Origin: SAR86 cluster bacterium SAR86B
Lineage (GTDB): Bacteria > Pseudomonadota > Gammaproteobacteria > Magnimaribacterales > D2472
Length of the DNA stretch: 64,000 bases
Reading direction: 5' to 3'
Assembly (NCBI GenBank): GCA_905181955.1
Contig: CAJJAC010000010.1
Location: 1,620 to 65,619 of the forward strand
Of the stretch, positions 1 to 64,000 are shown one piece after another (position 1 is the stretch's first letter; every line of letters starts with the position of its first letter). Both the position numbers and the translations under genes were made by a program. The notes beneath the pieces were generated by a model. The model had not been told where the DNA came from and did no database searches. It saw only the letters and a list, made by a program, of their open reading frames with translations.

Positions 1-1
1 G

Positions 2-1168
2 GACAGTAGTTTTTATTACTTATCTGGTTTTTGTGAAGCGGACTCAACTATGCTGATAGTTAATACTAATGGGGTCATTACATCTTCAGTTTTTGTTCCT
101 AGAAAAGATAAATTAAAAGAAATTTGGGATGGCTATAGAGAGGGTCCTGAGGGCGCTAAAGAAAATTATTTTTTTGATAATGCTTTTAATAATGACGAAA
201 TTAACTCTGAACTACCAAATTTAATTCAAGGTATGGATAAAGTTTTTTATCCTTTTGGGAAAAAAGATGGCTTTGATCAATTGGTAATTAATTGGATGAA
301 GACAGCTGGAACAAAAGATAGGCATAGCAAAGCAATAGATATTGCTGACGGATCTTCCTTGATAGGAAATCTTAGATTAATTAAGGATAGTGAAGAAATT
401 GAAATAATGAAGCAAGCTGCAGAAATTTCTGCTGAAGCCCATATGGAAGCTATGAAGACAGTTAAGCCAGGTATGAATGAGCAATCAATTGAGGCGTTGT
501 ATTTATATGAATTTGCTAAGAAGGGCGGCCGTTTTGCAGCTTATACATCTATAGTTGCTGGAGGACATAATGCATGCGTCCTTCACTATGTTGAGAACAA
601 TCAAGAGCTTAATGAATCAGACCTTTTGCTTGTAGATGCTGGTTGTGAATATGAGATGTATGCATCAGATATTACAAGAACTTTCCCAATCAGTGGGAAG
701 TTCTCAGAAGAACAACTTGCTGTATACAACGTGGTATTAGAGGCGCTTCGTACTGCTACAGATTGTGTAAAAATTGGCAATAATATAATGGATCCTCAAA
801 TTGCATCAGAGAAAGTAATCACTAAAGGATTAGTTGATCTTGGTATTCTTAAAGGAGATGTTGATGATTTGCATCAAAAGGGAGCCTTTAAAGATTTTTA
901 TATGCACAAGATTGGTCATTGGTTAGGTCTGGATGTTCATGATGCTGGTGATTACATGGAAAATAACGAGCATATGGGTTTTAAGCCTGGAATGATCACA
1001 ACAGTTGAACCTGGAATTTATATAAGCAAAGATGCTGACGTTGATGATAAATGGAAGGGCATTGGAATCAGAATTGAAGATGATATTTTAGTTACTGAAT
1101 CAGGCAATTTTAATTTAACTTCAAAAGTTCCATCTGATCCTAAAGAAATTGAAGCCTTAATGGCCTAA
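2..1168 (+). CDS. pepP: Xaa-Pro aminopeptidase (M24B), 5'-partial: frame is open to the window edge
   Basis: The frame upstream of Met50 has no stop back to nt 2 and encodes FYYLSGFCEADS, matching the PepP N-domain. The C-terminal pita-bread fold motifs HWLGLDVHD and EPGIY...GIRIEDD are present. Confidence 0.85.
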   Translation, partial: DSSFYYLSGFCEADSTMLIVNTNGVITSSVFVPRKDKLKEIWDGYREGPEGAKENYFFDNAFNNDEINSELPNLIQGMDKVFYPFGKKDGFDQLVINWMKTAGTKDRHSKAIDIADGSSLIGNLRLIKDSEEIEIMKQAAEISAEAHMEAMKTVKPGMNEQSIEALYLYEFAKKGGRFAAYTSIVAGGHNACVLHYVENNQELNESDLLLVDAGCEYEMYASDITRTFPISGKFSEEQLAVYNVVLEALRTATDCVKIGNNIMDPQIASEKVITKGLVDLGILKGDVDDLHQKGAFKDFYMHKIGHWLGLDVHDAGDYMENNEHMGFKPGMITTVEPGIYISKDADVDDKWKGIGIRIEDDILVTESGNFNLTSKVPSDPKEIEALMA

Positions 1169-1175
1169 TAATCTT

Positions 1176-2327
1176 ATGAAATATCCTGTCATAATTTCGG
1201 GAGGAGGGATTATTGGTTGCTATATTCACTTGCGACTAAAACAAGAGGGAATACCTTCCTTAATCATAGAAAAAGGCTTAGCAGCAAGAGAATCAGAAAT
1301 TAATATTAGAACTATTTCTCTTAATCCTAGCACCTATAAACTTCTTTTAGATCTAGGTATTCAGCTTGAGACTGCATCAGTCAATACAATTAAAGTTTCA
1401 GACAGAGATGGCTCTGGAAAAATTGAATTTGTGGCTAGTGAGGTTGGAGAGGAGGCTTTATCGCATGTTGCCATGTTTAATGATCTCTTGGATAAGATGC
1501 AGGACTTAGCTAAACCTGCAATTCAGTTTGAATCTGAAATTACCTCAATATCTAAATTAGAAGAATTAACAAAGATAACCCTAAATAATAATTCTGAACT
1601 TAAAACTTCATTACTTATTGGTTCTGATGGAAGGAAGTCCCCAGTTGCCCAGCTATCAAATTTTATTTCAAAAGATAATGACTATAAACAGACAGCTTTT
1701 ACTTTTCTTGCGAGCGAGGAGTCAGCTAGTAATATTTTTGTAGCTAGTCAGATTTTTTCTGACAAAGGAATTTTTGCATTAATGCCAATAAAGCATGAAA
1801 ACAAAAATATGTTTTCAGTTGTATGGTCTGTTCCCAATATACTTATAAAAGATATAAATATAGATGATTTTGTTAGTAAAAATATAGATACAGTGACATC
1901 AAATATTAGTTCTAAAATTACATTAGAATCTGAAATTATAAGCTTTCCCTTATCAAATCATCATCTGGATTCTTATATGAAAGAGGGCGTGGTTGTAGTT
2001 GGAGATGCAGCGCATTCAATTCACCCTCTGGCTGGTCAAGGAATCAATCTTGGCTTTGCTGATGCAGATATTTTATGTGAAGAAATAATTGCTGCCTTCA
2101 AAAAAGGCTATTCCATAGGGTCATATAGAGTCTTAAAAAAATATGAAATAAGAAGAAAATCAATTAATGAAATTATGCTTAAAGCTATGGATGGTTTTAT
2201 AGGTTTATTTGGCTCAACTAATATTTATATTAAGGTTTTAAGAAATCTTGGGCTGAATCTTTTCAATAAGATTTCATTTATGAAAGTATTTTTTATTAAT
2301 CATGCTTCAGGATCTCATAAGCTATAA
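1176..2327 (+). CDS. ubiH: FAD-dependent ubiquinone-biosynthesis hydroxylase (UbiH/UbiF/VisC family)
   Basis: N-terminal GGGIIG dinucleotide-binding motif and C-terminal GDAAHSIHPLAGQGINLG motif. It lies directly downstream of pepP, as in enterobacteria. Confidence 0.7.
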   Translation: MKYPVIISGGGIIGCYIHLRLKQEGIPSLIIEKGLAARESEINIRTISLNPSTYKLLLDLGIQLETASVNTIKVSDRDGSGKIEFVASEVGEEALSHVAMFNDLLDKMQDLAKPAIQFESEITSISKLEELTKITLNNNSELKTSLLIGSDGRKSPVAQLSNFISKDNDYKQTAFTFLASEESASNIFVASQIFSDKGIFALMPIKHENKNMFSVVWSVPNILIKDINIDDFVSKNIDTVTSNISSKITLESEIISFPLSNHHLDSYMKEGVVVVGDAAHSIHPLAGQGINLGFADADILCEEIIAAFKKGYSIGSYRVLKKYEIRRKSINEIMLKAMDGFIGLFGSTNIYIKVLRNLGLNLFNKISFMKVFFINHASGSHKL

Positions 2328-2346
2328 TTCGTAAGTTGCTTTTTAA

Positions 2347-2363
2347 ATGAGAATGATTATCAT
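2347..2363. promoter_or_regulatory. Fur-box-like 8-1-8 palindrome ATGAGAATgATTATCAT overlapping the predicted promoter of the Fe(III)-binding protein gene
   Basis: One mismatch to the classical Fur core TGATAATnATTATCA. It lies between a TTGCTT -35-like hexamer (2336-2341) and overlaps a TATCAT -10-like hexamer, and ends 29 nt upstream of the ATG. Confidence 0.6.
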
Positions 2364-2391
2364 CTGATTATTCATTTACTTAATTTTAAGA

Positions 2392-3390
2392 ATGAGATTT
2401 TCACAACTATTATGCATTTCAGTTTTATTGGTTTCATGTAGCCAAGCAAAAGATGTAGATCTACTAACCATTTATACATCTAGACAGCCTCAGCTTATAG
2501 AGCCCTTGTTAGAGCAATATAAAGAAAAAACCGGCATAGAGGTTAGATTGCTCTCAGGCAAAGCTCCTCAACTAATGGAAAGAATTGCAGTTGAAAGCGA
2601 TATGACAGAAGCTGATATATTTATGACAGTAGATGCTGGAGTGTTATGGCAAGCTGGTGAAAAAGGAATTCTTGAAGACATAAATTCAAAGATTTTAAAT
2701 GAAAATATACCTGAGCATTTAAGAGATGCTAGCGGCAAATGGTTTGGATTATCAAAAAGAGCTAGAACTATTGTTTATAACTCTGACAAAGTTTCTACTG
2801 ACGAGCTTTCTTCCTATAAAGACTTAGCCGATCCAAAATGGGCTAATAAGCTCTGCTTAAGAACCTCAACTAAAGTCTACAATAGATCACTTATTGCTAG
2901 CATGATAGATGCAGACGGTTATAAAAATACAAAAAACATAGTTCAAGGATGGGTAAATAACCTTGCTACTGAGGTATTTTCAAGTGATACCCAGGTTCTA
3001 AAAGCAGTCTCAGCAGGGCAATGTAATGTAACAATAGTAAATACATATTATTTAGCAAGACTTGCTGATGACCCGACATATTCTAATCTTAAATTGCATT
3101 GGGCAAATCAGGATGGCAGAGGAACTCATGTAAATATTTCTGGTGCGGGAGTTACTAAATATTCTAAAAATAAAGTCGAAGCTACAAAGCTACTGGAATG
3201 GCTTTCATCTGCAGAGGCTCAAGAAACATATGCTGGAGCAAATAAAGAATTTCCTGTCATGGATGGAATAGATGTTGGTCAAATTCTTCAAGGCTGGGGA
3301 TCTTTTAAAGAAGATCTTATTTTAGTAGAAAAGTTAGGCTTACTTCAAAAGGAAGCAGTTCTTTTAGCTCAAGAAGCAGAATATAAATAA
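2392..3390 (+). CDS. Fe(III) ABC transporter periplasmic substrate-binding protein (FbpA/AfuA family), lipobox-like signal LLVSC
   Basis: Length and overall similarity to ferric-binding proteins, including the stretches IYTSRQP, DIFMTVDAG and NTYYLARL. A Fur-like operator lies upstream. No permease or ATPase gene is adjacent. Confidence 0.75.
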   Translation: MRFSQLLCISVLLVSCSQAKDVDLLTIYTSRQPQLIEPLLEQYKEKTGIEVRLLSGKAPQLMERIAVESDMTEADIFMTVDAGVLWQAGEKGILEDINSKILNENIPEHLRDASGKWFGLSKRARTIVYNSDKVSTDELSSYKDLADPKWANKLCLRTSTKVYNRSLIASMIDADGYKNTKNIVQGWVNNLATEVFSSDTQVLKAVSAGQCNVTIVNTYYLARLADDPTYSNLKLHWANQDGRGTHVNISGAGVTKYSKNKVEATKLLEWLSSAEAQETYAGANKEFPVMDGIDVGQILQGWGSFKEDLILVEKLGLLQKEAVLLAQEAEYK

Positions 3391-3424
3391 TTTTTAAAGA
3401 GTAAGAAGGAGAGTCTATTTGATT

Positions 3425-3661
3425 CTAAACTTTTTCGCCGCGTGAACGCATTTCTTTGAGTACTTCGCTAATACCTTTTTTATCAATAATACGCATTCCC
3501 TTTGCAGACACCTTAAGGTTTACAAATCTATTCTCAGACTCGACCCAGAATTTGTGCATGTGCAGATTAGGAAAGAACTTTCTTTTAGTTCTATTATTGG
3601 CATGGGAAACGTTGTTTCCAGACTGTGGTATCTTACCTGTTACTTGACATATTTTACTCAT
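3425..3661 (-). CDS. rpmB: 50S ribosomal protein L28
   Basis: 78 aa. [10 protein letters not shown]...[13 protein letters not shown] is the canonical L28 signature. Confidence 0.95.
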
Positions 3662-3716
3662 AGAACCGCGATTTTATAGAACACAGAGACACTTAGCAAT
3701 ACTATTAGCAATTAAT

Positions 3717-4208
3717 ATGAAACATTTACTCTTAATAAGGCATGCAAAATCAGGATGGGATAATGCCAATCTTCAAGATTTTGATCGCCCACTCTCAGAC
3801 AGAGGCAAAAAGGATGCTATTTTAATGGAAAATTTTCTTAATAAAATAGAATATAAGCCTCATTTAATTTTATGTAGCCCCGCAAGAAGAACCCAGCAAA
3901 CATACGATATCCTTTTTGGAGTTAGTGAAATAAAATCAACCTTATACCTAGATGATTTATACCATGCAGGCGATGAAGAGCTACTAAACATTATTAAATT
4001 AACAGATGAAGGTAAAAAAATTATAGTCATTATTGGCCACAATCCATCGTTACATAATCTTTTAGAGCAGATGACCAATAAAAAATTTACTAATTTTCCA
4101 ACATCTGGGATAGCTTGCTTGCAAATGGATTTAGAATGGGAGAAAGTAGCAAATACTGAAGCAAAATTAATTTTTTTCAAAAAACCAAAGGACTTTCAAC
4201 CTTGTTAG
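3717..4208 (+). CDS. sixA: Phosphohistidine phosphatase SixA (histidine phosphatase superfamily)
   Basis: RHAKS catalytic RHG-type motif at the N-terminus and a GHNP motif. About 160 aa, typical of SixA. Confidence 0.75.
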
Positions 4209-4657
4209 ATATAAAAATAAAAATATTAAATCCAAAAATTGGAAAAGAAATACCTCTTCCGGAATATAAAACTTCTGGCTCTGCCGGTATGGACGTTCGA
4301 GCATGCATTGATGATTTCATGATCTTAAAACCGGGAAAGACTGAGATGATACCGCTAGGATTTGCTATGCATATTCAGGATATCAATGTGGCTGCATTAA
4401 TTATTCCTAGATCTGGCCTCGGATCAAAACATGGTATTGTTTTAGGTAATCTGGTTGGTCTTATAGATTCTGATTATCAAGGCGAGCTCATGGTTCCAGC
4501 ATGGAATAGATCTGATGAAGATTTCAAGATTTCGTCTGGTGACAGAATTGCTCAAATGGTTATTGCGCCTGTAATACAAGCCAACTTTGAATTAGTTGAT
4601 GATTTTGAGGAAACTGAAAGAGGTGATAAAGGTTTCGGAAGTTCTGGAGTAAGATGA
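4202..4657 (+). CDS. dut: dUTP diphosphatase
   Basis: [25 protein letters not shown] and [10 protein letters not shown] motifs. TTG start overlaps the sixA stop. Confidence 0.95.
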
Positions 4658-4662
4658 ATTTA

Positions 4663-4869
4663 CTATTTCTTTTTACCAAATCTCTCTTCGAAACGCTGAA
4701 CTCTTCCACCAGTATCAATAATTTTCTGCTTTCCAGTATAGAAAGGATGGCATGCAGAACATATATCTAATGATAAATCATCTTTTAATGTGCTCATGAC
4801 AGCTAAGGTATTACCGCAACCGCAAGTTGCTTTAATTTCTGAATATTCTGGGTGTATATTGCTTTTCAT
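4663..4869 (-). CDS. rpmE: 50S ribosomal protein L31 (Zn-binding Cys form)
   Basis: MKSNIHPEY start, CGC...CSAC cysteine pairs, HPFYTGKQ motif. Confidence 0.95.
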
Positions 4870-4928
4870 AATAAATCTAAAATTTGGATGAGAACTATAA
4901 CAAATAAGTCGATCTTTTCAATTAAAAC

Positions 4929-6905
4929 ATGAATATTTTTTATTACGACATTGCTATACCTATTCCTATTAGAGAAACATTTACATATCAATCAAAAGAT
5001 ATTATCCAAACTGGTACCAGAGTTGCTATTAAATTTAGGAATAAAGAGGTAGTTGGCTACGTTATTAAAAACCTTAAAAATAAACCTAGTTTTCCAACTA
5101 CTGAAATATTTGAAATATTAGATAGTGAACCAATTTTTAAATCTTCAGATTTGCAAATTATTTCTTGGCTTGCAGACTACTATCATCATCCTATAGGAGA
5201 AGTATTTGATACTTTTTGCCCTCCATCATTAAGAAAGAGAATTAAGACAGATCCTCTTATAACCTCATTTGATACAACTTATGAAGTTATAAAAGAAGAT
5301 AAAATATTTGAGTTAAATGCAGAACAAGAGAATTGCGTAAAAGAACTTAAAGCCTTAAAGGGATTTGACCCATGTCTTCTTTATGGAGTTACAGGATCAG
5401 GTAAAACGGAGATATATCTAAGAATCTCAGATATATACTTATCTAAAGGTAAGTCAATATTAATTCTCGTACCAGAAATCTCCTTAACCCCTCAGCTTCA
5501 AGAAAGATTTATTAATAGATTTGGAGATAACATTGGCATCTATCATTCGCGACAAACACCCAAACAAAGATACGATGTGTGGAATAAAGCCAGGTCAGGC
5601 GAAATAAAAATAGTAATTGGAACTAGATCAGCAGTTTTATGCCCATTACATAATTTGGGCCTAATGATAATAGATGAAGAGCATGACCAATCTTATAAAC
5701 AACATGAAGGTTTTAGATTTTCTGCAAGAGACTTAAGTATAAAAAGAGCTCAGGTAGAAGATATCCCAATCATTTTAGGAACAGCTACACCCTCATTACA
5801 AACATTAAAATTAGTTCAAGACAAAAAGTATAAACAAATAAATATCTTAAAAAGAGCAAATGGCTCTGAACCACCTGGATTTATAGTATTAGATATCAAT
5901 GATTCAAAGTTAGAATCTGGTATTGCCAAAGAATCATTAGATGCAATAGAAATGACCCTAAGTCAAAATAAGCAAGTACTTATTTTTATTAATAGAAGAG
6001 GATTTTCTCCTCTGTATGAATGCAATGATTGTAGATGGGTGGCAGAGTGTAAATCCTGTGATGCCCGTTTAGTCTTTCATCATGGTTTAGATAGATTGAT
6101 GTGTCATAGGTGTGAGTCTGCTTATGGTGTTCCTAAAAAGTGCCCAGAGTGTGCTCATTCAAATCTGAGTCTTCAGGGTTCAGGTACAGAAAGAATAGAA
6201 TTGTTTTTAGAAAACTACTTTAAAAATACAACTATTATTCGTTTAGATCATGACACCACTAAAAAGAAAGGCGCACTAAATGAAATTATTAAAAAAGTGC
6301 ATGAATCAGATTCAGCAATTCTAATCGGAACGCAGATGCTTGCTAAAGGACATGATTTTCCTAAAGTAGAATTAGGTGTAATTCTAAATTGCGATGCTGG
6401 CATTACAAGCCCAGATATTAATAGCCTTGAAAAAATATCACAGCTATTAATTCAAGTTTCAGGTCGTGTTGGCAGAAAGGAGGGTAATGGTAAGGTCTTG
6501 ATCCAAACAAGATATCCAGAAGATGAAAATCTAAGAGAATTAAAATCTGGAGATTATCTTAATTTTGCATTAAAAAATTTAAAACAAAAAAAAGAACTAC
6601 ATCATCCACCATATACTGCAGTATCTTTATTGAGAACAAGTTCACCACTGGCCGAGCATAATATTAAATTTTTAGAAAAGGTAGCTAGCATACTAAGCAT
6701 AGAATCTGATATATCAGCAATAGGACCAATACCTTCGATAATAACTAAGAGTAGAGGTAATTTTAGACATCATTTAATTATTCAAACAACGTCTAAGACG
6801 TTATTAAATAAATTTGCACAGGACATCATTTCTTCAGTTTCATCGTGGAAGGAGACTAAAAAAGTTAAATGGTATTTTGATATAGACCCAATCGATTATA
6901 GCTAA
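4929..6905 (+). CDS. priA: Primosomal replication-restart helicase PriA
   Basis: Walker A GVTGSGKTE, DEEHD box, and a Cys-rich zinc-binding insertion (CNDC...CKSC...CHRC...CPEC). Confidence 0.95.
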   Translation: MNIFYYDIAIPIPIRETFTYQSKDIIQTGTRVAIKFRNKEVVGYVIKNLKNKPSFPTTEIFEILDSEPIFKSSDLQIISWLADYYHHPIGEVFDTFCPPSLRKRIKTDPLITSFDTTYEVIKEDKIFELNAEQENCVKELKALKGFDPCLLYGVTGSGKTEIYLRISDIYLSKGKSILILVPEISLTPQLQERFINRFGDNIGIYHSRQTPKQRYDVWNKARSGEIKIVIGTRSAVLCPLHNLGLMIIDEEHDQSYKQHEGFRFSARDLSIKRAQVEDIPIILGTATPSLQTLKLVQDKKYKQINILKRANGSEPPGFIVLDINDSKLESGIAKESLDAIEMTLSQNKQVLIFINRRGFSPLYECNDCRWVAECKSCDARLVFHHGLDRLMCHRCESAYGVPKKCPECAHSNLSLQGSGTERIELFLENYFKNTTIIRLDHDTTKKKGALNEIIKKVHESDSAILIGTQMLAKGHDFPKVELGVILNCDAGITSPDINSLEKISQLLIQVSGRVGRKEGNGKVLIQTRYPEDENLRELKSGDYLNFALKNLKQKKELHHPPYTAVSLLRTSSPLAEHNIKFLEKVASILSIESDISAIGPIPSIITKSRGNFRHHLIIQTTSKTLLNKFAQDIISSVSSWKETKKVKWYFDIDPIDYS

Positions 6906-8173
6906 ATTGCTATTTTAATATTTTGTCCAGGGTAGATGGCTTTTCCGCGAAGGTTATTGAGGTCTATTATTTCATCAACCGTAACGCCAAATCTTATTGC
7001 GATTTCAGATATAACATCACCTTTTTGAATGGTGTATTCAATATTTGACTGGACTGGATCCATAAAAGTATTAGGTTTAGGCTTTTCTTTAAAATAATCA
7101 TGGATTCCAAGAAAGATAGATCTAGCTATCATCCTTCTTCCCGGTTTGCCTTTTAGCCTAGCAGCATCTTCAGCATTTGAAATAAAACCAGATTCAACTA
7201 AAACAGAAGGTATGTCGATAGATTTGAGTACTCTAAAGTCTGCAAATTCAACATTTTTTTTATGAAGCCTGGTGTAAGGATCTAACCTCAACTTATCTAA
7301 AATCTTGTTGCCAAGAATAATACTATTTTCTATTTTTGCCTCATAAACTAATTGATATAAAGTTCTGGCAGCATCTTCATCAAAATCATTCACATCCAGT
7401 TTGCCTATTTTTGCTTTCACCTCTGGGTTATTAGCAAGCTCCTTTTTAGAAAGGTTTGCTGCTGTAATGCTTGATGCTTCTTCTGACCAAACAAATACAG
7501 AAACTCCTTTAACAGAAGACAATCTAAATGCATCAGCATGAATAGATACAAAGATATCAGCACCAACTTTTCTTGCATTTTGGTACCTATCATTAAGGTC
7601 TACAAAAGAATCATCTTCCCTTATCATTACAGGCTTATAGCCCTTAGTATCCCTTAGAGTTCTCTCAAGCTCTCTTGCAATAAGTAAAGTAATATCTTTT
7701 TCTAAAATATTTAATTTCCCAACTGCGCCAGGATCTCTTCCTCCATGACCTGCATCGATAGCTACGATAATATCTCTTATATTTTTACTTAGTTTTTTAT
7801 CCTTCTTAATTTCAAAAATTAATAAAACATGGTCTTTTTTTTCTATTTGCCAAGGCTTTTTCCAATAAACTGATTCATATAAATCAAGTACTATCCTCGA
7901 CGTGGAACCATCTTTTGAAGCTCGTATTTTTTTAATTGGGTGGTTTTGACGATTTTCTAATTCACCCTTAAGTTCAGAATCTTTTATATCAATGACAATT
8001 CGAGAAGGCTCGTCTAAAGCATAAGATTTAACAAGGGCAATCTTGCTAAGTTTGAAAGTAATTCTAACTTCACCAGACGGCAGTTCTTTAATAGATGAGA
8101 ACTCTACTAAATTTGAACTGAAGGTCTCTAAACTAATAAAAAATAAGCAGCTTAGAATAATTAATTGTTTCAT
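6902..8173 (-). CDS. amiB: N-acetylmuramoyl-L-alanine amidase with N-terminal AMIN-like domain and C-terminal LysM
   Basis: Amidase_3 motifs IDAGHGG and SIHADA. C-terminal LysM (YTIQKGDVISEIAIRFGV...). nnr-tsaE-amiB gene order. Confidence 0.85.
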   Translation of the reverse strand: MKQLIILSCLFFISLETFSSNLVEFSSIKELPSGEVRITFKLSKIALVKSYALDEPSRIVIDIKDSELKGELENRQNHPIKKIRASKDGSTSRIVLDLYESVYWKKPWQIEKKDHVLLIFEIKKDKKLSKNIRDIIVAIDAGHGGRDPGAVGKLNILEKDITLLIARELERTLRDTKGYKPVMIREDDSFVDLNDRYQNARKVGADIFVSIHADAFRLSSVKGVSVFVWSEEASSITAANLSKKELANNPEVKAKIGKLDVNDFDEDAARTLYQLVYEAKIENSIILGNKILDKLRLDPYTRLHKKNVEFADFRVLKSIDIPSVLVESGFISNAEDAARLKGKPGRRMIARSIFLGIHDYFKEKPKPNTFMDPVQSNIEYTIQKGDVISEIAIRFGVTVDEIIDLNNLRGKAIYPGQNIKIAI

Positions 8174-8177
8174 TTTT

Positions 8178-8639
8178 TTACTTATCTTTTCTTATTAATT
8201 TTTCTAGAAGAATTGTATCTCCAATTAATTCAATTTTTCTACTATTTTTATAATGCATCATATTGATTTTTAGATTAAATGATCTTTTGCCCTCTATTTT
8301 TTCTGGCCATTCTATAAATATTATTTTTTTACCAGCAAACTCTCGATTGAGTTCAAGCATCTGAACATCCTCTTCAATTTCAGTCCTATAAAGGTCAATA
8401 TGCAAAATCAGGAATTCATCAAAATCATATTCTTCACAGATTGTATATGTAGGACTTTTAACAGACCCATCCCATCCAAGTGCTCTAAGAATACCTCTGA
8501 CTAATGTAGTCTTGCCTGCACCAAGGTCTCCTTGAAGATGAAATTCAAATATAGAATCATCAGATTGTTTAATCAGTGCAGCAATCTTCCCACCAAAATC
8601 TAAAGTTTCACTTTCGTCTTGAAGAATATAATTTTCCAT
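8178..8639 (-). CDS. tsaE: tRNA t6A37 biosynthesis ATPase TsaE
   Basis: GDLGAGKTTLVRG Walker A and SPTYT motif, about 150 aa. Confidence 0.9.
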   Translation of the reverse strand: MENYILQDESETLDFGGKIAALIKQSDDSIFEFHLQGDLGAGKTTLVRGILRALGWDGSVKSPTYTICEEYDFDEFLILHIDLYRTEIEEDVQMLELNREFAGKKIIFIEWPEKIEGKRSFNLKINMMHYKNSRKIELIGDTILLEKLIRKDK

Positions 8640-10117
8640 TATTTATTATTCAATTTTTTTCTAATTAAAGGAATCAATTCTGATGCTGCCAGTCCTTTTT
8701 CACCATTTAATTTTACAAATTCACTTCCAGCTATCCCATGTGTTGCTACAGCCAATAGAGAGGCATTATGCGCAGATAATCCCTGAGCTATAAAACTACC
8801 AATTAATCCGGCTAAAATGTCCCCTGTGCCTCCTGTGGCGAGCTCAGGCCCACCTTCTTCACATACAAAGACATCATCATCAGTAGCGATAATTGTTCCA
8901 GCACCTTTAAGAACAATAGTTGCATTATATTTAGCGACTAAATCTTTTGCTGCATTAACTCTGTCAGCTTGTATGTCTTTTGATGATAGACCTAATAGGT
9001 CTGCAGCCTCGCCAGGATGTGGAGTAAGGACAAGAGAATTTTTGACATTTTTTAGACATAAATCATTATTTGCTATGTATCTTAGAGCGCCTGCATCAAA
9101 AACAACTGAGCCACTATTTATTTCTATATGCTCTATAAGTATTTCCATTATTTGTTCAGACCATGAGCTTGCAGATAAGCCAGGACCACAGATAAAAACA
9201 TTTTTATTATCTAAAGCTAAACCAGTTTCTTTAGGCTGATCATGTCCGATGGCCATAATCTCAGGATTGCGACTAAGAGAAGCCTTTAAGTGTATTGGCT
9301 GCGTAAGCAATGAAACTAATCCAGTGCCTGATTTTAAAGCTGCCTCAGCTGCCAATATTGCAGCACCACCCATATTCGTATCACCACCCATTACAAGAGC
9401 ACTTCCATGATCCCCTTTGTGACTATTAGATAATCTTTTCGGTAGTAAGTTTTTTACATCATTAAAGGTATATGAAGTTGCAACTGCTTGACTTTCTTTT
9501 TCCATCTGTAAATTTAAGTTATGAAAATACTTTTCTCCTGCAGCGATTTTACCCTCATTAAGACTTAACCCTAACTTTCTTCCAACAAAACTTATAGTTT
9601 TATTAGCCTCTACATAAGCTTCACAAGCCACCCCAGTATCTGGATGGATACCTGATGGAATATCTATTGAAAAAATATGCTCATAAGAGTTCATAGTTTG
9701 TATTAAATTAATGATGTTCTTATCAAAAGACCCCTTAAGACTTGTTCCAAAAATTGCATCAATTATAAGTACACCACTATCAACTTTATTTAATATCGAT
9801 GGCTTATAAATTAAACCCCTATCATGAGCTTCATTGGAAGCCTCCATACATAAATGACTTTTATTTTTATTCTCTAACGCATCTACTATCTGTACGTCAA
9901 AACCTGCATTAAATAAATATATCCCAACATAGTAACCATCCCCGCCATTATTCCCGGGTCCACAGATACAAATATATTTCTTATGTTTATAATTTTTTGT
10001 AATATATTCTGCAGTGACTTCTGCAGCCTTAAGCATTAGATCTTTATCTAAATTACCTTTGTTAAAGTATGATCTTTCATATTCTTGAACTTGTGAGCTA
10101 AGAAATAACTTATTCAA
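8639..10117 (-). CDS. nnr: Bifunctional NAD(P)H-hydrate epimerase/dehydratase
   Basis: YjeF N-domain (GPGNNGGDGY) plus a C-terminal carbohydrate-kinase-like domain (HKGDHG, GGTGDILAG). Confidence 0.9.
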   Translation of the reverse strand: MNKLFLSSQVQEYERSYFNKGNLDKDLMLKAAEVTAEYITKNYKHKKYICICGPGNNGGDGYYVGIYLFNAGFDVQIVDALENKNKSHLCMEASNEAHDRGLIYKPSILNKVDSGVLIIDAIFGTSLKGSFDKNIINLIQTMNSYEHIFSIDIPSGIHPDTGVACEAYVEANKTISFVGRKLGLSLNEGKIAAGEKYFHNLNLQMEKESQAVATSYTFNDVKNLLPKRLSNSHKGDHGSALVMGGDTNMGGAAILAAEAALKSGTGLVSLLTQPIHLKASLSRNPEIMAIGHDQPKETGLALDNKNVFICGPGLSASSWSEQIMEILIEHIEINSGSVVFDAGALRYIANNDLCLKNVKNSLVLTPHPGEAADLLGLSSKDIQADRVNAAKDLVAKYNATIVLKGAGTIIATDDDVFVCEEGGPELATGGTGDILAGLIGSFIAQGLSAHNASLLAVATHGIAGSEFVKLNGEKGLAASELIPLIRKKLNNK

Positions 10118-10120
10118 AAA

Positions 10121-11494
10121 CTAATCAGTTTGAAAGAAAGCTATTCTGTCGGAATGAAAAGAGCCAATATAAATTTTATTATTTAAAGGATAAGCTGTAG
10201 TTGGAAATCCAAATACAGTTTCTTGAAATGAATATATATTTTTCTTTTTGAGAGAAACAACATCAATTTCATGAATAGAAAATGGCAATGAACAATTCAC
10301 ACTAATCTCTAGATCACAGCCCATTGAATCAATCGTCTCATGATCTAAAGAGGTAAGCCAAATAGAGTTATCCAGAATTATCATATTATCTGGTGAATTT
10401 ATTGAATATCTCCCAACAGAGCTTCCATTGAGTAGGTTTATAACTTTTAACTCATCACTAAGATTGTAATTAACATATAAGAGCTCACTATCTTCATCTA
10501 GCCCTATACCATTAGGCTGACCACCATCTGATCCAACAACCTTATTAAAGTTATTGTTATCCCACTTTAAAACATACCCAGTAGAGTATTTAAAAAGGGC
10601 GGCACTTAACCATTCATTTACCGTTATATCTCTTTCATACATATGAGTAACATAAAAAGATCCATCTCTTCTTATACTCAGATCATTAAAATAATTTTCT
10701 TCAGGAGCAACGACACAACCTCTCCAGATCATTGACCAATCATCATCATTTTGAGTTAACTCAAAAAACTCAACAGATTCAAAAGGAAAGTGATTTACAA
10801 CACCAAGCTGCATTAATCCATCATCTCTTTTTACCAAATCAATTCCATGTGGACCAAAAACATCAGCAGGATTTCTTTTACAGCTTGGATCTCCCCATAT
10901 ATTTTCTCCAAATTTAATTTTAGGTAATATTCTTGCACCATCACTTATTCTGAGTAGCGCAAAAGAACCTTTACCATCTCTCTCTTGGTAGGGCTTTATC
11001 CCACCAAATTCTGACATTATAAAAAATTTATTATCTGGCAATAGAGCCATATCTTCAGGATTTTTGAATCCACAATATACAGATATTGATTCATCTGAAC
11101 GGCACTCATCTATATCATTTAATGGCCCCATATAATCTCGCGAAACCATAAGCAAGGCCAAACTAAAAAAAAGTAAACTCAGCGGAATAATGAATTTGTA
11201 ATAATTGTTAAATAAAATATTAGCAAATTTATGAATCACATTTTCAAAAAATATAGCTATAAACCCTCTTAATATTGAGACTAGACCAAAGACAAAAAGA
11301 GTGTTTTTCCACATTCTATCTGACCAAGAAAAATCAACGATATAAAGTAAAAATCCACCAATAACCAAAGCTAAAAAGCCTAATAACTTTATATTAGATG
11401 ATTCTAATATGGGCTGCATGACTGAAAGCACTATTTTTTTAAATAAAATTATTAAACCAAAACATAAAAAAATAATTGCTAATATTTCATTCAT
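10121..11494 (-). CDS. Membrane-anchored beta-propeller protein, SMP-30/gluconolactonase/paraoxonase-like
   Basis: About 115 N-terminal aa contain 3-4 hydrophobic helices. The remainder carries propeller-type repeats with GPHGID, FNDL and QPNGIGLDEDSELLYV (a PNGI..D...LYV motif typical of the SGL/PON fold). Confidence 0.55.
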   Translation of the reverse strand: MNEILAIIFLCFGLIILFKKIVLSVMQPILESSNIKLLGFLALVIGGFLLYIVDFSWSDRMWKNTLFVFGLVSILRGFIAIFFENVIHKFANILFNNYYKFIIPLSLLFFSLALLMVSRDYMGPLNDIDECRSDESISVYCGFKNPEDMALLPDNKFFIMSEFGGIKPYQERDGKGSFALLRISDGARILPKIKFGENIWGDPSCKRNPADVFGPHGIDLVKRDDGLMQLGVVNHFPFESVEFFELTQNDDDWSMIWRGCVVAPEENYFNDLSIRRDGSFYVTHMYERDITVNEWLSAALFKYSTGYVLKWDNNNFNKVVGSDGGQPNGIGLDEDSELLYVNYNLSDELKVINLLNGSSVGRYSINSPDNMIILDNSIWLTSLDHETIDSMGCDLEISVNCSLPFSIHEIDVVSLKKKNIYSFQETVFGFPTTAYPLNNKIYIGSFHSDRIAFFQTD

Positions 11495-11497
11495 TCT

Positions 11498-12400
11498 TCA
11501 ATTTACCCATTTAGATATAGTTGATTTAATTATAGCAACTATCTCAAGAGGCTTGTCTAAAGGAACATGATGAGCGGCCCCCGGAACTTCTACAAAGTCC
11601 ATTACTTCTTCAAACTCTTTTTCCATAAAATTTAATATTTTTGATCCAAGGAGCATACTGTTGCCACCATAAATATATAGCGCTTTACATTTAATATTAA
11701 ACTTATATTCGGAGAGACGGCCTAATTTCCAGAATAAAGTATCATCAAATTTCCACCTCCAACCATCTTCGGTTTGAGATATGGAGTGTTCACCTATATA
11801 TCTTAAATACCAATCATTTTCACACTCTTGTGCCGGCATTAATCTAAATCTGTTAACAATGGATACTTTATTTTCATAATATTTGATCATTCTTAAAGGT
11901 CCAGTACTTCTATGTTTAGCATAGTCATAATCCGGTGGTCTTATGGGAGTATCAATCATAACCAGGTAATCAATAATGTCAGGATGTTCAGTGGCAACAA
12001 AGCCAGCCACATGACCACCAAGAGAGTGACCTACTAGAATAATATTCTTTCCACTATCAATCAGTTGTTCGGTATTTAATATATCGATCATTGCTTGAGA
12101 GAAAGATTTGAAGCTGTAGTCCTCTCTATGTGCAGAGTCTCCCATTCCAGGAAGGTCAATTGCAAGAACATAAGCTTCATCAGAAAACTGAGGAGCAATG
12201 GGATCCCACCATTTCATATGAGCTCCAGTTCCGTGAACCAGAAAGATTATATTTTGATGATCTTTATTTCCCCAAGTTTGATAGGCAACCTGATGATCTT
12301 CTGAGGCTATAGTTTTGTATTCAGATTGATGAGCAATTGAATCATGAAACCAATCAGGTGCATGAGAAATATCATTTTGAAGATTGTCAGTAACTTTCAT
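11498..12400 (-). CDS. Alpha/beta-fold hydrolase
   Basis: HGTG oxyanion region, GHSLGG nucleophile elbow, C-terminal PGAAHH catalytic His region. Confidence 0.8.
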   Translation of the reverse strand: MKVTDNLQNDISHAPDWFHDSIAHQSEYKTIASEDHQVAYQTWGNKDHQNIIFLVHGTGAHMKWWDPIAPQFSDEAYVLAIDLPGMGDSAHREDYSFKSFSQAMIDILNTEQLIDSGKNIILVGHSLGGHVAGFVATEHPDIIDYLVMIDTPIRPPDYDYAKHRSTGPLRMIKYYENKVSIVNRFRLMPAQECENDWYLRYIGEHSISQTEDGWRWKFDDTLFWKLGRLSEYKFNIKCKALYIYGGNSMLLGSKILNFMEKEFEEVMDFVEVPGAAHHVPLDKPLEIVAIIKSTISKWVN

Positions 12401-12440
12401 TGCACGTATTCTAAGCTATTAAATGCAAATAATTAACTAA

Positions 12441-13235
12441 ATGAATACTCAAATAATAACTCCTGCAGCTACTGTCCTAATAATAAGAGATGGCCAGAAT
12501 GGTATAGAAGTATTTATGGTTGAAAGATCTAATAGACCCCCATTCGGTAATCTATTTGTTTTCCCAGGAGGCAAGATAGATGAAAGTGATAATGACTCTA
12601 GAGCTCAGTCATTATGTAAGAGCATCACCGACAAGGAAGCATCATCCTTATTAGGAATTGAAAATAATGGTCTTGGTTATTGGGTAGCTTGCGTTAGAGA
12701 GTGCTTTGAAGAAGTGGGGATACTATTAGCAGAGAAGAAAGATGGCTCTAAATTAAATCTTAATGGATCAGAGAAAGAAAAATATCAAAAATATAGACAA
12801 GATCTTTTAGATGACAAGATAAGTTTTCATGATATTTGTATACAAGAAGAACTTGAATTATTAACAGAAAACATAGCTCCCTTTTCTCACTGGATAACAC
12901 CAGATATTGAAGTTAAAAGATTTGATACTAGATTTTTTATAGCATGTTTACCTGATAATCAGACAGGCATTCACGATGGAAATGAATTAGTAAATAGTCT
13001 TTGGATTTCAGTAGAAGAAGCTATTAAAAAAGCTTATGCAGGAGATATGAATATGATAATGCCGACAATCAAGAATCTTGAGCAATGTATCGGTTTTGAA
13101 TCAATTCAGGAGCTACTTAATCATCAACAAAAATTAACTAACGATGATATACCGTCAATTTTGCCAAAATTCTTTAAAAAGGATGGTAATTGGGTAGGAC
13201 TTCTTCCAGGTGATGCGGGGTATGATGACAACTAA
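12441..13235 (+). CDS. NUDIX-family hydrolase with an interrupted Nudix box
   Basis: PGGKIDE ... RECFEEVGI elements of the Nudix box are separated by an insertion of about 35 aa. Confidence 0.7.
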   Translation: MNTQIITPAATVLIIRDGQNGIEVFMVERSNRPPFGNLFVFPGGKIDESDNDSRAQSLCKSITDKEASSLLGIENNGLGYWVACVRECFEEVGILLAEKKDGSKLNLNGSEKEKYQKYRQDLLDDKISFHDICIQEELELLTENIAPFSHWITPDIEVKRFDTRFFIACLPDNQTGIHDGNELVNSLWISVEEAIKKAYAGDMNMIMPTIKNLEQCIGFESIQELLNHQQKLTNDDIPSILPKFFKKDGNWVGLLPGDAGYDDN

Positions 13236-14038
13236 TGACTAGTCTGATAAAAAAAATAACAGCTCCAAATGGTGGAGTCTTTACCGGAGGAGGGACTAAC
13301 ACTTACCTAATAGGTAAAGAGGATATTACTGTTGTAGATCCAGGTCCATCCATTCAAAGTCATCTAGATGAAATCGTCAAAGCTGGAAATAATAATATAA
13401 AAAGAATTATTGTTACCCATACGCATAAAGATCATTCACCAGGTGCAAAACCTTTAGCAAAAATATTAAATGTTCCAGTAATGGGTTCTTTTGCTAAGTT
13501 TGATATGTTTCAGGATGAAACATTTGATCCTGATAAAATTCTTCAAGATAAAGATATTATTAAGACTAGTGAATATACAATTGAAGTTATTCATACTCCT
13601 GGGCATGCTTCCAATCACTTGTGTTTTTTAATACAAGAAGAAAAGTGTTTACTAACAGGAGATCATATTATGAATGGCTCAACAGTTGTTATAGCCCCAC
13701 CTGATGGAAATATGACCGAATATTTGGACTCGCTTAAAAAGCTTGATAATTTTGATATTAAATTACTAGCACCAGGTCATGGAGATTATCTTGAGAATCC
13801 AAAAGTTGTGACTGATTGGATATTTAATCATCGATTAAGTAGAGAGCAGAAAGTTTTGAATTCAATAAAAGAATTAAAGACAGCTCGAATAGAAGATCTT
13901 TTAGCTCACGTATATGATGACGTTGATCCAGGACTTCATCCCATAGCTTTATGGAGTCTAGAAGCTCATTTAATAAGATTAGAAGAACATCAATATGTTA
14001 AGAAGCTAGAAGACGGTTTATGGAAAGCAGAATCCTAA
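13235..14038 (+). CDS. Metallo-beta-lactamase-fold hydrolase
   Basis: THTHKDH (HxHxDH) motif plus downstream HTPGH and GDH metal ligands. Its ATG shares one nucleotide with the NUDIX gene stop. Confidence 0.8.
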   Translation: MTSLIKKITAPNGGVFTGGGTNTYLIGKEDITVVDPGPSIQSHLDEIVKAGNNNIKRIIVTHTHKDHSPGAKPLAKILNVPVMGSFAKFDMFQDETFDPDKILQDKDIIKTSEYTIEVIHTPGHASNHLCFLIQEEKCLLTGDHIMNGSTVVIAPPDGNMTEYLDSLKKLDNFDIKLLAPGHGDYLENPKVVTDWIFNHRLSREQKVLNSIKELKTARIEDLLAHVYDDVDPGLHPIALWSLEAHLIRLEEHQYVKKLEDGLWKAES

Positions 14039-14049
14039 AGTAACTTTAG

Positions 14050-14069
14050 TTTTTAGCTGCGGCTAGAAA
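14050..14069. terminator. Weak bidirectional hairpin between convergent MBL hydrolase and acs genes
   Basis: TTTTTAGC-tgcg-GCTAGAAA, an 8-bp stem with one mismatch flanked by T/A runs. Confidence 0.35.
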
Positions 14070-14095
14070 TCATATAAATGCATAAGAATATAATT

Positions 14096-16030
14096 TTATT
14101 GTGCATACTCTTCTTTGGATGCGATTAGATCTTCTACAACGTTTGGGTCGGCTAGTGTTGAAGTATCACCAAGGTTATCAAATTCACCTGCTGCAATTTT
14201 TCTTAAGATTCTTCGCATAATTTTCCCTGATCTTGTTTTAGGAAGACCCGGCGCCCACTGAATCAAATCAGGTTTTGCGATAGGGCTAATTTCATTTGAT
14301 ACAAATAACTTTAATTCATTCTTTAATACATCTTCATAAGCTTCGCCCGACATTAAAGTTACATATACATAGATTCCTTGGCCTTTAATAGGATGATCAA
14401 ATCCAACAACTGCAGCCTCTGCAACTTTTGGATGAAGTACTAAAGCACTTTCAATTTCAGCTGTTCCAAGTCTATGACCAGATACGTTAAGAACATCATC
14501 AACTCTTCCAGTTATCCAGATGTAACCATCGGAATCTCTTTTTGCACCATCACCAGTAAAATACATTCCATTATATTGTGAGAAATATGTATCTAGCATT
14601 CTTTCATGATCACCATAAATACTTCTTATCTGACTTGGCCATGACTGAGTGATAACAAGATTCCCTGAACTTTCTCCTTCAAGCTTATTTCCATCAGGAT
14701 CAACTAACGCAGGCTTTACTCCAAAGAAAGGGAAGGTTGCAGAACCTGGTTTTACAGGAGTTACCCCAGCAATAGGAGAGATTAAAACTGATCCAGTTTC
14801 TGTTTGCCACCATGTATCAATGATATGGCATTTGCTATTACCAACTACAGAATAGTACCACTCCCAAGCTTCTGGATTAATAGGCTCTCCAACAGTTCCA
14901 AGTATTCGTAATGAAGTTCTATCTGTCTTTAGAACAGGAGCATCCCCTTGTGACATTAAAGCTCTAATTGCAGTTGGGGCGGTGTAGAAGATATTAATAT
15001 TATGTTTATCACATACTTCCCAACATCTTGAGGCATCTGGGTATGTTGGAACGCCTTCAAACATAAGGCTTGTCGCGCCATTAGATAAAGGACCATAAAC
15101 AATATAAGTGTGGCCTGTAATCCAGCCTACATCTGCCGTACACCAATAGTTATCTTCTGGGTTATACCCAAATAGATATTTAAAGGATATATGAGCACCT
15201 AACAGATACCCAGCTGTTGTATGCATAACGCCTTTAGGTTTTCCTGTTGAGCCAGATGTATATAAAATAAAGAGAGGATCTTCTGAATCCATTGGTTCCG
15301 GAGTAAATATTTTATCTTGATGATTTACTAAATCGTGATACCAAACATCGACCTGATCATTCCAATTAATATCTCCACCTGTTCGCTTAATAACTAGATT
15401 TGTTTTTACACAAGGGCATTTTTTTAGAGCTATATCAACATTGTTTTTAAGAGGCACAGTTTTGCCACCCCTGTAACCCTCATCAGCAGTAATGACTAAA
15501 GAACAATCTGCATCTAATATTCTATCTTTTAAGGCTTCTGGAGAAAAACCACCAAAAACAACAGAATGGATAGCACCAATTCGTGCACAAGCAAGCATTG
15601 CATAGGAAGCCTCAAGAATCATTGGCATATAAATACAAACCCTGGAGCCTTTTGAAACTCCTACCTCTTTTAAGGCATTTGAAAGTTTACAAACTTCATC
15701 ATGAAGTTCTTGATAAGTAACAGAGGTAGACTCATTAGGATTATCGCCTTCCCATATTAGAGCAGTCTTATCTGCATTACTCTCTAGATGTCTATCAATA
15801 CAATTTTCAGATATATTTAGTTTTCCACCATCAAACCATGTTGCATTAGAAAAATTATCATTGTGAACTTCTGCAAAAGGCTCAATCCAATTTAAATTGT
15901 CTTTTGCCATGTTGCCAAAAAAACTCTTAGGGTTATTGATTGACTCTTCATACATAGCCTTGTATTGATCAAAATCTTTTATATGGGGATTACTTATATT
16001 ATCTTGAGGATTGTAAATTTTATCTTCCAT
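14096..16030 (-). CDS. acs: Acetyl-CoA synthetase (AMP-forming)
   Basis: 644 aa. [14 protein letters not shown]-binding motif, WWQTETG, and a C-terminal SGKIMRR lysine motif. Confidence 0.95.
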
Positions 16031-16063
16031 AAGAATTTTTATCCTGAGAATAAACTCAATTTT

Positions 16064-16729
16064 TTAAATTATTGAAGGCTGAGGATTGATAAACTTTTTG
16101 CCTTTAGGATCTGACATTATCTGACCTACAAGCATATCAAAGTCATCATCGTTTGATTCCAAGTTTATATCAGCTGCATTCACAATTAATAATGGAGACG
16201 ATTCGTAATAAAGAAAAAATCTTGAGTAAGCATCATTCAGCCTTTCTAGATAATCTGGCGTTAAAAACTGCTCATTGGAATTTCCTCTTTTACCTATTCT
16301 GTCCATTAAAACGTGAACAGGCGCTTGTAAATATATTACTAAGTCAGGAGTAGGGGCATCAATAGTGAGATGGTCATACATTTTGTTATATAGATCCATC
16401 TCTTCACTAGATAAAGTTACTTCAGCAAACAACCTATCTTTTTGAATTAAAAAATCAGCAACTCTTACTGTTTCAAATAAACTTCTTTGTTTTAATTCTT
16501 CTATTTGCTGGATTCTTTGAAATAAGAAAAATAACTGAGTGGCTAAAGCTGACTGGCTTGGGTTTTTATAAAAGTTCTTTAAAAAAGGGTTTTCTGAAGG
16601 TCTCTCTAAAAAAGCGTCATAATTAAAATTTGTAGCTAGTTTATTAGCAAGTGTTGTTTTGCCAACACCTATCGGTCCTTCGATTGCAATGTATTTTGGA
16701 AGTGGTGTTTCCTTAATAGCAAGTTTCAT
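16064..16729 (-). CDS. Deoxynucleoside kinase family protein
   Basis: IAIEGPIGVGKTT P-loop, ERP...NPFL and LFFLFQR motifs of the dNK family. Located downstream of pcnB. Confidence 0.75.
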   Translation of the reverse strand: MKLAIKETPLPKYIAIEGPIGVGKTTLANKLATNFNYDAFLERPSENPFLKNFYKNPSQSALATQLFFLFQRIQQIEELKQRSLFETVRVADFLIQKDRLFAEVTLSSEEMDLYNKMYDHLTIDAPTPDLVIYLQAPVHVLMDRIGKRGNSNEQFLTPDYLERLNDAYSRFFLYYESSPLLIVNAADINLESNDDDFDMLVGQIMSDPKGKKFINPQPSII

Positions 16730-16756
16730 TAATAAAACAATATTTTTTTATTAAGA

Positions 16757-17983
16757 TTATATTAACTCACTCGAGAAACCAAATTTTTTATCAGATTCAT
16801 TTTCTCTTTCATTACTTAATTTAGTAATTACTGCTTCTCTTTCATCATCATTTTGATTTTGAAACTTAGTCCACCAGTCACCAATACTTGAGTCTTCCTT
16901 AGCTGCAGCTTCTCTAATTAATAAAAAATCATAAGCTGCTCTAAATCTAGGATGCTTTACAAGTTTATGAGGGTATTGCCCAATTCTACTTTCAAGTTTT
17001 AACTGTAAAACCCATATATCTTTAATATATGTTTGAAATTTTCTGGGTATCGCTGTTAATTGATGCTGGTCTCTTAAAACCTCATCCATAGACCTAAAGA
17101 ATTTTCTAATATTTATCTCTTTATTATTAGAGCATTTTTTAATAAGTGATGGCCATAGAAGTGCAGCCATTAAAAAGCCTGGTGTAATAGACTGATTATT
17201 AGATATTCTTCTATCAGTATTTACTAAAGCCTCTAACATCACATTCATTGAAAATTCAGAGAAATCAGGATCGGTAGAGATTAGATATTTAGCTATTCCA
17301 AATGAATTAAGTTTTTTAAAGTTCTGTTCAGCGTGGCCGTGTAAAAATATTTTACAAAATTCATCAAAAAGCCTCGCATTAGATATGCCTGAGAGGAGAT
17401 AACTTTTATCATAAATTGCATCTTTAACCTTATTATCGATCTTAAAATCTAATTTAGTACTAAACCTAATAGCTCTAAGGGCTCTAACTGGGTCCTCTTC
17501 AAACCTTCCCTGTGGATCTCCAATTGAAACGAGTATCTTTTTATTAATATGCTTTAAGCCAGCATGAAAATCTTGAATCTTATCTGTTATTGGGCAGTAA
17601 TAAAGAGCATTTACAGTGAAATCTCTTCTATGACAATCTTGCTGGATAGTTCCCCAGGTATTATCTCTAAGAATTTTTCCAGTATCATCTTTTACAAGAG
17701 TATCTGAATTTTGCTTCCCAGCTCTAAAGGTAGCAACCTCAATTAATTCTGATCTATTAAATACATGGACCAGCCTAAATCTCTTCCCAATAATCCTCGA
17801 GGCTTTAAATATTTTTCTTACCTCTTCCGGAGTAGCATTAGTTGCTATATCAAAATCTTTTGGGGTAATTCCAGTTAAAACATCACGAATACATCCGCCA
17901 ACCAGATATGCTTCAAAGTTATTATCTTGAAGGGTTTGGATTATGGAGATAGCAAAAACGCTAAATTTTTTTGTGTCTAACAA
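16757..17983 (-). CDS. pcnB: Poly(A) polymerase I
   Basis: GGCIRD...PKDFD nucleotidyltransferase motif and RDFTVNALYY motif. dksA-pcnB neighbourhood. Confidence 0.9.
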   Translation of the reverse strand: MLDTKKFSVFAISIIQTLQDNNFEAYLVGGCIRDVLTGITPKDFDIATNATPEEVRKIFKASRIIGKRFRLVHVFNRSELIEVATFRAGKQNSDTLVKDDTGKILRDNTWGTIQQDCHRRDFTVNALYYCPITDKIQDFHAGLKHINKKILVSIGDPQGRFEEDPVRALRAIRFSTKLDFKIDNKVKDAIYDKSYLLSGISNARLFDEFCKIFLHGHAEQNFKKLNSFGIAKYLISTDPDFSEFSMNVMLEALVNTDRRISNNQSITPGFLMAALLWPSLIKKCSNNKEINIRKFFRSMDEVLRDQHQLTAIPRKFQTYIKDIWVLQLKLESRIGQYPHKLVKHPRFRAAYDFLLIREAAAKEDSSIGDWWTKFQNQNDDEREAVITKLSNERENESDKKFGFSSELI

Positions 17984-18011
17984 TTGTGTGAGATTAATTT
18001 ATTCAATGATT

Positions 18012-18239
18012 TTATTTTTTTATGAATTTTAATTCTGTTTCCCAATTTTTTTTATTTGTTTCGTAATATTCTGTTCCTTGTTGAGCAAGGATAATTCTGC
18101 CACCATCCATGTCAATTCTTATACTATCTGTATTTATGACTCCGCCAAATCTATCATAAAATACCCCGATAATATCACCAGTCTTATCTTCAGTATGAAT
18201 GTTTTTTATTAATTTTATTAATTCTTCTTTTTTCATCAA
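18012..18239 (-). CDS. Hypothetical 75-aa protein
   Basis: Clean ORF on the same strand, fitting tightly between dksA and pcnB. I recognise no family. Confidence 0.4.
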   Translation of the reverse strand: MMKKEELIKLIKNIHTEDKTGDIIGVFYDRFGGVINTDSIRIDMDGGRIILAQQGTEYYETNKKNWETELKFIKK

Positions 18240-18251
18240 AAACAGTAAGAA

Positions 18252-18845
18252 TTAACCACTATGTTGTTTTTCTTTGATTTCATTAAGAGTCTTACAATCA
18301 ATACAATGAGTGGCAGTTGGTCTCGCCTCTAATCTCTTTATTCCAATATTAACTCCACAAGATTCACAATAACCATAGTCATTTTGCTTTATTAGATCCA
18401 TGGATGAAGAGATCTTATTTATAAGCTTTCTTTCTCTATCTCTTGTCCTTAATTCAAATGCAAATTCTTCTTCTTGTGATGCTCTATCTAGATCATCAGC
18501 AGGTTTTTCACCTTTATCTTTTAAATGCTCAAATGTTTTTTGCATCTCTTGTCTCAGATCATTACGCCAATTTGATAGAATATTTGTAAAGTGCCTTTTC
18601 ATAGGAGCACTCATATATTTTTCTTTTTTCTTTGGTTTGTATGCTACGGGCTTTTTCTTGGCCACAACTTTCTTAGCCGCAGGCTTCTTAACTGTCACTT
18701 TCTTAACTACAGGCTTCTTAACTACCACTTTCTTAGCCACAGGCTTCTTAGCTACAACTTTCTTGGCCGCAGATTTCTTAGCAGGAGTGTTTTTATTTTT
18801 CGCTATAGTCAATTTTGTTTTTTTATCAGAATTTGCTTTATTCAT
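18252..18845 (-). CDS. dksA: RNA polymerase-binding transcription factor DksA with lysine-rich repeat N-terminal extension
   Basis: The C-terminal ~130 aa align by eye to DksA: DDLDRASQEEEFAFELRTRDRERKLI coiled-coil tip and the CESCG...CIDC zinc finger. Residues ~20-68 are AKK(P/V)V repeats. Confidence 0.9.
   Translation of the reverse strand: MNKANSDKKTKLTIAKNKNTPAKKSAAKKVVAKKPVAKKVVVKKPVVKKVTVKKPAAKKVVAKKKPVAYKPKKKEKYMSAPMKRHFTNILSNWRNDLRQEMQKTFEHLKDKGEKPADDLDRASQEEEFAFELRTRDRERKLINKISSSMDLIKQNDYGYCESCGVNIGIKRLEARPTATHCIDCKTLNEIKEKQHSG
18642..18788 (-). repeat. In-frame tandem repeat of about 24 nt (about 5-6 units) encoding AKKPVAKKVV-type repeats inside dksA
   Basis: The plus strand reads ...ACTTTCTTAGCCGCAGGCTTCTTAACTGTCACTTTCTTAACTACAGGCTTCTTAACTACCACTTTCTTAGCCACAGGCTTCTTAGC... 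Confidence 0.8.
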
Positions 18846-18901
18846 TAAGTAAAAATATAAATTTTTAGGGGGTGCAAAGTAGCAGAATCCTATGAAATTT
18901 A

Positions 18902-19903
18902 CTAGTACTTTTGTATATTATTTTTAACTTTAATATAACCGTCCATAGATAATCTCGGTCCAAAGGTCTCAACTACCTTTGATGCTGCATAATTTGAAAA
19001 CTTTGCACAAGATGTTAAAGGCATACCTTGAAGATAAGCATACATAAATGATCCAGCAAACATGTCACCAGCACCATTCGTGTCAACTGGTTGGATTTGT
19101 TCACCTGATACATAATCTTCATTGCCATCAGCAACAACAATACTTCCTTTAGCCCCAGTTGTAATAACTGAAGTAAAAGGTTTTTCTTTTAAGAATTTAA
19201 TTGCATCATCTAAATTATCTTTTCCAGAAAAAGCTTTAGCCTCATCGTCATTTCCAAAGACCATATCTATGCCATATGACTCAATTTGCTCAAACTTATC
19301 TCTAAAACCATTCACAATCCCTGGATCTGAAAGTGACAGAGCCTTTAAGATTTCTTTATCCTTCAAAAATTCTAGTACTGTAATAACAGCATTAAAATTT
19401 TCATCACTAGTCACCATATAACCTTCAATATAAAATATTTTTGAATTAGCTATAGCTTCCAAATCTAGATCCAATGAGCTCATACAAGCACTTACTCCAA
19501 GCATACTAACCATGGTTCTTTTGGCATCAGGAGTCACTAAAATAAGACATTTACCAGTTGGTAAATCTAACTGTTCTTCGCTATAACCCTTGTGATAGAC
19601 ACCAGCATTTTTTAGACTATCTAAATATCGCATACCATCATCATCTTTCGATACTCTGCATACATGATGACATTCCGCGCCATAACTTGATGAAGCCACT
19701 AAAGAGTTGGTTGCCGATCCCCCACAATCAGATACTGATTCTGCATCAAGATCTTCGAGTTTTTTTGTAATTTCATTTTGCTCGTCTGCAGAAACAAGGG
19801 TCATTTGATCAGCTTCTAAACCAACCGAGGCTAAAAATTCATGCGAGACCATATACTGAGTATCAACTAAAGCATTTCCTAAAGCGCAAATATCATATTT
19901 CAT
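18902..19903 (-). CDS. PfkB-family kinase, adenosine-kinase-like
   Basis: N-terminal GNALVD and C-terminal DTNGAGDMFAGSF PfkB signatures. Confidence 0.7.
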   Translation of the reverse strand: MKYDICALGNALVDTQYMVSHEFLASVGLEADQMTLVSADEQNEITKKLEDLDAESVSDCGGSATNSLVASSSYGAECHHVCRVSKDDDGMRYLDSLKNAGVYHKGYSEEQLDLPTGKCLILVTPDAKRTMVSMLGVSACMSSLDLDLEAIANSKIFYIEGYMVTSDENFNAVITVLEFLKDKEILKALSLSDPGIVNGFRDKFEQIESYGIDMVFGNDDEAKAFSGKDNLDDAIKFLKEKPFTSVITTGAKGSIVVADGNEDYVSGEQIQPVDTNGAGDMFAGSFMYAYLQGMPLTSCAKFSNYAASKVVETFGPRLSMDGYIKVKNNIQKY

Positions 19904-19904
19904 T

Positions 19905-21194
19905 TTATAAACCTTCCTTAATAATGTGTTCTATTTTTTCTATAACTGTATTTAAAATATTTTCATCATGCTTGGTAGAGATAAACCCTGCTTCATATTT
20001 TGATGGAGCAAAATAAATTCCATTGGTAATACATGCGTTTAAAAATTTAACAAATACTTTATCATTTGTTGCTACAACATCTTCAAAATTATTTGGCATT
20101 TTATTAGTGAAGAAAAATCCAAACATCCCCCCCATTTGATTTTTAACAAAATCAATATTATTAGCTGCCATGATTTTTGCCATACCCTCTAAAAGATATG
20201 ATGCTTTCATTTCTAAACTTTTATAAGGATCAGTCTTGATGAGCTCAGACAAAAGAGCTTCTCCAGCTGCCATTGCCAAAGGATTACCGGATAGAGTTCC
20301 TGCTTGATATATTGGGCCATCAGGCGCTAACTGATCCATTAAATCAGCCCTTCCGCCAAATGCTCCCACTGGAAGTCCTGCACCAATCACTTTTCCTAAA
20401 GCTGTTAGATCTGGTTTGATATCATATAACTCCTGAGCTCCACCAAGCGAAACTCTAAAACCACTCATTACCTCATCAAATATTAATATTGAATTATTTT
20501 GCTTAGAAACCTCTCTTACTAATTCAAGAAATGATTTATCAGCAGGAACAAAACCCATATTCCCTGCAACTGGCTCAATTATAATCGCAGCTAAATCATT
20601 CTTAATTTCATCAAAAACTCTCAAGAAATGCTCTTTATCGTTATAAGGACAACTTATTGTTAGAGATGCTAATTCTGCAGGAACACCTGGAGAATCAGGC
20701 AGACCAAATGTTGAAACTCCTGATCCAGCTTTTACAAGAAGAGAATCAGCATGCCCGTGATAACAGCCTGTAAATTTAATAATTTTATTTTTTCCAGTAC
20801 ATCCTCTTGCAAGTCTAATACAGCTCATTGTTGCTTCTGTTCCAGAGTTAACCATTCTAATTTTTTCTATTGAGGGAACGCATTGCTTGATCAGCTTTGC
20901 AACATTTGACTCTAGTCTTGTAGGAGCTCCAAAGCTTGTTCCAGCCTCGATTTGTTTATTAACTGCAGCAACTATTTTTGGATGAGTATGACCCATTATC
21001 ATAGGCCCCCAAGAGCCTATAAAATCTACATATTCATTATCATCTTCATCATATAAAAAAGCGCCTTTTGCACTTTTAAAAAATATTGGAGAACCACCAA
21101 TATTTTTAAAAGCTCTAACAGGAGAATTAACACCTCCAGGCATTAAGTCTTTAGCTTCTTCAAATAACTCTTTTGATGTATTAATTTTTTTCAA
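19905..21194 (-). CDS. hemL: Glutamate-1-semialdehyde 2,1-aminomutase
   Basis: GGVNSPVRAF, FDEVMSGFR and GKVIGAGLPVGAFGG (PLP lysine) motifs. Confidence 0.95.
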   Translation of the reverse strand: MKKINTSKELFEEAKDLMPGGVNSPVRAFKNIGGSPIFFKSAKGAFLYDEDDNEYVDFIGSWGPMIMGHTHPKIVAAVNKQIEAGTSFGAPTRLESNVAKLIKQCVPSIEKIRMVNSGTEATMSCIRLARGCTGKNKIIKFTGCYHGHADSLLVKAGSGVSTFGLPDSPGVPAELASLTISCPYNDKEHFLRVFDEIKNDLAAIIIEPVAGNMGFVPADKSFLELVREVSKQNNSILIFDEVMSGFRVSLGGAQELYDIKPDLTALGKVIGAGLPVGAFGGRADLMDQLAPDGPIYQAGTLSGNPLAMAAGEALLSELIKTDPYKSLEMKASYLLEGMAKIMAANNIDFVKNQMGGMFGFFFTNKMPNNFEDVVATNDKVFVKFLNACITNGIYFAPSKYEAGFISTKHDENILNTVIEKIEHIIKEGL

Positions 21195-21275
21195 TTTATT
21201 AGTTTCCAGGAAAAAATTGCTAGCTTAAAAATTTCTATTTTGAACAGAAAGCAATGATATCAAATTTTTACAAAG

Positions 21276-21803
21276 TTACTTCAATAAGACTATTTGATTT
21301 GCAAAGGCGTCAACTTTCATCCAATCAGTAAATTCGTAGGTTCCTGATGTATCCGTTGGACCTTTAGTCATCCACATGATAAATCTAATCATGTGCTTAT
21401 CTATAAATTTATACTTTGGATAATCTATCTTTCCAGCAAAAACCTCTAAGGCATTAGGCTTCCAAGCTGACAATGAAAGAAATTTCTGCATATAAGGGTT
21501 TGTACTTGGTGTATTTTTCTCTGGTTTTCTTGCAACAACATTTACTGAAAAGAATGCATTTTTTTTAGATTCCAATGTAGAAATATTTTTATCAATGAAT
21601 TTATAAAGCTCAGGTTTGTGTTTCCCATACCTAATGCTTGCACCTATAACTAATTGATCATATTTAAAAAGATCTAATTTATTAGCTTCATCAAGAGAAA
21701 CCACTTCTACGTCATTGATCTTACTTATTACTGAAGCAATCGTATTGCAAATAGTTTTAGTTTGCCCGTCTGTTGTTGAATATATAATTAGAGTTGAAGT
21801 CAT
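21276..21803 (-). CDS. hemG: Quinone-dependent protoporphyrinogen IX dehydrogenase (flavodoxin-like)
   Basis: 175 aa. IYSTTDGQT, GASIRYGKH and SVNVVARKPEKNTP closely mirror E. coli HemG. Confidence 0.85.
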   Translation of the reverse strand: MTSTLIIYSTTDGQTKTICNTIASVISKINDVEVVSLDEANKLDLFKYDQLVIGASIRYGKHKPELYKFIDKNISTLESKKNAFFSVNVVARKPEKNTPSTNPYMQKFLSLSAWKPNALEVFAGKIDYPKYKFIDKHMIRFIMWMTKGPTDTSGTYEFTDWMKVDAFANQIVLLK

Positions 21804-21922
21804 GGCGTCATGGATATTTTTATAGACATATTTTAGCCTTTCCTTCCCAATTATTCAGATCAATTTTGTAATTAGAATAATTATTAACTTAATCTGATAA
21901 AATTGTTTTTATAATTAATATT

Positions 21923-22264
21923 ATGAATACAGAAAATTTAATACAATCCCTTGCTTTAACTGATTCCGCAGTTGAAAGGATAGCTTTAGTAATTAATGCT
22001 GAGAAAAAGTCTAGATTCAGAGTTTATGTAACTGGTGGAGGCTGCTCTGGCTTTCAATACGGTTTTAAATTTGATGATGATGTTGCTTTTGATGATGAGG
22101 TTTTAGATTACAAAGGTTTTTCTGTCTTGCTCGATTCTCTTTCATACCCATACTTATACGGCTCAACTCTAGATTACGTAGAAGATTTATCTGGAGCAAA
22201 ATTTGTTGTTAATAATCCAAATGCAAAAACCACATGCGGATGTGGAGAATCTTTCGCTATATAG
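21923..22264 (+). CDS. erpA: Iron-sulfur cluster insertion protein (A-type carrier)
   Basis: GGGCSGFQY and C-terminal CGCGESF motifs, 113 aa. Confidence 0.9.
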   Translation: MNTENLIQSLALTDSAVERIALVINAEKKSRFRVYVTGGGCSGFQYGFKFDDDVAFDDEVLDYKGFSVLLDSLSYPYLYGSTLDYVEDLSGAKFVVNNPNAKTTCGCGESFAI

Positions 22265-23360
22265 ATTTAGTAACAGAGCCAAGTAAAGCTGGCATAACTC
22301 TATTATTTTTTAATTGCACTTCAGACGAAATATTATTTACCCTTCTGTATGCTAACCAGCCAAATGCCATTGATTCAATTGCTTGAGCATCAAATCCTAG
22401 ATCAGATGTTAATTTAATAGGCATATTTAAGTGAAAAGAGATTCTTTTTAAAAGTGTTTTATTCTTGCTTCCACCACCACATACATAAACATTTTTAAAA
22501 TCATGGTTTTCTTTTTTGATAGCGTTTGAAATAGTTATAGCTGTAAATTCAACCAAGGTTGCAAGAATATCCTTCTTATCTTGTTTAAGAAGATTTTTTG
22601 ACATGTACTTAAAATTAAATAATTCTTTGCCGGTAGACTTAGGAGATTTCTTTTTAAAAAAACTATTTGATAATAACTTTTTAAGTTCTTTATCAATTAC
22701 GATTCCTTTTTCAGCAATAGAGCCATTACGGTCAAATTCCAAATCAAGCACTTTAGAGCAATATGCATCCATTAAAGCATTACCAGGACCAGTATCTGTT
22801 CCAAAATATGATCCATTAGTTTGAACATGTGTATAGTTTGAGATACCACCAATATTTAAAATGATTCTAGACTCTTTTTTAGATTTAAAAAGTTCAGCAT
22901 GGAATTCTGGAACGAGCGGAGCTCCTTCTCCTCCTTTTGCAATATGCATATTCCTAAAATCACTCACTACGGTGGTTCCAGTCAATACTGAGACTATATT
23001 AGGATCACCAATCTGAGTTGAAAAATTATTTTTTATATCAGGCTCATGTCTTATAGTTTGACCAGATATACCAGTTACAATATTTTTAGGATCTTTTAAA
23101 ACATTTTTATCAATTATTTTTGATATTGCCTTTGCAAAGATTGAACCTATCTTTTTATTCAGCACACCCAAGTCGGATAAAGATATAAGGTTATTATTTA
23201 TAGTATTGCTTATTTCATCACTCAAATTCTTTGGAATTTTTATTGAATTAAAAGCTTCTAATTTTATATTTTTCTTTGTTATTGAGATTAAAGATACATC
23301 TACAGCATCGTGGCTAGTACCGCTCATTGCGCCTATGTATAGCTTTGAATTAGTTGGCAT
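22257..23360 (-). CDS. anmK: Anhydro-N-acetylmuramic acid kinase
   Basis: GAMSGTSHDAVD N-terminus, NIGGISN and DTGPGNALMD motifs. Confidence 0.9.
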   Translation of the reverse strand: MPTNSKLYIGAMSGTSHDAVDVSLISITKKNIKLEAFNSIKIPKNLSDEISNTINNNLISLSDLGVLNKKIGSIFAKAISKIIDKNVLKDPKNIVTGISGQTIRHEPDIKNNFSTQIGDPNIVSVLTGTTVVSDFRNMHIAKGGEGAPLVPEFHAELFKSKKESRIILNIGGISNYTHVQTNGSYFGTDTGPGNALMDAYCSKVLDLEFDRNGSIAEKGIVIDKELKKLLSNSFFKKKSPKSTGKELFNFKYMSKNLLKQDKKDILATLVEFTAITISNAIKKENHDFKNVYVCGGGSKNKTLLKRISFHLNMPIKLTSDLGFDAQAIESMAFGWLAYRRVNNISSEVQLKNNRVMPALLGSVTKSI

Positions 23361-24600
23361 TAGGGTCTAAATTATTAAATCTTTCTAATAGCTTATTGTT
23401 TTCAGCCAATAATGCAAAGAAGTCTTCTGTTTGTTCCGCTGGGACTGGTTGCGCTGAAGGTAATTTTACTCTCATCGGGTCTGTTCTTTTAGATCCAACT
23501 TTAAACTCATAATGAAGATGAGTTCCTGTTGCTGCACCTGAATCACCAACATAACCAATAGTTTGTCCTTGAGAGACTTTAGATCCAACTTTTAACTTGT
23601 TATTAAAGCTTTCCATATGAGCATATAAGGTAGAAATATTTCCACCATGTTTAATTTGAACCGTTCTTCCATATCCTGACTTTGTTCCTATAAACTTTAT
23701 TACACCATCTCCTGAAGCTCTAATAGGAGTATTTCTTACTGCAGCATAATCCACGCCATTGTGTGCTTTTATTCTATGCAGAATAGGGTGCATTCTATTT
23801 GGATTAAAGTGAGAACTTATATAAGCAAAATCTAGAGGAGCTCGTAAAAAAGCCTTTTTTATATTATTTCCAGAGCTATCATAATATTCTTTACCTAATT
23901 TAGGATTAAAGAATCTATAAGCATTATAAATTTCACCCTGATTAATAAATTCTGCAAAGACTATGTCACCATTTTCAGCAATCTCTCCCTCAGCATATAC
24001 AGTTTCATAGATTAATTTAAAAGTATCACCTTTACGAATATCAAATACAAAATCAATATCCCATCCGAATAAGTAAGCTAAATCCATAATGACACTATCT
24101 GGAATATCAGATTTGAGCCCAGCTTCGTAAAATGAAGAGCTTATGATACCGCTTTTGAAGCTTGTAACTATCTCAGGCTCTTTGGCTGTTTTGACTATAG
24201 ATATCTCATCATTCAGATCAATGATTAATGAATTAATATTATCTTTAATCACTTCAATCTTAATAATTTCATCATCAAGATAAGTAAATCGCATTTTATT
24301 CCCCGGCCTAATATCTCTTAGTGAGCCAGCTGTGTCTTTTCTAAAAATTTTATAGGCTGTATTTAGTGGAACTTTAAATTCTTCAAAAATGATTGAAAGA
24401 TTTTCTCCATCTTTTACAGTATAAAAATCATAAGACTGAGTGGGAGAAGAAGTGGAGGTTATTTCTTCTGATTCAAATACATCTTCTATGGGTAATTCAG
24501 GATTATTTTTTATATCAAGATTAATAAGAAGAACGAATGCGATAAATATTACAAATACTGCCACGACATATTTAAAAGAGACTCTCTTAAATCCAATCAT
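23350..24600 (-). CDS. M23-family murein DD-endopeptidase with N-terminal anchor and OapA/LysM-like domain
   Basis: HNGVDYAA ... GDSGAATGTHLHYEF M23 zinc motifs. Confidence 0.85.
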   Translation of the reverse strand: MIGFKRVSFKYVVAVFVIFIAFVLLINLDIKNNPELPIEDVFESEEITSTSSPTQSYDFYTVKDGENLSIIFEEFKVPLNTAYKIFRKDTAGSLRDIRPGNKMRFTYLDDEIIKIEVIKDNINSLIIDLNDEISIVKTAKEPEIVTSFKSGIISSSFYEAGLKSDIPDSVIMDLAYLFGWDIDFVFDIRKGDTFKLIYETVYAEGEIAENGDIVFAEFINQGEIYNAYRFFNPKLGKEYYDSSGNNIKKAFLRAPLDFAYISSHFNPNRMHPILHRIKAHNGVDYAAVRNTPIRASGDGVIKFIGTKSGYGRTVQIKHGGNISTLYAHMESFNNKLKVGSKVSQGQTIGYVGDSGAATGTHLHYEFKVGSKRTDPMRVKLPSAQPVPAEQTEDFFALLAENNKLLERFNNLDPNAN

Positions 24601-24602
24601 AT

Positions 24603-27600
24603 TTATTCTTTATCTAAATTAAGCAACTCGGTGTTACCACCAAAAGCCACTGTATTTTTAGAAACCACTCTTTCATTAACAAATTGTAATAAATAGTTTG
24701 GACCGCCTGCTTTTAGACCGCATCCTGATAAGCCTTCACCACCAAATGGCTGCACGCCAACCACTGCACCAACCATGTCTCTATTAATATAAGCATTACC
24801 CGCCGAAAGCAATGATGATATTTCATCATGTTTAGACTCTATTCGAGAATGCACGCCTAAGGTTAAACCAAAATTTTTATCATTAATTTCTTTCAAGCTT
24901 TCTGCAAGAGCAGAAGCTTTGTATTTATAGATATGCAATATTGGTCCAAATTGTTCTTCATGAATCTCATCTAATGAATTTAATTCTATTAAGCATGGAG
25001 AAATAATATTTTTTTCTAAAACATGCTCATGAGATTGGAATATCTTATTAGCATCGCTAAATGAACTTATGTAGTCTGCCAATTTTTTAAAAGCATCTTT
25101 ATTAATTATGGGACCAACTTCAGTTTCAAAATCATCAGGAGTGCCCAAAGTCATTTCTTTCATGGCACCAGTTAATATTTCCCACATGTCATCATAGATT
25201 TCCTCTTGAACCAGTATGAGTCGAAGAGCAGAACATCTTTGACCGGCTGAATTAAAAGCTGACCTAACGACATCATCAGTGACTTGTTCTAAAAGAGCAC
25301 TTGAATCAACAACCATTACATTCAAGCCACCAGTTTCAGCAATAATTGGAGTTATAGCGCCTTCTTTAGATGCTAAATTTTTATTAATATATTTTGCAGT
25401 CTTATGAGAGCCTGTAAAACTTACGCCTTGGATATTATCAATTTTACTAAGTACATTACCTTGATCTGCTCCTCCTAAAATTAAAGTTAAAGTTTCTTTT
25501 GGGACGCCTGCTTTGTAGAAGAGTTCTATTATTTTATAGCCTATTAAAGAGGCATATTCCGAAGGCTTTACGACAACATTATTGCCAGTAATTAATGCAG
25601 CACTTATCTGCCCAACTAAAATGGCAGCAGGAAAATTCCATGGACTTATGCAAAGAAAAGTACCTTTTGGATGATATGAAATCTCATTAAGCTCACCAGT
25701 TGGTCCTTTTAGCTCTCTAGGTTTTGCTTGAATGTGATTCGCTTCATTACAATAAAATCTTAAAAAGTCTTCAGCCTCTCTAAGCTCATCCCAGGCGTCA
25801 TGAATAGTTTTTCCAGTTTCATGTAATAAGAGATATAAGAGCTCATCAGCATTAAATTGAATAAGATCAGCTACCTTTTGCAAGATATGACTTCTATGGT
25901 TTATATCTGTCTTACCCCAGTCATAATTTATAGATTTATCACCTAAAGTATTTTTAATTGAATCAGGTGTATCAAATGTTACTGATCCAATAACTCTGTC
26001 ATCACACAGTGACTTAACTTCAGTTTTAGATCCAGATGAATTAATAGAGGACGTTGCATCAAATATAATATTTTTAAATTTTTCTAGATTTGATTTCACA
26101 CTATCAATATTTTCTCTTTCTGTGAGATCAAGGCCGGGAGAATTATCTCTGTCGTCAAACATATTTTTTGGCAATTTTATTTTTAGTAAATTATTTTTTT
26201 CTAGCTTGGATTTTAATACTTTTGCAGGATTTTCTGCTAATTTTTTAGCATCAACCTCTGAATCAAGAAGTCTGTTAATAAATGAGCTATTAGCCCCATT
26301 CTCTAATAATCTTCTGACTAGATAGGGCAATAGGTCTTTATATGCGCCTATAGGGGCATAAATACTAGTTTTAGGAATATCTTCACATACCTTATTGGCA
26401 GAATCATATAATAATTCGCCCATCCCAAATAATCTTTGAAATTCATAATTCTTATCTAAACCCATGTGGTAAATAGCTGAGATAGTATGCGCATTATGTG
26501 TAGCAAATTTTGGATAGATTTTATCTATATCAAATATTTTTTTGGCAGTGTGTAAATAGCTTAAATCTGTGAGACTTTTATTTGTATAAACTGAATACCC
26601 TGGATGAGATTTTATTTGAGATTGTTTTATTTCATAATCCCAATAGGCGCCTTTAACTAATCTTATGTGAATGGGGGCTCTATTTTTTAATATATTATCT
26701 GCCCAATCAATAACTTCTAAAGATCTCTTTCCATAGGCTTGAACAGCCATACCAATGTTGTCCCAATCTTTATATTCTTTTTTCAATAATATATTACTGA
26801 TCAACTCTAAAGAAATTGAAAGTCTATCCTGTTCTTCAGCATCGATTGTTACTTGAACATCTTTTTTAAAGGCAAGGTCTAGCAGTGCATCTAATTTAGG
26901 GGTTAAATTATTTTTAATATGAGTCTGATTAAGCATTTCATATTTTGGACTTAATGCTGAAATCTTAATAGAAACACCATTATTAGTTTTATGCTTATCA
27001 TTAATAGCACTTACATTATTAATAGCATCCTCATAAGCAATAAAGTAATTATTTGCTTGAGCCTCTGTTCTGGCTGCTTCTCCTAACATATCAAAAGAAT
27101 ATGAATCTTTTTCAATACCCTTAATGCTATTAATGTCTTGAAAATCTCTTCCCATAACAAACTCGCCACTTAGAATTTTCATTGCCATCATAATGGCTTC
27201 TCTTACAGGTATTTCCCCAGATTTTGTAGTTAATGCGTTAAGCCATTTAAGTGGATTACTAGAAAGCTCATTCGATGGCTTTATAATTTTCCCTGCCAAT
27301 AAGAGCCCCCAAGTAGAGGCATTTACCAGAAGACTATCTGCTTTATTTAAGTGAGCTTCCCATGCGCCCGCAGTAATTTTTTCAGATATTAAAATATTTC
27401 TTGTATGACTATCTGGAATTCTAAGTAATGATTCTGCTAAACACATTAAGGCAACACCTTCATTATTAGAAAGGCCATATTCGCTTAAAAATGCATCAAG
27501 CTGCGTGCGCTCACTTTTTCGATCTCTGCAAAGCTTAATTATATTTACAGCAGCTTCTTCTATAGACGGATTATCAAGAAATGCACTATCAGCTATAAAG

Positions 27601-27650
27601 CCTTTAGCTAAAATCTCTTCAGAATAAAACTTTTTTTCTATGACTGACAT
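24603..27650 (-). CDS. putA: Bifunctional proline dehydrogenase / 1-pyrroline-5-carboxylate dehydrogenase, without N-terminal ribbon-helix-helix domain
   Basis: 1015 aa. PRODH barrel followed by an aldehyde dehydrogenase domain (ETGG, GQRCSA catalytic Cys). Confidence 0.9.
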   Translation of the reverse strand: MSVIEKKFYSEEILAKGFIADSAFLDNPSIEEAAVNIIKLCRDRKSERTQLDAFLSEYGLSNNEGVALMCLAESLLRIPDSHTRNILISEKITAGAWEAHLNKADSLLVNASTWGLLLAGKIIKPSNELSSNPLKWLNALTTKSGEIPVREAIMMAMKILSGEFVMGRDFQDINSIKGIEKDSYSFDMLGEAARTEAQANNYFIAYEDAINNVSAINDKHKTNNGVSIKISALSPKYEMLNQTHIKNNLTPKLDALLDLAFKKDVQVTIDAEEQDRLSISLELISNILLKKEYKDWDNIGMAVQAYGKRSLEVIDWADNILKNRAPIHIRLVKGAYWDYEIKQSQIKSHPGYSVYTNKSLTDLSYLHTAKKIFDIDKIYPKFATHNAHTISAIYHMGLDKNYEFQRLFGMGELLYDSANKVCEDIPKTSIYAPIGAYKDLLPYLVRRLLENGANSSFINRLLDSEVDAKKLAENPAKVLKSKLEKNNLLKIKLPKNMFDDRDNSPGLDLTERENIDSVKSNLEKFKNIIFDATSSINSSGSKTEVKSLCDDRVIGSVTFDTPDSIKNTLGDKSINYDWGKTDINHRSHILQKVADLIQFNADELLYLLLHETGKTIHDAWDELREAEDFLRFYCNEANHIQAKPRELKGPTGELNEISYHPKGTFLCISPWNFPAAILVGQISAALITGNNVVVKPSEYASLIGYKIIELFYKAGVPKETLTLILGGADQGNVLSKIDNIQGVSFTGSHKTAKYINKNLASKEGAITPIIAETGGLNVMVVDSSALLEQVTDDVVRSAFNSAGQRCSALRLILVQEEIYDDMWEILTGAMKEMTLGTPDDFETEVGPIINKDAFKKLADYISSFSDANKIFQSHEHVLEKNIISPCLIELNSLDEIHEEQFGPILHIYKYKASALAESLKEINDKNFGLTLGVHSRIESKHDEISSLLSAGNAYINRDMVGAVVGVQPFGGEGLSGCGLKAGGPNYLLQFVNERVVSKNTVAFGGNTELLNLDKE

Positions 27651-27777
27651 CTGTAGTATTTTAATCTTATGTTCATAACTATCAATGCCTCCCTAATCTT
27701 AAGTGCGTTTTGATTTAGTTATGAAAACCCAGGAATTTTCTAAATCTCTTAATAATATTATGGTAGTCTAGCAATAT

Positions 27778-28965
27778 ATGAAAGAGGCACTAAAACTAAT
27801 TAAACGCGGTACTGATGAGATTCTTACAGAAGCAGATCTAAAAAAGAAACTTGATTCTGGTAAGCAGTTAATTATAAAAGCTGGTTTTGATCCCACAGCA
27901 CCTGATCTTCATCTTGGTCATACAGTTCTACTTAATAAATTAAGACATTTTCAAGAACTAGGGCATAAAGTTATATTTTTAATTGGTGATTTTACTGGCC
28001 AAATAGGCGATCCATCTGGAAAAAATAAAACTAGACCAACATTAGATGCTGCTCAATTAGCAGAGAATTCCAAAACATATCAAACTCAGGTTTTCAAAAT
28101 CTTAAAAGAAGAGTTAACAGAAGTTCGATTTAATTCAGAGTGGTGTAACGATCTTGGAGCTAGTGGCCTTATAAAGCTTGCATCTAAATACAATGTTGCT
28201 CGAATGCTAGAGAGAGATGATTTTAATAAACGTTATAACTCTAATCAAAGCATTGCAGTGCATGAATTTTTATATCCTTTAATTCAAGGTTATGACTCTG
28301 TTGTGCTCAAAGCAGATGTTGAGTGCGGTGGTACAGATCAAAAATTTAATTTATTAGTCGGCAGAGAGCTTCAAAGGTCTTATGACCAAGACCCGCAAGT
28401 CGTTCTTACAGTTCCGATTCTTGAGGGATTAGATGGAACTAATAAGATGTCAAAATCGCTTAATAATTATATTGGTATAAATGAGGCTCCTGATGAGATG
28501 TTCGGAAAAATTATGTCAATTTCAGATGAGCTTATGTGGAAATGGTTTGAGTTACTTAGCTTTATTTCAGAAGCAGAGATTGCCTCATTGAAACAAGAAA
28601 TGGATGCAGGAAAAAACCCTAGAGATATAAAATTTATCCTAGCTGAAGAGTTAGTAGATAGATTCCATGCTGCAGGCGATGGTGAAGCTTGCAAGGAAGC
28701 ATTCTTACAAAGATTTCAAAAAGGTTTAATGCCTGATGATATTCCAAGCATTTCTGTAGATATTAATGGTGACAGCATGCCTTTAGTTAATTTATTAAAA
28801 AATACAGAGATGGTAACTAGTACCTCGGAAGCTGCGCGACTTATCAAGCAGGGTGGGGTAAAAATAGATTCTGAAAAAGTAGAGGATCCCAAGCTAGAGA
28901 TTACAAAGGGCAGCGAAGCTATTTATCAAGTTGGAAAAAGAAAATTTTTAAAAATAAAGGTCTAA
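27778..28965 (+). CDS. tyrS: Tyrosine--tRNA ligase (type 2)
   Basis: HLGH and KMSKS class I motifs, C-terminal S4-like domain. Confidence 0.95.
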
Positions 28966-28967
28966 GT

Positions 28968-29453
28968 ATGAAAAAAGTATTCCAGTTGTGCGTTTTATTT
29001 ATCCTAGTTAGTTGCGGCCAAGAGGAGAACATTAGCCTTAGTGTTCCTCAAAGTGTAATGGATAAAAATATGCAAGAGGGAGAGTTATTTCTTCAATCCA
29101 ATCTATCTCAAAATGGAGTGATTGAAGTTGAGCGAGGACTGCAATATCTTGTTCTTAATAATGGAGATGATGGAGCAAGAAAACCACGCCCATCTGATAA
29201 AGTTACTGCGCATTTTCATGGAACTCTTTTAGATGGAACAGTCTTTTGGAGCTCAGTTGATATGAATGACCCATTAATTATCAAACCATCTCAATTAATT
29301 CCAGGTTGTCAGAAAATATTACCTCTTATGAAACTAGGCGATAAATGGAAAGTATTTATTCATCCTGATATGGCGTATGGGGTGGAAGGGCGACCAACTA
29401 TTCCTTCAAATTCAGTCTTAACTTTTGATATTGAGCTTTTGGCAATTAATTAA
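28968..29453 (+). CDS. FKBP-type peptidyl-prolyl cis-trans isomerase, probable lipoprotein
   Basis: LVSCG lipobox. FKBP core HFHGTLLDGTVF...YG...IPSNSVLTFDIELL. Confidence 0.85.
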   Translation: MKKVFQLCVLFILVSCGQEENISLSVPQSVMDKNMQEGELFLQSNLSQNGVIEVERGLQYLVLNNGDDGARKPRPSDKVTAHFHGTLLDGTVFWSSVDMNDPLIIKPSQLIPGCQKILPLMKLGDKWKVFIHPDMAYGVEGRPTIPSNSVLTFDIELLAIN

Positions 29454-29472
29454 TCGCTGGAATTTATCCTTC

Positions 29473-29889
29473 TTAATTTTCCTCAGCAGAGGCTTCTTTT
29501 CTTAATTTAATTTTCGATAAGCTCATCTTATCTTTCATGCTCATGATGTAGGCTGAGATAGATAAGAGCAATATACCTGAAGCTTCATAAATGATATTAA
29601 TACCATCAAAACCTTTGCTTTGAATAACTATCATTCGAGTTAAAGCGGTAATAGCAATAATAATTGGAAGTGTGACTGGGATACGTTTGTCTCGGTAGAA
29701 GATGCCTACCATTCCTAAGACTTCTGCATAGATAAATAGCAGGAAAAGATCACTTAAGTCTATGACCTGTATCATGATTAATCTTTCGATTTCTATACCT
29801 GCTGCAAATAGTGTTGCTAAAGCGATAGCCGCTAAAATAACGCCTTCACCAAACCATATAAATTGCTGTAACCATTTATTTTTTTTCAT
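29473..29889 (-). CDS. PsiE-like small inner-membrane protein
   Basis: 138 aa with four hydrophobic helices. The FIYAEVLGMV...IAITALTRMIVIQ pattern parallels E. coli PsiE. Confidence 0.5.
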   Translation of the reverse strand: MKKNKWLQQFIWFGEGVILAAIALATLFAAGIEIERLIMIQVIDLSDLFLLFIYAEVLGMVGIFYRDKRIPVTLPIIIAITALTRMIVIQSKGFDGINIIYEASGILLLSISAYIMSMKDKMSLSKIKLRKEASAEEN

Positions 29890-29973
29890 AGATCTATTAA
29901 AAACAAAAAAGCCCTATTTAACAAGATTTAAAAGAATCATTTTTTATATATATGCAATTTAAATCAACAAGAA

Positions 29974-30051
<78 letters not shown>

Positions 30052-30131
30052 ATTATTTTATGCATCAGCATATAATGGAAGATGGATTATAAATACTTTT
30101 ATGATTGATGTCTCCTCATCCTAAATATTTT

Positions 30132-30869
30132 TTATGACAATCCAAGTTTCTTTGATTTACGAAAACTGTTTATTGAAAATGGAATGCTCAATAAATAAGC
30201 AATAGCTAATATAGAAATAAATACCCATAAAAAATTTATTAACAGCAACACTATAGTAAAAAATATAATAAGAGTCGGAAGAGAATGCGCTCTCCTTAAT
30301 TGAAATGAAGAATTTTTAAGAGAATATGTTGGTATGTTACTTATTAATAGGAAAGCAATTACAAGAGTATAAAAAGCTAATAAGTTTGGGTAGTTAGTCC
30401 ACCAATTAAAGCTAATAAAGGAATGTGCAACCGGTAACAAAATTAATATCGCTCCTGCTGGAGTCGGAACTCCTTTAAAAAAACTTTTCGGGTTAGGTTC
30501 TAAATTTGAATTATTATCAATATTAAAAAGCGCCAATCTCAGACAGGAAAAGATAATAAAAAGCAGAAGAGATAACCAGCTTACTAGACCCATATCACTC
30601 ATTAAACTCATATATAACAATAAACTCGGTGCTATACCAAAATTTACAAAATCTGCTAAAGAGTCAAGCTGTGCTCCTAATTCAGAATGTGCTTGTAATA
30701 AAGATGCCATCAATCCATCGAGCAGATCACATACTGCAGCAATAAGGATACATATTAAGCTAGCTTGATATTGTCCTTCAAGAGCAAATCGCATAGAAGT
30801 AATTCCAAAACAAAGCCCTGAAAGAGTTATTAAATTTGGAATCAAAGCGCGGATGGCTGGTTTTTGCAT
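30132..30869 (-). CDS. pssA: CDP-alcohol phosphatidyltransferase, phosphatidylserine synthase type
   Basis: DLLDGLMA...GAQLDSLADFV (DG..AR...G...D...D-type motif), multi-pass membrane protein, 7 nt downstream of psd. Confidence 0.8.
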   Translation of the reverse strand: MQKPAIRALIPNLITLSGLCFGITSMRFALEGQYQASLICILIAAVCDLLDGLMASLLQAHSELGAQLDSLADFVNFGIAPSLLLYMSLMSDMGLVSWLSLLLFIIFSCLRLALFNIDNNSNLEPNPKSFFKGVPTPAGAILILLPVAHSFISFNWWTNYPNLLAFYTLVIAFLLISNIPTYSLKNSSFQLRRAHSLPTLIIFFTIVLLLINFLWVFISILAIAYLLSIPFSINSFRKSKKLGLS

Positions 30870-30876
30870 AACCTAA

Positions 30877-31536
30877 TTATAAAGATGCAAGCACTGACTC
30901 TCCAGCCACAACTTTTTGATTTAAACTACAATCAATCTGAGTATTAATAGGAAAATAAATATCAACCCTTGATCCAAATCTAATTAAACCAAATCTCTCA
31001 CCTGCACTAAGGGTATGCCCATCTTTAATAAAGCTCAAAATCCTTCTAGCAATTAAACCTGCAATTTGAACAACGACTATCTCAACATTATCTTTGGTTT
31101 GAATAACTAAAGCATTTCTTTCATTTTTTTCACTAGCTTTATCTAAACTTGCATTCAAAAAACTTCCTTTCGTATAAGCAATTTTTTTTACTTTGCCTGC
31201 GATTGGGCTTCTGTTTACATGGACATTAAAGACATTCATGAAAACACAAACTCTTTTCATAATTACAGGCTCTAATTCAGATTCTAATGGCGGTAAAGAT
31301 TCATCAATTAAACAAATAACTCCATCTGCAGGACTATATATAGTTCCTGGGATAGAGGGCGTAACCCTTTCAGGGTCTCTAAAGAACCATATTATGAATA
31401 AAGTAATTAGGCACCCAAGAGCTGCAAGAGGAAGCCAGATAAAAAAGAATAAAACTGATATACATAAAGCAATTAAAGCGAACTTCCATCCCTCAGGATG
31501 AATAAATGATAGAAATTTATTTTTTGATAAAGACAT
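30877..31536 (-). CDS. psd: Phosphatidylserine decarboxylase proenzyme (short form)
   Basis: 219 aa with N-terminal TM helices and an FGSR self-cleavage motif near the C-terminus (LIRFGSRVDIY). Confidence 0.85.
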   Translation of the reverse strand: MSLSKNKFLSFIHPEGWKFALIALCISVLFFFIWLPLAALGCLITLFIIWFFRDPERVTPSIPGTIYSPADGVICLIDESLPPLESELEPVIMKRVCVFMNVFNVHVNRSPIAGKVKKIAYTKGSFLNASLDKASEKNERNALVIQTKDNVEIVVVQIAGLIARRILSFIKDGHTLSAGERFGLIRFGSRVDIYFPINTQIDCSLNQKVVAGESVLASL

Positions 31537-31545
31537 AGTTCTTCC

Positions 31546-31935
31546 CTAGAGCTCGCCCTTATTTCTCATATCTTTTCTAATCTTTGTAGCGCTAATATCA
31601 GTAATAGACTCATCAAAAGTTTCTTCTTCAAAAACATAACCAACGCCGCGACCATAAGTAATATTTACAATATTAGGTACAAGCATGATCTCGTATTCCC
31701 TGCCTCTTTCAAAACCATCTACCTTGAGACCGTCTTCTATATTTTTACAAACAGTATCCCAATCAAAAGGATTATCAGCTTGACCATCTCCGCCCGAAGC
31801 CCCTTGAACGTCTCTAACTTGAATAGCGACTTGCCCAGTTTTAGCAACACATCTTTTAAATAATGCTTGATGGCCGTCATGCCATGGCTGCCATCTTCCG
31901 AGCATTTGTACAGTTGGTTTTTTCCAATCAAACAT
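31546..31935 (-). CDS. Small HxGH nucleotidyltransferase (cytidylyltransferase-like fold; NadM/NMNAT- or TagD-like)
   Basis: 129 aa. GRWQPWHDGH matches the GRxQPxHxGH signature of archaeal/NadM-type NMN adenylyltransferases. C-terminal ISATKIR matches the ISxTxxR motif. Confidence 0.65.
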   Translation of the reverse strand: MFDWKKPTVQMLGRWQPWHDGHQALFKRCVAKTGQVAIQVRDVQGASGGDGQADNPFDWDTVCKNIEDGLKVDGFERGREYEIMLVPNIVNITYGRGVGYVFEEETFDESITDISATKIRKDMRNKGEL

Positions 31936-32344
31936 TTTTTAATATCTCCTTGGCAATATCTTCATGATTATGATCATTCCATTCAGTAATATGAAAACTT
32001 ACATTTTCAGGATTTTGAAATAATTTATTAGTATCTTCGTATCTACCTTCTTTAATAGTATCCATCCACACAACGATATCTGCATCAAAGTTTTCCCTTG
32101 TTTCTTGAGTTGGGCAAACAAAATCACATACAACACATCTACCATGTAATTTTTCAAAATCAGCAAAGCTTCGCATTCTAAGAGACTGTCTTCTTCTGCC
32201 TTCGTCTGAAAAGTCCCAATCATTTGCCATTTCTCTTACTTTATCTGCGTTATACCAAGCAGCACTTAAAAGAGGCACCAATCGTTCAGTAAGATATGTT
32301 TTACCACTTCCAGGAAGGCCCATAACTAACACTTTCATCATCAA
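31928..32344 (-). CDS. Minimal P-loop kinase-like protein (APS-kinase/AAA_33-like)
   Basis: 138 aa with GLPGSGKTY Walker A at residues 9-17. It overlaps the downstream nucleotidyltransferase gene by 8 nt. Confidence 0.6.
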   Translation of the reverse strand: MMMKVLVMGLPGSGKTYLTERLVPLLSAAWYNADKVREMANDWDFSDEGRRRQSLRMRSFADFEKLHGRCVVCDFVCPTQETRENFDADIVVWMDTIKEGRYEDTNKLFQNPENVSFHITEWNDHNHEDIAKEILKNV

Positions 32345-32359
32345 GTCCTTGAATTTAAT

Positions 32360-33079
32360 TTATTTAACGGCATTTGAAGCAGAACTCTTTAAAGATGTAT
32401 ATAAGCTGAAGTATATATAAGCCCATGGAAATACAAATGTATATTCAATAATACCTGCAAGAATAAGTTGAAGTATCGAACTCCCTCCACCTGCCGCCAT
32501 TGGTAAGACAGAAATAACAATCATCGCCAGAGCCGAGCTTAATGCAAAAAATGTAAAAGTTAGAAAAAATAAAATAGTCCCATGCTCATCTGTTACTTCC
32601 CAAGATTTGGCAATAGAACCCCTAACACCTGTTCCTTCAAACATAACGTAAGCTGGAGTTAATCCAAGTCTTCCAGCTAAATAAAATCCAGGAAGGATTA
32701 ACATAAGAAATCCTAATGAAAAGATAAGATAACAAAGCATTAAAGCTCCAAGTAATGGAAAAAACTTTTTAAAGCCAATAAATAGAGCATCAAATGGTTT
32801 TATATCCTTACCTTCTGTTAAAGCATCAAATGCTACAAAGACTCCACCTGTAAAAGATATGCTCAGAACAATCGAAATAAAGGATAGGAGGGTAATAGGC
32901 ATGGAGTTAGTTTCAAAATATAGCCCAATATCATCCATATTTCCTGCTTCCAATAACAAGGTTGCATCGGTTAAGTAATATGCAGTTATGATCTCAACCA
33001 AAAAGACAGGAAAGGCCAAGACTGCAAGAAATTGCCAGTGAGTAAATGCAAATTGCCAAGCTGATTTAAATTGGTTCAT
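32360..33079 (-). CDS. Multi-pass integral membrane protein of unknown function (YciC/UPF0259-like architecture)
   Basis: 239 aa with 5-6 hydrophobic segments. The assignment is by architecture only. Confidence 0.4.
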   Translation of the reverse strand: MNQFKSAWQFAFTHWQFLAVLAFPVFLVEIITAYYLTDATLLLEAGNMDDIGLYFETNSMPITLLSFISIVLSISFTGGVFVAFDALTEGKDIKPFDALFIGFKKFFPLLGALMLCYLIFSLGFLMLILPGFYLAGRLGLTPAYVMFEGTGVRGSIAKSWEVTDEHGTILFFLTFTFFALSSALAMIVISVLPMAAGGGSSILQLILAGIIEYTFVFPWAYIYFSLYTSLKSSASNAVK

Positions 33080-33107
33080 AATAGTAAAAAAAATTAATAT
33101 AAAAATT

Positions 33108-35219
33108 ATGAGAAATATTATAGTCTACGGTTTTTTCTTTGTCCTCTTCAGTTGCTCAACTGAGAATACAACAGAAGATAATTTAATTACTTATCCTGAT
33201 ACAAAAACAGTTCCTTTCATTGAAACCTTGCATGGAACCGAGATATCGGATCCCTATAGATGGTTGGAAGATTTTACCAGTGATGAGGCAAATGCTTGGG
33301 TTGCTAAGCAGAATGCTTTCACTCAGACCTTTATTAAAGAGACTGCAATAAAGACTGCAATAAGAGAAGATCTCTCTAAAATATGGGTTAGTGATTCTAT
33401 AAGTACACCTTTTAAGAAAGAAGGCAAAACTTTTTACTATTTTAATAATGGAATGTGGCAGCAAAGTAAGTTGATGATGAAAGCTTGCGATACTTGTGAT
33501 GAAGAAGTTTTACTTGATCCAAATAAATTTTCAGATGATGGAACAGTTTCACTTGGCAGTATTAGCATCAGCCCCAATGCAGAATATATGGCTTACTCTA
33601 TTTCAGACGGTGGCTCAGATTGGAAAAGTTGGAAGATCCTGACAATAGCAGATAAATCTTTGCTTGAAGACAATCTTTTATGGACAAAATTCTCCGGTGC
33701 TGTTTGGGAGAATGATAATTCTGGATTCTATTACCTAAAATATGATGAACCAGCTGGAGAAGCCCTTCTTGAAGTTAATGAAGCTCCCCAACTTTTATTT
33801 CACACTCTTAATACGACTCAATCTAAAGATAAATTAATTTATAAAAATTCTGAAAAACCTAGATGGAGTTTTGGAATAAGCGTTATTAAAGATACTTCTT
33901 ATAAAATCTTATCAATTGGAGAGGGGACGGATGAAAGAAATAGAGTTTATGTTCAGCTAGAACCTAATGGAGAATTTATCCCTTTAATCGATGAACTTAT
34001 TGGTGCCTATAATTTAATATCATCAAAAGATAATGTTTTATGGTTTTACACTACTGATAGCGCCCCAAATGGGAAAGTCGTTAAGTTAGAAATTAATGAA
34101 GATCAAAGCATGGAATGGGCAGAAGTTATTGCTGAAACAAAGAATTCAATTTCAAGCGTGAATGTAATAAATAATTCTTTTGCTGTGATCTATCTTGAAG
34201 ATACACTTTCTCTTGTAAATTTTTATAATTTAGATGGCTCCTTCAGTCATAAACTTAAGGGTGATTTTAAAGGAAGCATTGGTGGCTTTAGTGGAAATAT
34301 AGATGATACAGAAACTTATTTTAGTTACACAAATTTTACAACTCCGTCTCAAATACACAAAATAGATCTAGCTAAAAATTCTAGCGAACTATTTTGGGCG
34401 CAAGAGTTACCAGATTTTAATACTTCAGATTACACATCAGAATTAAAATTTTATAAATCTAAGGACGGAACAAAAATACCTTTGCATGTTAGTTATAAGA
34501 AAAGCAGTAAGCTTAATTCTTCAACACCTGTTCTGCTTTATGGTTATGGAGGATTCAATATTTCAATCTTACCTAGATTTTCAAAGAGTTATTTAGCTTG
34601 GATGAATCAAGGTGGTGTTGTTGCTGTTGCTAACCTTAGGGGTGGTGGTGAGTATGGAGAGTCTTGGCACGCAGATGGAATGCTATTGAACAAACAAAAT
34701 GTTTTTGATGATTTCGCATTTGCGGCAAAGTATCTACATAAATCTAAAATTGGCTCGACCTCAACGACTGCTATTCAAGGTGGATCTAATGGAGGCTTGT
34801 TGGTTGCTGCTACTATGCTGCAAAATCCAAAGCTATTTGCTGCAGCTATTCCTCAAGTAGGAGTTCTAGATATGCTTAGATTTAATAAATTTACTATTGG
34901 CTGGGCTTGGGAAAGTGATTATGGTTCTCCAGAAAAAACCAATGAATTTTATAATCTATTGTCCTATTCTCCATATCATAATATTGAAAATGGTGAATGC
35001 TATCCTCCTACACTTGTAACAACTTCAAAGAGAGATGATAGGGTTGTTCCATCTCACTCATTTAAATTTGCTGCTAGACTTCAAGCATCACAGGGCTGCG
35101 AAAACCCAATTCTTATTAGAATAGAAGATAGAGCTGGTCACGGTGCAGGAACTCCAAAAGATAAAAAGATAGAACAAATTTCTGATGTATATGGATTTGC
35201 TTTATCGTCAATGAATTAA
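33108..35219 (+). CDS. Prolyl oligopeptidase (S9A), lipobox-type signal
   Basis: N-terminal beta-propeller plus C-terminal hydrolase domain with GGSNGGLL catalytic Ser, DDRV Asp and AGHG His. Confidence 0.9.
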   Translation: MRNIIVYGFFFVLFSCSTENTTEDNLITYPDTKTVPFIETLHGTEISDPYRWLEDFTSDEANAWVAKQNAFTQTFIKETAIKTAIREDLSKIWVSDSISTPFKKEGKTFYYFNNGMWQQSKLMMKACDTCDEEVLLDPNKFSDDGTVSLGSISISPNAEYMAYSISDGGSDWKSWKILTIADKSLLEDNLLWTKFSGAVWENDNSGFYYLKYDEPAGEALLEVNEAPQLLFHTLNTTQSKDKLIYKNSEKPRWSFGISVIKDTSYKILSIGEGTDERNRVYVQLEPNGEFIPLIDELIGAYNLISSKDNVLWFYTTDSAPNGKVVKLEINEDQSMEWAEVIAETKNSISSVNVINNSFAVIYLEDTLSLVNFYNLDGSFSHKLKGDFKGSIGGFSGNIDDTETYFSYTNFTTPSQIHKIDLAKNSSELFWAQELPDFNTSDYTSELKFYKSKDGTKIPLHVSYKKSSKLNSSTPVLLYGYGGFNISILPRFSKSYLAWMNQGGVVAVANLRGGGEYGESWHADGMLLNKQNVFDDFAFAAKYLHKSKIGSTSTTAIQGGSNGGLLVAATMLQNPKLFAAAIPQVGVLDMLRFNKFTIGWAWESDYGSPEKTNEFYNLLSYSPYHNIENGECYPPTLVTTSKRDDRVVPSHSFKFAARLQASQGCENPILIRIEDRAGHGAGTPKDKKIEQISDVYGFALSSMN

Positions 35220-35340
35220 TTTTTTAAAAGACAGATTACATATATTTAATGCAAATCATAATAGTTTAGAATTTAGATATATTAAATTTTGAATTATTGA
35301 ATTATCATCAGAGAAGTAATTTTTTTTATGGGAGAGAAAT

Positions 35341-36537
35341 ATGAAAATATTATGCGTACTATATGATGATCCAAAAACAGGGATGCCTGAAAAATATGCC
35401 AGAGATGATTTACCTAAATTAGATAAGTATCCAGATGGAATGAGCCTTCCGTCACCTAAAGATTTAGATTTTACTCCAGGTGAGTTACTTGGTTGTGTAT
35501 CTGGAGAACTTGGACTAAGGAAGTTTTTAGAAGACGCAGGACATACTTTAGTTGTTACGTCAGATAAGGATGGCGAGGGATGTGAAGCTGATAGAGAATT
35601 AGTTGATTCTGATATTGTTATATCGCAGCCTTTCTTTCCATACTACTTAACTAGAAAAGGCATGGAGTCAGCTCCAAATCTTAAGATGGCAATTACTGCT
35701 GGTATTGGGTCAGATCACGTTGATCTTCAAGCAGCTATGGATAACAAAGTAGATGTGGTTGAAGTAACTTACTGTAATTCAAGATCTGTTGCAGAGCATA
35801 TTGTAATGATGATTCTATCCATGGTTCGTGATTACCATACTCAACATAGAATAGTTAATGAAGGTGGCTGGAATATAGCTGATGCAGTTCAAAGATCTTA
35901 TGATGTCGAAGGTATGCATATCGGAACTGTTGCTGCTGGAAGAATAGGCCTAGATGTTTTAAGAAAGATGAAGCCTTTTGATACACACCTTCACTACTTT
36001 GATAGACATAGATTGTCTAATGAAGTTGAGCAAGAACTAAACCTTACATTTCATGATTCAGTTGAGTCTTTAGTGGCTGCTTGTGATGTTGTTACTATCA
36101 ATTGTCCTCTTCATCCAGAAACTGAAAATCTCTTTGATGATGAACTGATTGGTAAGATGAAAAGAGGTGCTACATTAATTAATACTGCGAGAGGAAAAAT
36201 CTGCGATAAAGATGCTGTTGCAAGAGCTCTCGAGTCAGGACAGCTAAGTGGCTATGCTGGTGATGTATGGTTCCCTCAACCCGCACCAAATGACCATGTA
36301 TGGAGAACAATGCCTAACCACGGAATGACGCCTCATACATCAGGAACTTCACTTTCAGCTCAAACTAGATATGCAGCTGGCGTAAGAGAAATCTTAGAAT
36401 GTTTCTTTGCTGGAGAGCCTATCAGGGATCCATACTTAATTGTTCAAGATGGTGACTTAGCTGGTATGGGAGCTCATTCTTACTCTAAAGGAACTGCAAC
36501 AGATGGTTCTGAGGAAGCAGCTGAATATAAAAAATAA
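35341..36537 (+). CDS. fdh: NAD+-dependent (metal-independent) formate dehydrogenase
   Basis: MKILCVLYDDP start, GTVAAGRIG Rossmann motif, YAGDVWFPQPAP and MTPHTSGTSLSAQ motifs characteristic of the FDH branch of D-2-hydroxyacid dehydrogenases. Confidence 0.9.
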   Translation: MKILCVLYDDPKTGMPEKYARDDLPKLDKYPDGMSLPSPKDLDFTPGELLGCVSGELGLRKFLEDAGHTLVVTSDKDGEGCEADRELVDSDIVISQPFFPYYLTRKGMESAPNLKMAITAGIGSDHVDLQAAMDNKVDVVEVTYCNSRSVAEHIVMMILSMVRDYHTQHRIVNEGGWNIADAVQRSYDVEGMHIGTVAAGRIGLDVLRKMKPFDTHLHYFDRHRLSNEVEQELNLTFHDSVESLVAACDVVTINCPLHPETENLFDDELIGKMKRGATLINTARGKICDKDAVARALESGQLSGYAGDVWFPQPAPNDHVWRTMPNHGMTPHTSGTSLSAQTRYAAGVREILECFFAGEPIRDPYLIVQDGDLAGMGAHSYSKGTATDGSEEAAEYKK

Positions 36538-36585
36538 TATAGGAGTATGATCAAAATCTAATTTGATTTAATATACAAACTTAAC

Positions 36586-36668
36586 TGCAAAGGGGTGGTC
36601 ATTCTGACCTGAGATCTTCATAGGGACCCTTTGAACCTGATCCATTTAATAATGGCGGAGGAATTGCA
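36586..36668 (+). promoter_or_regulatory. TPP (THI-box) riboswitch
   Basis: TGCAA-AGGGGTGG...CTGAGA...ACCCTTTGAACCTGATCCATTTAATAATGGCGGAGGAA-TTGCA. The conserved GGGGUG, CUGAGA and ACCCUUUGAACCUGAUC...UAAU...GCG.AGG.A blocks are present. P1 is UGCAA/UUGCA. Confidence 0.9.
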
Positions 36669-38776
36669 TGAATATCATCAAAACTAGTCTATTTATTTCT
36701 TTATTTCTTTCTTTTTTTAGTTCTCAATTAATATCTGAAACTATCGAAGAAATTACTATTAAAGGCGATTGGCGTCAAACTTCAGCAGATCAAGAAGATT
36801 CAAGCGTTTTGGTGCTTAATGAGGAAACTATTAAATCTCAGCCTCTTAAACACTTCGAACAACTTTCATATTTAGTACCTAATTTAAATTTTGCAGCCAG
36901 CGATTCAAGAGCGCGTTATTTTCAGATTAGGGGTATTGGAGAGAGATCTGGGTATCAAGGAACTCCTAATTCGTCAGTTGGTTTTCTTATAGATGATATT
37001 GATTATTCAGGACAAGGAGGAATTGCAACAACTTTTGATCTAGATCAAATTGAAATATATAGAGGCCCCCAAGGATCTAGAATTGGTGCGAATGCTTTAG
37101 CTGGACTAATTTATATAAAAACTAAAGATCCAACAGATAAATTTGAAGGGACTAGTGAAGTGACTATAGGATCTTATGGGACTAAAAGTGCAGGTGTTGC
37201 TTTTGGTGGACCTTTTGAAGCAAATAGTGATCTTTCATACAGACTGGTTTTAAGAAAAGATAAATCTAATGGTTATAGAAAAAATTTATATCTCAATAGA
37301 TCAGATACATCAAGAAAGGATGAAACCACCGCTCGCTTAAAAGTGAATTGGAAACTTGATGATAAGACATCAGTTGATTTTTTAGTTATGCAGGTTGATA
37401 TGGATGACCCCGCTGATATTTGGACCTTGGATGGAAGTTTAAATACTCTTTCTGATAGACCAGGAATGGACTCACAAAAGACCAATGCTTATGGATTAAA
37501 AGTATTTCGTGCATTTGATAGCTTTGAACTTCAAAGTCTTTCAAGCTCAACAGATACTAGTGTGGTTTTTAGTTATGATGCTGATTGGGGTAATACAGAC
37601 TCTCATGCACCCTATACATATGACTATTTCTCAGAGACATTAAGAGATAGAAGCTCATTTAGCCAAGAATTTAGACTAGTTTCAGATAAAGCAGACTTTT
37701 TAACCAATAATCTTATTGAATGGGTTGCCGGAATAAACTATTTAGAGTTAAAAGAGACAAATTTGAAATACGACGATGGTATTTACGGCGATCCATCAGA
37801 TCCTTATGGACCTTATACCAGCGAATCATCATCCTCAAGCTCATATAAATCAGAAAACTTGTCATTTTTTGGAAATGTAGATTATCTTCTTTCAGAGTCA
37901 ACGAAGATCTCTTTAGGTTTGAGAATGGAAGACTGGGAGTCAAAATATTTTGATTCTTTTGGAGAGTCTTTTAATCCGTCGAATGATATGTCGGGAGGAA
38001 AAATATCTCTAATAAAAAATATAAAAACTGGATCTAATATTTTTATTAGTATTGCTAAAGGATATAAACAAGGTGGATTCAATCTTGGTTTAGGTTTGGG
38101 TGGCGATGTCACAAATAAAGATCTTACATATGATCCAGAATTTCTTACCAATTATGAAATAGGTATTAACTCAAGAATTTTAGATTCCAGATTAAATATT
38201 GAAAGTGTTGTATTTTATTCTGACAGAGAAGACCAACAAGTTTTAATATCAACTCAAGTAGATCCTAAAGATCCAAATACTTTTTCCTTCTTAACTCAGA
38301 ATGCTGCTGAGGGAGTTAACTATGGATTAGAAATAAATCTTGATATGGAAGTTACGACTGATATTAATATATTTGCTAATGTTGGAATCCTTAAAACTGA
38401 AATAAAAAATTGGCAGTCTCGACCTGACCTTGAAGGAAGAGCACAAGCACATGCTCCAGAAAAAAGTTTTGCACTTGGCATAAATTGGTCTCTAACATCA
38501 AAGACTTATCTGTCAGCTGATGTGACAGGCAAGAGTGAATTTTATTACTCAGATTCTCATAATAATAAATCTAAGTCATATAACTTAATGAATATTAATT
38601 ATGGCTATAAAAATAAAGATTGGAGCTATACCTTATGGGTAAGAAATGTCTTTGATACCTACTATTCAGTAAGAGGTTTTTACTTTGGAAATGAGGCACC
38701 AAATTTTGAAGATACATTATATGAGAGACATGGAGATCCTAGGCACTCTGGAGTGTCAGTAAGATATGATTTCTAG
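36668..38776 (+). CDS. TonB-dependent outer-membrane receptor, TPP-riboswitch regulated (thiamine or precursor uptake)
   Basis: Signal peptide, TonB-box/plug region (IEEITIKGD...IEIYRGPQG), C-terminal ...VRYDF beta-barrel terminus. Confidence 0.9.
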   Translation: MNIIKTSLFISLFLSFFSSQLISETIEEITIKGDWRQTSADQEDSSVLVLNEETIKSQPLKHFEQLSYLVPNLNFAASDSRARYFQIRGIGERSGYQGTPNSSVGFLIDDIDYSGQGGIATTFDLDQIEIYRGPQGSRIGANALAGLIYIKTKDPTDKFEGTSEVTIGSYGTKSAGVAFGGPFEANSDLSYRLVLRKDKSNGYRKNLYLNRSDTSRKDETTARLKVNWKLDDKTSVDFLVMQVDMDDPADIWTLDGSLNTLSDRPGMDSQKTNAYGLKVFRAFDSFELQSLSSSTDTSVVFSYDADWGNTDSHAPYTYDYFSETLRDRSSFSQEFRLVSDKADFLTNNLIEWVAGINYLELKETNLKYDDGIYGDPSDPYGPYTSESSSSSSYKSENLSFFGNVDYLLSESTKISLGLRMEDWESKYFDSFGESFNPSNDMSGGKISLIKNIKTGSNIFISIAKGYKQGGFNLGLGLGGDVTNKDLTYDPEFLTNYEIGINSRILDSRLNIESVVFYSDREDQQVLISTQVDPKDPNTFSFLTQNAAEGVNYGLEINLDMEVTTDINIFANVGILKTEIKNWQSRPDLEGRAQAHAPEKSFALGINWSLTSKTYLSADVTGKSEFYYSDSHNNKSKSYNLMNINYGYKNKDWSYTLWVRNVFDTYYSVRGFYFGNEAPNFEDTLYERHGDPRHSGVSVRYDF

Positions 38777-39353
38777 CTTGCTTAATCCTTTTTGGTTGGA
38801 GGTAATAGCGGTAATATTCGCTATAATCTATCTTTTATTGGCTGTAAAAAAAGATGTAAGATGTTGGTATGCGGCAATATTAAGTTCAAGTCTGTATTTC
38901 TTCATAATGTTATCAGCAAACCTATATATGGAAGCATATTTGCAAATATTCTACATATTAATGGCAATTTATGGATGGTTCCAATGGAATAAAGTCGATG
39001 AATATAATAATAAATTTATTGTAAAAACTTGGAGTATTAAACGGCATGTTATTGTCATTTCATCTATATTTATATCGGCATATGTGTCAGGTAGTTTATT
39101 AAATATATATACAGATGCAGCATTACCATTCATAGATGCCTTTACAACATGGGGAGCAATAATTGCTACATACATGGTGGCTAAAAAATTATTAGAGAAC
39201 TGGATATATTGGTTTGTAATAGATTCAATATCAGTACTAGTATTTATGTCACGTGGATTATTCTTAACTTCAATATTATTTTTTATCTATCTTATAATTA
39301 TTTATTATGGATATAAGTCCTGGTCAAAAATAAAATACGAAATGAATGCTTAA
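38766..39353 (+). CDS. pnuT: PnuC-family facilitator, predicted thiamine transporter PnuT
   Basis: 195 aa with 7 TM-like segments. PnuC-type W-rich motifs (YGWFQW, WIYWFVIDS). Overlaps the receptor gene by 11 nt within the riboswitch operon. Confidence 0.75.
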   Translation: MISSLLNPFWLEVIAVIFAIIYLLLAVKKDVRCWYAAILSSSLYFFIMLSANLYMEAYLQIFYILMAIYGWFQWNKVDEYNNKFIVKTWSIKRHVIVISSIFISAYVSGSLLNIYTDAALPFIDAFTTWGAIIATYMVAKKLLENWIYWFVIDSISVLVFMSRGLFLTSILFFIYLIIIYYGYKSWSKIKYEMNA

Positions 39354-40170
39354 CATACAAAAAAAACTTAATTCAGTTTCAGAGAACATAGAATTAAAAG
39401 ATGAAATAAAATCAGGACCTCTTTCAAAAATTTTCTTATGTAATTTTAATAATATCAAATCAATTATAAGATTTGATTTATCACTAGTATCTAAATTAAA
39501 AATAGATCGTAGTAACGAAATTAATATTCTTAAGGAAATAGGTTATTTAAATCTAGCGCCAAATATTCTTTATACAAATCTTAATAAAGGAATTTTGATA
39601 TGGGAATATATTCCAGGTACCGAGCTATCGATAACTAAAAAAAATCATGATATTGTTTTAAATGATTTAGGTAGAGTCTTAAAAAAAGTACATCAATTCA
39701 AGCTACCTAAAAAAAATACAAAAGAGTTTAATCAATCAATTAGTTTCTATAAAAATTTACTAAGTAATTCATCAGATCAAACAATAATCAATAAAGGCCT
39801 GACTCTTTATGATGAAATTTTGGATGATAATCTACCTAATGTTTTTAGTCACAATGATCTAAATAAATCCAATCTTTTAATAAGCAATAAAATACATTTT
39901 TTAGATTGGGAATACGCAAGCATGAACCATCCTTATTTTGATATTGCATCACTTGTAGTTGCTTTAAATTTAAATTCAGAAGGAATTAATAAATTATGGC
40001 AAGGTTACTCTGGCGATTCATCATTTCTTGATCAGAGCAAACTGAATAGGTGGATTAATTTTACTTATTACCTAGATTATTTGTGGAGAAGATCTATTGT
40101 CGAATTAGACGATTCTTATACCAATAGCATGCAATTAGATGAATTTGAGAGCTTTTTACTTAAATTATAG
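39346..40170 (+). CDS. thiK: Thiamine-kinase-like phosphotransferase (APH/choline-kinase fold)
   Basis: HNDLNKSNLL (HxDxxxxN catalytic loop) and FLDWEYA (DxE) motifs. 274 aa. Overlaps pnuT by 8 nt. Confidence 0.7.
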   Translation: MLNIQKKLNSVSENIELKDEIKSGPLSKIFLCNFNNIKSIIRFDLSLVSKLKIDRSNEINILKEIGYLNLAPNILYTNLNKGILIWEYIPGTELSITKKNHDIVLNDLGRVLKKVHQFKLPKKNTKEFNQSISFYKNLLSNSSDQTIINKGLTLYDEILDDNLPNVFSHNDLNKSNLLISNKIHFLDWEYASMNHPYFDIASLVVALNLNSEGINKLWQGYSGDSSFLDQSKLNRWINFTYYLDYLWRRSIVELDDSYTNSMQLDEFESFLLKL

Positions 40171-40178
40171 TTTTATAA

Positions 40179-40655
40179 CTAATTTAAGAGAAAAAATACA
40201 GCTAAAGACCCTATAACAAGCAATAGAAGCAAGTTATCATCAAAAATATCAATTAACTTATCTTTTGTAGGCAATCTTAGTGATCTTATATATTCCATAT
40301 CTAAATATTCATCCAAAAACCCTTCTTTAGCATCACTTTTACTTAGATCTTGAGTAATACTATCTTCTTTTATGCTAGTTGTAGTTGTTATTGACTCGTT
40401 TGACATTGCTTCATGCTCCAAATTATTATTAATATTGTTAGTCTCACCTGTACCCATAGCCTCTAATGATACTAATTCTGCCAGAATTTTATCTCTTTTT
40501 ATTCTAGCTATTAAAATATCAGAAGTTTCTAACGATTTTTTAATGAAATCTTTACCAATTACCTCTGATACTTTTCTTGAAACTCTTTTTTGAATAAAAT
40601 ATATATCCTTATTTTTACCCCTTAAAACAAGGTATTTATCATCATTTGTACTCAT
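40179..40655 (-). CDS. Hypothetical tail-anchored protein; N-terminus resembles the N-terminal domain found on some tyrosine integrases (DUF6538-like)
   Basis: YLVLRGKNKDIYFIQKRVSRKVSEVIGKDFIKKSLETSDILIA fits the Y-L-x-R-G-x-Y-Y-F-x-x-R-V-P...GK..I..SL.T.D...A pattern. This is followed by a low-complexity acidic/Ser/Thr linker and a C-terminal TM helix LLLLLVIGSLAVFFLL. Confidence 0.45.
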   Translation of the reverse strand: MSTNDDKYLVLRGKNKDIYFIQKRVSRKVSEVIGKDFIKKSLETSDILIARIKRDKILAELVSLEAMGTGETNNINNNLEHEAMSNESITTTTSIKEDSITQDLSKSDAKEGFLDEYLDMEYIRSLRLPTKDKLIDIFDDNLLLLLVIGSLAVFFLLN

Positions 40656-40793
40656 ATTATACTTAAGTATTGCTTATTTGTACTCATAATATACTACATT
40701 CTTTTTTTTAATTCAATAAAATGTACTCATAATATTATATATGTACTCATAATGGTTATAATTCTAAGAAAAAAGACATTATGTACCCATAAA
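40647..40793. repeat. Five direct copies of TGTACTCATAAT(AT) in the divergent intergenic region
   Basis: Copies start at 40647, 40679, 40722, 40742 and 40782 (the last is degenerate, TGTACCCATAAA). Copy 1 contains the start codon of the 40179-40655 gene. Confidence 0.85.
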
Positions 40794-40834
40794 TCTTATA
40801 TATTATTTTATATCAGTTGTGCAATAATAATATT

Positions 40835-41488
40835 ATGAAAGTATCTGAAGCAGTCGCATCAAGAAAATCTATTAGAGAGTTTTTAAAAACTCCAGTTGAA
40901 AACAGTCTAATAAAACAATTACTAGAAAAGTCAGCTAGAGCAGCTAATGGCGGTAACTTACAACCATGGCAGATATTTGTTATAAATAATGAAAGCATGT
41001 CTGCATTTTTAAAACACCAGTCTGAATGGACTGATCCTGAAACCTCTGCTTACAACATATATCCATCTAGTCTTAAAGAGCCCTACAGAACCTCTAGATA
41101 TCAGCTTGGAGAGCAAATGTATTCTTTGCTTAATATTAGTAGAGACGATAAGGAAGCGCGTTTTATGCAAGTACTAAAAAACTTTGAATTTTTTGGAGCT
41201 CCTACTGCTATTTTTTGTTTTGTAGATAAACAAATGGGTCCACCACAATGGTCTGATTTAGGAATGTTTCTTCAAACCTTTATGCTTTTAGGACAAGAGG
41301 AGGGTTTAGATACGTGTGCTCAAGAGGCATGGTCTATGAAGCAAGAGAGTGTTAGTGACTTCTTCCAGGTCGATGATGAGACTATGTTGTTCTGTGGGAT
41401 GTCTATTGGTTATAAAGACCCTGAAGCTCTAATCAATCAATTAGATAGCGAACGTCGCCCTGTAGATGACTGGGCTACTTTCGTATAA
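40835..41488 (+). CDS. Nitroreductase-family flavoprotein
   Basis: RKSIREF N-terminal motif, NGGNLQPW, and family-typical length. The ATG at 40835 is preferred over the upstream TTG at 40817. Confidence 0.8.
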   Translation: MKVSEAVASRKSIREFLKTPVENSLIKQLLEKSARAANGGNLQPWQIFVINNESMSAFLKHQSEWTDPETSAYNIYPSSLKEPYRTSRYQLGEQMYSLLNISRDDKEARFMQVLKNFEFFGAPTAIFCFVDKQMGPPQWSDLGMFLQTFMLLGQEEGLDTCAQEAWSMKQESVSDFFQVDDETMLFCGMSIGYKDPEALINQLDSERRPVDDWATFV

Positions 41489-41511
41489 ACCAATATTTTT
41501 TATTTAGGCAT

Positions 41512-41540
41512 AAAAAAACCCGGTATAAAACCGGGTTTTA
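41512..41540. terminator. Bidirectional rho-independent terminator shared by the nitroreductase and proteorhodopsin genes
   Basis: AAAACCCGG-tataaaa-CCGGGTTTT hairpin flanked by an A-run and a T-run. Confidence 0.85.
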
Positions 41541-41561
41541 AATTCAGTTTGAATTTAGTAA

Positions 41562-42317
41562 TTAAGCATTACTAGATTCTTTAACTGCTACATGCCAGAT
41601 AACTAGACCAAATAGAATCTTGTTAACAAAGTCAGCAAGATTATAAACTAGGTTTAAGTTCTGAGCATATATATTGCTACCATCACCCATTAGGTAACCA
41701 GCAGCATATCCAAGTGGGTAAATAGCCCAACCAACAACAATGATCATCATCATTGCGTTATAAGCAGAGTTTACAGCAGGACTTGCAGTTTTTACTGCTG
41801 CCTTACCTTCACCCATGTATAACACTTGAATCATGTATAACCATCCAGCCATACCAATAGCAAAAGCAAGCGTGACATTCATCATTCCAGCTTCACCCAT
41901 GAAACCAAATCCTAACATTACAAGAGAACCGCCAAGCAGCTTCTTAAATAATGAACCAGCAACTGAAGTACAAGCTGCAAGGATTAGATAGAATTCAACC
42001 ATTTGTAATGGAACAGTTAGCAACCAATCAATATATCTAAATACTGTCGGCGTAGCACCTGTATCAACCCAAACACCTCTCATATAGAGATAATGCCAGA
42101 ATGCAATACCGGTAATTAAACCAGCAACTGTTAGTGATGTTTTCCACTTAGCACTTACTTGATCTCTTTCAACAAAGAAAAATACCGTTGCAGCAAGCAT
42201 AGCAGCAGTAACAAGCCAGAAAGATATTCCAACCGTATCAGTAATACTTAAATCACCGCCACCTGCAGCGAATGATGGAAGTGCAATCGCACTCGTCAAT
42301 AATAATAACAATTTCAT
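41562..42317 (-). CDS. Proteorhodopsin, proton-pumping DTE type, predicted blue-absorbing (Gln105)
   Basis: Signal peptide, then RYIDWLLTVPLQMVEF with D97/T101/E108 and Q105, H75 in FWHY, and the retinal lysine in ADFVNKILFG. From memory, it is very close to SAR86-type proteorhodopsin. Confidence 0.95.
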   Translation of the reverse strand: MKLLLLLTSAIALPSFAAGGGDLSITDTVGISFWLVTAAMLAATVFFFVERDQVSAKWKTSLTVAGLITGIAFWHYLYMRGVWVDTGATPTVFRYIDWLLTVPLQMVEFYLILAACTSVAGSLFKKLLGGSLVMLGFGFMGEAGMMNVTLAFAIGMAGWLYMIQVLYMGEGKAAVKTASPAVNSAYNAMMMIIVVGWAIYPLGYAAGYLMGDGSNIYAQNLNLVYNLADFVNKILFGLVIWHVAVKESSNA

Positions 42318-42367
42318 ATACTACCCCCAGTAGTTCAATAAGAAATAACATAATTTCTTAAATATTA

Positions 42368-42386
42368 GATGAGAATAATTCTCATC
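42368..42386. promoter_or_regulatory. Perfect 9-1-9 palindrome GATGAGAATaATTCTCATC (Fur-box-like) over the predicted proteorhodopsin transcription start
   Basis: It lies immediately downstream of a consensus TATAAT on the minus strand (42394-42399), and its near edge is 51 nt upstream of the ATG. The 17-nt core is 15/17 identical to the site at 2347-2363. Confidence 0.5.
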
Positions 42387-42579
42387 GACATTAATTATAT
42401 TGAATTTAGCTAATAAACTAAAGTATTAATAAAATAACGTATCTTACTGTTATATATAATATTTATATATATAAGATATCTTCTGGATGCTCTCTTAAAA
42501 TGTTTTTGTTATATTGTAATTAAGCTCATCTATTTAAATACAATATGACATCTAAAAAAGATTTTTACTGGAATGAAAT

Positions 42580-43371
42580 ATGAAATACATAGCAACATTA
42601 ATACTATCATTTAACTTCTTTTTTGTTCACGCAGAATCATTAGAATTCTTGGAAGCAGAGGTGCTCTCGTTAAAAAACTCTAGTCCTGAAAGGATTCTTT
42701 TTGTGGGTAATAGTTATCTTTACTATAACGATAGTCTTCATAATCATTTAAGAAGAATGGCAGAGGAACAGAATCCTGAGAGAAAAGAGTTCTTTGGTTA
42801 TAAATCTGCAACCATAGGCGGCTCTAGGTTGGCGCATCATAATTTAGATCATTTGCTTGATTCTAAAAATATTGGAATCAATAAACCATTTCAATTAGTT
42901 ATTTTGCAAGGTGGAAGTGCAGAGGTTCTAGATAAGGCTGCAAGAAAATCTTTTAATCTAAATGCAAAAAAAATGATTGCTAAAATTAAAGATAGTGGAG
43001 GAGAGGCATTGCTTTACATGACGCATCCGTATGTTCCACCTCATAAGCTATATGACCCAAGGATGATAGAGAAAATAAGATACACCTATATAAAAGCAGC
43101 AAATGATTACGATGCCTTGGTTGCCCCAATTGGTATTGCATACATAAATGCTTACAAGGCAAGACCTGATATTCAGCTTCATAAATCTTATGATGGTAGT
43201 CACCCAGATATTCTTGGAACTTATCTTTCAGCATGCGTTCTTTATACAACCATTTTTAAGAAGCCATCTTCAGAAGTTCAATATAATTACTTTGGCGAGA
43301 TTAGCAATGAAGATCAAAAATTTCTCCAAGATATAGCTGATATGACCGTGAAAGACTTTTTTGATAGATAA
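42580..43371 (+). CDS. Secreted SGNH/GDSL-like hydrolase-fold protein
   Basis: Signal peptide. FVGNSY block I-like motif and DGSHP (DxxH) block V-like motif. Confidence 0.5.
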   Translation: MKYIATLILSFNFFFVHAESLEFLEAEVLSLKNSSPERILFVGNSYLYYNDSLHNHLRRMAEEQNPERKEFFGYKSATIGGSRLAHHNLDHLLDSKNIGINKPFQLVILQGGSAEVLDKAARKSFNLNAKKMIAKIKDSGGEALLYMTHPYVPPHKLYDPRMIEKIRYTYIKAANDYDALVAPIGIAYINAYKARPDIQLHKSYDGSHPDILGTYLSACVLYTTIFKKPSSEVQYNYFGEISNEDQKFLQDIADMTVKDFFDR

Positions 43372-43433
43372 CTATAGAAAACAAGAATGTATAAAAGTTT
43401 TGATATATAAATAATGTTTAGTATGATCGTTGT

Positions 43434-43916
43434 ATGAAAGTTGCTATATATCCTGGTTCATTTGATCCAATTACCTTTGGTCATATGGATATTATTGAAA
43501 GAGCTTGTGGCATTTTTGACAAAGTTATTCTTGCTGTAGCTGAAAGCCAATCTAAAAAGCCCTTATTCACATTAGAAGAAAGACTTAGCATGACTGAGTC
43601 AATTTATTCTGACCATCCAAAAATAGAAACAGTAAGTTTTTCAAGAAAATTAACTGTTGAGTTAGCAAGGGATCATAAAGCTTGTGCAATCATAAGAGGC
43701 CTAAGAGCAGTTGCAGATTTTGAGTATGAATTTCAGTTGGCTACTATGAATAGAACTTTAGCTCCTGATATAGAGAGCATTTTCTTGACGCCTAAAGATA
43801 CTTTAATTTATGTATCTTCAAGCCTTGTAAAGGAAATTGCTGAATTAAAAGGTGATGTATCAAGATTTGTTCATCCCAATATTGACCAAGCTCTTAAAGC
43901 AAAACTTCTAGTTTAA
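43434..43916 (+). CDS. coaD: Phosphopantetheine adenylyltransferase
   Basis: YPGSFDPITFGHMDII HxGH motif and VSSSLVKEI motif, 160 aa. Confidence 0.95.
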   Translation: MKVAIYPGSFDPITFGHMDIIERACGIFDKVILAVAESQSKKPLFTLEERLSMTESIYSDHPKIETVSFSRKLTVELARDHKACAIIRGLRAVADFEYEFQLATMNRTLAPDIESIFLTPKDTLIYVSSSLVKEIAELKGDVSRFVHPNIDQALKAKLLV

Positions 43917-44722
43917 CCCTGACAAATATTACAAAAGTATGACGCTCTTTGATTTTGAGTAATTTTACTAATTAGATTTTCACAATTTACACAAACCTCA
44001 TTTTCTCTGTCATATACATTGAGCTGTATCTTAAAATAGCCTGCCGATCCCTCAGCTGAAAAAAAGTCTTTTAGAGTGGTTCCACCAACTTTTATTGCCT
44101 CTTTGAGAATAATCTTAGAATTACTGGTAATTAAATTACATTCAGAGTTAGAGATAGTTTGAGCTAGTCTTCTAGGATCAACAGAAGATCTAAATAAAAT
44201 TTCTGAAGCGTATATATTTCCAATCCCAACAACATTCTTCTGATTCATAATAAAGTTTTTTATATTCGTTTTCGAATTCTGAATTTTTTTAAATAAATAA
44301 TCTTTACAAAAAGACCTAGATAAAGGCTCAGGACCAAGGCTAGAAATTAAAAAATGATCTTTGTATGATTTAGTTACGTGAATTGAACCAAATCTTCTAG
44401 GGTCATTATAGATTAATTTATTATCTTCAAATATTAGTTCGGCATGATCATGCTTTTTAAAGAAATTATCTTTTCTATTCATTATTCTTAAAGTACCTGA
44501 CATACCTAAATGAACTATTAATTGGTAATCATCAAAATCAAAGATTAGATACTTTGCTCTTCTAAAGATCTGATTAATTTTTTTACCCGATAATTTTTGA
44601 CTAATATCTTTATCGACGAGCCATCTAAGATTTGGATTATGGATACTAATAGACTCTACAATCTTTTCTTCAAAAGACTTAATTGCTCTTAGTGTTGTTT
44701 CTACCTCAGGTAGCTCGGGCAT
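43913..44722 (-). CDS. mutM: Formamidopyrimidine-DNA glycosylase
   Basis: MPELPEVE N-terminus, H2TH region, C-terminal CxxC...CxxC zinc finger. Confidence 0.95.
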   Translation of the reverse strand: MPELPEVETTLRAIKSFEEKIVESISIHNPNLRWLVDKDISQKLSGKKINQIFRRAKYLIFDFDDYQLIVHLGMSGTLRIMNRKDNFFKKHDHAELIFEDNKLIYNDPRRFGSIHVTKSYKDHFLISSLGPEPLSRSFCKDYLFKKIQNSKTNIKNFIMNQKNVVGIGNIYASEILFRSSVDPRRLAQTISNSECNLITSNSKIILKEAIKVGGTTLKDFFSAEGSAGYFKIQLNVYDRENEVCVNCENLISKITQNQRASYFCNICQG

Positions 44723-46044
44723 TAATTTAGAAAATTATTTATATCAGCAATATTTTCAGGTTCTAAGTTACCAGCAGCAAGCCCCAGCCTTAGATTTGAA
44801 AGAATGTAGTCATATTTTGCATTTGCTAGGTTTCTTTCAGCACTGTATAGATTTTTTTCTGATTGCAATAAATCAACAATATTTCGTGTACCAACTTCAT
44901 AACCTACTTTTGTAGCTTCAAGAGCGCTAGTTGCAGAAACAACTGCTTGCTCCTGAGCATTAACACTTGCAACCAGGGATAGCACATTCGAATATTCAGA
45001 TCTTACTTCTTGGATAACTGATCTTTCAATGAAAAGCGTATCTTCAATTGATTTATCATAATTTGCATAAGCCTGTTTACGTCTTGAGTTCACAGAACCA
45101 CCTTGGAATATAGGCATACTGAATTGAATGCTATAGGCTCTTCGCTCAGTCTCTTGAGGAACAGAAATAAGAATTGGAGCATCAAAGTCATCAATATAAT
45201 ATTGATTGGTTTCTGACTTAGAGGCAGAACCAACAATATCTACTTTAGGTAAATGATCTGAAGCAGCGCCTCTAGCAGAATTTTTTGAAGCATCTCTTCT
45301 TAGTTTCGCAGCTTTTAATTTATAGTTACTTGTAATAGCTAGATTAACCCAGTCTTGTTTTGATGCAGGTGACGGATTAACAATTGGAAGATTATCTCCC
45401 AACGGATCAATGCTATAAACCTCTCTTCCTATTAAAGCATTAAGAGCTTCTCTTGCTGAGAAAACTGCGCCTTCAGTTCTAATTCTTGCAGCTAAACTAA
45501 GATCATAAGCAAGCTGTGCTTCTTGAACTCCAGTAATAGCAGAAAGACCAACTTCGTATCGCTGTTTAGCTTGATCAAGTTGTTTCTTAATTGCTTTCTC
45601 TTCGGACTTGGATGCATTTAAGTTATCAATTGTTCTCAAAACGCCAAAATATAACTCTGCAGTTCTTACAACTAAGTTTTGTTGCTCGTAACCAAAATCT
45701 GCTTCAGCAGCATTTGTTAAAGCTTGAGATCTTTTATATTGAAACCATGAATCTAATCTTATTAGTGGTTGAGTAAGGCGAGCTGATGAGGAGAAACTAT
45801 TGTATTCATTACTTAAATTTCCATCTTGGTAGGATTCATTCCAGTTAGTGCTCCCATTGATGGATACACTTGGCATTAATCCAGCTCTTCCTTGAACAAC
45901 AAATTCTTTTCCAGATAAAAGGGAAAATTCTGCTGCTCTATATTTAGGATCATTTTCCAAAGCTTCATTATAAATATCAATAATATTTTCAGATGAGGCT
46001 ATTCCAGATACTACTAGAAGGGATGTAAGAATTAAGTTTTTCAT
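44722..46044 (-). CDS. tolC: TolC-family outer-membrane channel
   Basis: Signal peptide, two-repeat OEP architecture, IYNEALENDPKYRAA start typical of TolC. Confidence 0.85.
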   Translation of the reverse strand: MKNLILTSLLVVSGIASSENIIDIYNEALENDPKYRAAEFSLLSGKEFVVQGRAGLMPSVSINGSTNWNESYQDGNLSNEYNSFSSSARLTQPLIRLDSWFQYKRSQALTNAAEADFGYEQQNLVVRTAELYFGVLRTIDNLNASKSEEKAIKKQLDQAKQRYEVGLSAITGVQEAQLAYDLSLAARIRTEGAVFSAREALNALIGREVYSIDPLGDNLPIVNPSPASKQDWVNLAITSNYKLKAAKLRRDASKNSARGAASDHLPKVDIVGSASKSETNQYYIDDFDAPILISVPQETERRAYSIQFSMPIFQGGSVNSRRKQAYANYDKSIEDTLFIERSVIQEVRSEYSNVLSLVASVNAQEQAVVSATSALEATKVGYEVGTRNIVDLLQSEKNLYSAERNLANAKYDYILSNLRLGLAAGNLEPENIADINNFLN

Positions 46045-46300
46045 TATTTGTACTATTTTAATATATGTAAAGCAAACTTGTCATTAATTTATTTGATGTT
46101 TACAGTGACAACATTAAACACCTTTTAGACATAGATTGTCAATATAGGCTTTTTCTAACAGTTTTTAATAAAAATCTATTAATTAAACTAATTATTAAAA
46201 GTTATCTGCCTATCTTAGAGTAGAATATCATCAATAAGTTCAATCAGATAAAGTATGACCCAGCTAGAACAAGTTTCATTAACATACAAGGTAGCGTAAG

Positions 46301-48193
46301 TTGAGTTCAAGTTCATATGACTCTAGGGCAATCGAAGTTTTATCAGGCCTAGATCCTGTAAGAAAAAGACCAGGAATGTATACGGACACAAGCTGTCCAA
46401 ACCATCTTATTCAAGAAGTTCTTGATAACTCAGTTGATGAAGCCCTCTCTGGACACTGTTCTAAGATAAAAGTTACTTTGTGTAGAGACGGTTTTATACA
46501 AGTTTCAGATGATGGAAGAGGTATGCCGGTTGACATTCACCCTGAGCATAAGGTTTCAGGAGTTGAATTAATCATGTGTAAACTTCACGCTGGTGCTAAA
46601 TTTTCAGGCAAGGAATATAATTTTTCAGGTGGTCTCCATGGTGTCGGAGTCTCTGTTGTAAATGCATTATCTGCAGAGCTTGAGGTTAAAATAAGAAGAG
46701 ATTCTAAGGAATTCCAAATAGATTTTGCTGATGGTGAAAAAACTAAAGAACTTCATCAAATAGGTGAAGTTGGAGTTCAAAACTCTGGAACAACTATAAG
46801 ATTCATCCCAAATAGTAGTTATTTTGAGACTGATAAAATACAAAAGAAACATCTTAAGCATCTATTAAAAGCTAAAGCAGTTTTATGCCCAGGTCTTCAA
46901 ATAGATTTTTTAGATGAAAAGAAATCAGAAAAAATTAGATGGCTATATGAAGAAGGTCTTAGCAGCTACTTATCTGAATCCTCCTCTGATATAGATTTAT
47001 TAATTGATGAATCAATTGTTTGCTCAAAATTATCAGACACTCAAGAAGTTGAATTTGCAATAAATTGGTCAAAAAATCCTCGTAAAGAGTTACTCAACGA
47101 AACCTACGTTAATCTTATTCCAACTCTTCAAGGGGGCTCACATTTTAATGGTTTTAAATCTGGACTATTAGAGGCACTAAAAGAATTCTGTGAATATAGA
47201 AATTTATTACCAAAAGGATTAAAGATAGCTGCAGATGACGTTATTAGTAATTCTATATTTGTAATTTCTTCAAAGCTACAGAATCCTCAATTTGCAGGAC
47301 AAACTAAAGAAAGATTAGATTCAAAAGACCATATGTCTTTTGTGAGTTCAGTTACCAAGGATGTTTTAAGTATTTGGTTTAATAAGCATACTGAGGAGGG
47401 TGAAAAAATTGCTGAATTAGCAATCAATTCAGCACAATTAAGAGCTAAAGCCTCAAAAACTGTTGAAAGAAAAAAATCGTTTAAAGGTCCAGCGCTTCCT
47501 GGAAAATTATCTGATTGTAATAGTGAAGATTTAAATAAAACAGAGTTATTTTTAGTAGAGGGAGATTCAGCAGGCGGCTCAGCTAAGCAGGCCCGCGAAA
47601 GATCTTTTCAGGCAATCATGCCTTTAAGAGGAAAGATTTTAAATACTTGGGAGCTTGAGAGTGCAGAAATTATTAAATCACAAGAAATTAAAAATCTATC
47701 AACAGCAATTGGCGTGCTTCCAGGAAATCCAGATATAAGTGGTCTTAGGTATGGAAAAATTTGCATATTAGCTGATGCAGATTCTGATGGTCTTCATATA
47801 GCAACTTTATTATGCGCGTTATTTCTTCAGCACTATAAACCTCTTGTTCAACAAGGAAGAATTTATGTATCAATGCCTCCTCTTTATCGAATTGATTGTG
47901 CTAAAGAAGTCTTTTATGCTCTTGATGATGCTCAAAGAGAAACTATAGTTAAGGATCTGAAATCCAGAAAAGGTAAACCCAAGATTAATATTCAAAGATT
48001 TAAAGGTTTAGGAGAAATGAATCCTCCTCAACTTCGTGAGACAGTAATGGATCCAGCAACTCGACAGCTAGTAAACTTAACTATCTCGCCTAATGATAAT
48101 GCACATTCAGTTATGGATTTATTATTAGCAAAAAAAAGGGCGCCTGATAGAAAAGAATGGTTAGAAAAAAAAGGCAGCTTAGTTAAAGTTTAA
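46301..48193 (+). CDS. parE: DNA topoisomerase IV subunit B (TTG start)
   Basis: [23 protein letters not shown] ATPase, Toprim EGDSAGG and PLRGKILN motifs. 630 aa, lacking the GyrB insertion. Followed by parC. Confidence 0.9.
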
Positions 48194-48197
48194 GATT

Positions 48198-50459
48198 ATG
48201 GAAGCAGAAGATAAAAACCAATCAATGAGCCTAAAAAAGTATGCAGAAGAGTCATACCTTAATTATGCCATGTACGTCATTCTTGATAGAGCATTGCCTA
48301 ATATTGGTGATGGCCTTAAGCCAGTCCAAAGAAGAATACTTTATGCCATGTCAGAACTTGGTCTTAATGCAGGAGCAAAATATAAAAAGTCAGCTAGAAC
48401 AGTTGGTGATGTAATCGGAAAATTTCATCCTCATGGAGATGGTGCGGCTTATGAAGCCATGGTGTTAATGGCACAGAGCTTTTCATTTAGATACCCTTTA
48501 GTGGATGGGCAAGGCAACTGGGGCTCTCAAGACGACCCTAAGTCATTTGCAGCAATGCGATACACAGAGTCAAAACTTACAAAGTTTGCTAATTTATTAC
48601 TTGAAGAATTAAAGTATGGAACAGTCGATTGGCAACCAAACTTTGATGGCTCTTTATTAGAACCAATTATTTTTCCAGCAAAAGTTCCTTCAATACTTTT
48701 AAATGGAACTTCAGGTATTGCAGTTGGCATGGCAACAGACATACCTTCTCATAATTTAAATGAAGTTATAGATGCCACTGTTCACATGCTAGAAAACCCT
48801 TCTTCTGATTTAACTGATATTTTAAAATATATAAAAGGACCAGATTTTTCAAATGGTGCCAAATTAATCATAAGTGATGATGAGCTAAATGAAATTTATA
48901 CAACAGGAAAGGGTGGATATAAAATTCAGGCTAAATGGACTAAGGAAGATAATCAAATAATTATTAATGCACTTCCATACCAAGCATCTGGCGCAAAGAT
49001 ATTGGAACAAATTGCAGATCAAATGCAAAATAAAAAAATCCCTATGGTTGTTGATCTTACTGATGAAGGAGACCATGAAGAACCAATTAGACTTGCAATT
49101 ACCATGAAATCTAACAGAGTAAATTCTGATGATTTAATGAATCATCTTTTTGCTTCTACAGATTTACAAAAAACTTATAGAGCTAATATGAACCTTATTT
49201 CACTTAAAGGTAGCCCAAAGGTTTTCTCTCTTGTTGAGCTAATAAAAGAGTGGCTTATTTTTAGAAAAAATACTGTTACTAGGAAGTTAGAGCATAGGCT
49301 AGACCAAGTAAATGATAGGCTTCATATAGTTGAGGGGCTTCTTATTGTTTATCTTGATTTGGATGAAGTAATAAAAATTATTCGTGAGTCTGATGAACCG
49401 AAACCAGAAATTATTAAACATTTTAATATTTCTGATATCCAAGCTAATGCAATCTTAGAAATTAAGCTAAGGCAGTTAGCTAAACTGGAGCAGATTAAAT
49501 TAGAAGAAGAAAAATCTAAATTAGTTAGTGAGCAAAAAGAGATAGAAAAAATACTTGGATCATCAGGCAGGCTAAAGACTCTTATCAAGAAAGAGCTACT
49601 TGAAATAAAAGATGAATATGGTGATGAGAGAAATTCTCCAATTGAAGGCCAATCACATGCAAAAGTCTTCTCAGAAGAAGAGACCTTAGTAACCGAGCCT
49701 ATTACTGTTATTTTATCCTCAGCGGGGTGGATAAGAAGCGCTAAAGGCCACGATATTGATCCAACCACCTTAAGTTATAGAGGTGATGACTCTTTGCAAG
49801 ATTTTTGTAGAGGTAGGAATAATCAAAATGCAGTTTTCTTAGATTCTCAAGGTAAAGCTTATTCGATGGCTGGACATACACTTCCATCAGCTCGCGGCCT
49901 TGGAGACCCAATCACGGGAAGAGTTTCTGCGGATTCTGGCGTAGAGTTTATGTCAACACTCATTGGAAATGATGAAGAGAAATTCATGATAACCAATACA
50001 GCCGGCTATGGTTATGTGTCTGAATTTAAAAATATGGTCTCTTCAAAAAAATCAGGTAAAGCATTTATGAAACTCCCTCAAGGAGCCAAGATGCTAAAAG
50101 CATTAAAAGTAGAAGATGATCATAGATTTATAGTTGCAGCTTCAAACATAGGAAGGCTTCTTATTTTTCCTTTATTAGAATTACCAATTCTACCGAAGGG
50201 CAAAGGTAATAAAGTTGTAAATATACCTAAAGTAAAATTTGAGTCTGGTGAGGAGTTTATGACTCATGTAGCTCTTCTTGCTGATACAAGCAGCTTAAGA
50301 ATAGAGAGTGGAAAAAGATTCTTAACTTTAAAGATAAAAGATCTTGAAAACTACATTTCTTCTCGAGCAAAAAGAGGAAATATGCTCCCTCAAGGCTATA
50401 GAAAAGTTGATTCTATGTCAGAAGAAATAGATTCTAAGCTTTCTGAAGTTGAGCAATAG
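48198..50459 (+). CDS. parC: DNA topoisomerase IV subunit A
   Basis: [17 protein letters not shown] and AAMRYTE (catalytic Tyr) motifs, 753 aa. Confidence 0.9.
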
Positions 50460-51636
50460 ACTTTTCTAAAATATCTAACCCAGAATTAATCAATTTATCT
50501 TCAATAATCAAGCTTGGAGCAATTCTAATAGTATTGTTATTTGCCTTAAGAACCATCAAGCCATTTTTGTAACATTGTTGAAGAACTGTATCTAAATTAA
50601 CTGTATCAGTAACATTCAATTTACATCCTATCCAAAGACCAGCAGTATTAATTCTTTCAAAACATTTTAGATTTGTATTTATTGCATTTAATTTGTTTAT
50701 AAATATTTTCTCTTTTTTTATAACGTTTGTTAGCAGTCTTTTCTTAGAGACTGTATTTATTACTTCAAGGGCAACAGAGCATGCTAATGGGTTCCCACCA
50801 TAAGTAGTTCCATGAGTTCCAACTTGCATAGATTCAGCAATATGATTTTTAGTAAGAATAGCGCCAATAGGAAATCCATTTCCTAAACCTTTCGCAGAGG
50901 TTACGATATCTGGCTTTATATTAAATTGTTCATAAGCAAATAAAGTACCAGTTCTTCCCACCCCCGACTGAACCTCATCAATAATAATAAGGGCATTATT
51001 TTCTTTGCAAAGTTTTTTTATTTTAGCTATAAAAGGCTTCTTGGCTTTAATTATTCCCGCCTCACCTTGAACTAGCTCAATTACAACTGCTGCAGTTCTT
51101 TTATTAATGATTTTTTCCAAGCCTTCAGTTTCATTATAAGGATGATGATTTATACCTGCTGGCATAGGCCCAAAACCATTAGTCATTCTATCTGAACCGT
51201 TTAATGCAATTGTCATCATAGTTCTGCCATGAAATGCATCTGAAAAAGCTACGATTTCATTTTTATTCTTTCCATATTTTAGGTTTGCGTATTTTCTTGC
51301 TGTCTTTACGGCAGCTTCCATAGCTTCTGCGCCTGAATTTGCAAAAAATACTTTATCAGCAAAGGTATTCTTACAAAGTGTTTTTGCTAAATTTAGAGCT
51401 GGGGCATTAGTCATAGCATTCGATAAGTGCCAAACCTTTTTTGATTGTTCATTTAGTACTTTTACTAGGGGAGGGTAGCAATGACCAAGACTAGTTACTG
51501 CTATTCCTGATGCAAAGTCTATATATTTTTTATTTTTACTATCCCAAACAATTGATCCTTTTGCCTTAACTGGAATAAAATGAGCTGGATTATATACAGG
51601 CATCATATAATCATTAAATTGTTTTCTTGTAACCAT
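50434..51636 (-). CDS. argD: Acetylornithine/succinylornithine aminotransferase (class III PLP)
   Basis: [11 protein letters not shown] and [11 protein letters not shown] (PLP lysine) motifs, 400 aa. Confidence 0.85.
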
Positions 51637-51649
51637 ATCTAAATTATAC

Positions 51650-52141
51650 GTGATTTCAGTAAAAAAAATTAACGAAAAAAACTTTGAAATTTTAATTAAA
51701 CCTAATAGCTCTCTTAATGGATGGCAGAGATTTTTCTTTCTTTCAAGTATCTTTATATTATGTGGAGGAATAGCAATAATTTTTTACTTTGTTGGCGCCA
51801 CTATGATCTTACCTTTTGCAGGTATTGAGCTTAGCGCAGTGTTTTTAGCCTTCTATTTAAATTTTAAATGGAGTGAGCAAAAAGAATTAGTAACCCTATC
51901 TCTGGATCATGTTGTGGTTGAAAAGGGACGCAAGCAAAAAGAATACACCTGGAGAGAATTCAGGACTTTTACTGCTTTTGAAATAAATAAAATTAAAAAA
52001 GATGAAATCAATCTAGGTTTTAAATCAAAAGGACAAGCAGTGCTTGTTGGAGATTTTTTAAATGCAGATGATAAACAAGAACTTCAATATGAGATTTCAA
52101 AAATTATTAATCACTTAAATGAATTAAATCCATCTCTTTAA
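51650..52141 (+). CDS. DUF2244-like two-TM membrane protein (GTG start)
   Basis: NSSL..WQRFFFL... followed by two hydrophobic helices and a conserved soluble tail. Architecture-level call only. Confidence 0.5.
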   Translation: MISVKKINEKNFEILIKPNSSLNGWQRFFFLSSIFILCGGIAIIFYFVGATMILPFAGIELSAVFLAFYLNFKWSEQKELVTLSLDHVVVEKGRKQKEYTWREFRTFTAFEINKIKKDEINLGFKSKGQAVLVGDFLNADDKQELQYEISKIINHLNELNPSL

Positions 52142-53377
52142 TTTTTTTCTTACCTCAATTAGCTTCAAGCTTCCAATCTTAGGTATGCCATCTTTATAAG
52201 ATATTTCAGCTTCACCCTTAATTAGAGGCCTTAGATAATCAATAGCCTTTTTAGTGATTCCATAACCATCTTTAGTTATAAAGCTTTTAGGTAATTTTTT
52301 TTCAACATTAGCAATCTTAGATAGTGGCGCCGCCTCTATTTTCCAGGAGTAGTTTTTTGTTTTACCTCTTACAATAATTGGCATAACACTATTCATACCT
52401 TTGACAGCAAACTCAACCGCTTTAACCCCAACTGCTTGAGCTTGTAACAAATCTGTTTTTGAAGAAAGGTGTCTAGCACTTCTTTGTAAATAATCAGGCA
52501 CAGCCCAGTGAGTCTTTAATTTCAGATTTTTAGTAACAAGATTAGATAAATATGGAGCTACACCTCCCAATTGTGCATGTCCAAAAGAATCTGTTGTATC
52601 TGACTCTGTTAAGAATTTTCCTTTAGCATTTTTAATGCCTTCTGAGGCTACAACCACGCAGTAACCATCCTCAGCTACAGATTTTTTTACCTTCGCCAGA
52701 AAGCTTTTTTGATTAAAATTAATTTCAGGGAATAAAATAATATGTGGAGCATTAGTAACCTCATTTTTAGCCAAGCCACCTGCTGCAGCTATCCAACCTG
52801 CATGTCGGCCCATAACTTCAAGTATGAATACTTTTGTTGAAGATTCTGCCATAGATTTAAGGTCTAAAGAGGCTTCCTGAGTTGAAGTCGCTATATACTT
52901 AGCCACCGAACCAAAACCTGGGCAGCAATCAGTTAGCGCAAGATCATTATCAACAGTTTTAGGTATAGCGATACATTTAATGTCATAACCAACTTTTGCA
53001 CCTAGTTTTGAGATCTTAAATGCAGTATCAGCAGAGTCATTGCCGCCATTATAGAAAAAATATCCAATATTATGAGCCTTGAATACTTCAATAAGTCTTT
53101 CGTACTCAGAAGAGTCTTCATCATAATTTTTTAATTTATATCGGCAGGATCCAAAAGCGCCACCCGGTATTTCCATCAAATTTTTAATCGACGATACTGA
53201 TTCTTTTGAAGTATCTATAAGCTCTTCTCTTAAAGCTCCAATGATTCCATTTTTACCAGCATAAACTTTCCCAATTATTTTGGGATATTTTTTAGCAGTT
53301 AAAATTAAAGATGCAGCCGTAGCATTGATTACTGAGGTCACTCCTCCAGATTGAGCATAAAAAGCATTTCTTTTCAT
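52124..53377 (-). CDS. pfp: 6-phosphofructokinase, predicted pyrophosphate-dependent
   Basis: PFK family (SGGVTSVINA, MGRHAGW). The specificity positions read GGNDS (Asp at the E. coli Gly104 position) and PKTVDND (Lys at the Gly124 position), the PPi-type pattern. Confidence 0.75.
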   Translation of the reverse strand: MKRNAFYAQSGGVTSVINATAASLILTAKKYPKIIGKVYAGKNGIIGALREELIDTSKESVSSIKNLMEIPGGAFGSCRYKLKNYDEDSSEYERLIEVFKAHNIGYFFYNGGNDSADTAFKISKLGAKVGYDIKCIAIPKTVDNDLALTDCCPGFGSVAKYIATSTQEASLDLKSMAESSTKVFILEVMGRHAGWIAAAGGLAKNEVTNAPHIILFPEINFNQKSFLAKVKKSVAEDGYCVVVASEGIKNAKGKFLTESDTTDSFGHAQLGGVAPYLSNLVTKNLKLKTHWAVPDYLQRSARHLSSKTDLLQAQAVGVKAVEFAVKGMNSVMPIIVRGKTKNYSWKIEAAPLSKIANVEKKLPKSFITKDGYGITKKAIDYLRPLIKGEAEISYKDGIPKIGSLKLIEVRKKLKRWI

Positions 53378-53440
53378 TTATTTATTTAAAATGTAATTTA
53401 AGCTATCGTATCAAAAAGATCTTAAATAGATAAGTTTTAT

Positions 53441-54748
53441 ATGAAAATACACATACTTGGAATTTGCGGAACCTTCATGGGAGGCCTGGCACAAATTTTA
53501 AAGGAATCAGGGCATGATATCAGTGGTGCTGATAAACAGTTTTATGCGCCCATGTCTGACCACTTAAAAAAATTAAATATTAAGACTACTGAGGGTTATT
53601 TAGTTGAGACTATGCCTGATGCAGACCTTTATATAATTGGTAATGCTCTTTCTAGAGGAAATCCATGTGTAGAGAATATTCTTGATAACAAGCTGCCATA
53701 CAAATCTGGTCCAGAAATGCTTGGTGAAATTCTAAAAGATAGAGATGTTATAGCTATATCTGGCACTCACGGTAAAACATCGACAGCCTACATGACATGT
53801 CATATTTTACTCTCACAAGGCTTAGATATAGGTTTTTTAGTTGGAGGTATCAGTAATATGATAGATGGCTCTGCTAGACTTGGAGAAGATAAATTATTTG
53901 TTATAGAGGCTGATGAATATGATTCAGCTTTCTTTGATAAACGCTCTAAATTCATCCATTATTCCCCAAATACTCTAGTTATTAATAATATAGAGTTTGA
54001 TCATGCTGATATTTTTAATGACTTAAATGATATTAAGAGGCAATTTCATCATCTTGTAAAAATAATTCCAGGAAATGGAAATATTATTTATTTTGAAGAT
54101 GATAAAAATATATTAGATCTTTTAAGCCAGGGTAGCTGGTCTACTTTAATTCCTATAGGCGAGAATGGTTCATATCAGGTTGATACTAAAGATAATCTTA
54201 TACACGCCTTAGGTAAGAAATATTCATTAGATAATTTTGAAATCTTTGGTGCACATAATGCAAAAAATATAGTTGCAGCTATTGCTGCAGCAAATATTAA
54301 TGGAGTCTCTGTAGATAGCTCCATTAATGCCCTTAAAAATTTTGAAGGGGTAAAAAGAAGACTTGAAATAAAATATGAAGACTCATCAACCATGATCATT
54401 GATGATTTTGCTCATCACCCAACAGCAATAAAATATGCCATTAATGCAGTTCAAAATAAATTTAAAGGAAGTAGTATTTTAGGGTTGATTGAATTGGGTT
54501 CAAACACTATGTCTGAAGGAGTTCATGGGGATGAGGTTATTAATGCGTCATCAGCATTAGATAAAGTAATTTGGCTTGATTCAAAAGAGGTACTTGCTGG
54601 CAAATGCTCTAATACTTATAGTAGCGATAACCAATGTTTAGAATTAATAAAAGATGATATTAGTAAGTTTGATATCCTTTTAATTATGACAAATAAAAAT
54701 AGCGAGAGACTATGGAGCCCAATCATTGAACACATCAAAAATAAATAA
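53441..54748 (+). CDS. mpl: UDP-N-acetylmuramate:L-alanyl-gamma-D-glutamyl-meso-DAP ligase (murein peptide recycling)
   Basis: Mur ligase motifs GICGTFMGGLA and GTHGKTST. Length of about 435 aa, typical of Mpl. Confidence 0.85.
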   Translation: MKIHILGICGTFMGGLAQILKESGHDISGADKQFYAPMSDHLKKLNIKTTEGYLVETMPDADLYIIGNALSRGNPCVENILDNKLPYKSGPEMLGEILKDRDVIAISGTHGKTSTAYMTCHILLSQGLDIGFLVGGISNMIDGSARLGEDKLFVIEADEYDSAFFDKRSKFIHYSPNTLVINNIEFDHADIFNDLNDIKRQFHHLVKIIPGNGNIIYFEDDKNILDLLSQGSWSTLIPIGENGSYQVDTKDNLIHALGKKYSLDNFEIFGAHNAKNIVAAIAAANINGVSVDSSINALKNFEGVKRRLEIKYEDSSTMIIDDFAHHPTAIKYAINAVQNKFKGSSILGLIELGSNTMSEGVHGDEVINASSALDKVIWLDSKEVLAGKCSNTYSSDNQCLELIKDDISKFDILLIMTNKNSERLWSPIIEHIKNK

Positions 54749-55325
54749 ACTACCAGTTTTCCCTCTAGGGCTTGTAGTTCTGCCTGGAACTATTCAATCA
54801 CTTCAAATATTTGAACCTAGATATATTGATATGGTTAAAAATTGTATGCAAAACTCTTCTGGCTTTGTAATTACTCTTCAAAGCAAGTCAGACGGCGATG
54901 TTGAATTTGGAATTGTGAAGCAGGGTACTTATGTTGAAATAATCGATTTTAATAATAATCCAAATGGCCTTTTGGGCATAACAGTCAAAGCAATCAACAA
55001 AGTTGCTATTAAAGATATAGTCCAACAAGAAGATACTTTGCATATTGCTGAGATTAAACCTCTTACAGATCCTCTTGTTGATGATCAGGCTTTAATCGCA
55101 AAGCACCCCGAGCTTATTAACATTCTAATTCAACTCAAAGATCATCCGAGAATTAAGGTATTGCCTCTAGAAATAGATTTAACCTCAGCAGACTCTGTTG
55201 CCTATCATTTAGGTGGTTTAATACCTCTGACTTCGCAAGAGAAGCAAAGCATTCTTGAGGCTTTTGATGCATCTCAAAGGATGAATATTTTATCTAGATT
55301 GATTAATAAGTTATCTGAGAAATAA
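54726..55325 (+). CDS. Stand-alone LON N-terminal (substrate-binding, PUA-like) domain protein
   Basis: LPVFPLGLVVLPGTIQSLQIFEPRYIDMV signature, 199 aa. TTG start overlaps the end of mpl. Confidence 0.75.
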   Translation: MNTSKINKLPVFPLGLVVLPGTIQSLQIFEPRYIDMVKNCMQNSSGFVITLQSKSDGDVEFGIVKQGTYVEIIDFNNNPNGLLGITVKAINKVAIKDIVQQEDTLHIAEIKPLTDPLVDDQALIAKHPELINILIQLKDHPRIKVLPLEIDLTSADSVAYHLGGLIPLTSQEKQSILEAFDASQRMNILSRLINKLSEK

Positions 55326-55336
55326 GATTTTAAAAT

Positions 55337-55768
55337 CTATATTTTTAAAGGTGGCTTGTTAGATTTTGCACGTATCCAATTTAAGCTATTTAAAATTGCT
55401 GGAGACCCCACAATTTTTCTTTCTAACTTAAACTTTCCTGGATAATCTATAAATAGGAATCCTGTAACTATTGTTAATATTCCTTGACCTGGAAGTACGA
55501 GCATCATAACTCCACCAATTATTAAAAAAGCGCCAACGGCATTTTTAATAATTAATATTATTAATCTTAAAATGGGAGTTTTTACCTTCCAAAGTGAGGG
55601 ACGTCTTTTCTCATGTAAAAAATAATTCTCAGGTATCTGGGCTAATAACCAGCTTATACCCAACAAACTGAAGGTAAATATTAAAAGTGATGATCCTCCA
55701 AGCCATACCAGTATTTCTGGATGCTCGGTAAACCAATTAAAAATACTATCTATGAGACCTAATTCCAC
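55337..55768 (-). CDS. Small membrane protein, PGPGW-like
   Basis: Hydrophobic helices with an LPGQGILT motif resembling the PGPGW family. Confidence 0.4.
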   Translation of the reverse strand: MELGLIDSIFNWFTEHPEILVWLGGSSLLIFTFSLLGISWLLAQIPENYFLHEKRRPSLWKVKTPILRLIILIIKNAVGAFLIIGGVMMLVLPGQGILTIVTGFLFIDYPGKFKLERKIVGSPAILNSLNWIRAKSNKPPLKI

Positions 55769-55863
55769 TATTAACTTATCTTTTTAACATATAATGTTTT
55801 AGTATATCTTATGACCCTTACTTGTAACTTAATTATCATTTCATCATCAAACCTTAAATAATC

Positions 55864-56208
55864 TTGCCAAAATTAAAATTAAAAGAAATATGCCTATTGG
55901 CACTTGAAGACAATAAAGCTGTAGATATTCTAGCTCTAGATGTTAGAAATATCTCAACATTTGCGGACTCCATAATTATTGCTTCTGCTAACTCAAATCG
56001 TCATGCTAAATCTATCTCAGAAAAGGTGGTTGCAAGTGTAAAAGCAAGCAAAGAATCCTTTCTTGGTGTCGAAGGGCAAAGTGAATCTGGGTGGATATTA
56101 ATAGATTGTGGTGAAGTTGTTATTAATATAATGAAAAATGAAATTAGAGAGTTCTATGACCTTGAAGGCCTTTGGGGAGAGACTACTCTTACTCAAACGC
56201 CTGATTAA
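55864..56208 (+). CDS. rsfS: Ribosomal silencing factor RsfS (TTG start)
   Basis: LEDNKAVDILALDV, ADSIIIASANSNRHAKSI and WILIDCGEVV motifs. Upstream of rlmH. Confidence 0.9.
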   Translation: MPKLKLKEICLLALEDNKAVDILALDVRNISTFADSIIIASANSNRHAKSISEKVVASVKASKESFLGVEGQSESGWILIDCGEVVINIMKNEIREFYDLEGLWGETTLTQTPD

Positions 56209-56672
56209 TGAAATGCAACATTATTAGTGTTGGCCATAAGCCCTCTCAATGGGAATCAGAAGGAATTAATTTTTATACCAAACAATTACCAAAGAACTTC
56301 GTAATTAATTATATTGATCTCAAAGGCAAGCAACATCCAAAAATGTCAAAGGATGAAGTGATAAGGTTAGAAGAGAGCCTTATTTTAGAAAAGTTAAACC
56401 CTAAAGATAAAATAATTGTCTGTGATATGCATGGTAAAGACATGTCTTCTATAGATTTCAGTGAAGTCCTTAATGAAAGTATTAATTTAAATCAAGATAT
56501 CTCATTTGTAATAGGAGGATCTTTTGGTTTATCAGAAAGAGTAATTAATCATGCTGATATAAAATTTTCTGCTTCTTCCCTTACTTTCCCACATAGACTT
56601 TTCAAAATAATTCTTATTGAGCAAATTTATCGCTCATTTTCTATTTTCAATAATCAGCCTTACCATAAATGA
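56208..56672 (+). CDS. rlmH: 23S rRNA (pseudouridine1915-N3)-methyltransferase
   Basis: SPOUT fold, FVIGGSFGLS and LTFPHRL motifs. Confidence 0.9.
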   Translation: MKCNIISVGHKPSQWESEGINFYTKQLPKNFVINYIDLKGKQHPKMSKDEVIRLEESLILEKLNPKDKIIVCDMHGKDMSSIDFSEVLNESINLNQDISFVIGGSFGLSERVINHADIKFSASSLTFPHRLFKIILIEQIYRSFSIFNNQPYHK

Positions 56673-58504
56673 TAGATCTCCAAGAAAGATTTATTGAAAG
56701 AAAAAGTTTTATATATAGATTATTTATAGTTTATTTCATGTTTGGAGGCCTTCTATTGGCAGTGCTATATCAAACATTTCAATTACAAATAGCTAATTAC
56801 TCTGAATATGAAATTGCTGCATTGGAAAATAAAACTCATGAAATGAATATTCAGCCTACTAGAGGCATTATTTATGACAGAGATGGAAATATCTTGGTAA
56901 AAAATATTCCAACTTTTAACTTAATAGCTATTCCAAATAAAGTTGATGATCCTGAATTCTTCATAGCAAAAATTAAAAGTTTTATAGACATAACTGAAGA
57001 AGAAGAAAATATTTTTTATGAGAAATTTAAAAGCAAGGCTAGGTACAACAGAGAGCTTGTTGTCAAAACAGACCTAGATCAACAAGAAATTGCTAGTTTT
57101 AAGGTCCGCAAACATAATTATCCAAATCTTCTGGTTGAAAAACGATATAGCAGACATAGCGATTTCCCAAATATTTTATCCCATGTGCTTGGGTATATTG
57201 GCTCACCATCAGATGATGAATTATCAAGCATTCTTACTGAAGCCATTCATCCAAGGCAAGAAACCATCTTCAGTTATGCGAATGGCTTTATTTCTGGGAA
57301 GAGCGGTATTGAAAAAACATTTGATAATTCCTTAAGGGGCGAATTTGGTGAAAAAGTTTATGAAGTTGATGCAAGAGGCAAACTATTGCAAGAAATAAGC
57401 TATACCAAGCCTAAAGAAGGCAATAGTATTTTTACTTCACTTGATCTTGGGTCGCATATAGCTGCAAATGAAGCCTTGAAAGGTAGAATGGGAGCTGTAG
57501 TTGCAGTAGAAATAGATACAGGCGCTATAGTTACTTTATTCAGCTCCCCCTCATATTCCATCAATGATTTATCTAATGGAATATCTAATAATCAATTTAA
57601 TGCTTTAATTCAAAATCCAAATAAACCATTCTTTAATAGAGCGCTAAGAGGAAGGTATCCTCCTGCATCAACTATTAAGCCAGCATTGGGAATATTTGGG
57701 TTACAAAATAAATTAATTGATTGGAATTTTTCTATCGAGGATCCTGGATTTTTTACATTGCCAGAAGATGGAAGGATATATCGAGGATGGAAAAAAGGCG
57801 GTCACGGCACTGTAGATTTAGAAAAAGCTTTAATAGTAAGCTCCAATACCTATTTCTTTTCTTTAGCTTATAGGTCTGATATTAATCAATTAGCTGATCA
57901 TTTATCTAAATTTGGTTTTGGAAAAAAGGTATGCCTTGATTGTTTTGATGAAAACGAGGGTTTAATTCCCGATCCACAATGGAAGAGAAACAAATTAAAT
58001 TCAGGCTGGTCAAGAGGAGACACTGTTAATCTTGGAGTTGGTCAGGGGTATATGGTTGCAACTCCAATTCAATTGGCATATTACAGCAGCATACTTGCAA
58101 AAAAAGGAGCCATTAATAAATTATCTTTAGTTCAGTCTGAGCCTAATCAGGTAGATCATGGAATGAATTTAAATAATTTCACAAAAAAAGACTGGGATCG
58201 ACTGCACATAGCTATGACAGATGTAATTGATTCTCCAGCTGGAACTTCTAGAAGACTAAAGGACTTAAAATCATTTCAAGTTGCTGCCAAGTCAGGTACA
58301 GCTGAGTTAGTAAGTTTGGATAGTAAAGAGGATTACCTTTTAGTAAGACAAAATGAAGCTCAAAGAGATCATGCAATAATGATTGCATTCGGACCAATGC
58401 CTGATCCAAAATATGCCGTAAGTGTTGTAATTGAAAATGGTGAAAGTGGAGGGGCTGTTGCTGGCCCTGTAGCAATATCAGTTCTAAAGGAACTAATTAA
58501 ATAA
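56669..58504 (+). CDS. mrdA: Penicillin-binding protein 2 (elongasome transpeptidase)
   Basis: RG.IYDRDG dimerisation domain. STIKP active site, SSNTYF and KSGTA motifs. Confidence 0.9.
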   Translation: MIDLQERFIERKSFIYRLFIVYFMFGGLLLAVLYQTFQLQIANYSEYEIAALENKTHEMNIQPTRGIIYDRDGNILVKNIPTFNLIAIPNKVDDPEFFIAKIKSFIDITEEEENIFYEKFKSKARYNRELVVKTDLDQQEIASFKVRKHNYPNLLVEKRYSRHSDFPNILSHVLGYIGSPSDDELSSILTEAIHPRQETIFSYANGFISGKSGIEKTFDNSLRGEFGEKVYEVDARGKLLQEISYTKPKEGNSIFTSLDLGSHIAANEALKGRMGAVVAVEIDTGAIVTLFSSPSYSINDLSNGISNNQFNALIQNPNKPFFNRALRGRYPPASTIKPALGIFGLQNKLIDWNFSIEDPGFFTLPEDGRIYRGWKKGGHGTVDLEKALIVSSNTYFFSLAYRSDINQLADHLSKFGFGKKVCLDCFDENEGLIPDPQWKRNKLNSGWSRGDTVNLGVGQGYMVATPIQLAYYSSILAKKGAINKLSLVQSEPNQVDHGMNLNNFTKKDWDRLHIAMTDVIDSPAGTSRRLKDLKSFQVAAKSGTAELVSLDSKEDYLLVRQNEAQRDHAIMIAFGPMPDPKYAVSVVIENGESGGAVAGPVAISVLKELIK

Positions 58505-59601
58505 TGAGATTATTAAAATTTAGGCGCTTTAATTTCTTCTATGATCCCTATCTACTCGTTTCAATCATATTGCTATCATTTATAGGACTTATTGTTTTAT
58601 ATAGTGCCTCGCAGGGCAATACAACCATTGTTATCAAGCAATCTATATTTGTCTTTTTTGGTATCATGTTAATGATTGGAGTAAGTCAGCCCGATCCAGC
58701 ATTCTATAAAAATATATCAGGTTTATTTTTAGTTTTCTCCATTTTTTTAGTAATCCTAACAATTCTCTTTGGTAATGAAATTAATGGAGCTAAAAGGTGG
58801 CTTGATCTAGGTTTCTTTACTCTTCAACCCTCTGAATTAATTAAAATAGCTTTACCAATTTTTCTTGCATCATATCTTTATGATAAATCTTTACCAATTA
58901 ATCTTAGGCATACTTTTATTTCTATATTAATTATAGGCGCATCCTTCTTTCTTATAGTGTTTCAACCAGATCTTGGAACTAGCATTGTTGTGCTCTTAGC
59001 TGGTTTTTATGTTCTATTTTTAGCTGGTCTGAGCTGGAAATTTATTGGTTCAGCTTTTGCTATGTTTACTCTTTCCTTACCTTTTTTATGGAATAATTTA
59101 TTGGAACCTTTTCAAAGACAAAGAATAGCGACACTCTTTAATCCTGAGGCAGATCCATTTGGAGCAGGTTGGAACATTACACAATCAAAAATTGCTATTG
59201 GTTCAGGAGGTATTTTTGGAAAAGGTTATGGCTCTGGCTCCCAAGCTCACCTTGATTTCTTGCCAGAAACTAAAACAGATTTTATTTTTGCTGTTATAGC
59301 CGAAGAGTTTGGTTTTTTTGGAACACTGATCTTGCTATCCATTTATACATTTATTCTTTTTAGATGTTTTTATTTATCATTTAATGCCAGAGATAGATTC
59401 TGTAGACTAACTATTGGTGGGTTAAGCTTAATTTTCGTTACTACAATTTTTGTAAATTTAGGAATGGTAGTTGGAATTCTTCCAGTTGTTGGGATGCCGC
59501 TTCCATTTATAAGTATGGGTGGAACTTCTTTACTATCATTCTATATAGCTTTTGGTATTATTATTTCTATGGCATCTCATAAAAAATTAATCCAACAATG
59601 A
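58504..59601 (+). CDS. mrdB: Peptidoglycan glycosyltransferase RodA (SEDS)
   Basis: 10-TM SEDS protein with QPSELIKI and TDFIFAVIAEEFGF motifs. Confidence 0.9.
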   Translation: MRLLKFRRFNFFYDPYLLVSIILLSFIGLIVLYSASQGNTTIVIKQSIFVFFGIMLMIGVSQPDPAFYKNISGLFLVFSIFLVILTILFGNEINGAKRWLDLGFFTLQPSELIKIALPIFLASYLYDKSLPINLRHTFISILIIGASFFLIVFQPDLGTSIVVLLAGFYVLFLAGLSWKFIGSAFAMFTLSLPFLWNNLLEPFQRQRIATLFNPEADPFGAGWNITQSKIAIGSGGIFGKGYGSGSQAHLDFLPETKTDFIFAVIAEEFGFFGTLILLSIYTFILFRCFYLSFNARDRFCRLTIGGLSLIFVTTIFVNLGMVVGILPVVGMPLPFISMGGTSLLSFYIAFGIIISMASHKKLIQQ

Positions 59602-60632
59602 AGTATTTTTTATCTATATTTATTATTTTTACCAATCTTAGCTTTGCTGATTATTCAAATCATCCCGAAGCCCAAGATTTAATAGATACTCTGGTAAATG
59701 ACCATAACTTTGAAAGGAGTTATGTTATTAAGGTTCTTCAGTCTGCAGAAAAGAAAGAAAAAATTCTGAAGTCCATGTCTTCACCTGCAGAATTTACATG
59801 GACATGGGATAGATATAAGAAACTTTTTATAGAGGATAAGAGAATTGCAAATGGAAAAATGTTCATCACTAATAATAATGAATTATTCAACAAGGTAGAG
59901 AAAGACTTTGGAGTTCCAAGAGAAATTATTACTGCAATTTTAGGCGTAGAAACAAGGTATGGAAAAATTAAAGGTAGTTATAGAGTGCTTGATAGCCTAG
60001 CTACACTAGGCTTCGATTTTCCAAGACGCTCAAAGTTTTTTAAAAAAGAATTAATTGAATTTTTTAAATTAACTAGAGAAAATAATTTAGATATTTATTC
60101 AATTCAAGGATCTTATGCTGGAGCTATGGGATATGGTCAGTTCATTTCCTCAAGCTATAGAGCATATGCTGTTGATTATGATGGAGATGGTTATGCAGAT
60201 CTCTTTAATTCAGTTCCTGATGCTATAGGTAGTGTGGCAAATTATTTAAAAGTTCATGGATGGAAAAGAGATGGGGACATAGTCCAATCAGTGAAGTTTA
60301 ATAATGTTAGAAAACCGTATAAACAAAATAAGGAATCAATGAAATTCATCCCATTAAATTTCACTGAAGGCACTAATGAGGTTTATATTGTCAAAGAAGG
60401 TGATTCACTGCTAGAAATTGCAATAAGCAACAATATAAGCCTTGAAGCATTAATGTTATTAAATAAGATAAGTAATAAAAATCTTATTAAAGTTGGCGAA
60501 AAACTTCTTATAAATTCAAAAAAAGATCTTTATTTTATAGGTGATGATAATTTTATCGCCATTACCAAATATAATATTAGCCACTTCTACGCTATGGCAG
60601 TATATTATTTATCATTAGAGCTAAAATCATGA
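59598..60632 (+). CDS. mltB: Lytic murein transglycosylase B-like with LysM-like module
   Basis: ILGVETRYG catalytic Glu motif and GAMGYGQF motif. A LysM-like module (YIVKEGDSLLEIAISNNISL...) lies near the C-terminus. Confidence 0.8.
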   Translation: MKYFLSIFIIFTNLSFADYSNHPEAQDLIDTLVNDHNFERSYVIKVLQSAEKKEKILKSMSSPAEFTWTWDRYKKLFIEDKRIANGKMFITNNNELFNKVEKDFGVPREIITAILGVETRYGKIKGSYRVLDSLATLGFDFPRRSKFFKKELIEFFKLTRENNLDIYSIQGSYAGAMGYGQFISSSYRAYAVDYDGDGYADLFNSVPDAIGSVANYLKVHGWKRDGDIVQSVKFNNVRKPYKQNKESMKFIPLNFTEGTNEVYIVKEGDSLLEIAISNNISLEALMLLNKISNKNLIKVGEKLLINSKKDLYFIGDDNFIAITKYNISHFYAMAVYYLSLELKS

Positions 60633-61780
60633 AAAAAATCCTCTCAATATTAATTCTTTCACAAACGCTTCTAGTTCAAGCTCAGTCTTTTCTTCCACCA
60701 CCACCCGAGCTTGATTTAAGAAGTTATATATTAATTGAGCCTAATACAAATACTGTTATAGCTGAATTTAATTCAGATAATCAAATTGAACCAGCCAGCA
60801 TGACAAAAGTTATGACTAGTTACGTGATTGCTGATCAGATAGATAATGACCTAATCCAACTTGATGACAAAGTTCTTGTTTCAAATAAAGCATGGAAAAT
60901 GGAAGGTTCAAGAATGTTTATTGAGGCAGGAAAAAAGGTTCCTGTATCAGAGCTACTTAAAGGTATTATTATCCAATCTGGAAATGATGCCTCGGTTGCT
61001 ATGGCTGAATATACAGGTGGAACAGAAGATGGTTTTGTAGATCTTATGAACGCTTATGCAGGATCATTAGGCTTAAGAAATACACTTTTTCAAAATGCTA
61101 CTGGCTTACCAGATCCAAATCATTTTACGAGCACAGCAGACCTAGCAAAACTTACTGCAAGTTTTATTAAAAATTTTCCTGAACATTATTCAATTTATAA
61201 AGAAAAACAATATACATATAACGATATAAAACAATTAAATAGAAATAGATTGCTTTGGAAAGATGATTCATCAGATGGTGTTAAAACTGGGCATACTGAT
61301 TCTGCAGGATACTGCTTAATAGGGTCTGCAAAAAGAGGGGATATGCGACTTATTACAGTTATTGCTGGAAGTCCTTCTGATAATGCACGTTTTGATAGCT
61401 CACAAAGATTGCTAGAGTATGGATTTAGATTCTTCGCAACACAAAAACAATTATCTAAAGAGCAAGCTCTTAAGGAAGTAACTATTTGGGGAGGGCAGTC
61501 TGATTCTGTTCAAATAGGATCTAAAGAAGATATCTATGTAACTTTACCAAGGATGGCTTTCAAGGATTTAGTTGTAAATTATAATTATAAAAATAATTTA
61601 AAGGCTCCAATCGCAAAAGGGCAAGTAATAGGTTCTATAGATATAGTGAGTCAAGATAAAATTGTATCTACATCTGAGCTTGTAGCTTTAAGTGATGTTG
61701 AAGCAAAGGGTTTCTTTGGAAGATTGTGGTCTAGTATTTGGTTTTGGGTTCTTAGCCTTTTTGGTTTAGCGAGTGACTAA
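60629..61780 (+). CDS. dacA: D-alanyl-D-alanine carboxypeptidase (PBP5/6 class)
   Basis: SMTK, SGND and KTGHT motifs, C-terminal amphipathic anchor. Confidence 0.9.
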   Translation: MKKILSILILSQTLLVQAQSFLPPPPELDLRSYILIEPNTNTVIAEFNSDNQIEPASMTKVMTSYVIADQIDNDLIQLDDKVLVSNKAWKMEGSRMFIEAGKKVPVSELLKGIIIQSGNDASVAMAEYTGGTEDGFVDLMNAYAGSLGLRNTLFQNATGLPDPNHFTSTADLAKLTASFIKNFPEHYSIYKEKQYTYNDIKQLNRNRLLWKDDSSDGVKTGHTDSAGYCLIGSAKRGDMRLITVIAGSPSDNARFDSSQRLLEYGFRFFATQKQLSKEQALKEVTIWGGQSDSVQIGSKEDIYVTLPRMAFKDLVVNYNYKNNLKAPIAKGQVIGSIDIVSQDKIVSTSELVALSDVEAKGFFGRLWSSIWFWVLSLFGLASD

Positions 61781-62603
61781 AAATATCAAAGCTGTCTATC
61801 AAGGCTCCTTTGACTATCTTGATAATATTAAGGTTTCACCTTTAAGTAGAGCTTTTCTATTTTCTGATAGTATTTATGAAGTAATCCCTTTTCAGAATAA
61901 AAAATTTATTTGCGCAGAAGAACATTTTGAGAGATTGAACTTTAGTGCATCACAGTTAAGAATTAATATTAATTTCCAAGAAATAAAAAATGAGATTATT
62001 CATCTCTTCGAAAATTCAGATTGTTCAGATGGCTATATTTATTATCAAGTTTCAAGGGGTATAGATGATATGCGTTCGCATATCTATAGTCCAGATATTC
62101 ACTGTGAAACCTTTGGGTATTTAATGCCTTTAGAATTGAACTCTAAGTCACTCAAGGTAGCAGTTTGCGAGGATATAAGATGGGGAAGATGTGATATTAA
62201 AAGCACATCATTATTAGGCAATGTTCTACAAATGAATGCTGCCTCTGATCAAGATTGTGATGAAATAATTATGCATAAAGATAATATTATTACTGAAGGC
62301 GGAGCAAGTAATATTTTTTTTATTCAAGAAAATAAAATATGCACTCCCAAACTATCTAATAAGATTTTACCAGGAATTACTAGAGCTATCCTGATAGAGG
62401 CTATTAAAGAAAACGACTTACCTTTTGAAGAGGGTGACTATCACATAGACCTTTTAAAGAAGGCATCTTGTATCTGGTTTACCAGTTCAACGAAAGGAGT
62501 TGCCCCAGTTAATGAAGTAATTAACTGTAATAATCAACTTGATTTAAATAATAAACTTATGAAGCAGTGCCAGGTTTTATATCAACAAAAAGTAACTAGT
62601 TAG
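61773..62603 (+). CDS. Class IV (fold type IV) aminotransferase, D-amino-acid aminotransferase-like (GTG start)
   Basis: Family pattern DSIYEVIP..., GASNIFF and PGITR. Located after dacA. Confidence 0.65.
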   Translation: MTKNIKAVYQGSFDYLDNIKVSPLSRAFLFSDSIYEVIPFQNKKFICAEEHFERLNFSASQLRININFQEIKNEIIHLFENSDCSDGYIYYQVSRGIDDMRSHIYSPDIHCETFGYLMPLELNSKSLKVAVCEDIRWGRCDIKSTSLLGNVLQMNAASDQDCDEIIMHKDNIITEGGASNIFFIQENKICTPKLSNKILPGITRAILIEAIKENDLPFEEGDYHIDLLKKASCIWFTSSTKGVAPVNEVINCNNQLDLNNKLMKQCQVLYQQKVTS

Positions 62604-63606
62604 GCCCAAGTTTACATATAAGAGATTCTAGCTCGATCCAGAAATCTTTTTTTATCAAACCTTTAAGAGAAAGTTCAAGGTCATAAATACTCTTTTGCAT
62701 TAGCTCTAAATCTTCTTTAGTTTGGTTTTTCATAAAAGATAAATAATCATTAATTTTTGATTGCCAAACCCCGTTATCTTTTAAATATATCTGAGGACTT
62801 TTATCTCTAGATGCTAGAGAGGCGAGACTTGTTATTTTACCCATGATCCAAATTAAAAGTGGCCCACTATAACTGTCGGCTTTTCTTAAAGATTTTACAA
62901 TCTTAAGTGCTTTTCTTGTCTGACCTTGAAGAATTGCATCCTCAAGTTCAAAGGGACTAAACTCAGCAGAATTAATCATATGATTTGTTATATCAGATAA
63001 ATCTTTTTTATCTTGATTTGAATCTAGATATAGAAGTTTCAGGAGCTCTATTTCATTTTGCTGCGCTACAAGATTACCTGAATTCATTTCAGATAAAAGC
63101 TTAACAACATCAGATCTATAATTATCTGGAATAAAGCTTAAATTTTTCTTTAACCAAATTTGCTCCTCAAATGATTTAAGTTTTTTACACTCAATTACTA
63201 ATGAACTTGCTTCCATTTGTTTTGCCCACTTAGAAACTAAACTTAATTTGTCTAAATGACTGTTAATAATAATACTAATATTCTCATATTGATTTAAATC
63301 ATCATTAAAGATCTCAGAGATAGCTTCTGGAATTTTCCCAGCCCCATGCCTTAATTCAATGATTAATTTAGAGCCAAATAAAGACCCTCCTGCATTAGCA
63401 GCTATTGTAGATTTAACTTCCTTAAAATTCTCATCATTTAAGGTAATCTTCTCCATGAAACCCCTTAATGATAATGTTTTTAGGACTCTTGATTTGACGT
63501 GGTTCTTTAGAATGACTTCAGAACCAAAAATAAAAAATATATTTGGAGATTTATCGAGATATTTGCCTAAATTTATTGCCTCACATTTCAAGGAACTGCA
63601 CCTCAA
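62596..63606 (-). CDS. holA: DNA polymerase III delta subunit
   Basis: Size and lptE-holA synteny. N-terminal IFFIFGSEVIL clamp-loader-like region. Confidence 0.75.
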   Translation of the reverse strand: MRCSSLKCEAINLGKYLDKSPNIFFIFGSEVILKNHVKSRVLKTLSLRGFMEKITLNDENFKEVKSTIAANAGGSLFGSKLIIELRHGAGKIPEAISEIFNDDLNQYENISIIINSHLDKLSLVSKWAKQMEASSLVIECKKLKSFEEQIWLKKNLSFIPDNYRSDVVKLLSEMNSGNLVAQQNEIELLKLLYLDSNQDKKDLSDITNHMINSAEFSPFELEDAILQGQTRKALKIVKSLRKADSYSGPLLIWIMGKITSLASLASRDKSPQIYLKDNGVWQSKINDYLSFMKNQTKEDLELMQKSIYDLELSLKGLIKKDFWIELESLICKLGPN

Positions 63607-64000
63607 AAACTATTTGGCTTATTAACTGATCTTGAATTATTTGTTCCAGTTTCTTGATAGTTTCTCTTTCTGACATAGGGTTTAATTCATTAACACTAAA
63701 GTTTTTTACAACAACAAGTTTTCTAATAAAGTTATTTTTTCCATCAGAAATATTGATTTCCATTTCACCCTTTATCTCTCCCTCAAGCGCTCTCAATGCT
63801 GAACCACCATAGGTCTTTCTTTCTTTTAGTTCATAACTTTTAATAATTAAACTGACTTTATTAGATGCATCAGTATTTAAATTTTTAAGCTTTAATTGAA
63901 TGGAATCTGGAATTTCATTAGCAAAGGTAATGCTACCAATTGTAATAGCGCCCTGATTCCTCATTGGTTCAAATCCACAGCCTGCAATTGCTAGGATTGC
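63581..64000 (-). CDS. lptE: LPS-assembly lipoprotein LptE, 5'-partial (runs off the window)
   Basis: The frame stays open upstream of Met63964 and encodes ...AILAIAGCGFEP, a lipobox. Located directly upstream of holA, as in other gammaproteobacteria. Confidence 0.65.
   Translation of the reverse strand, partial: AILAIAGCGFEPMRNQGAITIGSITFANEIPDSIQLKLKNLNTDASNKVSLIIKSYELKERKTYGGSALRALEGEIKGEMEINISDGKNNFIRKLVVVKNFSVNELNPMSERETIKKLEQIIQDQLISQIVFEVQFLEM

Follow-up and report, generated by a model that had tools for sequence, protein, structure and literature searches.

The window, by which we mean the whole 64-kb stretch of DNA that was analysed, carries on its minus strand two very small overlapping genes, one for a P-loop kinase and one for a nucleotidyltransferase (NT), that are packed tightly between a membrane protein gene and two lipid genes. 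The features of this locus, in order of position, are:

30132..30869, minus strand: pssA, CDP-diacylglycerol-serine O-phosphatidyltransferase (PF01066, E 1.3e-17; TIGR00473, E 2.3e-28)
30877..31536, minus strand: psd, phosphatidylserine decarboxylase (PF02666, E 2.5e-42)
31546..31935, minus strand: NT gene, 129 aa, minimal HIGH-superfamily nucleotidyltransferase with GRWQPWHDGH and ISATKIR
31928..31935, minus strand: start/stop overlap of the kinase and NT genes, 8 nt, ATGTTTGA, read directly
31951-31946, minus strand: Shine-Dalgarno-like site AAGGAG within the 3' end of the kinase gene
31928..32341, minus strand: kinase gene, miniature APS-kinase-family protein of 136-137 aa, with the stop codon TGA at 31930-31928
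32360..33079, minus strand: YciC/UPF0259-like membrane protein gene upstream of the kinase gene (weak PF06790 and NF002774 matches)

An earlier note on this DNA had described two small ORFs with these NT motifs and a GLPGSGKT motif, an 8-nt overlap between them, and distances of 9 and 7 nt to psd and pssA. All of this was confirmed, with 9 nt between the NT stop codon and the psd start (31536) and 7 nt between the psd stop codon and the pssA start (30869), and the identities of psd and pssA were borne out by the profile matches listed above. The mechanically called ORF of 138 aa that contains GLPGSGKT extends over 31928-32344 (minus strand) and begins with a TTG at 32344. However, the ATG at 32338 or 32341 is the most likely start of the kinase, because the public protein collection contains forms of 136 and 137 aa but none of 138 aa. 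The N-terminus of the kinase homologs reads MK(I/V)L(I/V)xGLPG. Judged from the sequence, the start/stop overlap has a geometry that would suit translational coupling.

Metatranscriptome contigs were found to span the junctions between the yciC-like gene, the kinase gene and the NT gene, as well as the kinase/NT/psd junction, and one RNA contig (31704-33070) covers the yciC-like gene, the kinase and the NT. These junction-crossing contigs are compatible with a single transcription unit. The yciC-like gene is probably co-transcribed with the pair and is regarded here as context only. The psd gene appears to share the transcription unit with the pair at this locus, yet it lies outside the conserved module, and pssA is likewise only context for the pair.

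The kinase is a divergent member of the APS-kinase family. It scores 24.7 bits against the Pfam model APS_kinase (PF01583), which is above the gathering score of 21.1, and its alignment to the PDB APS kinase 2yvu (E 9e-5) extends across two motifs of the acceptor site, DxxR and FSxxxR. By the criteria of NCBI it is not a CysC equivalog, since it reaches only 15-24 bits against the NCBIfam CysC equivalog and subfamily models, the cutoffs of which are 127-715. The AF2 model of the kinase has a pLDDT of 95, and its best Foldseek matches are all APS kinases (2pey, 3cr7, 1m7g, 2ofx and 6c6b at the top, with TMq values of 0.74-0.82 and E-values of about 1e-6 to 1e-5), the next ranks being taken by gluconate and shikimate kinases. 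The P-loop is accompanied by the acceptor-site motifs of APS kinases ((L)DGDxxR, GFSxxDRxEN and FTGIDxxYExP). N32-A-D34-x-x-R37 replaces DGDxxR, the canonical form of which occurs in some family members, and F45-S46-x-x-x-R50-x-x-Q53 matches GFSxxDRxEN. A remnant of the LID, (F/Y)xDTNxxFxxP, is conserved and reads Y101-x-D-T-N-x-x-F109-x-x-P112 here, while the remainder of the LID is shortened. Throughout the family D34, R37, F45, R50, T105 and P112 are invariant, and Q53, D104 and F109 nearly so. Members of the cluster have already been named adenylyl-sulfate kinase by NCBI and JGI, and phosphorylation of the 3'-OH of APS is the activity predicted from motifs and model. The earlier note had rightly recognised a P-loop kinase, but it had overlooked the relation to APS kinases as well as the setting among genes of sulfur-nucleotide metabolism.

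The NT is a protein of archaeal NMNAT/NadM ancestry in which the NMN-binding segment has been replaced. The NMNAT/NadM likeness that had been suggested for it was therefore correct as a statement of ancestry, and rests on the match of the family profile to the NMNAT 1f9a (E 3.7e-10), which is confined to positions 8-80. The nearest folds to the AF2 model (pLDDT 88.6) are archaeal NMNAT/NadM, PPAT and PanC, all of them weak matches (E>=8e-3). Searches of Pfam and NCBIfam gave no above-cutoff match for the NT, the NadM-type models NF002243 and TIGR01527 scoring 23.6 bits against a cutoff of 127 and 21.1 against 181, respectively. In databases it appears as 'cytidyltransferase', 'phosphopantetheine adenylyltransferase' (JGI) or 'hypothetical'. 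The invariant residues are G13, R14, Q16, P17, H19, H22, R41, N55, P56, P87, Y94, G95, R96, V98, G99, A116 and R120. The ATP-binding motifs are retained, including GRFQPxHxGH, NPF and SxTxxR as in archaeal NMNAT/NadM, whereas the E-R element of NMNATs is gone, as is D-I-x-x-N-x-x-W, the residues of which we take to be the NMN contacts on the basis of the M. thermoautotrophicum structure. The place of the NMN-binding segment is occupied by PNIxNIxYGRxVGY with its invariant YGR(D/G)VGY loop. R41 and R96 are NT-specific invariants that are new relative to NMNAT.

As for ATP sulfurylases, the Pfam profile search gave no match of the NT to PF01747 at E<=1, and no ATP sulfurylase was among the top 50 Foldseek matches or the PDB profile matches. 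The NT has G-R-W-Q-P and not the Sat-type Q-x-R-N-P, and a length of 129 aa leaves no space for a PUA-like N-terminal domain. The NT is therefore not a member of the Sat/MET3-type ATP sulfurylases, and what is proposed below is limited to a function that may be similar. In the NT, the invariant HxGH (H19, H22) is followed about 75 residues downstream by the invariant Y-G-R-(D/G)-V-G-Y loop, which may resemble the anion/phosphate loop of Sat, GRDHAG.

That a P-loop kinase and an HxGH nucleotidyltransferase form a unit, as the earlier note had supposed, is supported by their distribution. The pair is carried by SAR86, SAR11, other marine Alphaproteobacteria and at least 557 viral contigs, in agreement with the suggestion that relatives might be present in marine phages. 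We analysed 160 loci, 80 of them species-representative genome loci with 10-kb flanks and 80 viral loci, and in about 90% of these the kinase and the NT are adjacent, overlapping or fused. In 71 of the 80 genome loci and 49 of the 80 viral loci the kinase gene either immediately precedes the NT gene or is fused to it; a gap of about 120-450 nt separates the two in another 21 viral loci and in 1 genome locus, the spacer in these viral loci being an ORF of 71 aa that encodes a DUF2061 protein. Literature searches on DUF2061, on a small ATP sulfurylase and on aprA of SAR86 returned nothing specific. Other loci of SAR86 share the identical 8-nt overlap, as does MarineAlpha5 (L028: 5514-6008 / 6001-6396), and in the SAR11 locus L074 the overlap is 1 nt. 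Casjensviridae phages and some other loci have a one-ORF fusion in the order kinase to NT, and the single phage family phrog_10255 spans both halves. The contigs of the divergent fused homologs P0134, P0265, P0242 and P0262 are short or phage-like, with DNA polymerase A, UDG and ParB-methyltransferase as neighbours; they contain no annotated sulfur genes and are uninformative on the substrate.

Because a fused form exists in phages and an A-run lies at the junction, a programmed frameshift or a broken fusion gene was considered for the present locus. This was rejected, because the split overlap, the separate ATG and the Shine-Dalgarno-like site are kept across SAR86, MarineAlpha5 and SAR11, and because thousands of contigs have separate calls for the two proteins.

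Sulfur-gene contexts of the pair recur in independent lineages. A Sulfotransfer_3 gene (E 3.5e-38) is located immediately upstream of it in the SAR86 loci L007, L009, L010 and L014, and a cysQ gene (TIGR01331, 285.9 bits against a cutoff of 228.8) occupies this position in L022, L023, L025, L027 and L029, with xsc close to the pair in L022, L023 and L029. In L020, L028, L030-L033 and L035 the flanking genes are those for AprA (992.7 against 641.75), AprB (190 against 135.65) and a membrane protein, and a gene for a PF03601/YeiH-family protein, a putative sulfate exporter, is found immediately upstream in L008 and L017. The cassette of Casjensviridae phages has the order sulfotransferase-like gene, NADAR gene, kinase::NT, the sulfotransferase-like protein having PAPS-loop motifs and scoring 26.2 bits against Sulfotransfer_4 (threshold 22.8). 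Most SAR11 loci, the marine viral loci and this window have no adjacent sulfur-nucleotide gene, and no homolog of aprA/B, cysQ, xsc or a sulfotransferase gene is present anywhere in the 64 kb. Besides this window, only 1 of the 80 genome loci (L004) has psd-pssA after the pair, and none of the SAR11 or viral loci has it next to the pair. The adjacency of the pair to psd-pssA is a local accident.

What the analysis shows directly are the families and folds of the two proteins, their conserved residues, and the linkage and contexts of the genes; building on these, we propose, at a probability of about 45%, that the pair is a minimal PAPS-synthase-like module with the NT as a non-canonical ATP sulfurylase. 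The NT would bind ATP through its HxGH and ISATxIR motifs and run the reversible reaction of ATP sulfurylases (ATP + sulfate <-> APS + PPi), with R41 and the Y94-G-R96-x-V-G-Y loop, with their invariant arginines and glycines, forming the pocket in place of the NMN-binding elements of NMNATs. The 136-aa kinase would then turn APS into PAPS, for use by sulfotransferases, through phosphorylation at the 3'-OH, and CysQ would clear the resulting PAP. In lineages with AprMBA, sulfite and AMP would provide a second source of APS, and the NT might operate in reverse (APS + PPi -> ATP + sulfate), which would amount to the 'sat' step that SAR11 genomes are without. The overlapping start and stop codons, or the fusion in phages, could serve to hold the two proteins stoichiometric. 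Sulfate or APS as the NT substrate is suggested by gene context together with one missing pathway step, and the order of action and the physiological direction are to be read in the same conditional manner.

The missing step is apparent from the literature on Pelagibacter, in which aprBA and 'cysC' are present and sat and cysDNHIJ absent, with cysC and aprA showing the same distribution across strains (PMC5069961). For these aerobic heterotrophic hosts, the suggested role of AprBA is the detoxification of sulfite that arises in organosulfur catabolism (PMC5069961), and sat has been predicted in HTCC9565 only (PMC3448164). To judge from the NCBI and JGI names, the 'cysC' of the SAR11 papers would be the present kinase. 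No expression data for the SAR11 orthologs were found in the supplements of PMC5069961. Several observations speak against the sulfurylase reading. The NT is closest to NMNATs and has no sequence or fold match to canonical ATP sulfurylases. In sulfur oxidisers, sat operates without an APS kinase, so that the strict pairing of NT and kinase would be unexplained if the main flux were from APS to ATP. Furthermore, an NT with sulfurylase activity would be redundant in HTCC9565, for which sat, cysC and aprA are all reported. The lack of a neighbouring sulfur-nucleotide gene at most SAR11 loci, at the marine viral loci and in this window also counts against it.

Slightly more tentative is the wider proposal that the 129-aa NT founds a third class of ATP sulfurylases, a minimal one that arose from an NMNAT-like ancestor, and that in SAR11, SAR86 and their streamlined marine relatives it supplies the missing 'sat' of the AprBA sulfite-oxidation/APS pathway. 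The NT and the mini APS kinase would then make up the smallest known PAPS synthase, which would serve marine T4-like phages and Casjensviridae as an auxiliary module for sulfation.

The proposed logic of sulfate to APS to PAPS is that of the metazoan PAPS synthases PAPSS1/2, with an N-terminal APS kinase and a C-terminal ATP sulfurylase, and of the split bacterial Sat and CysC. The kinase belongs to the same family as that of PAPS synthases, the fused pair has the same order (kinase N-terminal, nucleotidyltransferase C-terminal), and the second enzyme of PAPS synthases is, like the NT, of the HIGH/HxxH type of nucleotidyl transfer. In contrast, Sat has about 390 aa, whereas the 129-aa NT comes from the NMNAT/NadM branch and lacks the PUA-like domain, the QxRN motif and any match to the Sat profile or fold. 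The kinase is about 60 aa shorter than CysC, with the LID shortened, and the activity of the pair is only predicted. Archaeal NMNAT/NadM proteins (1f9a, 1m8g, 2qjt) have the Rossmann-like core in common with the NT, with profile E-values of 4e-10 to 2e-9 over the N-terminal two-thirds and TMq values of up to 0.71; however, the NT is about 40 aa shorter, has R41 and Y-G-R-(D/G)-V-G-Y in place of the E-R after NPF and the NMN segment, and is always paired with an APS-kinase-like gene, in sulfur contexts. The sat-aprMBA sulfite-oxidation clusters of sulfur oxidisers such as Allochromatium vinosum (PMC3779200) likewise have genes for APS handling adjoining aprMBA, and in L020 and L028 the pair is divergent from the aprM-like gene, at the position where sulfur oxidisers have sat. 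The pair loci differ from those clusters in that they have no canonical sat and have an extra APS kinase, and in that their hosts are aerobic heterotrophs.

A reading that we consider unlikely, though not negligible, is that the kinase is a true APS kinase while the NT has another task in APS, PAPS or PAP metabolism. It might transfer the adenylyl group to another anion or phospho-compound, the product of which would also be 3'-phosphorylated by the kinase, or it might carry out a turnover of the APS:phosphate adenylyltransferase kind or be a non-catalytic nucleotide-binding regulatory subunit of the kinase. The evidence from kinase identity and sulfur context is common to this reading and the sulfurylase reading, the lack of specific similarity between NT and Sat favours the former, and the strict pairing would suit a subunit or regulator as well. 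However, the catalytic residues of the HIGH family are all invariant in the NT (H19, H22, R14, S/A/T-x-x-R120), which argues for an active enzyme. Moreover, APS is the sole metabolite common to AprBA and APS kinase, and ATP sulfurylase is the one activity that is absent from the gene blocks and that the literature reports as lacking in SAR11. A synthesis of the CoA type, in which a PPAT-like NT adenylylates 4'-phosphopantetheine or another phospho-compound and a DPCK-like kinase adds the 3'-phosphate to give CoA or another 3'-phospho-ADP-X cofactor, appears very improbable. PPAT is among the fold and profile matches of the NT and is the source of its JGI name, the adenosine 3'-OH is the target of both APS kinase and DPCK, and enoyl-CoA hydratase and CoA-binding protein genes are found downstream in many SAR11 loci; CysQ, too, would fit, as it also removes the 3',5'-ADP that phosphopantetheinyl transfer sets free from CoA. 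Yet the similarity to PPAT is weaker than that to NMNAT, the contexts with sulfotransferase, AprBA, Xsc and the sulfate-exporter family would be left unexplained, CoA is essential whereas the pair is not universal in SAR11, and CoA synthesis is not expected of T4-like marine phages.

Both functions that the earlier note had weighed fare poorly. NAD salvage after the manner of NadR, with the kinase converting NR to NMN and the NT adenylylating NMN to NAD, we consider improbable, even though the NT is nearest in sequence and fold to archaeal NMNAT/NadM, a NADAR gene immediately precedes the fused gene in Casjensviridae phages, and phages are known to carry NAD-salvage genes (PMC9503650). NadR resembles the pair in combining a HIGH nucleotidyltransferase (NMNAT) with a P-loop kinase (ribosylnicotinamide kinase), but its domain order is the reverse and its gene context is different. 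The present kinase matches APS kinases and not RNK, with an E-value of 0.073 for AAA_28 and of 0.055 for the NadR model, the latter on the P-loop only, and its two invariant arginines at the acceptor positions of APS kinases suit an anionic adenine nucleotide rather than the cationic NR. The loss of the NMN-binding segment and the E-R motif from the NT likewise counts against NMN as a substrate, and the recurrent neighbours are sulfur genes, with no pnuC or nad genes seen among them. The 'cysC' pattern, with the pair absent in some SAR11 strains, also implies that it is not the only NMNAT of those strains. Activation of lipid head groups of the Kennedy type, in which a kinase and a cytidylyltransferase would provide a CDP-alcohol for the adjoining CDP-alcohol phosphatidyltransferase, is extremely improbable. 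It was suggested by the packing of the pair, apparently co-transcribed, before psd-pssA in this window and in L004, and a different, pgsA-like CDP-OH_P_transf gene is located upstream of the pair in 2 of the 80 genome loci, both of SAR86 (directly in L003, one ORF away in L021). However, only 3 of 17 SAR86 species loci have lipid genes beside the pair, and none of the SAR11, other alphaproteobacterial or viral loci does. A lack of linkage to psd-pssA in other genomes was among the grounds that the earlier note had itself named for abandoning the idea. In addition, PssA and PgsA of bacteria use CDP-diacylglycerol and not a CDP-alcohol, Kennedy kinases have a protein-kinase-like fold and not a P-loop, and the NT scores only 12.2 bits against CTP_transf_like (PF01467), the threshold of which is 21.

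Few bacteria of the surface ocean are as abundant as SAR11 and SAR86, and a large share of their metabolism consists in the turnover of organosulfur compounds (DMSP, taurine, sulfonates). In published reconstructions, the APS made by AprBA has no annotated route to sulfate, because sat is absent; these reconstructions also carry an orphan 'cysC'. If the NT is an ATP sulfurylase, the AprBA/APS pathway would be closed, sulfite oxidation could yield ATP in energy-limited cells, and both the cells and their phages could produce PAPS for use in sulfation. It would also be a very small enzyme for the biotechnology of ATP, APS and PAPS, and the viral 'cysC' auxiliary genes would have to be re-read as parts of a two-gene unit. 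If the NT acts otherwise, it still represents a very widespread and highly conserved enzyme family without an assigned function.

Lastly, the composition of the locus was examined per gene (61 genes; G+C and GC1-3) and per 60-nt line across the window, since the pair had been suspected to be a compositionally distinct and possibly acquired cassette. This view did not hold. The kinase gene is ordinary (G+C 0.343, rank 25 of 61, GC3 z=-0.28). The NT gene has the highest G+C of the window (0.395, z=2.3), but the excess sits at the first codon positions (GC1 0.543, with a GC3 of only 0.271, z=1.66), as it does in the FDH gene, which indicates an effect of amino-acid composition and gives no sign of foreign DNA. 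Lines with 40-48% G+C are not distinctive either, as a G+C of at least 40% is seen in 20% of all such 60-nt lines across the window, and same-strand alternative-frame ORFs of at least 60 aa, which had been thought to appear only here, are present in 5 of the 61 genes.

The kinase and nucleotidyltransferase (NT) genes that make up the pair are part of a tight gene unit, in which the ORFs, the overlap and the spacings described in the earlier note are real (the tRNA gene next to the unit is listed last):

32360-33079, gene for a YciC-like membrane protein, upstream of the kinase
31928-32344, minus strand, kinase ORF of 138 aa (ORF listing)
31546-31935, minus strand, NT ORF of 129 aa (ORF listing)
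30877-31536, minus strand, psd, confirmed by Pfam and NCBIfam
30132-30869, minus strand, pssA, confirmed by Pfam and NCBIfam
29974-30051, minus strand, tRNA-Ile(GAT), just 3' of pssA

Sequence inspection showed that kinase and NT overlap by 8 nt, ATGTTTGA, and the other spacings are 15 nt (yciC-like gene to kinase), 9 nt (NT to psd) and 7 nt (psd to pssA). Translation of the kinase probably starts at the ATG at 32338 or 32341, ahead of which AAGGA is found at 32350-32346; the public protein collection holds forms of 136 and 137 aa and lacks the 138-aa form. Metatranscriptome contigs, with low depth over the pair, run from the yciC-like gene through the kinase into NT, and from the kinase through NT into psd. 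The unit is therefore probably transcribed as one mRNA, the evidence being assembled contigs in which DNA carry-over is possible. In one contig of the metatranscriptome run X4 (depth 3.9), 31731 is followed directly by 32188, so that 456 nt over the kinase/NT junction are missing; with a short side of 33 nt, this single contig may stem from misassembly or from a variant carrying a deletion. Coverage of tRNA-Ile(GAT) was very high in all four metatranscriptomes.

The view that the pair is compositionally an acquired cassette did not hold up. The kinase, 25th of 61 genes by G+C (34.3%) and with a GC3 z of -0.28, is ordinary for the window, which has a mean of 33.2%. NT has the highest G+C content of all genes in the window (39.5%, z=2.3). 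This excess comes from the first position of its codons (GC1 0.543), exactly the pattern of the conserved FDH gene, while GC3 of NT is 0.271 (z=1.66). Of all 60-nt lines, a fifth have at least 40% G+C, and alternative-frame ORFs on the same strand occur in 5 of the 61 genes. Judged by these per-gene values, line counts and ORF counts, nothing in the composition points to recent acquisition. The PsiE-family gene (PF06146; 29473-29889, minus strand) shows an unusually high GC3 of 0.319 (z=3.4) at an average total G+C.

The pair itself is a conserved module, and psd-pssA lies outside it. An exhaustive search of representatives yielded 397 clusters at E≤1e-10, including stand-alone forms of about 125 aa and kinase-NT fusions of about 260 aa, and a single PHROG family, phrog_10255, spans both proteins. 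Among 80 genome loci from species representatives of SAR86, SAR11/Pelagibacteraceae and other marine Alphaproteobacteria, the kinase was directly 5' of NT or fused to it in 71. Other SAR86 loci and MarineAlpha5 likewise show an overlap of 8 nt; in SAR11 it is 1 nt. At least 557 relatives are present in IMG/VR; kinase and NT were adjacent or fused in 49 of 80 viral loci, where the neighbours are T4-like replication genes in marine viruses. In a further 21 viral loci, on marine T4-like contigs, a 71-aa DUF2061 membrane ORF (PF09834, E 3e-13) separates the two (L096, L103, L108, L119, L120, L122, L144, L147, L149, L154, L157, L159, L161, L163, L165 and others); a literature search on DUF2061 gave nothing useful. 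One homolog of 395 aa (P0261) begins with about 130 aa of membrane segment, by eye resembling the DUF4118 region of KdpD-type sensors, ahead of the fused kinase-NT.

This distribution bears on the suggestion of a Kennedy-type role in lipid headgroup activation, which had been drawn from the position of the pair ahead of psd-pssA. Among the compared loci, psd-pssA followed the pair only in L004, a locus syntenic with the whole window, and we therefore abandon this reading. A gene for a pgsA-like CDP-alcohol phosphatidyltransferase (PF01066, E 2e-29) is located 5' of the pair in two SAR86 loci, directly in L003 (4860-5396) and one ORF off in L021. Lipid-synthesis genes are thus neighbours of the pair in two distinct SAR86 gene orders, which may reflect coincidence or a real lipid link; we record it as an unexplained coincidence.

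At the domain level, the call of a P-loop kinase followed by an HxGH nucleotidyltransferase was correct, the two being an APS-kinase fold and an NMNAT-like NT. The kinase is an APS-kinase-family protein. Its top Pfam match is APS_kinase (24.7 bits, passing the gathering score of 21.1), and its sole significant PDB sequence match is the Aeropyrum APS kinase 2yvu, in an alignment that covers the acceptor-site motifs (D34-x-x-R37 versus (D)GDxxR; F45-S-x-x-x-R50-x-x-Q53 versus GF(S/T)xxxRxxN). The best fold matches of its AlphaFold model (pLDDT 95) are all APS kinases (TMq 0.74-0.82), followed by gluconate and shikimate kinases. Fused and split homologs alike show no variation at D34, R37, F45, R50, T105 and P112, and an (F/Y)xDTNxxFxxP segment is present, which we take to be the counterpart of the textbook APS-kinase motif FTGIDxxYExP. 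The protein is small, its LID is cut back, and it falls far short of the NCBIfam CysC equivalog cutoffs; NCBI and JGI use the name adenylyl-sulfate kinase for proteins in its 90% cluster and for the SAR11 and MarineAlpha5 orthologs.

NT is a minimal HIGH-family enzyme derived from NMNAT. None of the Pfam and NCBIfam models searched matched it at threshold, and its labels in the sources are 'cytidyltransferase', 'phosphopantetheine adenylyltransferase' or 'hypothetical'. Its model (pLDDT 88.6) is a nucleotidyltransferase Rossmann core whose nearest solved structures, all with weak E-values, are archaeal NMNAT/NadM, followed by PPAT and PanC. The NT family profile (A4) matched NMNAT 1f9a with an E-value of 3.7e-10 and NadM with 2e-9, the match being restricted to positions 8-80, from GRFQPxHxGH via NPF to 'VPNI'. 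The ATP-binding elements R14, H19, H22 and S/A/T-x-x-R120 are invariant. R41 stands in place of a glycine, the E-R following NPF is gone, and past position 80 the NMN-contacting segment of NMNAT is exchanged for an invariant Y94-G-R96-(D/G)-V-G-Y. With this replacement, and with a kinase of the APS-kinase family, the NadR-type reading is not supported. NT showed no specific likeness to known ATP sulfurylases, and our literature search found no paper that treats it.

Grouping of neighbour genes into clusters revealed sulfur genes beside the pair at several loci, while none is near it in the window. A Sulfotransfer_3 protein (E 3.5e-38) is encoded directly 5' and in the same orientation in 4 SAR86 loci, CysQ (above the equivalog cutoff) directly 5' in 5 alphaproteobacterial loci and a few genes off in 2 more, and a PF03601/YeiH protein, which we take to belong to the putative sulfate exporter family of TCDB, directly 5' in 2 SAR86 loci, of which one is from a complete genome. 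Xsc, a sulfite-releasing enzyme, is encoded 2-3 genes 5' in 3 loci. In 7 loci (L020, L028, L030-L033, L035), genes for AprA, AprB and a membrane protein of 264 aa border the pair. In four MarineAlpha5 assemblies the order is CysQ, a 116-aa protein, AprA, AprB, the membrane protein, then kinase, NT and an ArsC-family protein, with the kinase divergent from the aprM-like gene. Two conserved proteins without a family match accompany aprBA in these seven loci:

L028:1852-2202, 116-aa protein, 3' of aprA
L028:4595-5389, 264-aa multi-pass membrane protein, 5' of aprB, presumably an AprM-like anchor

The ArsC-family gene (PF03960) directly 3' of NT is found in MarineAlpha5 (L028:6413-6766) and in one SAR86 arrangement (L005, L013). 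Neighbours in main-clade SAR11 are less specific, being organosulfur and C1 genes (DddP-like, MtoX-like, Rieske/GbcA-like, DMGDH-like, enoyl-CoA hydratase, CoA-binding protein). In the Casjensviridae phages Sano, Salvo, Bacata and Bhz60, a 192-aa 'hypothetical' protein and NADAR precede the fused kinase-NT; the 192-aa protein passes Sulfotransfer_4 (26.2 versus 22.8 bits), and its PRSxSxW-type loop and RxxxExxxS motif are spaced as in the SAR86 sulfotransferase. In Bhz60 (Stenotrophomonas phage) and Bacata (Xylella phage) these genes form a compact early-region cassette (5978-7741 in both L002 and L001), the final two junctions of which overlap by 8 nt. By rough estimate, among some 16 distinct synteny contexts about 6 contain a gene specific to APS, PAPS, PAP or sulfate no more than two genes away from the pair. 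With at most 10 such genes placed randomly among about 1,400 in the genome, about 0.5 would be expected (Poisson P about 1e-5).

The best reading of the pair is a minimal sulfate-activation/APS-turnover module, with NT as a new candidate ATP sulfurylase. The data establish the families of the two proteins, their conservation and their gene contexts, from which we infer the substrate of NT and the direction of its reaction. NT would bind ATP via HxGH and ISATxIR and catalyse ATP + sulfate <-> APS + PPi in a former NMN site that R41 and YGRxVGY would have adapted to a small anion. The kinase would convert APS to PAPS, which sulfotransferases would consume, with CysQ removing PAP. Where AprMBA is present, sulfite could be an extra APS source, and the reverse reaction of NT would release sulfate and produce ATP. 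The two enzymes would be kept side by side through gene fusion or translational coupling, a sensible arrangement given that the formation of APS is thermodynamically uphill and depends on the kinase to draw it forward. Three points count against the proposal: organisms with sat-aprMBA show no strict kinase pairing, unlike NT here; NT lacks a specific likeness to known ATP sulfurylases; and the window has no sulfur gene near the pair.

Viral cysC is given in reviews as an unvalidated aquatic auxiliary gene. In Pelagibacter, AprBA is present and sat and cysDNHIJ are absent (Smith et al. 2016, PMC5069961), with one 'cysC' in exactly the aprA-bearing strains and cysQ in all strains (Table 3, PMC5069961). 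Grote et al. (2012, PMC3448164) reported sat in HTCC9565 only, and mentioned 'aprBA and/or APS kinase'. Since the SAR11 orthologs are named adenylyl-sulfate kinase in public sources, we infer that the 'cysC' of the SAR11 papers is the kinase of the pair.

Follow-up and report, generated by a model that had tools for sequence, protein, structure and literature searches.

A conserved, helically phased array of 9-bp sites accompanies a tail-anchored protein with an integrase-type N-domain in SAR86 bacteria

The 9-bp sites described here exist in SAR86 bacteria as conserved, helically phased arrays that are selected as nucleotides, and they travel with genes encoding a DUF6538-type domain. The gene from which this study started, ORF158, lies in a 64-kb stretch of SAR86 DNA (hereafter the window, whose coordinates are used throughout); it is expressed, and the N-terminal domain of its product is homologous to the N-termini of integrases. 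On the strength of sequence comparisons, we think it probable, with moderate confidence, that ORF158 is a domesticated, membrane-tethered arm-binding domain that binds the 9-bp repeats as its operators, regulates its own gene and possibly keeps the locus at the membrane. This reading is favoured because the homology of the N-domain, the joint conservation of the gene and the array, the phasing of the sites, their selection at the nucleotide level and their recurrence at the gene of a PetA fusion protein all agree with it. Taken together, the array, ORF158 and the PetA fusion point to a DNA-binding module that is anchored in the membrane, regulates itself and has not been described before. Autoregulation of integrases through arm sites and transmembrane regulators of transcription are both known already, and the ORF158 system is a variant of those kinds.

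The core common to all copies of the repeat is the 9-mer ATGRGTACA on the coding strand of ORF158, which on the other strand lies within the 10-mer TGTAC[CT]CATA. This core occurs six times in the 64-kb window and all six occurrences are at the ORF158 locus (Table 1); the mean in shuffled sequences was 0.18 and none of 100 shuffles reached six, which rules out chance or low complexity as the origin of the repeats. Variants of the core with one mismatch were present elsewhere in the window at chance level. A sequence-only reading of this DNA had reported five copies of a 14-mer. The 14-mer TGTACTCATAAT is indeed exact at 40679, 40722 and 40742, but the copies at 40647 (TGTACTCATATT, one mismatch) and 40782 (TGTACCCATAAA, two mismatches) are imperfect, and a sixth copy, within the coding region and reading Met-Gly-Thr, had been overlooked. 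The reported spacings of 32, 43, 20 and 40 bp are correct on re-reading of the sequence, and copy 1 does contain the start codon of ORF158. The statement that every copy encodes Met-Ser-Thr needed correction, as the copy at 40782 reads ATGGGTACA (Met-Gly-Thr) and not ATGAGTACA. AGT, the serine codon of copy 1, accounts for just 16% of the serine codons in the flanking genes. The array had been taken for reiterated copies of the gene start; we recast it as a start codon that lies inside a putative operator.

Table 1. Features of the ORF158 locus in window coordinates
Feature	Coordinates	Strand	Basis or remarks
ORF158, 158 aa	40179..40655	(-)	ORF list, Pfam, 1525 homologues, family alignments, metatranscriptome contigs
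Hydrophobic C-terminal helix (aa ~139-157), tail anchor	40185..40241	(-)	sequence, AF2, family alignment
Putative internal operator copy, ATGGGTACA, +198	40449..40457	(-)	codons 67-69, at the N-domain/linker boundary
Integrase-type N-domain coding region (aa 1-66), proposed DNA-binding head	40458..40655	(-)	homology to integrase P0152 and the PetA fusion
Putative operator copy 1, ATGAGTACA	40647..40655	(-)	spans the ORF158 start codon
Putative operator copy 2, ATGAGTACA, -32	40679..40687	(-)	abuts the predicted -10 box on its downstream side
Predicted sigma-70-type promoter of ORF158	40688..40716	(-)	consensus scan, 9/12
Putative operator copy 3, ATGAGTACA, -75	40722..40730	(-)	upstream of the -35 box; -74/-75 occupied in 25/54 species
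Putative operator copy 4, ATGAGTACA, -95	40742..40750	(-)	-92 to -96 occupied in 29/54 species
Putative operator copy 5, ATGGGTACA, -135	40782..40790	(-)	45 bp ahead of the ATG of the divergent nitroreductase gene
Nitroreductase-family gene, divergent neighbour	40835..41488	(+)	Pfam; not a constant partner of the array

The array is a constant companion of the gene. ORF158 is present in 54 SAR86 species, in proteins that share 36–100% identity; its locus is syntenic in most of these species and the ORF is never missing. Upstream copies on the same strand, set on a lattice of ~10.4 bp around the promoter, were found in all 54 species. They come in 33 different arrangements, and each of the 138 upstream copies lies on the strand of the gene. 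The core is placed on the start codon in 51 of the 54 species, at protein identities down to 36%, and most species carry further copies within the coding region. Outside the locus, the full 9-mer was encountered only four times in 927 kb of sequence from these 54 species, half of them in a duplicate of the module. One lineage carries a second promoter-operator block, duplicated upstream of another gene. Within the window's own clade and beyond, individual copies can be followed: copy 2 is the counterpart of the −11 copy of most other lineages, copy 5 is also found in the closest relatives (L007 and L009), and the +198 copy is retained as ATGAGTACA or ATGGGTACA in relatives of 66–94% identity despite the varying linker around it.

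Helical phasing, first noticed on the spacings of the window, was upheld well beyond it by the 54-species comparison. Successive spacings cluster at 10–11, 18–20, 29–34, 39–44, 51–55 and 61–64 bp. The best period is 10.25–10.5 bp, with a mean phase of 0 relative to the copy on the start codon (Rayleigh p ∼1e-5 for 28 distinct positions and 1.5e-3 for 12 position clusters).

The codon usage of the internal copies indicates that they are selected as nucleotides. In the reverse orientation the motif reads TGTACCCAT and includes the codons of a Val-Pro dipeptide: in the family genes, 40 of the 46 Val-Pro dipeptides are written GTA-CCC, with T as the last base of the codon before them and AT as the next two bases, and the residue before the Val-Pro of the reverse motif can be N, D, T, S, Y, F, H or I. 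In 458 flanking ORFs, which served as control, GTACCC encodes 4 of 327 Val-Pro dipeptides and CCC represents 7% of the proline codons. The evidence for internal sites is limited to full 9-mers and to this codon test; internal forward 8-mer matches such as ATGGGTACT in 'DGYF' may represent a conserved peptide and not a site. The existence of reverse-orientation copies, together with the phasing, argues for recognition of double-stranded DNA.

A sigma-70-like promoter is predicted between the distal and the proximal copies, with a −35 box TTGAAT (40716–40711), a 17-bp spacer and a −10 box TATATT (40693–40688). As copy 2 is directly 3′ of the predicted −10 box, it would be located at the predicted transcription start. 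The same layout, a −35 box, 17 bp and a −10 box abutting the proximal copy, is seen in many lineages. ORF158 itself is covered by metatranscriptome contigs (low-depth assembled contigs) in 8 runs; in these 8 runs no contig extends over the upstream copies, the contig ends being at 40656–40668. Rfam covariance models gave no match at E≤1 between 40656 and 40835, and a TPP riboswitch was the only real match in the searched region. The gene neighbourhood is as first described, with the nitroreductase and proteorhodopsin genes on one side and thiamine-related genes on the other; the latter side comprises the TPP riboswitch (36581–36680), followed by genes for a TonB receptor and a PnuC-like transporter and by a thiamine-kinase-like gene. 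In other lineages, the upstream neighbours of the array are a 72-aa gene and a desaturase gene, proteorhodopsin, or other genes.

These data bear on a possible role of the repeats in the RNA. The mini-ORFs that begin at the upstream ATGs, which are present as sequence (3, 7, 5 and 11 codons in the window), would be translated and tune the main ORF; or the N-domain would bind AUGRGUACA on its own mRNA; or the reverse copies (UGUACCCAU) would pair with the 5′ copy and hide the start. All upstream copies are on the sense strand, one further copy is the start codon, the internal reverse copy matches the complement of the G-type −11 copy at every base, and the copies at the petA locus presented below are transcribed, one of them beginning a conserved small ORF. 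However, a spacing of ~10.4 bp is meaningless for single-stranded RNA, the distal copies precede the conserved promoter, and none of the 8 metatranscriptome runs had a contig over the upstream copies of ORF158. Pairing is not a general solution, because reverse copies are absent from the clade of the window, and an exact −11 copy is missing from several of the clades that have them. As for translation of the upstream ATGs, which had been suggested from the window, the promoter position and the contig ends speak against it, and the lengths and sequences of the mini-ORFs differ between species. We consider a function at the RNA level, in any of these forms, distinctly improbable, although the transcribed copies of the petA locus might act in the RNA.

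The ORF158 protein consists of a DUF6538-type N-domain (aa 1–66), a linker (aa ∼67–108) that is variable, acidic and rich in Ser, Thr and Asn, a conserved juxtamembrane segment (aa ∼109–138) and a C-terminal tail anchor. Both the acidic, Ser/Thr-rich linker and the hydrophobic C-terminus (NLLLLLVIGSLAVFFLLN) had been correctly recognized at the outset. All family members have a hydrophobic C-terminal helix; in ORF158 a single residue follows it, where the chain stops, and there is no periplasmic domain. AF2 modelling of the full protein (16-sequence alignment) gave a pLDDT of 43, helix 131–157 being the sole segment with a pLDDT of ∼72, and the N-domain (43 sequences) was modelled at a weak pLDDT of 63 as two to three short strands and a long helix. 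A Foldseek search of the PDB with the AF2 model returned nothing at E≤0.001, and profile and sequence searches of PDB sequences gave no match; the arm-binding fold stays putative. The likeness of the N-terminus to DUF6538 corresponds to a real Pfam match (E = 1.2e-5), but the score of 25.4 bits is below the gathering score of 27. PF20172 is listed for ORF158 and most of its orthologues in the precomputed annotation, and integrase relatives score 34.6–41.3 bits. DUF6538 is the sole Pfam match of ORF158: neither Trans_reg_C, the OmpR-type winged helix, nor the SAM-like core-binding domain possessed by the integrase relatives was found by Pfam, and the absence of a recombinase catalytic domain, already noted from the sequence, was borne out by the lack of any Phage_integrase-type match in Pfam or NCBIfam. 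Our literature search found no mention of DUF6538 and no report of a bacterial tail-anchored protein with an integrase N-domain.

The origin of the N-domain is apparent from its relatives. It shares 42–57% identity over 63–75 residues with the N-termini of the integrases P0152, P0179 and P0181, the best being P0152 (57% identity, E = 4e-20), and L11, G13, D17, R24, S41, T44, A50, R54 and D55 are invariant between the ORF158 family and the integrases. The integrase relatives are organized in the order DUF6538, SAM-like, Phage_integrase, and DUF6538 occupies in them the position of the arm-binding domain. An integrase-derived N-domain and repeats that resemble arm-type sites beside an int start would also be seen in a decaying remnant of an integrative element, that is, an int gene cut short, with residual arm-type sites and without present function, and a scar of this sort had been the other interpretation of the locus. 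This we find hardly credible: ORF158 is intact, full-length and syntenic across the group at the identities given above, its N-domain, juxtamembrane motif and TM helix are conserved; selection maintains the sites at synonymous positions; the gene is transcribed in situ; and the locus has neither a remnant of a catalytic domain nor an adjacent tRNA, the nearest being ∼10 kb away. Arm sites of an integrase were inspected in one gene, the split DUF6538 integrase gene L064, which has three TGGAAACAT direct repeats of 9 bp across its promoter and RBS. Viral contigs scanned with P0152 and with the alignment of the three integrases provided no usable locus for arm sites.

A paralogous N-domain, with ∼50% identity to that of ORF158 (52%, E = 2e-16), is fused to the N-terminus of PetA, the Rieske subunit of cytochrome bc1. 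The fusion gene belongs to a separate locus with the order rplM, rpsI, petA-fusion, petB, petC. ATGRGTACA recurs upstream of it at −158, −63 and −41, and a degenerate version is found at −191; the intervals between these sites (33, 95 and 22 bp) each correspond to an integral number of helical turns. At this locus the spacers diverge, but the sites themselves are conserved. A reverse copy at +665 in petA was rejected as a coincidence, since it encodes Cys-Thr-His of the Rieske CTHLGC motif.

We infer that the DUF6538-type domain, and not another factor, binds the sites, and the indirect nature of this link leaves room for a different regulator. OmpR/PhoB-type response regulators bind direct repeats spaced by 10–11 bp, and spacing by one turn is typical of several regulator families. 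The 9-mers could be operators of such a trans-acting protein, which would co-regulate ORF158 and the petA operon while DUF6538 does another job, such as protein-protein contact at the membrane; a single shared regulator would explain the presence of sites at two loci. However, both kinds of array-bearing locus encode the same rare domain, which would be a coincidence unless promoter and 5′ coding region had been duplicated as one piece and both retained, and no more arrays were seen in ∼1 Mb of flanking sequence. The arm-binding position of DUF6538 in integrases also speaks against it, as do the repeats of L064, which are its own and differ from ATGRGTACA, as expected if each variant of the domain reads its own site. 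We therefore regard a different regulator as unlikely.

The comparative evidence thus favours one part of the initial interpretation, the domesticated membrane-tethered module, over the element scar and the translated mini-ORFs. We propose that this module would work as follows. The flexible linker and the C-terminal tail anchor would tether the head of ORF158 to the inner membrane, on its cytoplasmic face. Its operators would be the ATGRGTACA sites, presented on one face of the DNA helix by their ∼10.4-bp spacing: the distal ones upstream of the −35 box, the proximal one at the transcription start, one on the start codon and at least one in the gene. ORF158 may bind them cooperatively, head to tail, possibly with looping to the internal site. 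Binding would occlude the promoter of ORF158, resulting in negative autoregulation, and would at the same time keep the DNA of the locus at the membrane. Repression is a guess from the positions of the sites, and capture of the locus at the membrane is likewise what we infer. The module probably originated from an integrase gene in which the promoter and the arm-type sites overlapped; the ancestor would then have lost its core-binding and catalytic domains and acquired a membrane anchor, and a sister copy of the module would have become fused to PetA.

Several known systems resemble parts of this scheme. IntS of prophage KplE1 represses the promoter of its own gene by way of arm-type sites that overlap it; this self-repressing layout is predicted to occur in 61.5% of the integrase genes linked to a tRNA (PMC2951348). 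ORF158 has in common with IntS an integrase-homologous N-terminal domain and short repeated sites that overlap its own −35 and −10 boxes as well as its start region, and negative autoregulation is the outcome to be expected for it. In contrast to IntS, ORF158 has no core-binding or catalytic domain, att core, recombination partner or mobile element and is tethered to the membrane instead; its array is larger, strictly phased and reaches into the coding region. Transmembrane regulators can capture the locus that they target and keep it at the membrane (PMC9977878). ToxR, TcpP, CadC and VtrA/VtrB possess, as ORF158 does, a cytoplasmic N-terminal domain, which is DNA-binding in these regulators and putatively so in ORF158, a linker and a single membrane helix, and ToxR-like regulators bind direct repeats in promoters while resident in the membrane (PMC9977878, PMC11856585). 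However, these proteins combine an OmpR-type winged helix with a periplasmic sensor, whereas ORF158 has DUF6538 and no sensor, and the only putative target of ORF158 seen so far is ORF158 itself. Plasmid iterons and their Rep proteins are comparable in that direct repeats of the same orientation, on one helical face, lie beside the gene of the presumed binder, with autoregulation. They differ in that iterons are 17–22 bp long and the sites described here are 9-bp sites on a ∼10.4-bp lattice, at a chromosomal and syntenic locus; no match to a Rep family was found. The AP2/ERF domain exemplifies an integrase- or endonuclease-associated DNA-binding fold of the arm type that was exapted as a stand-alone transcription-factor domain, although it is eukaryotic, soluble and unrelated in sequence to DUF6538, to which its likeness in fold is putative. 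For the PetA fusion, the closest analogy is the 'trigger enzyme' PutA, a membrane-associated redox enzyme with a DNA-binding domain that represses its own operon. Like PutA, the fusion joins a redox enzyme to a putative DNA-binding head; PutA, however, relies on a ribbon-helix-helix domain and alternates between DNA-bound and membrane-bound states, whereas the fusion protein is an integral bc1 subunit with a DUF6538 head.

Few uncultured bacteria in surface seawater are as abundant as those of SAR86, whose gene regulation is very poorly known. The locus offers a testable regulator-operator pair, in which the site is defined to 9 bp, the domain to 66 residues and the promoter by prediction. It suggests a likely function, sequence-specific binding of direct repeats, for the uncharacterised Pfam domain DUF6538, which is common at integrase N-termini, and it would represent a case in which an integrase arm-binding module and its sites were jointly exapted as a membrane-anchored regulator of the cell. 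It also brings to light a widespread Rieske (bc1) subunit with the same head and the same sites; if the head does bind these sites, the PetA fusion would be a new coupling between the expression of a respiratory complex and membrane assembly. A more far-reaching idea, which we put forward tentatively and consider rather doubtful, is that the DUF6538 head ties a gene to the membrane of its product. The PetA fusion and ORF158 would each bind the 9-bp sites at the promoter of its own gene, thereby physically tethering both the ORF158 locus and the bc1 operon to the inner membrane; the quantity of assembled membrane protein would feed back on transcription, and ORF158 would act as a soluble-domain competitor or partner. 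Should this be true, a bc1 subunit would be its own transcription factor, and cis-acting 'transertion' control would operate in abundant, streamlined marine bacteria.

A Rieske fusion in SAR86 was not found to be reported in our literature search. LUMQ01, a source of the PetA fusion, is a Red Sea metagenome assembly. One copy of the fusion is in the SAG assembly CACPOJ01, and it is suggestive that the accession block of this assembly adjoins that of SAR86 SAGs.

The five direct repeats at 40647, 40679, 40722, 40742 and 40782 described in the sequence-only reading, with spacings of 32, 43, 20 and 40 bp, were recovered both by reading the sequence and by a motif search of the window. The 12-mer reported there in five copies does occur at these positions; however, it matches exactly at only three of the five, and the copy at 40782 encodes Met-Gly-Thr instead of the Met-Ser-Thr attributed to every copy. 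The core common to all five is TGTAC[CT]CATA, that is, the 9-mer ATGRGTACA on the coding (minus) strand of the 158-aa open reading frame (ORF158). A sixth copy, overlooked previously, lies within ORF158 at 40449-40457 (codons 67-69). The exact 9-mer is present six times in the 64-kb window, always at the ORF158 locus, for 0.18 copies expected; none of 100 shuffles of the window sequence contained six or more copies, and one-mismatch variants elsewhere in the window were at chance level, with no excess. These sites are real and locus-specific, and a chance origin of the array is excluded.

Coordinates of ORF158, its predicted promoter, the neighbouring riboswitch and the petA-fusion genes
Feature	Coordinates	Strand	Details
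ORF158	40179-40655	minus	158 aa
Predicted sigma-70-like promoter	40716-40688	minus	TTGAAT, 17 bp, TATATT; -10 box abuts the -32 copy
TPP riboswitch	36581-36680	+	68 bits, E=3e-12
petA-fusion	L065:3001-3870; also L078:118-981; L063, L066-L090, L101, L102		

The array is conserved. Taking one genome per GTDB species yielded 54 loci, nearly all labelled SAR86, the remainder being unclassified or evidently mis-binned MAGs. ATGRGTAC copies are present at all 54, a copy contains the start codon at 51, and each locus has one to five further upstream copies within 140 bp, all of them (138/138) on the strand of the gene. Most loci bear additional copies within the coding region, in the forward orientation at +198 in the clade of the window and, in most of the others, reversed at +209 to +511. 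Outside the locus, the full 9-mer was found only four times in 927 kb of flanking sequence, two of these in a duplicated copy of the module. This duplication was observed as a second cluster of three motif copies with spacings of 21 and 11 bp (L030:11255-11300 and L046:6135-6180): in this lineage, the promoter-operator block and the first ~30 nt of ORF158 are partially duplicated ~150 bp upstream of a gene encoding a 145-aa secreted protein, with a gene for a 106-aa protein also present. The duplicate behaves as a transplantable control module would, and it may have been co-opted as such.

The sites are also phased. Relative to the start-codon copy, upstream copies lie at -11, -32, -53/-54, -63, -74/-75, -82, -92 to -96, -104/-106, -115 and -134, and successive spacings cluster at 10-11, 18-20, 29-34, 39-44, 51-55, 61-64, 71-74 and 81 bp. 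A period of 10.25-10.5 bp fits best, with a mean phase of zero relative to the start-codon copy (Rayleigh p ~1e-5 for the 28 distinct positions and 1.5e-3 for the 12 position clusters). As 33 different arrangements at constant phase were found in the 54 species, the array has been rebuilt in evolution yet kept to a single face of B-DNA. The proximal pair forms a tandem, ATGGGTACATT-ATGAGTACAAAT, in most lineages; in the clade of the window, the -11 copy has degenerated, and the -32 copy stands in for it.

The 9-mer sites are under selection as nucleotides. The family start is ATG-AGT-ACA almost everywhere, although among the codons of flanking genes AGT makes up only 16% of those for Ser and ACA 40% of those for Thr. 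Within family genes, 40 of 46 Val-Pro dipeptides are encoded by GTA-CCC preceded by a T-ending codon and followed by AT, a context that yields the motif in reverse, TGTACCCAT. Before the dipeptide the residue can be N, D, T, S, Y, F, H or I, so it is the T that is kept, not the amino acid. GTACCC encodes only 4 of the 327 Val-Pro dipeptides in 458 long flanking ORFs, where CCC accounts for 7% of Pro codons. The presence of both orientations, together with the helical phasing, points to recognition of double-stranded DNA.

A sigma-70-like promoter is predicted between the distal and proximal copies, with counterparts in other lineages (TTGAAA, TTGATA or TTGCAA, 17 bp, then TAAAAT or TAATAT abutting the -11 copy). 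As the -10 box abuts the proximal copy, the predicted transcription start falls inside that copy, leaving a short leader. ORF158 is expressed: metatranscriptome contigs from eight runs cover it and end at 40656-40668, and none in these runs, assembled at low depth, covers 40669-40843. The ends of these low-depth assembled contigs are consistent with the predicted start. The upstream ATGs had been read as mini-ORFs reiterating the gene start; their translation is not supported by the promoter position or the contig ends, nor by the mini-ORFs themselves, because these vary in length and sequence between species. An RNA-level mechanism, for which the copy at the start codon might speak, is quite improbable beside sites used in both orientations and in helical phase.

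ORF158 matches Pfam DUF6538 with E=1.2e-5 (25.4 bits, just below the 27-bit cut-off), and its assignment to this family is settled by homology. Homologues number 1525, and when 1.8 billion representatives were searched exhaustively with HMMER, only 61 clusters matched. Most of these are small SAR86-type proteins of a single architecture: a conserved N-domain (aa 1-66), a low-complexity linker of variable length, a conserved 'LP-x-K-[DE]...D' segment and a C-terminal hydrophobic helix. Three matches of 426-451 aa are tyrosine integrases, with DUF6538 followed by a SAM-like core-binding domain and Phage_integrase, whose N-termini are 42-57% identical to ORF158 (E down to 4e-20). The domain therefore occupies the arm-type DNA-binding position of heterobivalent integrases; the core-binding and catalytic domains are both absent from ORF158. 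AF2 models were of low confidence, with a pLDDT of 43 for the full-length protein; that of the N-domain (pLDDT 63) shows short strands and then a long helix. No significant PDB match was obtained with Foldseek or by sequence, and DUF6538 is mentioned in none of the papers of the library searched. The scar of a decaying element, the other reading first offered, would agree with this integrase ancestry; for an expressed gene whose phased array is kept at all 54 loci, it is hardly credible.

PetA, the Rieske iron-sulfur subunit of cytochrome bc1, also occurs with an N-domain homologue (~50% identity) at its N-terminus. This 287-289-aa fusion comprises the N-domain, a linker, a twin-arginine/TM anchor (RRKVLIG...) and the Rieske domain, in the gene order rplM, rpsI, petA-fusion, petB, petC, sspA. 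It is abundant in marine metagenomes, where the best 120 matches all carry PF20172, PF10399 and PF00355, and transcripts span the domain junction. A SAR86 host is suggested by the GC content (33%), by the gammaproteobacterial order of the genes and by one copy in a SAG assembly with an accession next to those of SAR86 SAGs. Upstream of petA-fusion, the 9-mer is found at -158, -63 and -41 and, in degenerate form, at -191. The intervals between these sites (33, 95 and 22 bp) each correspond to whole helical turns, and the sites are conserved while the spacers have diverged. Unlike that of ORF158, the start codon is not within the motif. Both known kinds of locus with the array thus encode a DUF6538-type domain, and at both the domain is predicted to be anchored to the membrane on its cytoplasmic side. 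The shared 9-mer could also be due to a further regulator that acts at the two loci; given sites associated with domain-encoding genes in each case, we consider this unlikely. Most surprising of all is the PetA fusion, through which a subunit of a respiratory complex might read the promoter of its own gene.

Several minor features accompany the petA-fusion loci. A reverse motif in petA, ~+665 from the start (L066-L079), encodes the Cys-Thr-His of Rieske CTHLGC (TGTACTCAT) and was rejected as a coding coincidence. A small ORF of ~48-66 aa in the rpsI-petA intergenic region (L065:2843-2998) starts at the -158 copy with Met-Gly-Thr, preceded by a Shine-Dalgarno-like AAGGAAG; it may be a real small protein, because its first ~15 residues (MGTxNKKxPDIKGxS) are kept between diverged loci with several synonymous changes. 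In one long-read, pilon-polished assembly (L063:4250-4400), petA-fusion appears as two ORFs, one of 102 aa and a Rieske ORF of 180 aa; as it is one continuous ORF in Illumina-based assemblies, a homopolymer frameshift error seems likely. Many ~100-aa database 'DUF6538 proteins' are truncated pieces of the fusion.

The best-supported model is that ORF158, as a membrane-tethered, domesticated arm-binding domain, would bind the phased operators located in its own promoter, at its start codon and within the gene. We infer that this binding would repress ORF158 itself, with possible looping to the internal site and possible capture of the locus at the membrane. IntS of KplE1 represses its own promoter via overlapping arm-type sites, and 61.5% of the integrase genes linked to tRNAs were predicted to share this layout (PMC2951348). 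Target loci can be captured at the membrane by transmembrane regulators (PMC9977878). In its working, the ORF158 system would resemble both arm-site autoregulation of integrases and ToxR-type regulators; however, ORF158 has neither recombinase domains nor an att site, neither a winged-helix domain nor a periplasmic sensor, and the system belongs to neither class. The model is further supported by a split DUF6538 integrase gene (L064), an N-domain ORF followed by a separate SAM-like ORF. Three TGGAAACAT direct repeats (L064:56-140, at 64, 87 and 124) are interleaved with its TTGACT/TATAAT promoter: one separates the -35 and -10 boxes, one follows the -10 box and the last ends 5 nt before the ATG. 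Here another domain variant has another site, and the layout is shared.

The neighbourhood is as initially described, with thiamine genes on one side of ORF158 (the TPP riboswitch upstream of a TonB-dependent receptor, PnuC-like transporter and thiamine-kinase-like operon, which fits salvage of thiamine or a precursor) and nitroreductase and proteorhodopsin on the other. Among the 54 loci, ORF158 is usually convergent with the thiamine-uptake operon, and its upstream neighbour is variable (nitroreductase, a 72-aa gene with a desaturase, proteorhodopsin or others); at seven loci the context is entirely different, and the array accompanies ORF158 in every case. Indel polymorphism was seen beside the array (L001:2751-3835, L004, L010, L012, L017 and L018, compared with window 40656-40835). 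The thiamine-kinase-like gene is in two ORFs in some assemblies (L003:4473-5257; L018:10475-11279), reflecting a frameshift or else a pseudogene. For the nitroreductase, the start given in the mechanical ORF list is TTG 40817 (40817-40836, + strand); ATG 40835 (MKVSEAV...) is the likelier start, matching 217-aa orthologues called in relatives. Several SAR86 lineages carry the 72-aa gene and fatty-acid desaturase between ORF158 and the nitroreductase, many others have this pair ~7 kb away on the opposite side, and in L048-L050 the divergent neighbour is proteorhodopsin.

Follow-up and report, generated by a model that had tools for sequence, protein, structure and literature searches.

The promoter of the proteorhodopsin (PR) gene in a stretch of 64,000 nucleotides of SAR86 DNA (hereafter the window) carries a 19-bp palindrome, GATGAGAATAATTCTCATC, that recurs in similar form at the promoter of fbpA, a gene for a periplasmic ferric-iron binding protein. 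Comparison with related genomes suggests that this palindrome acts as the DNA operator of an iron-sensing repressor of the Fur family, most likely Fur itself, which would repress PR when iron is replete. We put the probability of this reading at roughly 0.6. The broader proposition, that PR in one cosmopolitan SAR86 subclade truly belongs, together with fbpA, to a minimal Fur regulon for iron starvation, appears to us an even bet.

The presumptive operator is a perfect 9-1-9 inverted repeat situated within the 262-nt spacer between the PR gene and a divergently oriented DUF4886 gene (42580-43371, plus strand). Its near edge lies about 50-51 nt from the PR initiation codon. A previous reading of the window from its sequence alone (the sequence-only reading) had described the perfect symmetry of the repeat, the TATAAT hexamer on the minus strand and the 51-nt distance to the ATG; all three were confirmed by the sequence. 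On the PR strand, the box begins 7 nt past the TATAAT hexamer and hence covers the expected transcription start site, whose position is a prediction. In most relatives the −10 hexamer reads TATACT, and the block surrounding the candidate −35 hexamer, CTTTAGTTTAT, is partially conserved. The −35 motif is weak and a strict consensus scanner did not call the promoter. Relative to the Fur 7-1-7 consensus, TGATAATnATTATCA, the PR box shows two mismatches and the fbpA box one, the same figures as those of the sequence-only reading. The coordinates of all elements are given in Table 1.

Table 1. Position of the PR and fbpA genes in the window and of their predicted regulatory elements.
Feature	Position	Strand	Remarks
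Predicted Fur-type operator of PR promoter	42368..42386	.	7-1-7 core 42370-42384
Predicted −10 hexamer TATAAT of PR promoter	42394..42399	-	Sequence and conserved alignment columns
Candidate −35 hexamer TTTAGT	42417..42422	-	3/6 to consensus, 17 nt upstream of −10; weak
PR 5′ leader 3′ of box	42318..42367	-	Two conserved hairpins, 42360-42339 and 42334-42320
PR gene, 251 aa, blue-absorbing type	41562..42317	-	Pfam Bac_rhodopsin, E 1e-42
Second operator, AATGAGAATGATTATCATC, upstream of fbpA	2346..2364	.	7-1-7 core 2348-2362
Predicted fbpA promoter	2336..2363	+	−35 TTGCTT (2336-2341), 16-nt spacer, −10 TATCAT (2358-2363); inferred
fbpA/futA-type periplasmic Fe3+-binding protein gene	2392..3390	+	Orphan SBP, ubiH-like gene to rpmB

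The product of the gene downstream from the first box is readily recognized as a proteorhodopsin. Its best match among PDB entries is the blue-light-absorbing PR 4KLY (E 7e-136, full-length alignment). The segments RYIDWL, QMVEF and FVNKIL are all seen in the alignment of the two proteins, which provides the equivalents of the key residues D97, E108 and K231 as well as of the tuning residue Q105. The functional roles of these four residues are established. The presence of a glutamine at the tuning position (TVPLQMVEF), combined with 4KLY being the closest structure, identifies the protein as a blue-tuned pump of the open-ocean type. In this it differs from the original SAR86 PR, which is of the green type.

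The second box overlies the spacer and the −10 hexamer of the predicted fbpA promoter, which the strict scanner also failed to call. The 17-mer at 2347-2363, ATGAGAATGATTATCAT, matches the core of the PR box at 15 of 17 positions; both this identity and the overlap with the −10 hexamer had been noticed in the sequence-only reading and hold. One arm of the fbpA box contains the GAGAAT motif found at PR, the other the classical GATAAT. The same combination is found in the PR site of one distant relative (locus L038), which indicates that the recognised half-site is GA[G/T]AAT. The downstream gene had been annotated in the sequence-only reading as specifying a periplasmic Fe3+-binding protein, and is, from its matches, clearly a true FbpA/FutA-type gene for such a protein. 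The protein aligns over its full length with PDB entries 7li0 (substrate-binding protein of an Fe(3+) ABC transporter; E 7e-98), 6g7n, 2pt1 (FutA1) and 1q35 (FbpA), and its homologues are named "iron(III) transport system substrate-binding protein" in the source records; its scores fall below the NCBIfam equivalog cut-offs. The pepP-ubiH-fbpA-rpmB gene order is syntenic across SAR86. No permease or ATPase gene adjoins fbpA in any of the SAR86 loci seen (the window and L098-L105). Given this orphan condition, the fbpBC genes must lie elsewhere, and they may or may not share the box.

The box is a conserved feature of the fbpA promoter. It was found at position −48/−49 of fbpA in three FbpA lineages (the window type and those designated the 81% and 79% types), on more than 20 contigs. 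FbpA proteins in these lineages are 79-97% identical at the amino acid level and the sequences flanking the box have diverged, the box itself being identical or nearly so. Each lineage has its own −35-like hexamer, TTGCTT, TTGATT or TTTACT, which together with the −10 hexamer TATCAT brackets the box, so that the latter covers the spacer and the −10 in each case. At 69% FbpA identity a single arm survives (AATGCAATTGATTATCATT), and no box is present upstream of the gene in the SAR86 lineages compared whose FbpA is 64-67% identical. A metagenome scan for FbpA returned 8 close relatives only.

Considered in isolation, the window provides weak statistical evidence, near chance. Expectations were derived from second-order Markov simulations at the composition of the window (GC content about 33%). 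Perfect 9-1-9 palindromes are expected 0.85 times per 64 kb and one was observed; sites with up to two mismatches to the Fur 7-1-7 consensus are expected about twice per 64 kb and two were observed. For these reasons, neither the rarity of the palindrome nor its match to the Fur consensus was retained as a stand-alone argument. A second site within two differences of the first over 17 positions is less expected (0.055), and both boxes fall within the intergenic 5% of the window. If only the window were considered, the closeness of expected and observed values would lend some credit to the idea that two AT-rich palindromes resemble each other and the Fur consensus by accident. This idea is made negligible by the conservation of the sites and their exclusive placement over 1.67 Mb and dozens of genomes, as described below. 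From the sequences compared, the pattern is clearly non-random only once the related genomes are added.

A scan of one genome per species yielded PR orthologs, 57-93% identical, at 80 loci of about 20 kb each; almost all of these loci carry the SAR86 label. Together with the window they make up 1.43 Mb; the total DNA scanned, mainly from SAR86, amounted to 1.67 Mb. Searching the 1.43 Mb for TGAGAATNATTCTCA with no more than one mismatch gave 16 matches. Eleven of them lie within 200 nt upstream of a PR gene (window, L001, L003, L005-L010, L031 and L038), one is at fbpA and the remaining four represent a single orthologous site inside the xseA gene. A position weight matrix (PWM) was built from the sites. 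The sites themselves score between 20.9 and 28.8 bits, the PR and fbpA boxes of the window reaching 27 and 26 bits, respectively. The best site other than at PR and fbpA scores 16.1 bits in the PR loci, and the best outside the two promoters in the entire 1.67 Mb scores 17.2 bits. Scores of 20 bits or more were obtained at these two promoters only and every high-scoring copy of TGAGAATnATTCTCA belongs to one or the other. Checks named in the sequence-only reading came out in its favour. The motif exceeds background, with 12 of the 16 matches at PR or fbpA promoters and no other PWM site above 17.2 bits. For enrichment at iron genes the outcome is partial: the box is conserved at fbpA, the one iron-uptake gene within reach. 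Weaker matches were considered as further members of the regulon and dismissed as coding or unconvincing, among them the 16.1-bit site (in L024) and the 17.2-bit site (inside a DUF5916 gene). Contigs extending the window contained no regulator gene and no new boxes.

As to another check of the sequence-only reading, the box is conserved upstream of PR in the closest relatives; in all, it precedes the gene in 10 other species-level genomes. Alignment of the seven promoters with the architecture of the window showed the arms TGAGAAT/ATTCTCA to be invariant. The centre base (T, G or C) and the stretch of 7-9 nt between the −10 hexamer and the box vary freely among the same promoters. The gene on the upstream side of PR differs from one genome to the next: it encodes a DUF4886 protein in the window and L006, a sodium:solute symporter (SSF) in L001, L005, L009 and L010, a co-directional TonB receptor in L003 and L007, malonyl-CoA decarboxylase (accompanied by a tRNA gene) in L031 and HtpG (again with a tRNA gene) in L038. 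Since the neighbours change and the box stays, the box follows PR. A role of the box in serving the divergent DUF4886 gene was ruled out on the same grounds. The TonB receptors adjacent to PR in L003 and L007 are not recognisably of the iron type and have no box upstream. In several distant SAR86 lineages, the two isolated box-bearing loci among them, PR directly adjoins a tRNA gene (L031, 5025-5100; L038, about 9683-9770; L066/L067), an arrangement compatible with PR and its operator having moved as a cassette into tRNA-adjacent sites.

Occurrence of the box is restricted. It is present in 11 and absent from 70 of the 81 PR promoters, and in the PR tree the genes that have it form one subclade, plus the isolated L031 and L038. 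As judged from these sequences, the box is confined to one SAR86 subclade, where PR would be a new target of a known regulator. The box was lost in L002, L004 and L020 and is eroded in L015; degenerate copies are found in L022 and L037. The remnants in box-less relatives suggest that sister species have variously gained and lost the site or let it decay. For example, L020 has TGATAATAATTGCAATAATCATT, with classical GATAAT hexamers, at the equivalent position (9890-9915), the eroded copy in L015 (9880-9900) is of the L007 type, and L041-L046 carry TGCGAATAATTTTGTCA overlapping a TTGTCA −35 motif (about 9870-9890).

Two promoter and leader architectures retain the box, one with the box at −69 and the other with it at −115. 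The second is found in L003 and L007, where 6 nt separate the box from a TTGATA-17-TACTAT promoter downstream and the leader is different. These two loci and L038 have the box upstream of the −35 motif, ending 6-17 nt before the hexamer. Such a placement is not the classical geometry for repression and could result in activation or in a weaker effect. One might therefore suppose that Fur does bind the box without PR being simply induced by starvation, and that it acts, especially in these lineages, as an activator, an anti-silencer or a fine-tuning factor. Activation by Fur from upstream sites is known in Neisseria. We think this quite unlikely as a general explanation: in the clade of the window the box comes right after the predicted −10 hexamer and at fbpA it sits on top of it, both being repression geometries, and because an uptake gene has this motif too, PR would be expected to be regulated with the same sign.

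The palindrome might instead operate as RNA, either as a leader stem stabilising or attenuating the PR mRNA or as the terminator of the upstream gene. A terminator scan did flag the box (8-bp stem, 3-nt loop, T-rich tail), and the PR box folds at −8.9 kcal/mol (z −3.4). Furthermore, in L003 (9880-9910) the palindrome extends to a perfect 15-1-15 repeat, ACTTTTAATGAGAATCATTCTCATTAAAAGT, right after the TonB receptor gene, whose stop codon is overlapped by the initial bases of the repeat. L007, with a receptor ORF in two pieces, lacks this extension. The pattern of variation argues against this interpretation. No covariation was detected over 13 distinct sites, in which 84.6% of the cells pair as compared to 85.6% in shuffled controls, and changes that do occur break pairs, as exemplified by pair 6-14, unpaired in 4 of the 13 sites. 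A G/A mismatch interrupts the stem of the fbpA copy midway and is conserved, and this copy folds no better than shuffled sequences (z −0.7). Terminator function is contradicted by the stem having only three GC pairs and by the restriction of the T-rich tail to the window-type leader. Moreover, the box of L003 and L007 lies upstream of the PR promoter and is consequently outside the PR transcript, and two unrelated genes have in common the sequence itself beyond its ability to pair. On the strength of the covariation counts and of the fbpA fold, a role as an RNA hairpin or terminator was rejected as very unlikely. Arms conserved in sequence without compensatory changes are what is expected of a DNA operator.

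The segment between the box and the PR start codon has structural features of its own. It is near-invariant in an alignment of seven relatives and its RNA is predicted to fold at −18.8 kcal/mol (z −3.3). The second of the two leader hairpins, CUACUGGGGGUAG, displays a GGGGG Shine-Dalgarno sequence (G5) in its loop. No family was matched in an Rfam search of the leader. Most SAR86 PR leader types seen (L001-L080) retain a GGGGG(A/G) motif beside a hairpin, which suggests an element for translational control or mRNA stability.

Which protein would recognise the box? The Fur box derived from Fur-regulated genes of the gammaproteobacterium Xanthomonas campestris, AATGAgAATcATTctCATT (Blanvillain et al. 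2007, PMC1790865), is a 19-bp 9-1-9 repeat with GAGAAT arms, like the box described here; the PR site of L003 is identical to it at 19 of 19 positions and that of the window at 16 of 19. In Xanthomonas, the box is found upstream of Fur-regulated iron-uptake genes, namely those for TonB receptors and fecI (PMC1790865), whereas here the candidate box is found at rhodopsin and fbpA genes of a streamlined marine lineage. Similar boxes have been described in Enterococcus faecalis, where TGAGAATGATTCTCA precedes EF3082-85, an iron ABC operon whose derepression in a fur mutant amounts to 12-18-fold, and TGAGAACGATTCTCA precedes feoAB (PMC6056675). The likeness to the E. faecalis boxes and to the Bacillus subtilis 7-1-7 motif includes an identical 15-bp core; these organisms, however, are Firmicutes and the targets are iron ABC transporters and feoAB rather than a phototrophy gene. 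Fur boxes of Listeria include GAgAATGATTATC. The classical 19-bp Fur box of Escherichia coli, GATAATGATAATCATTATC, is likewise an AT-rich palindrome placed over iron-uptake promoters, with the same repression logic as proposed here, but in the 19-bp register only 13 (PR) or 12 (fbpA) of the 19 positions agree and the likeness is clearer in the 7-1-7 form. The Irr ICE box of Alphaproteobacteria (TTTAGAA-N3-TTCTAAA) is also a Fur-family operator with a GAA-N3-TTC centre, and differs by one base per half-site. Its outer bases are different, ICE-type flanks are not conserved in the present sites and Irr is not known in Gammaproteobacteria.

Together, the matches to published Fur boxes and the nature of the fbpA target make Fur the most economical candidate for the regulator. 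Conceivably, the operator is real and its binder responds to another signal. The binder would then be a Fur-family paralog (Mur, Zur, PerR or Irr-like) or an unrelated dimeric repressor, and PR and fbpA would be co-regulated by, for instance, oxidative or light stress or manganese, not by iron. PR is indeed a light-related gene, and SAR86 PR transcripts cycle over the day. Also in line with such a regulator, the half-site GAGAA-N3-TTCTC is intermediate between the Fur form, GATAA-N3-TTATC, and the Irr ICE form, TAGAA-N3-TTCTA, and no regulator gene was detected by tblastn with E. coli Fur in the window and the 80 loci (about 20 kb per genome). Neither Fur nor K03711 is listed in the supplements to the paper on a SAR86 isolate. 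Conversely, fbpA, the second target, encodes a protein that binds ferric iron and is a canonical target of Fur; precisely this motif has been described as a Fur box in Xanthomonas and through the Enterococcus fur mutant; and the fbpA site joins a GAGAAT arm to a classical GATAAT arm. We regard a signal other than iron as unlikely. As to the proposal of the sequence-only reading that PR belongs to the Fur iron regulon, the comparative data support it, the consensus match on which it drew is at chance level in this AT-rich window and its reach is limited to 11 of the 81 PR loci; that Fur is the binding protein, that it represses and that cells benefit in the manner envisaged below we infer.

Under the model of repression by Fur, dimers of Fe2+-Fur would occupy the PR and fbpA boxes when iron is sufficient, blocking access of RNA polymerase. 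Iron scarcity would release Fur from the DNA, and the cell would turn on its light-driven proton pump and its uptake of ferric iron at the same time. The benefit could be that PR replaces iron-costly respiration, or that it powers iron uptake through TonB and ABC systems. TonB receptors are numerous in SAR86, whose only two ABC uptake systems of the SBP type include one for ferric iron (PMC3358033).

No Fur box coupled to a PR promoter was found in the literature searched, which covered few of the subscription journals; to that extent, the impression conveyed by the sequence-only reading that the link is new stands. The work of Koedooder et al. (2020) reportedly dealt with PR of Photobacterium angustum S14 under iron limitation. 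A Fur "energy regulon" in SAR11 was a speculation of Steindler et al. (2011), who found no classical Fur boxes there (PMC3090418). In a 2025 paper that cites Koedooder et al. (2020), the part played by PR in the Fe metabolism of bacteria is described as "unclear" (PMC11833320), and another article lists the same study among those in which regulation of PR expression was seen in connection with iron limitation (PMC9040609). The SAR11 and P. angustum S14 studies were earlier efforts to relate PR-bearing bacteria to Fur or iron; neither is known to report an operator at a PR promoter. Iron-regulated rhodopsins are documented in diatoms, and induction of rhodopsins by iron limitation in eukaryotic phytoplankton (PMC10627834, PMC10523587). 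The physiological idea there is the one proposed here: with the iron-rich energy machinery limited by iron, the cell resorts to a retinal proton pump. The phytoplankton are eukaryotes with other regulatory machinery and no Fur operator, and the evidence comes from expression and physiology, as opposed to the cis-regulatory sequences considered in SAR86.

If correct, our interpretation would for the first time connect rhodopsin phototrophy in bacteria with iron status at the cis-regulatory level. What purpose PR serves in abundant and mostly uncultured marine heterotrophs is still being asked, with regard to iron limitation as well, and a conserved operator in a widespread SAR86 group makes the iron link concretely testable. 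Sister species with no box (L002, L004 and L020) or an eroded one (L015) offer a natural control for the tuning of light harvesting by iron in marine heterotrophs. Were the link confirmed, the capture of light energy by a major group of bacterioplankton would vary with iron supply, which matters for the cycling of carbon and iron where the ocean is poor in iron and which would parallel the iron-regulated rhodopsins of diatoms.

Besides the two promoters, one other intergenic match to the box was seen in the window. The 19-mer AATTAGAATAATTATTAAC, at 21870-21888, lies in the divergent spacer (21804-21922) between hemG (menaquinone-dependent protoporphyrinogen oxidase; 21276-21803, minus strand) and erpA (Fe-S insertion protein; 21923-22264, plus strand). 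It scores 9 bits and is too weak to call. With respect to the coherence of the putative regulon, fbpA has the box and the only TonB receptor gene of the window does not. This receptor gene (36668-38776) is the first of three genes preceded by a TPP riboswitch (Rfam RF00059, 68 bits) at 36581-36680 on the plus strand, the others encoding a PnuC-type transporter (38766-39353) and a choline/APH-family kinase (39346-40170). The group looks like an operon for uptake and salvage of thiamine, or a precursor, through an outer-membrane TonB receptor, and the position of the receptor gene behind the riboswitch accounts for its lacking a Fur-type box.
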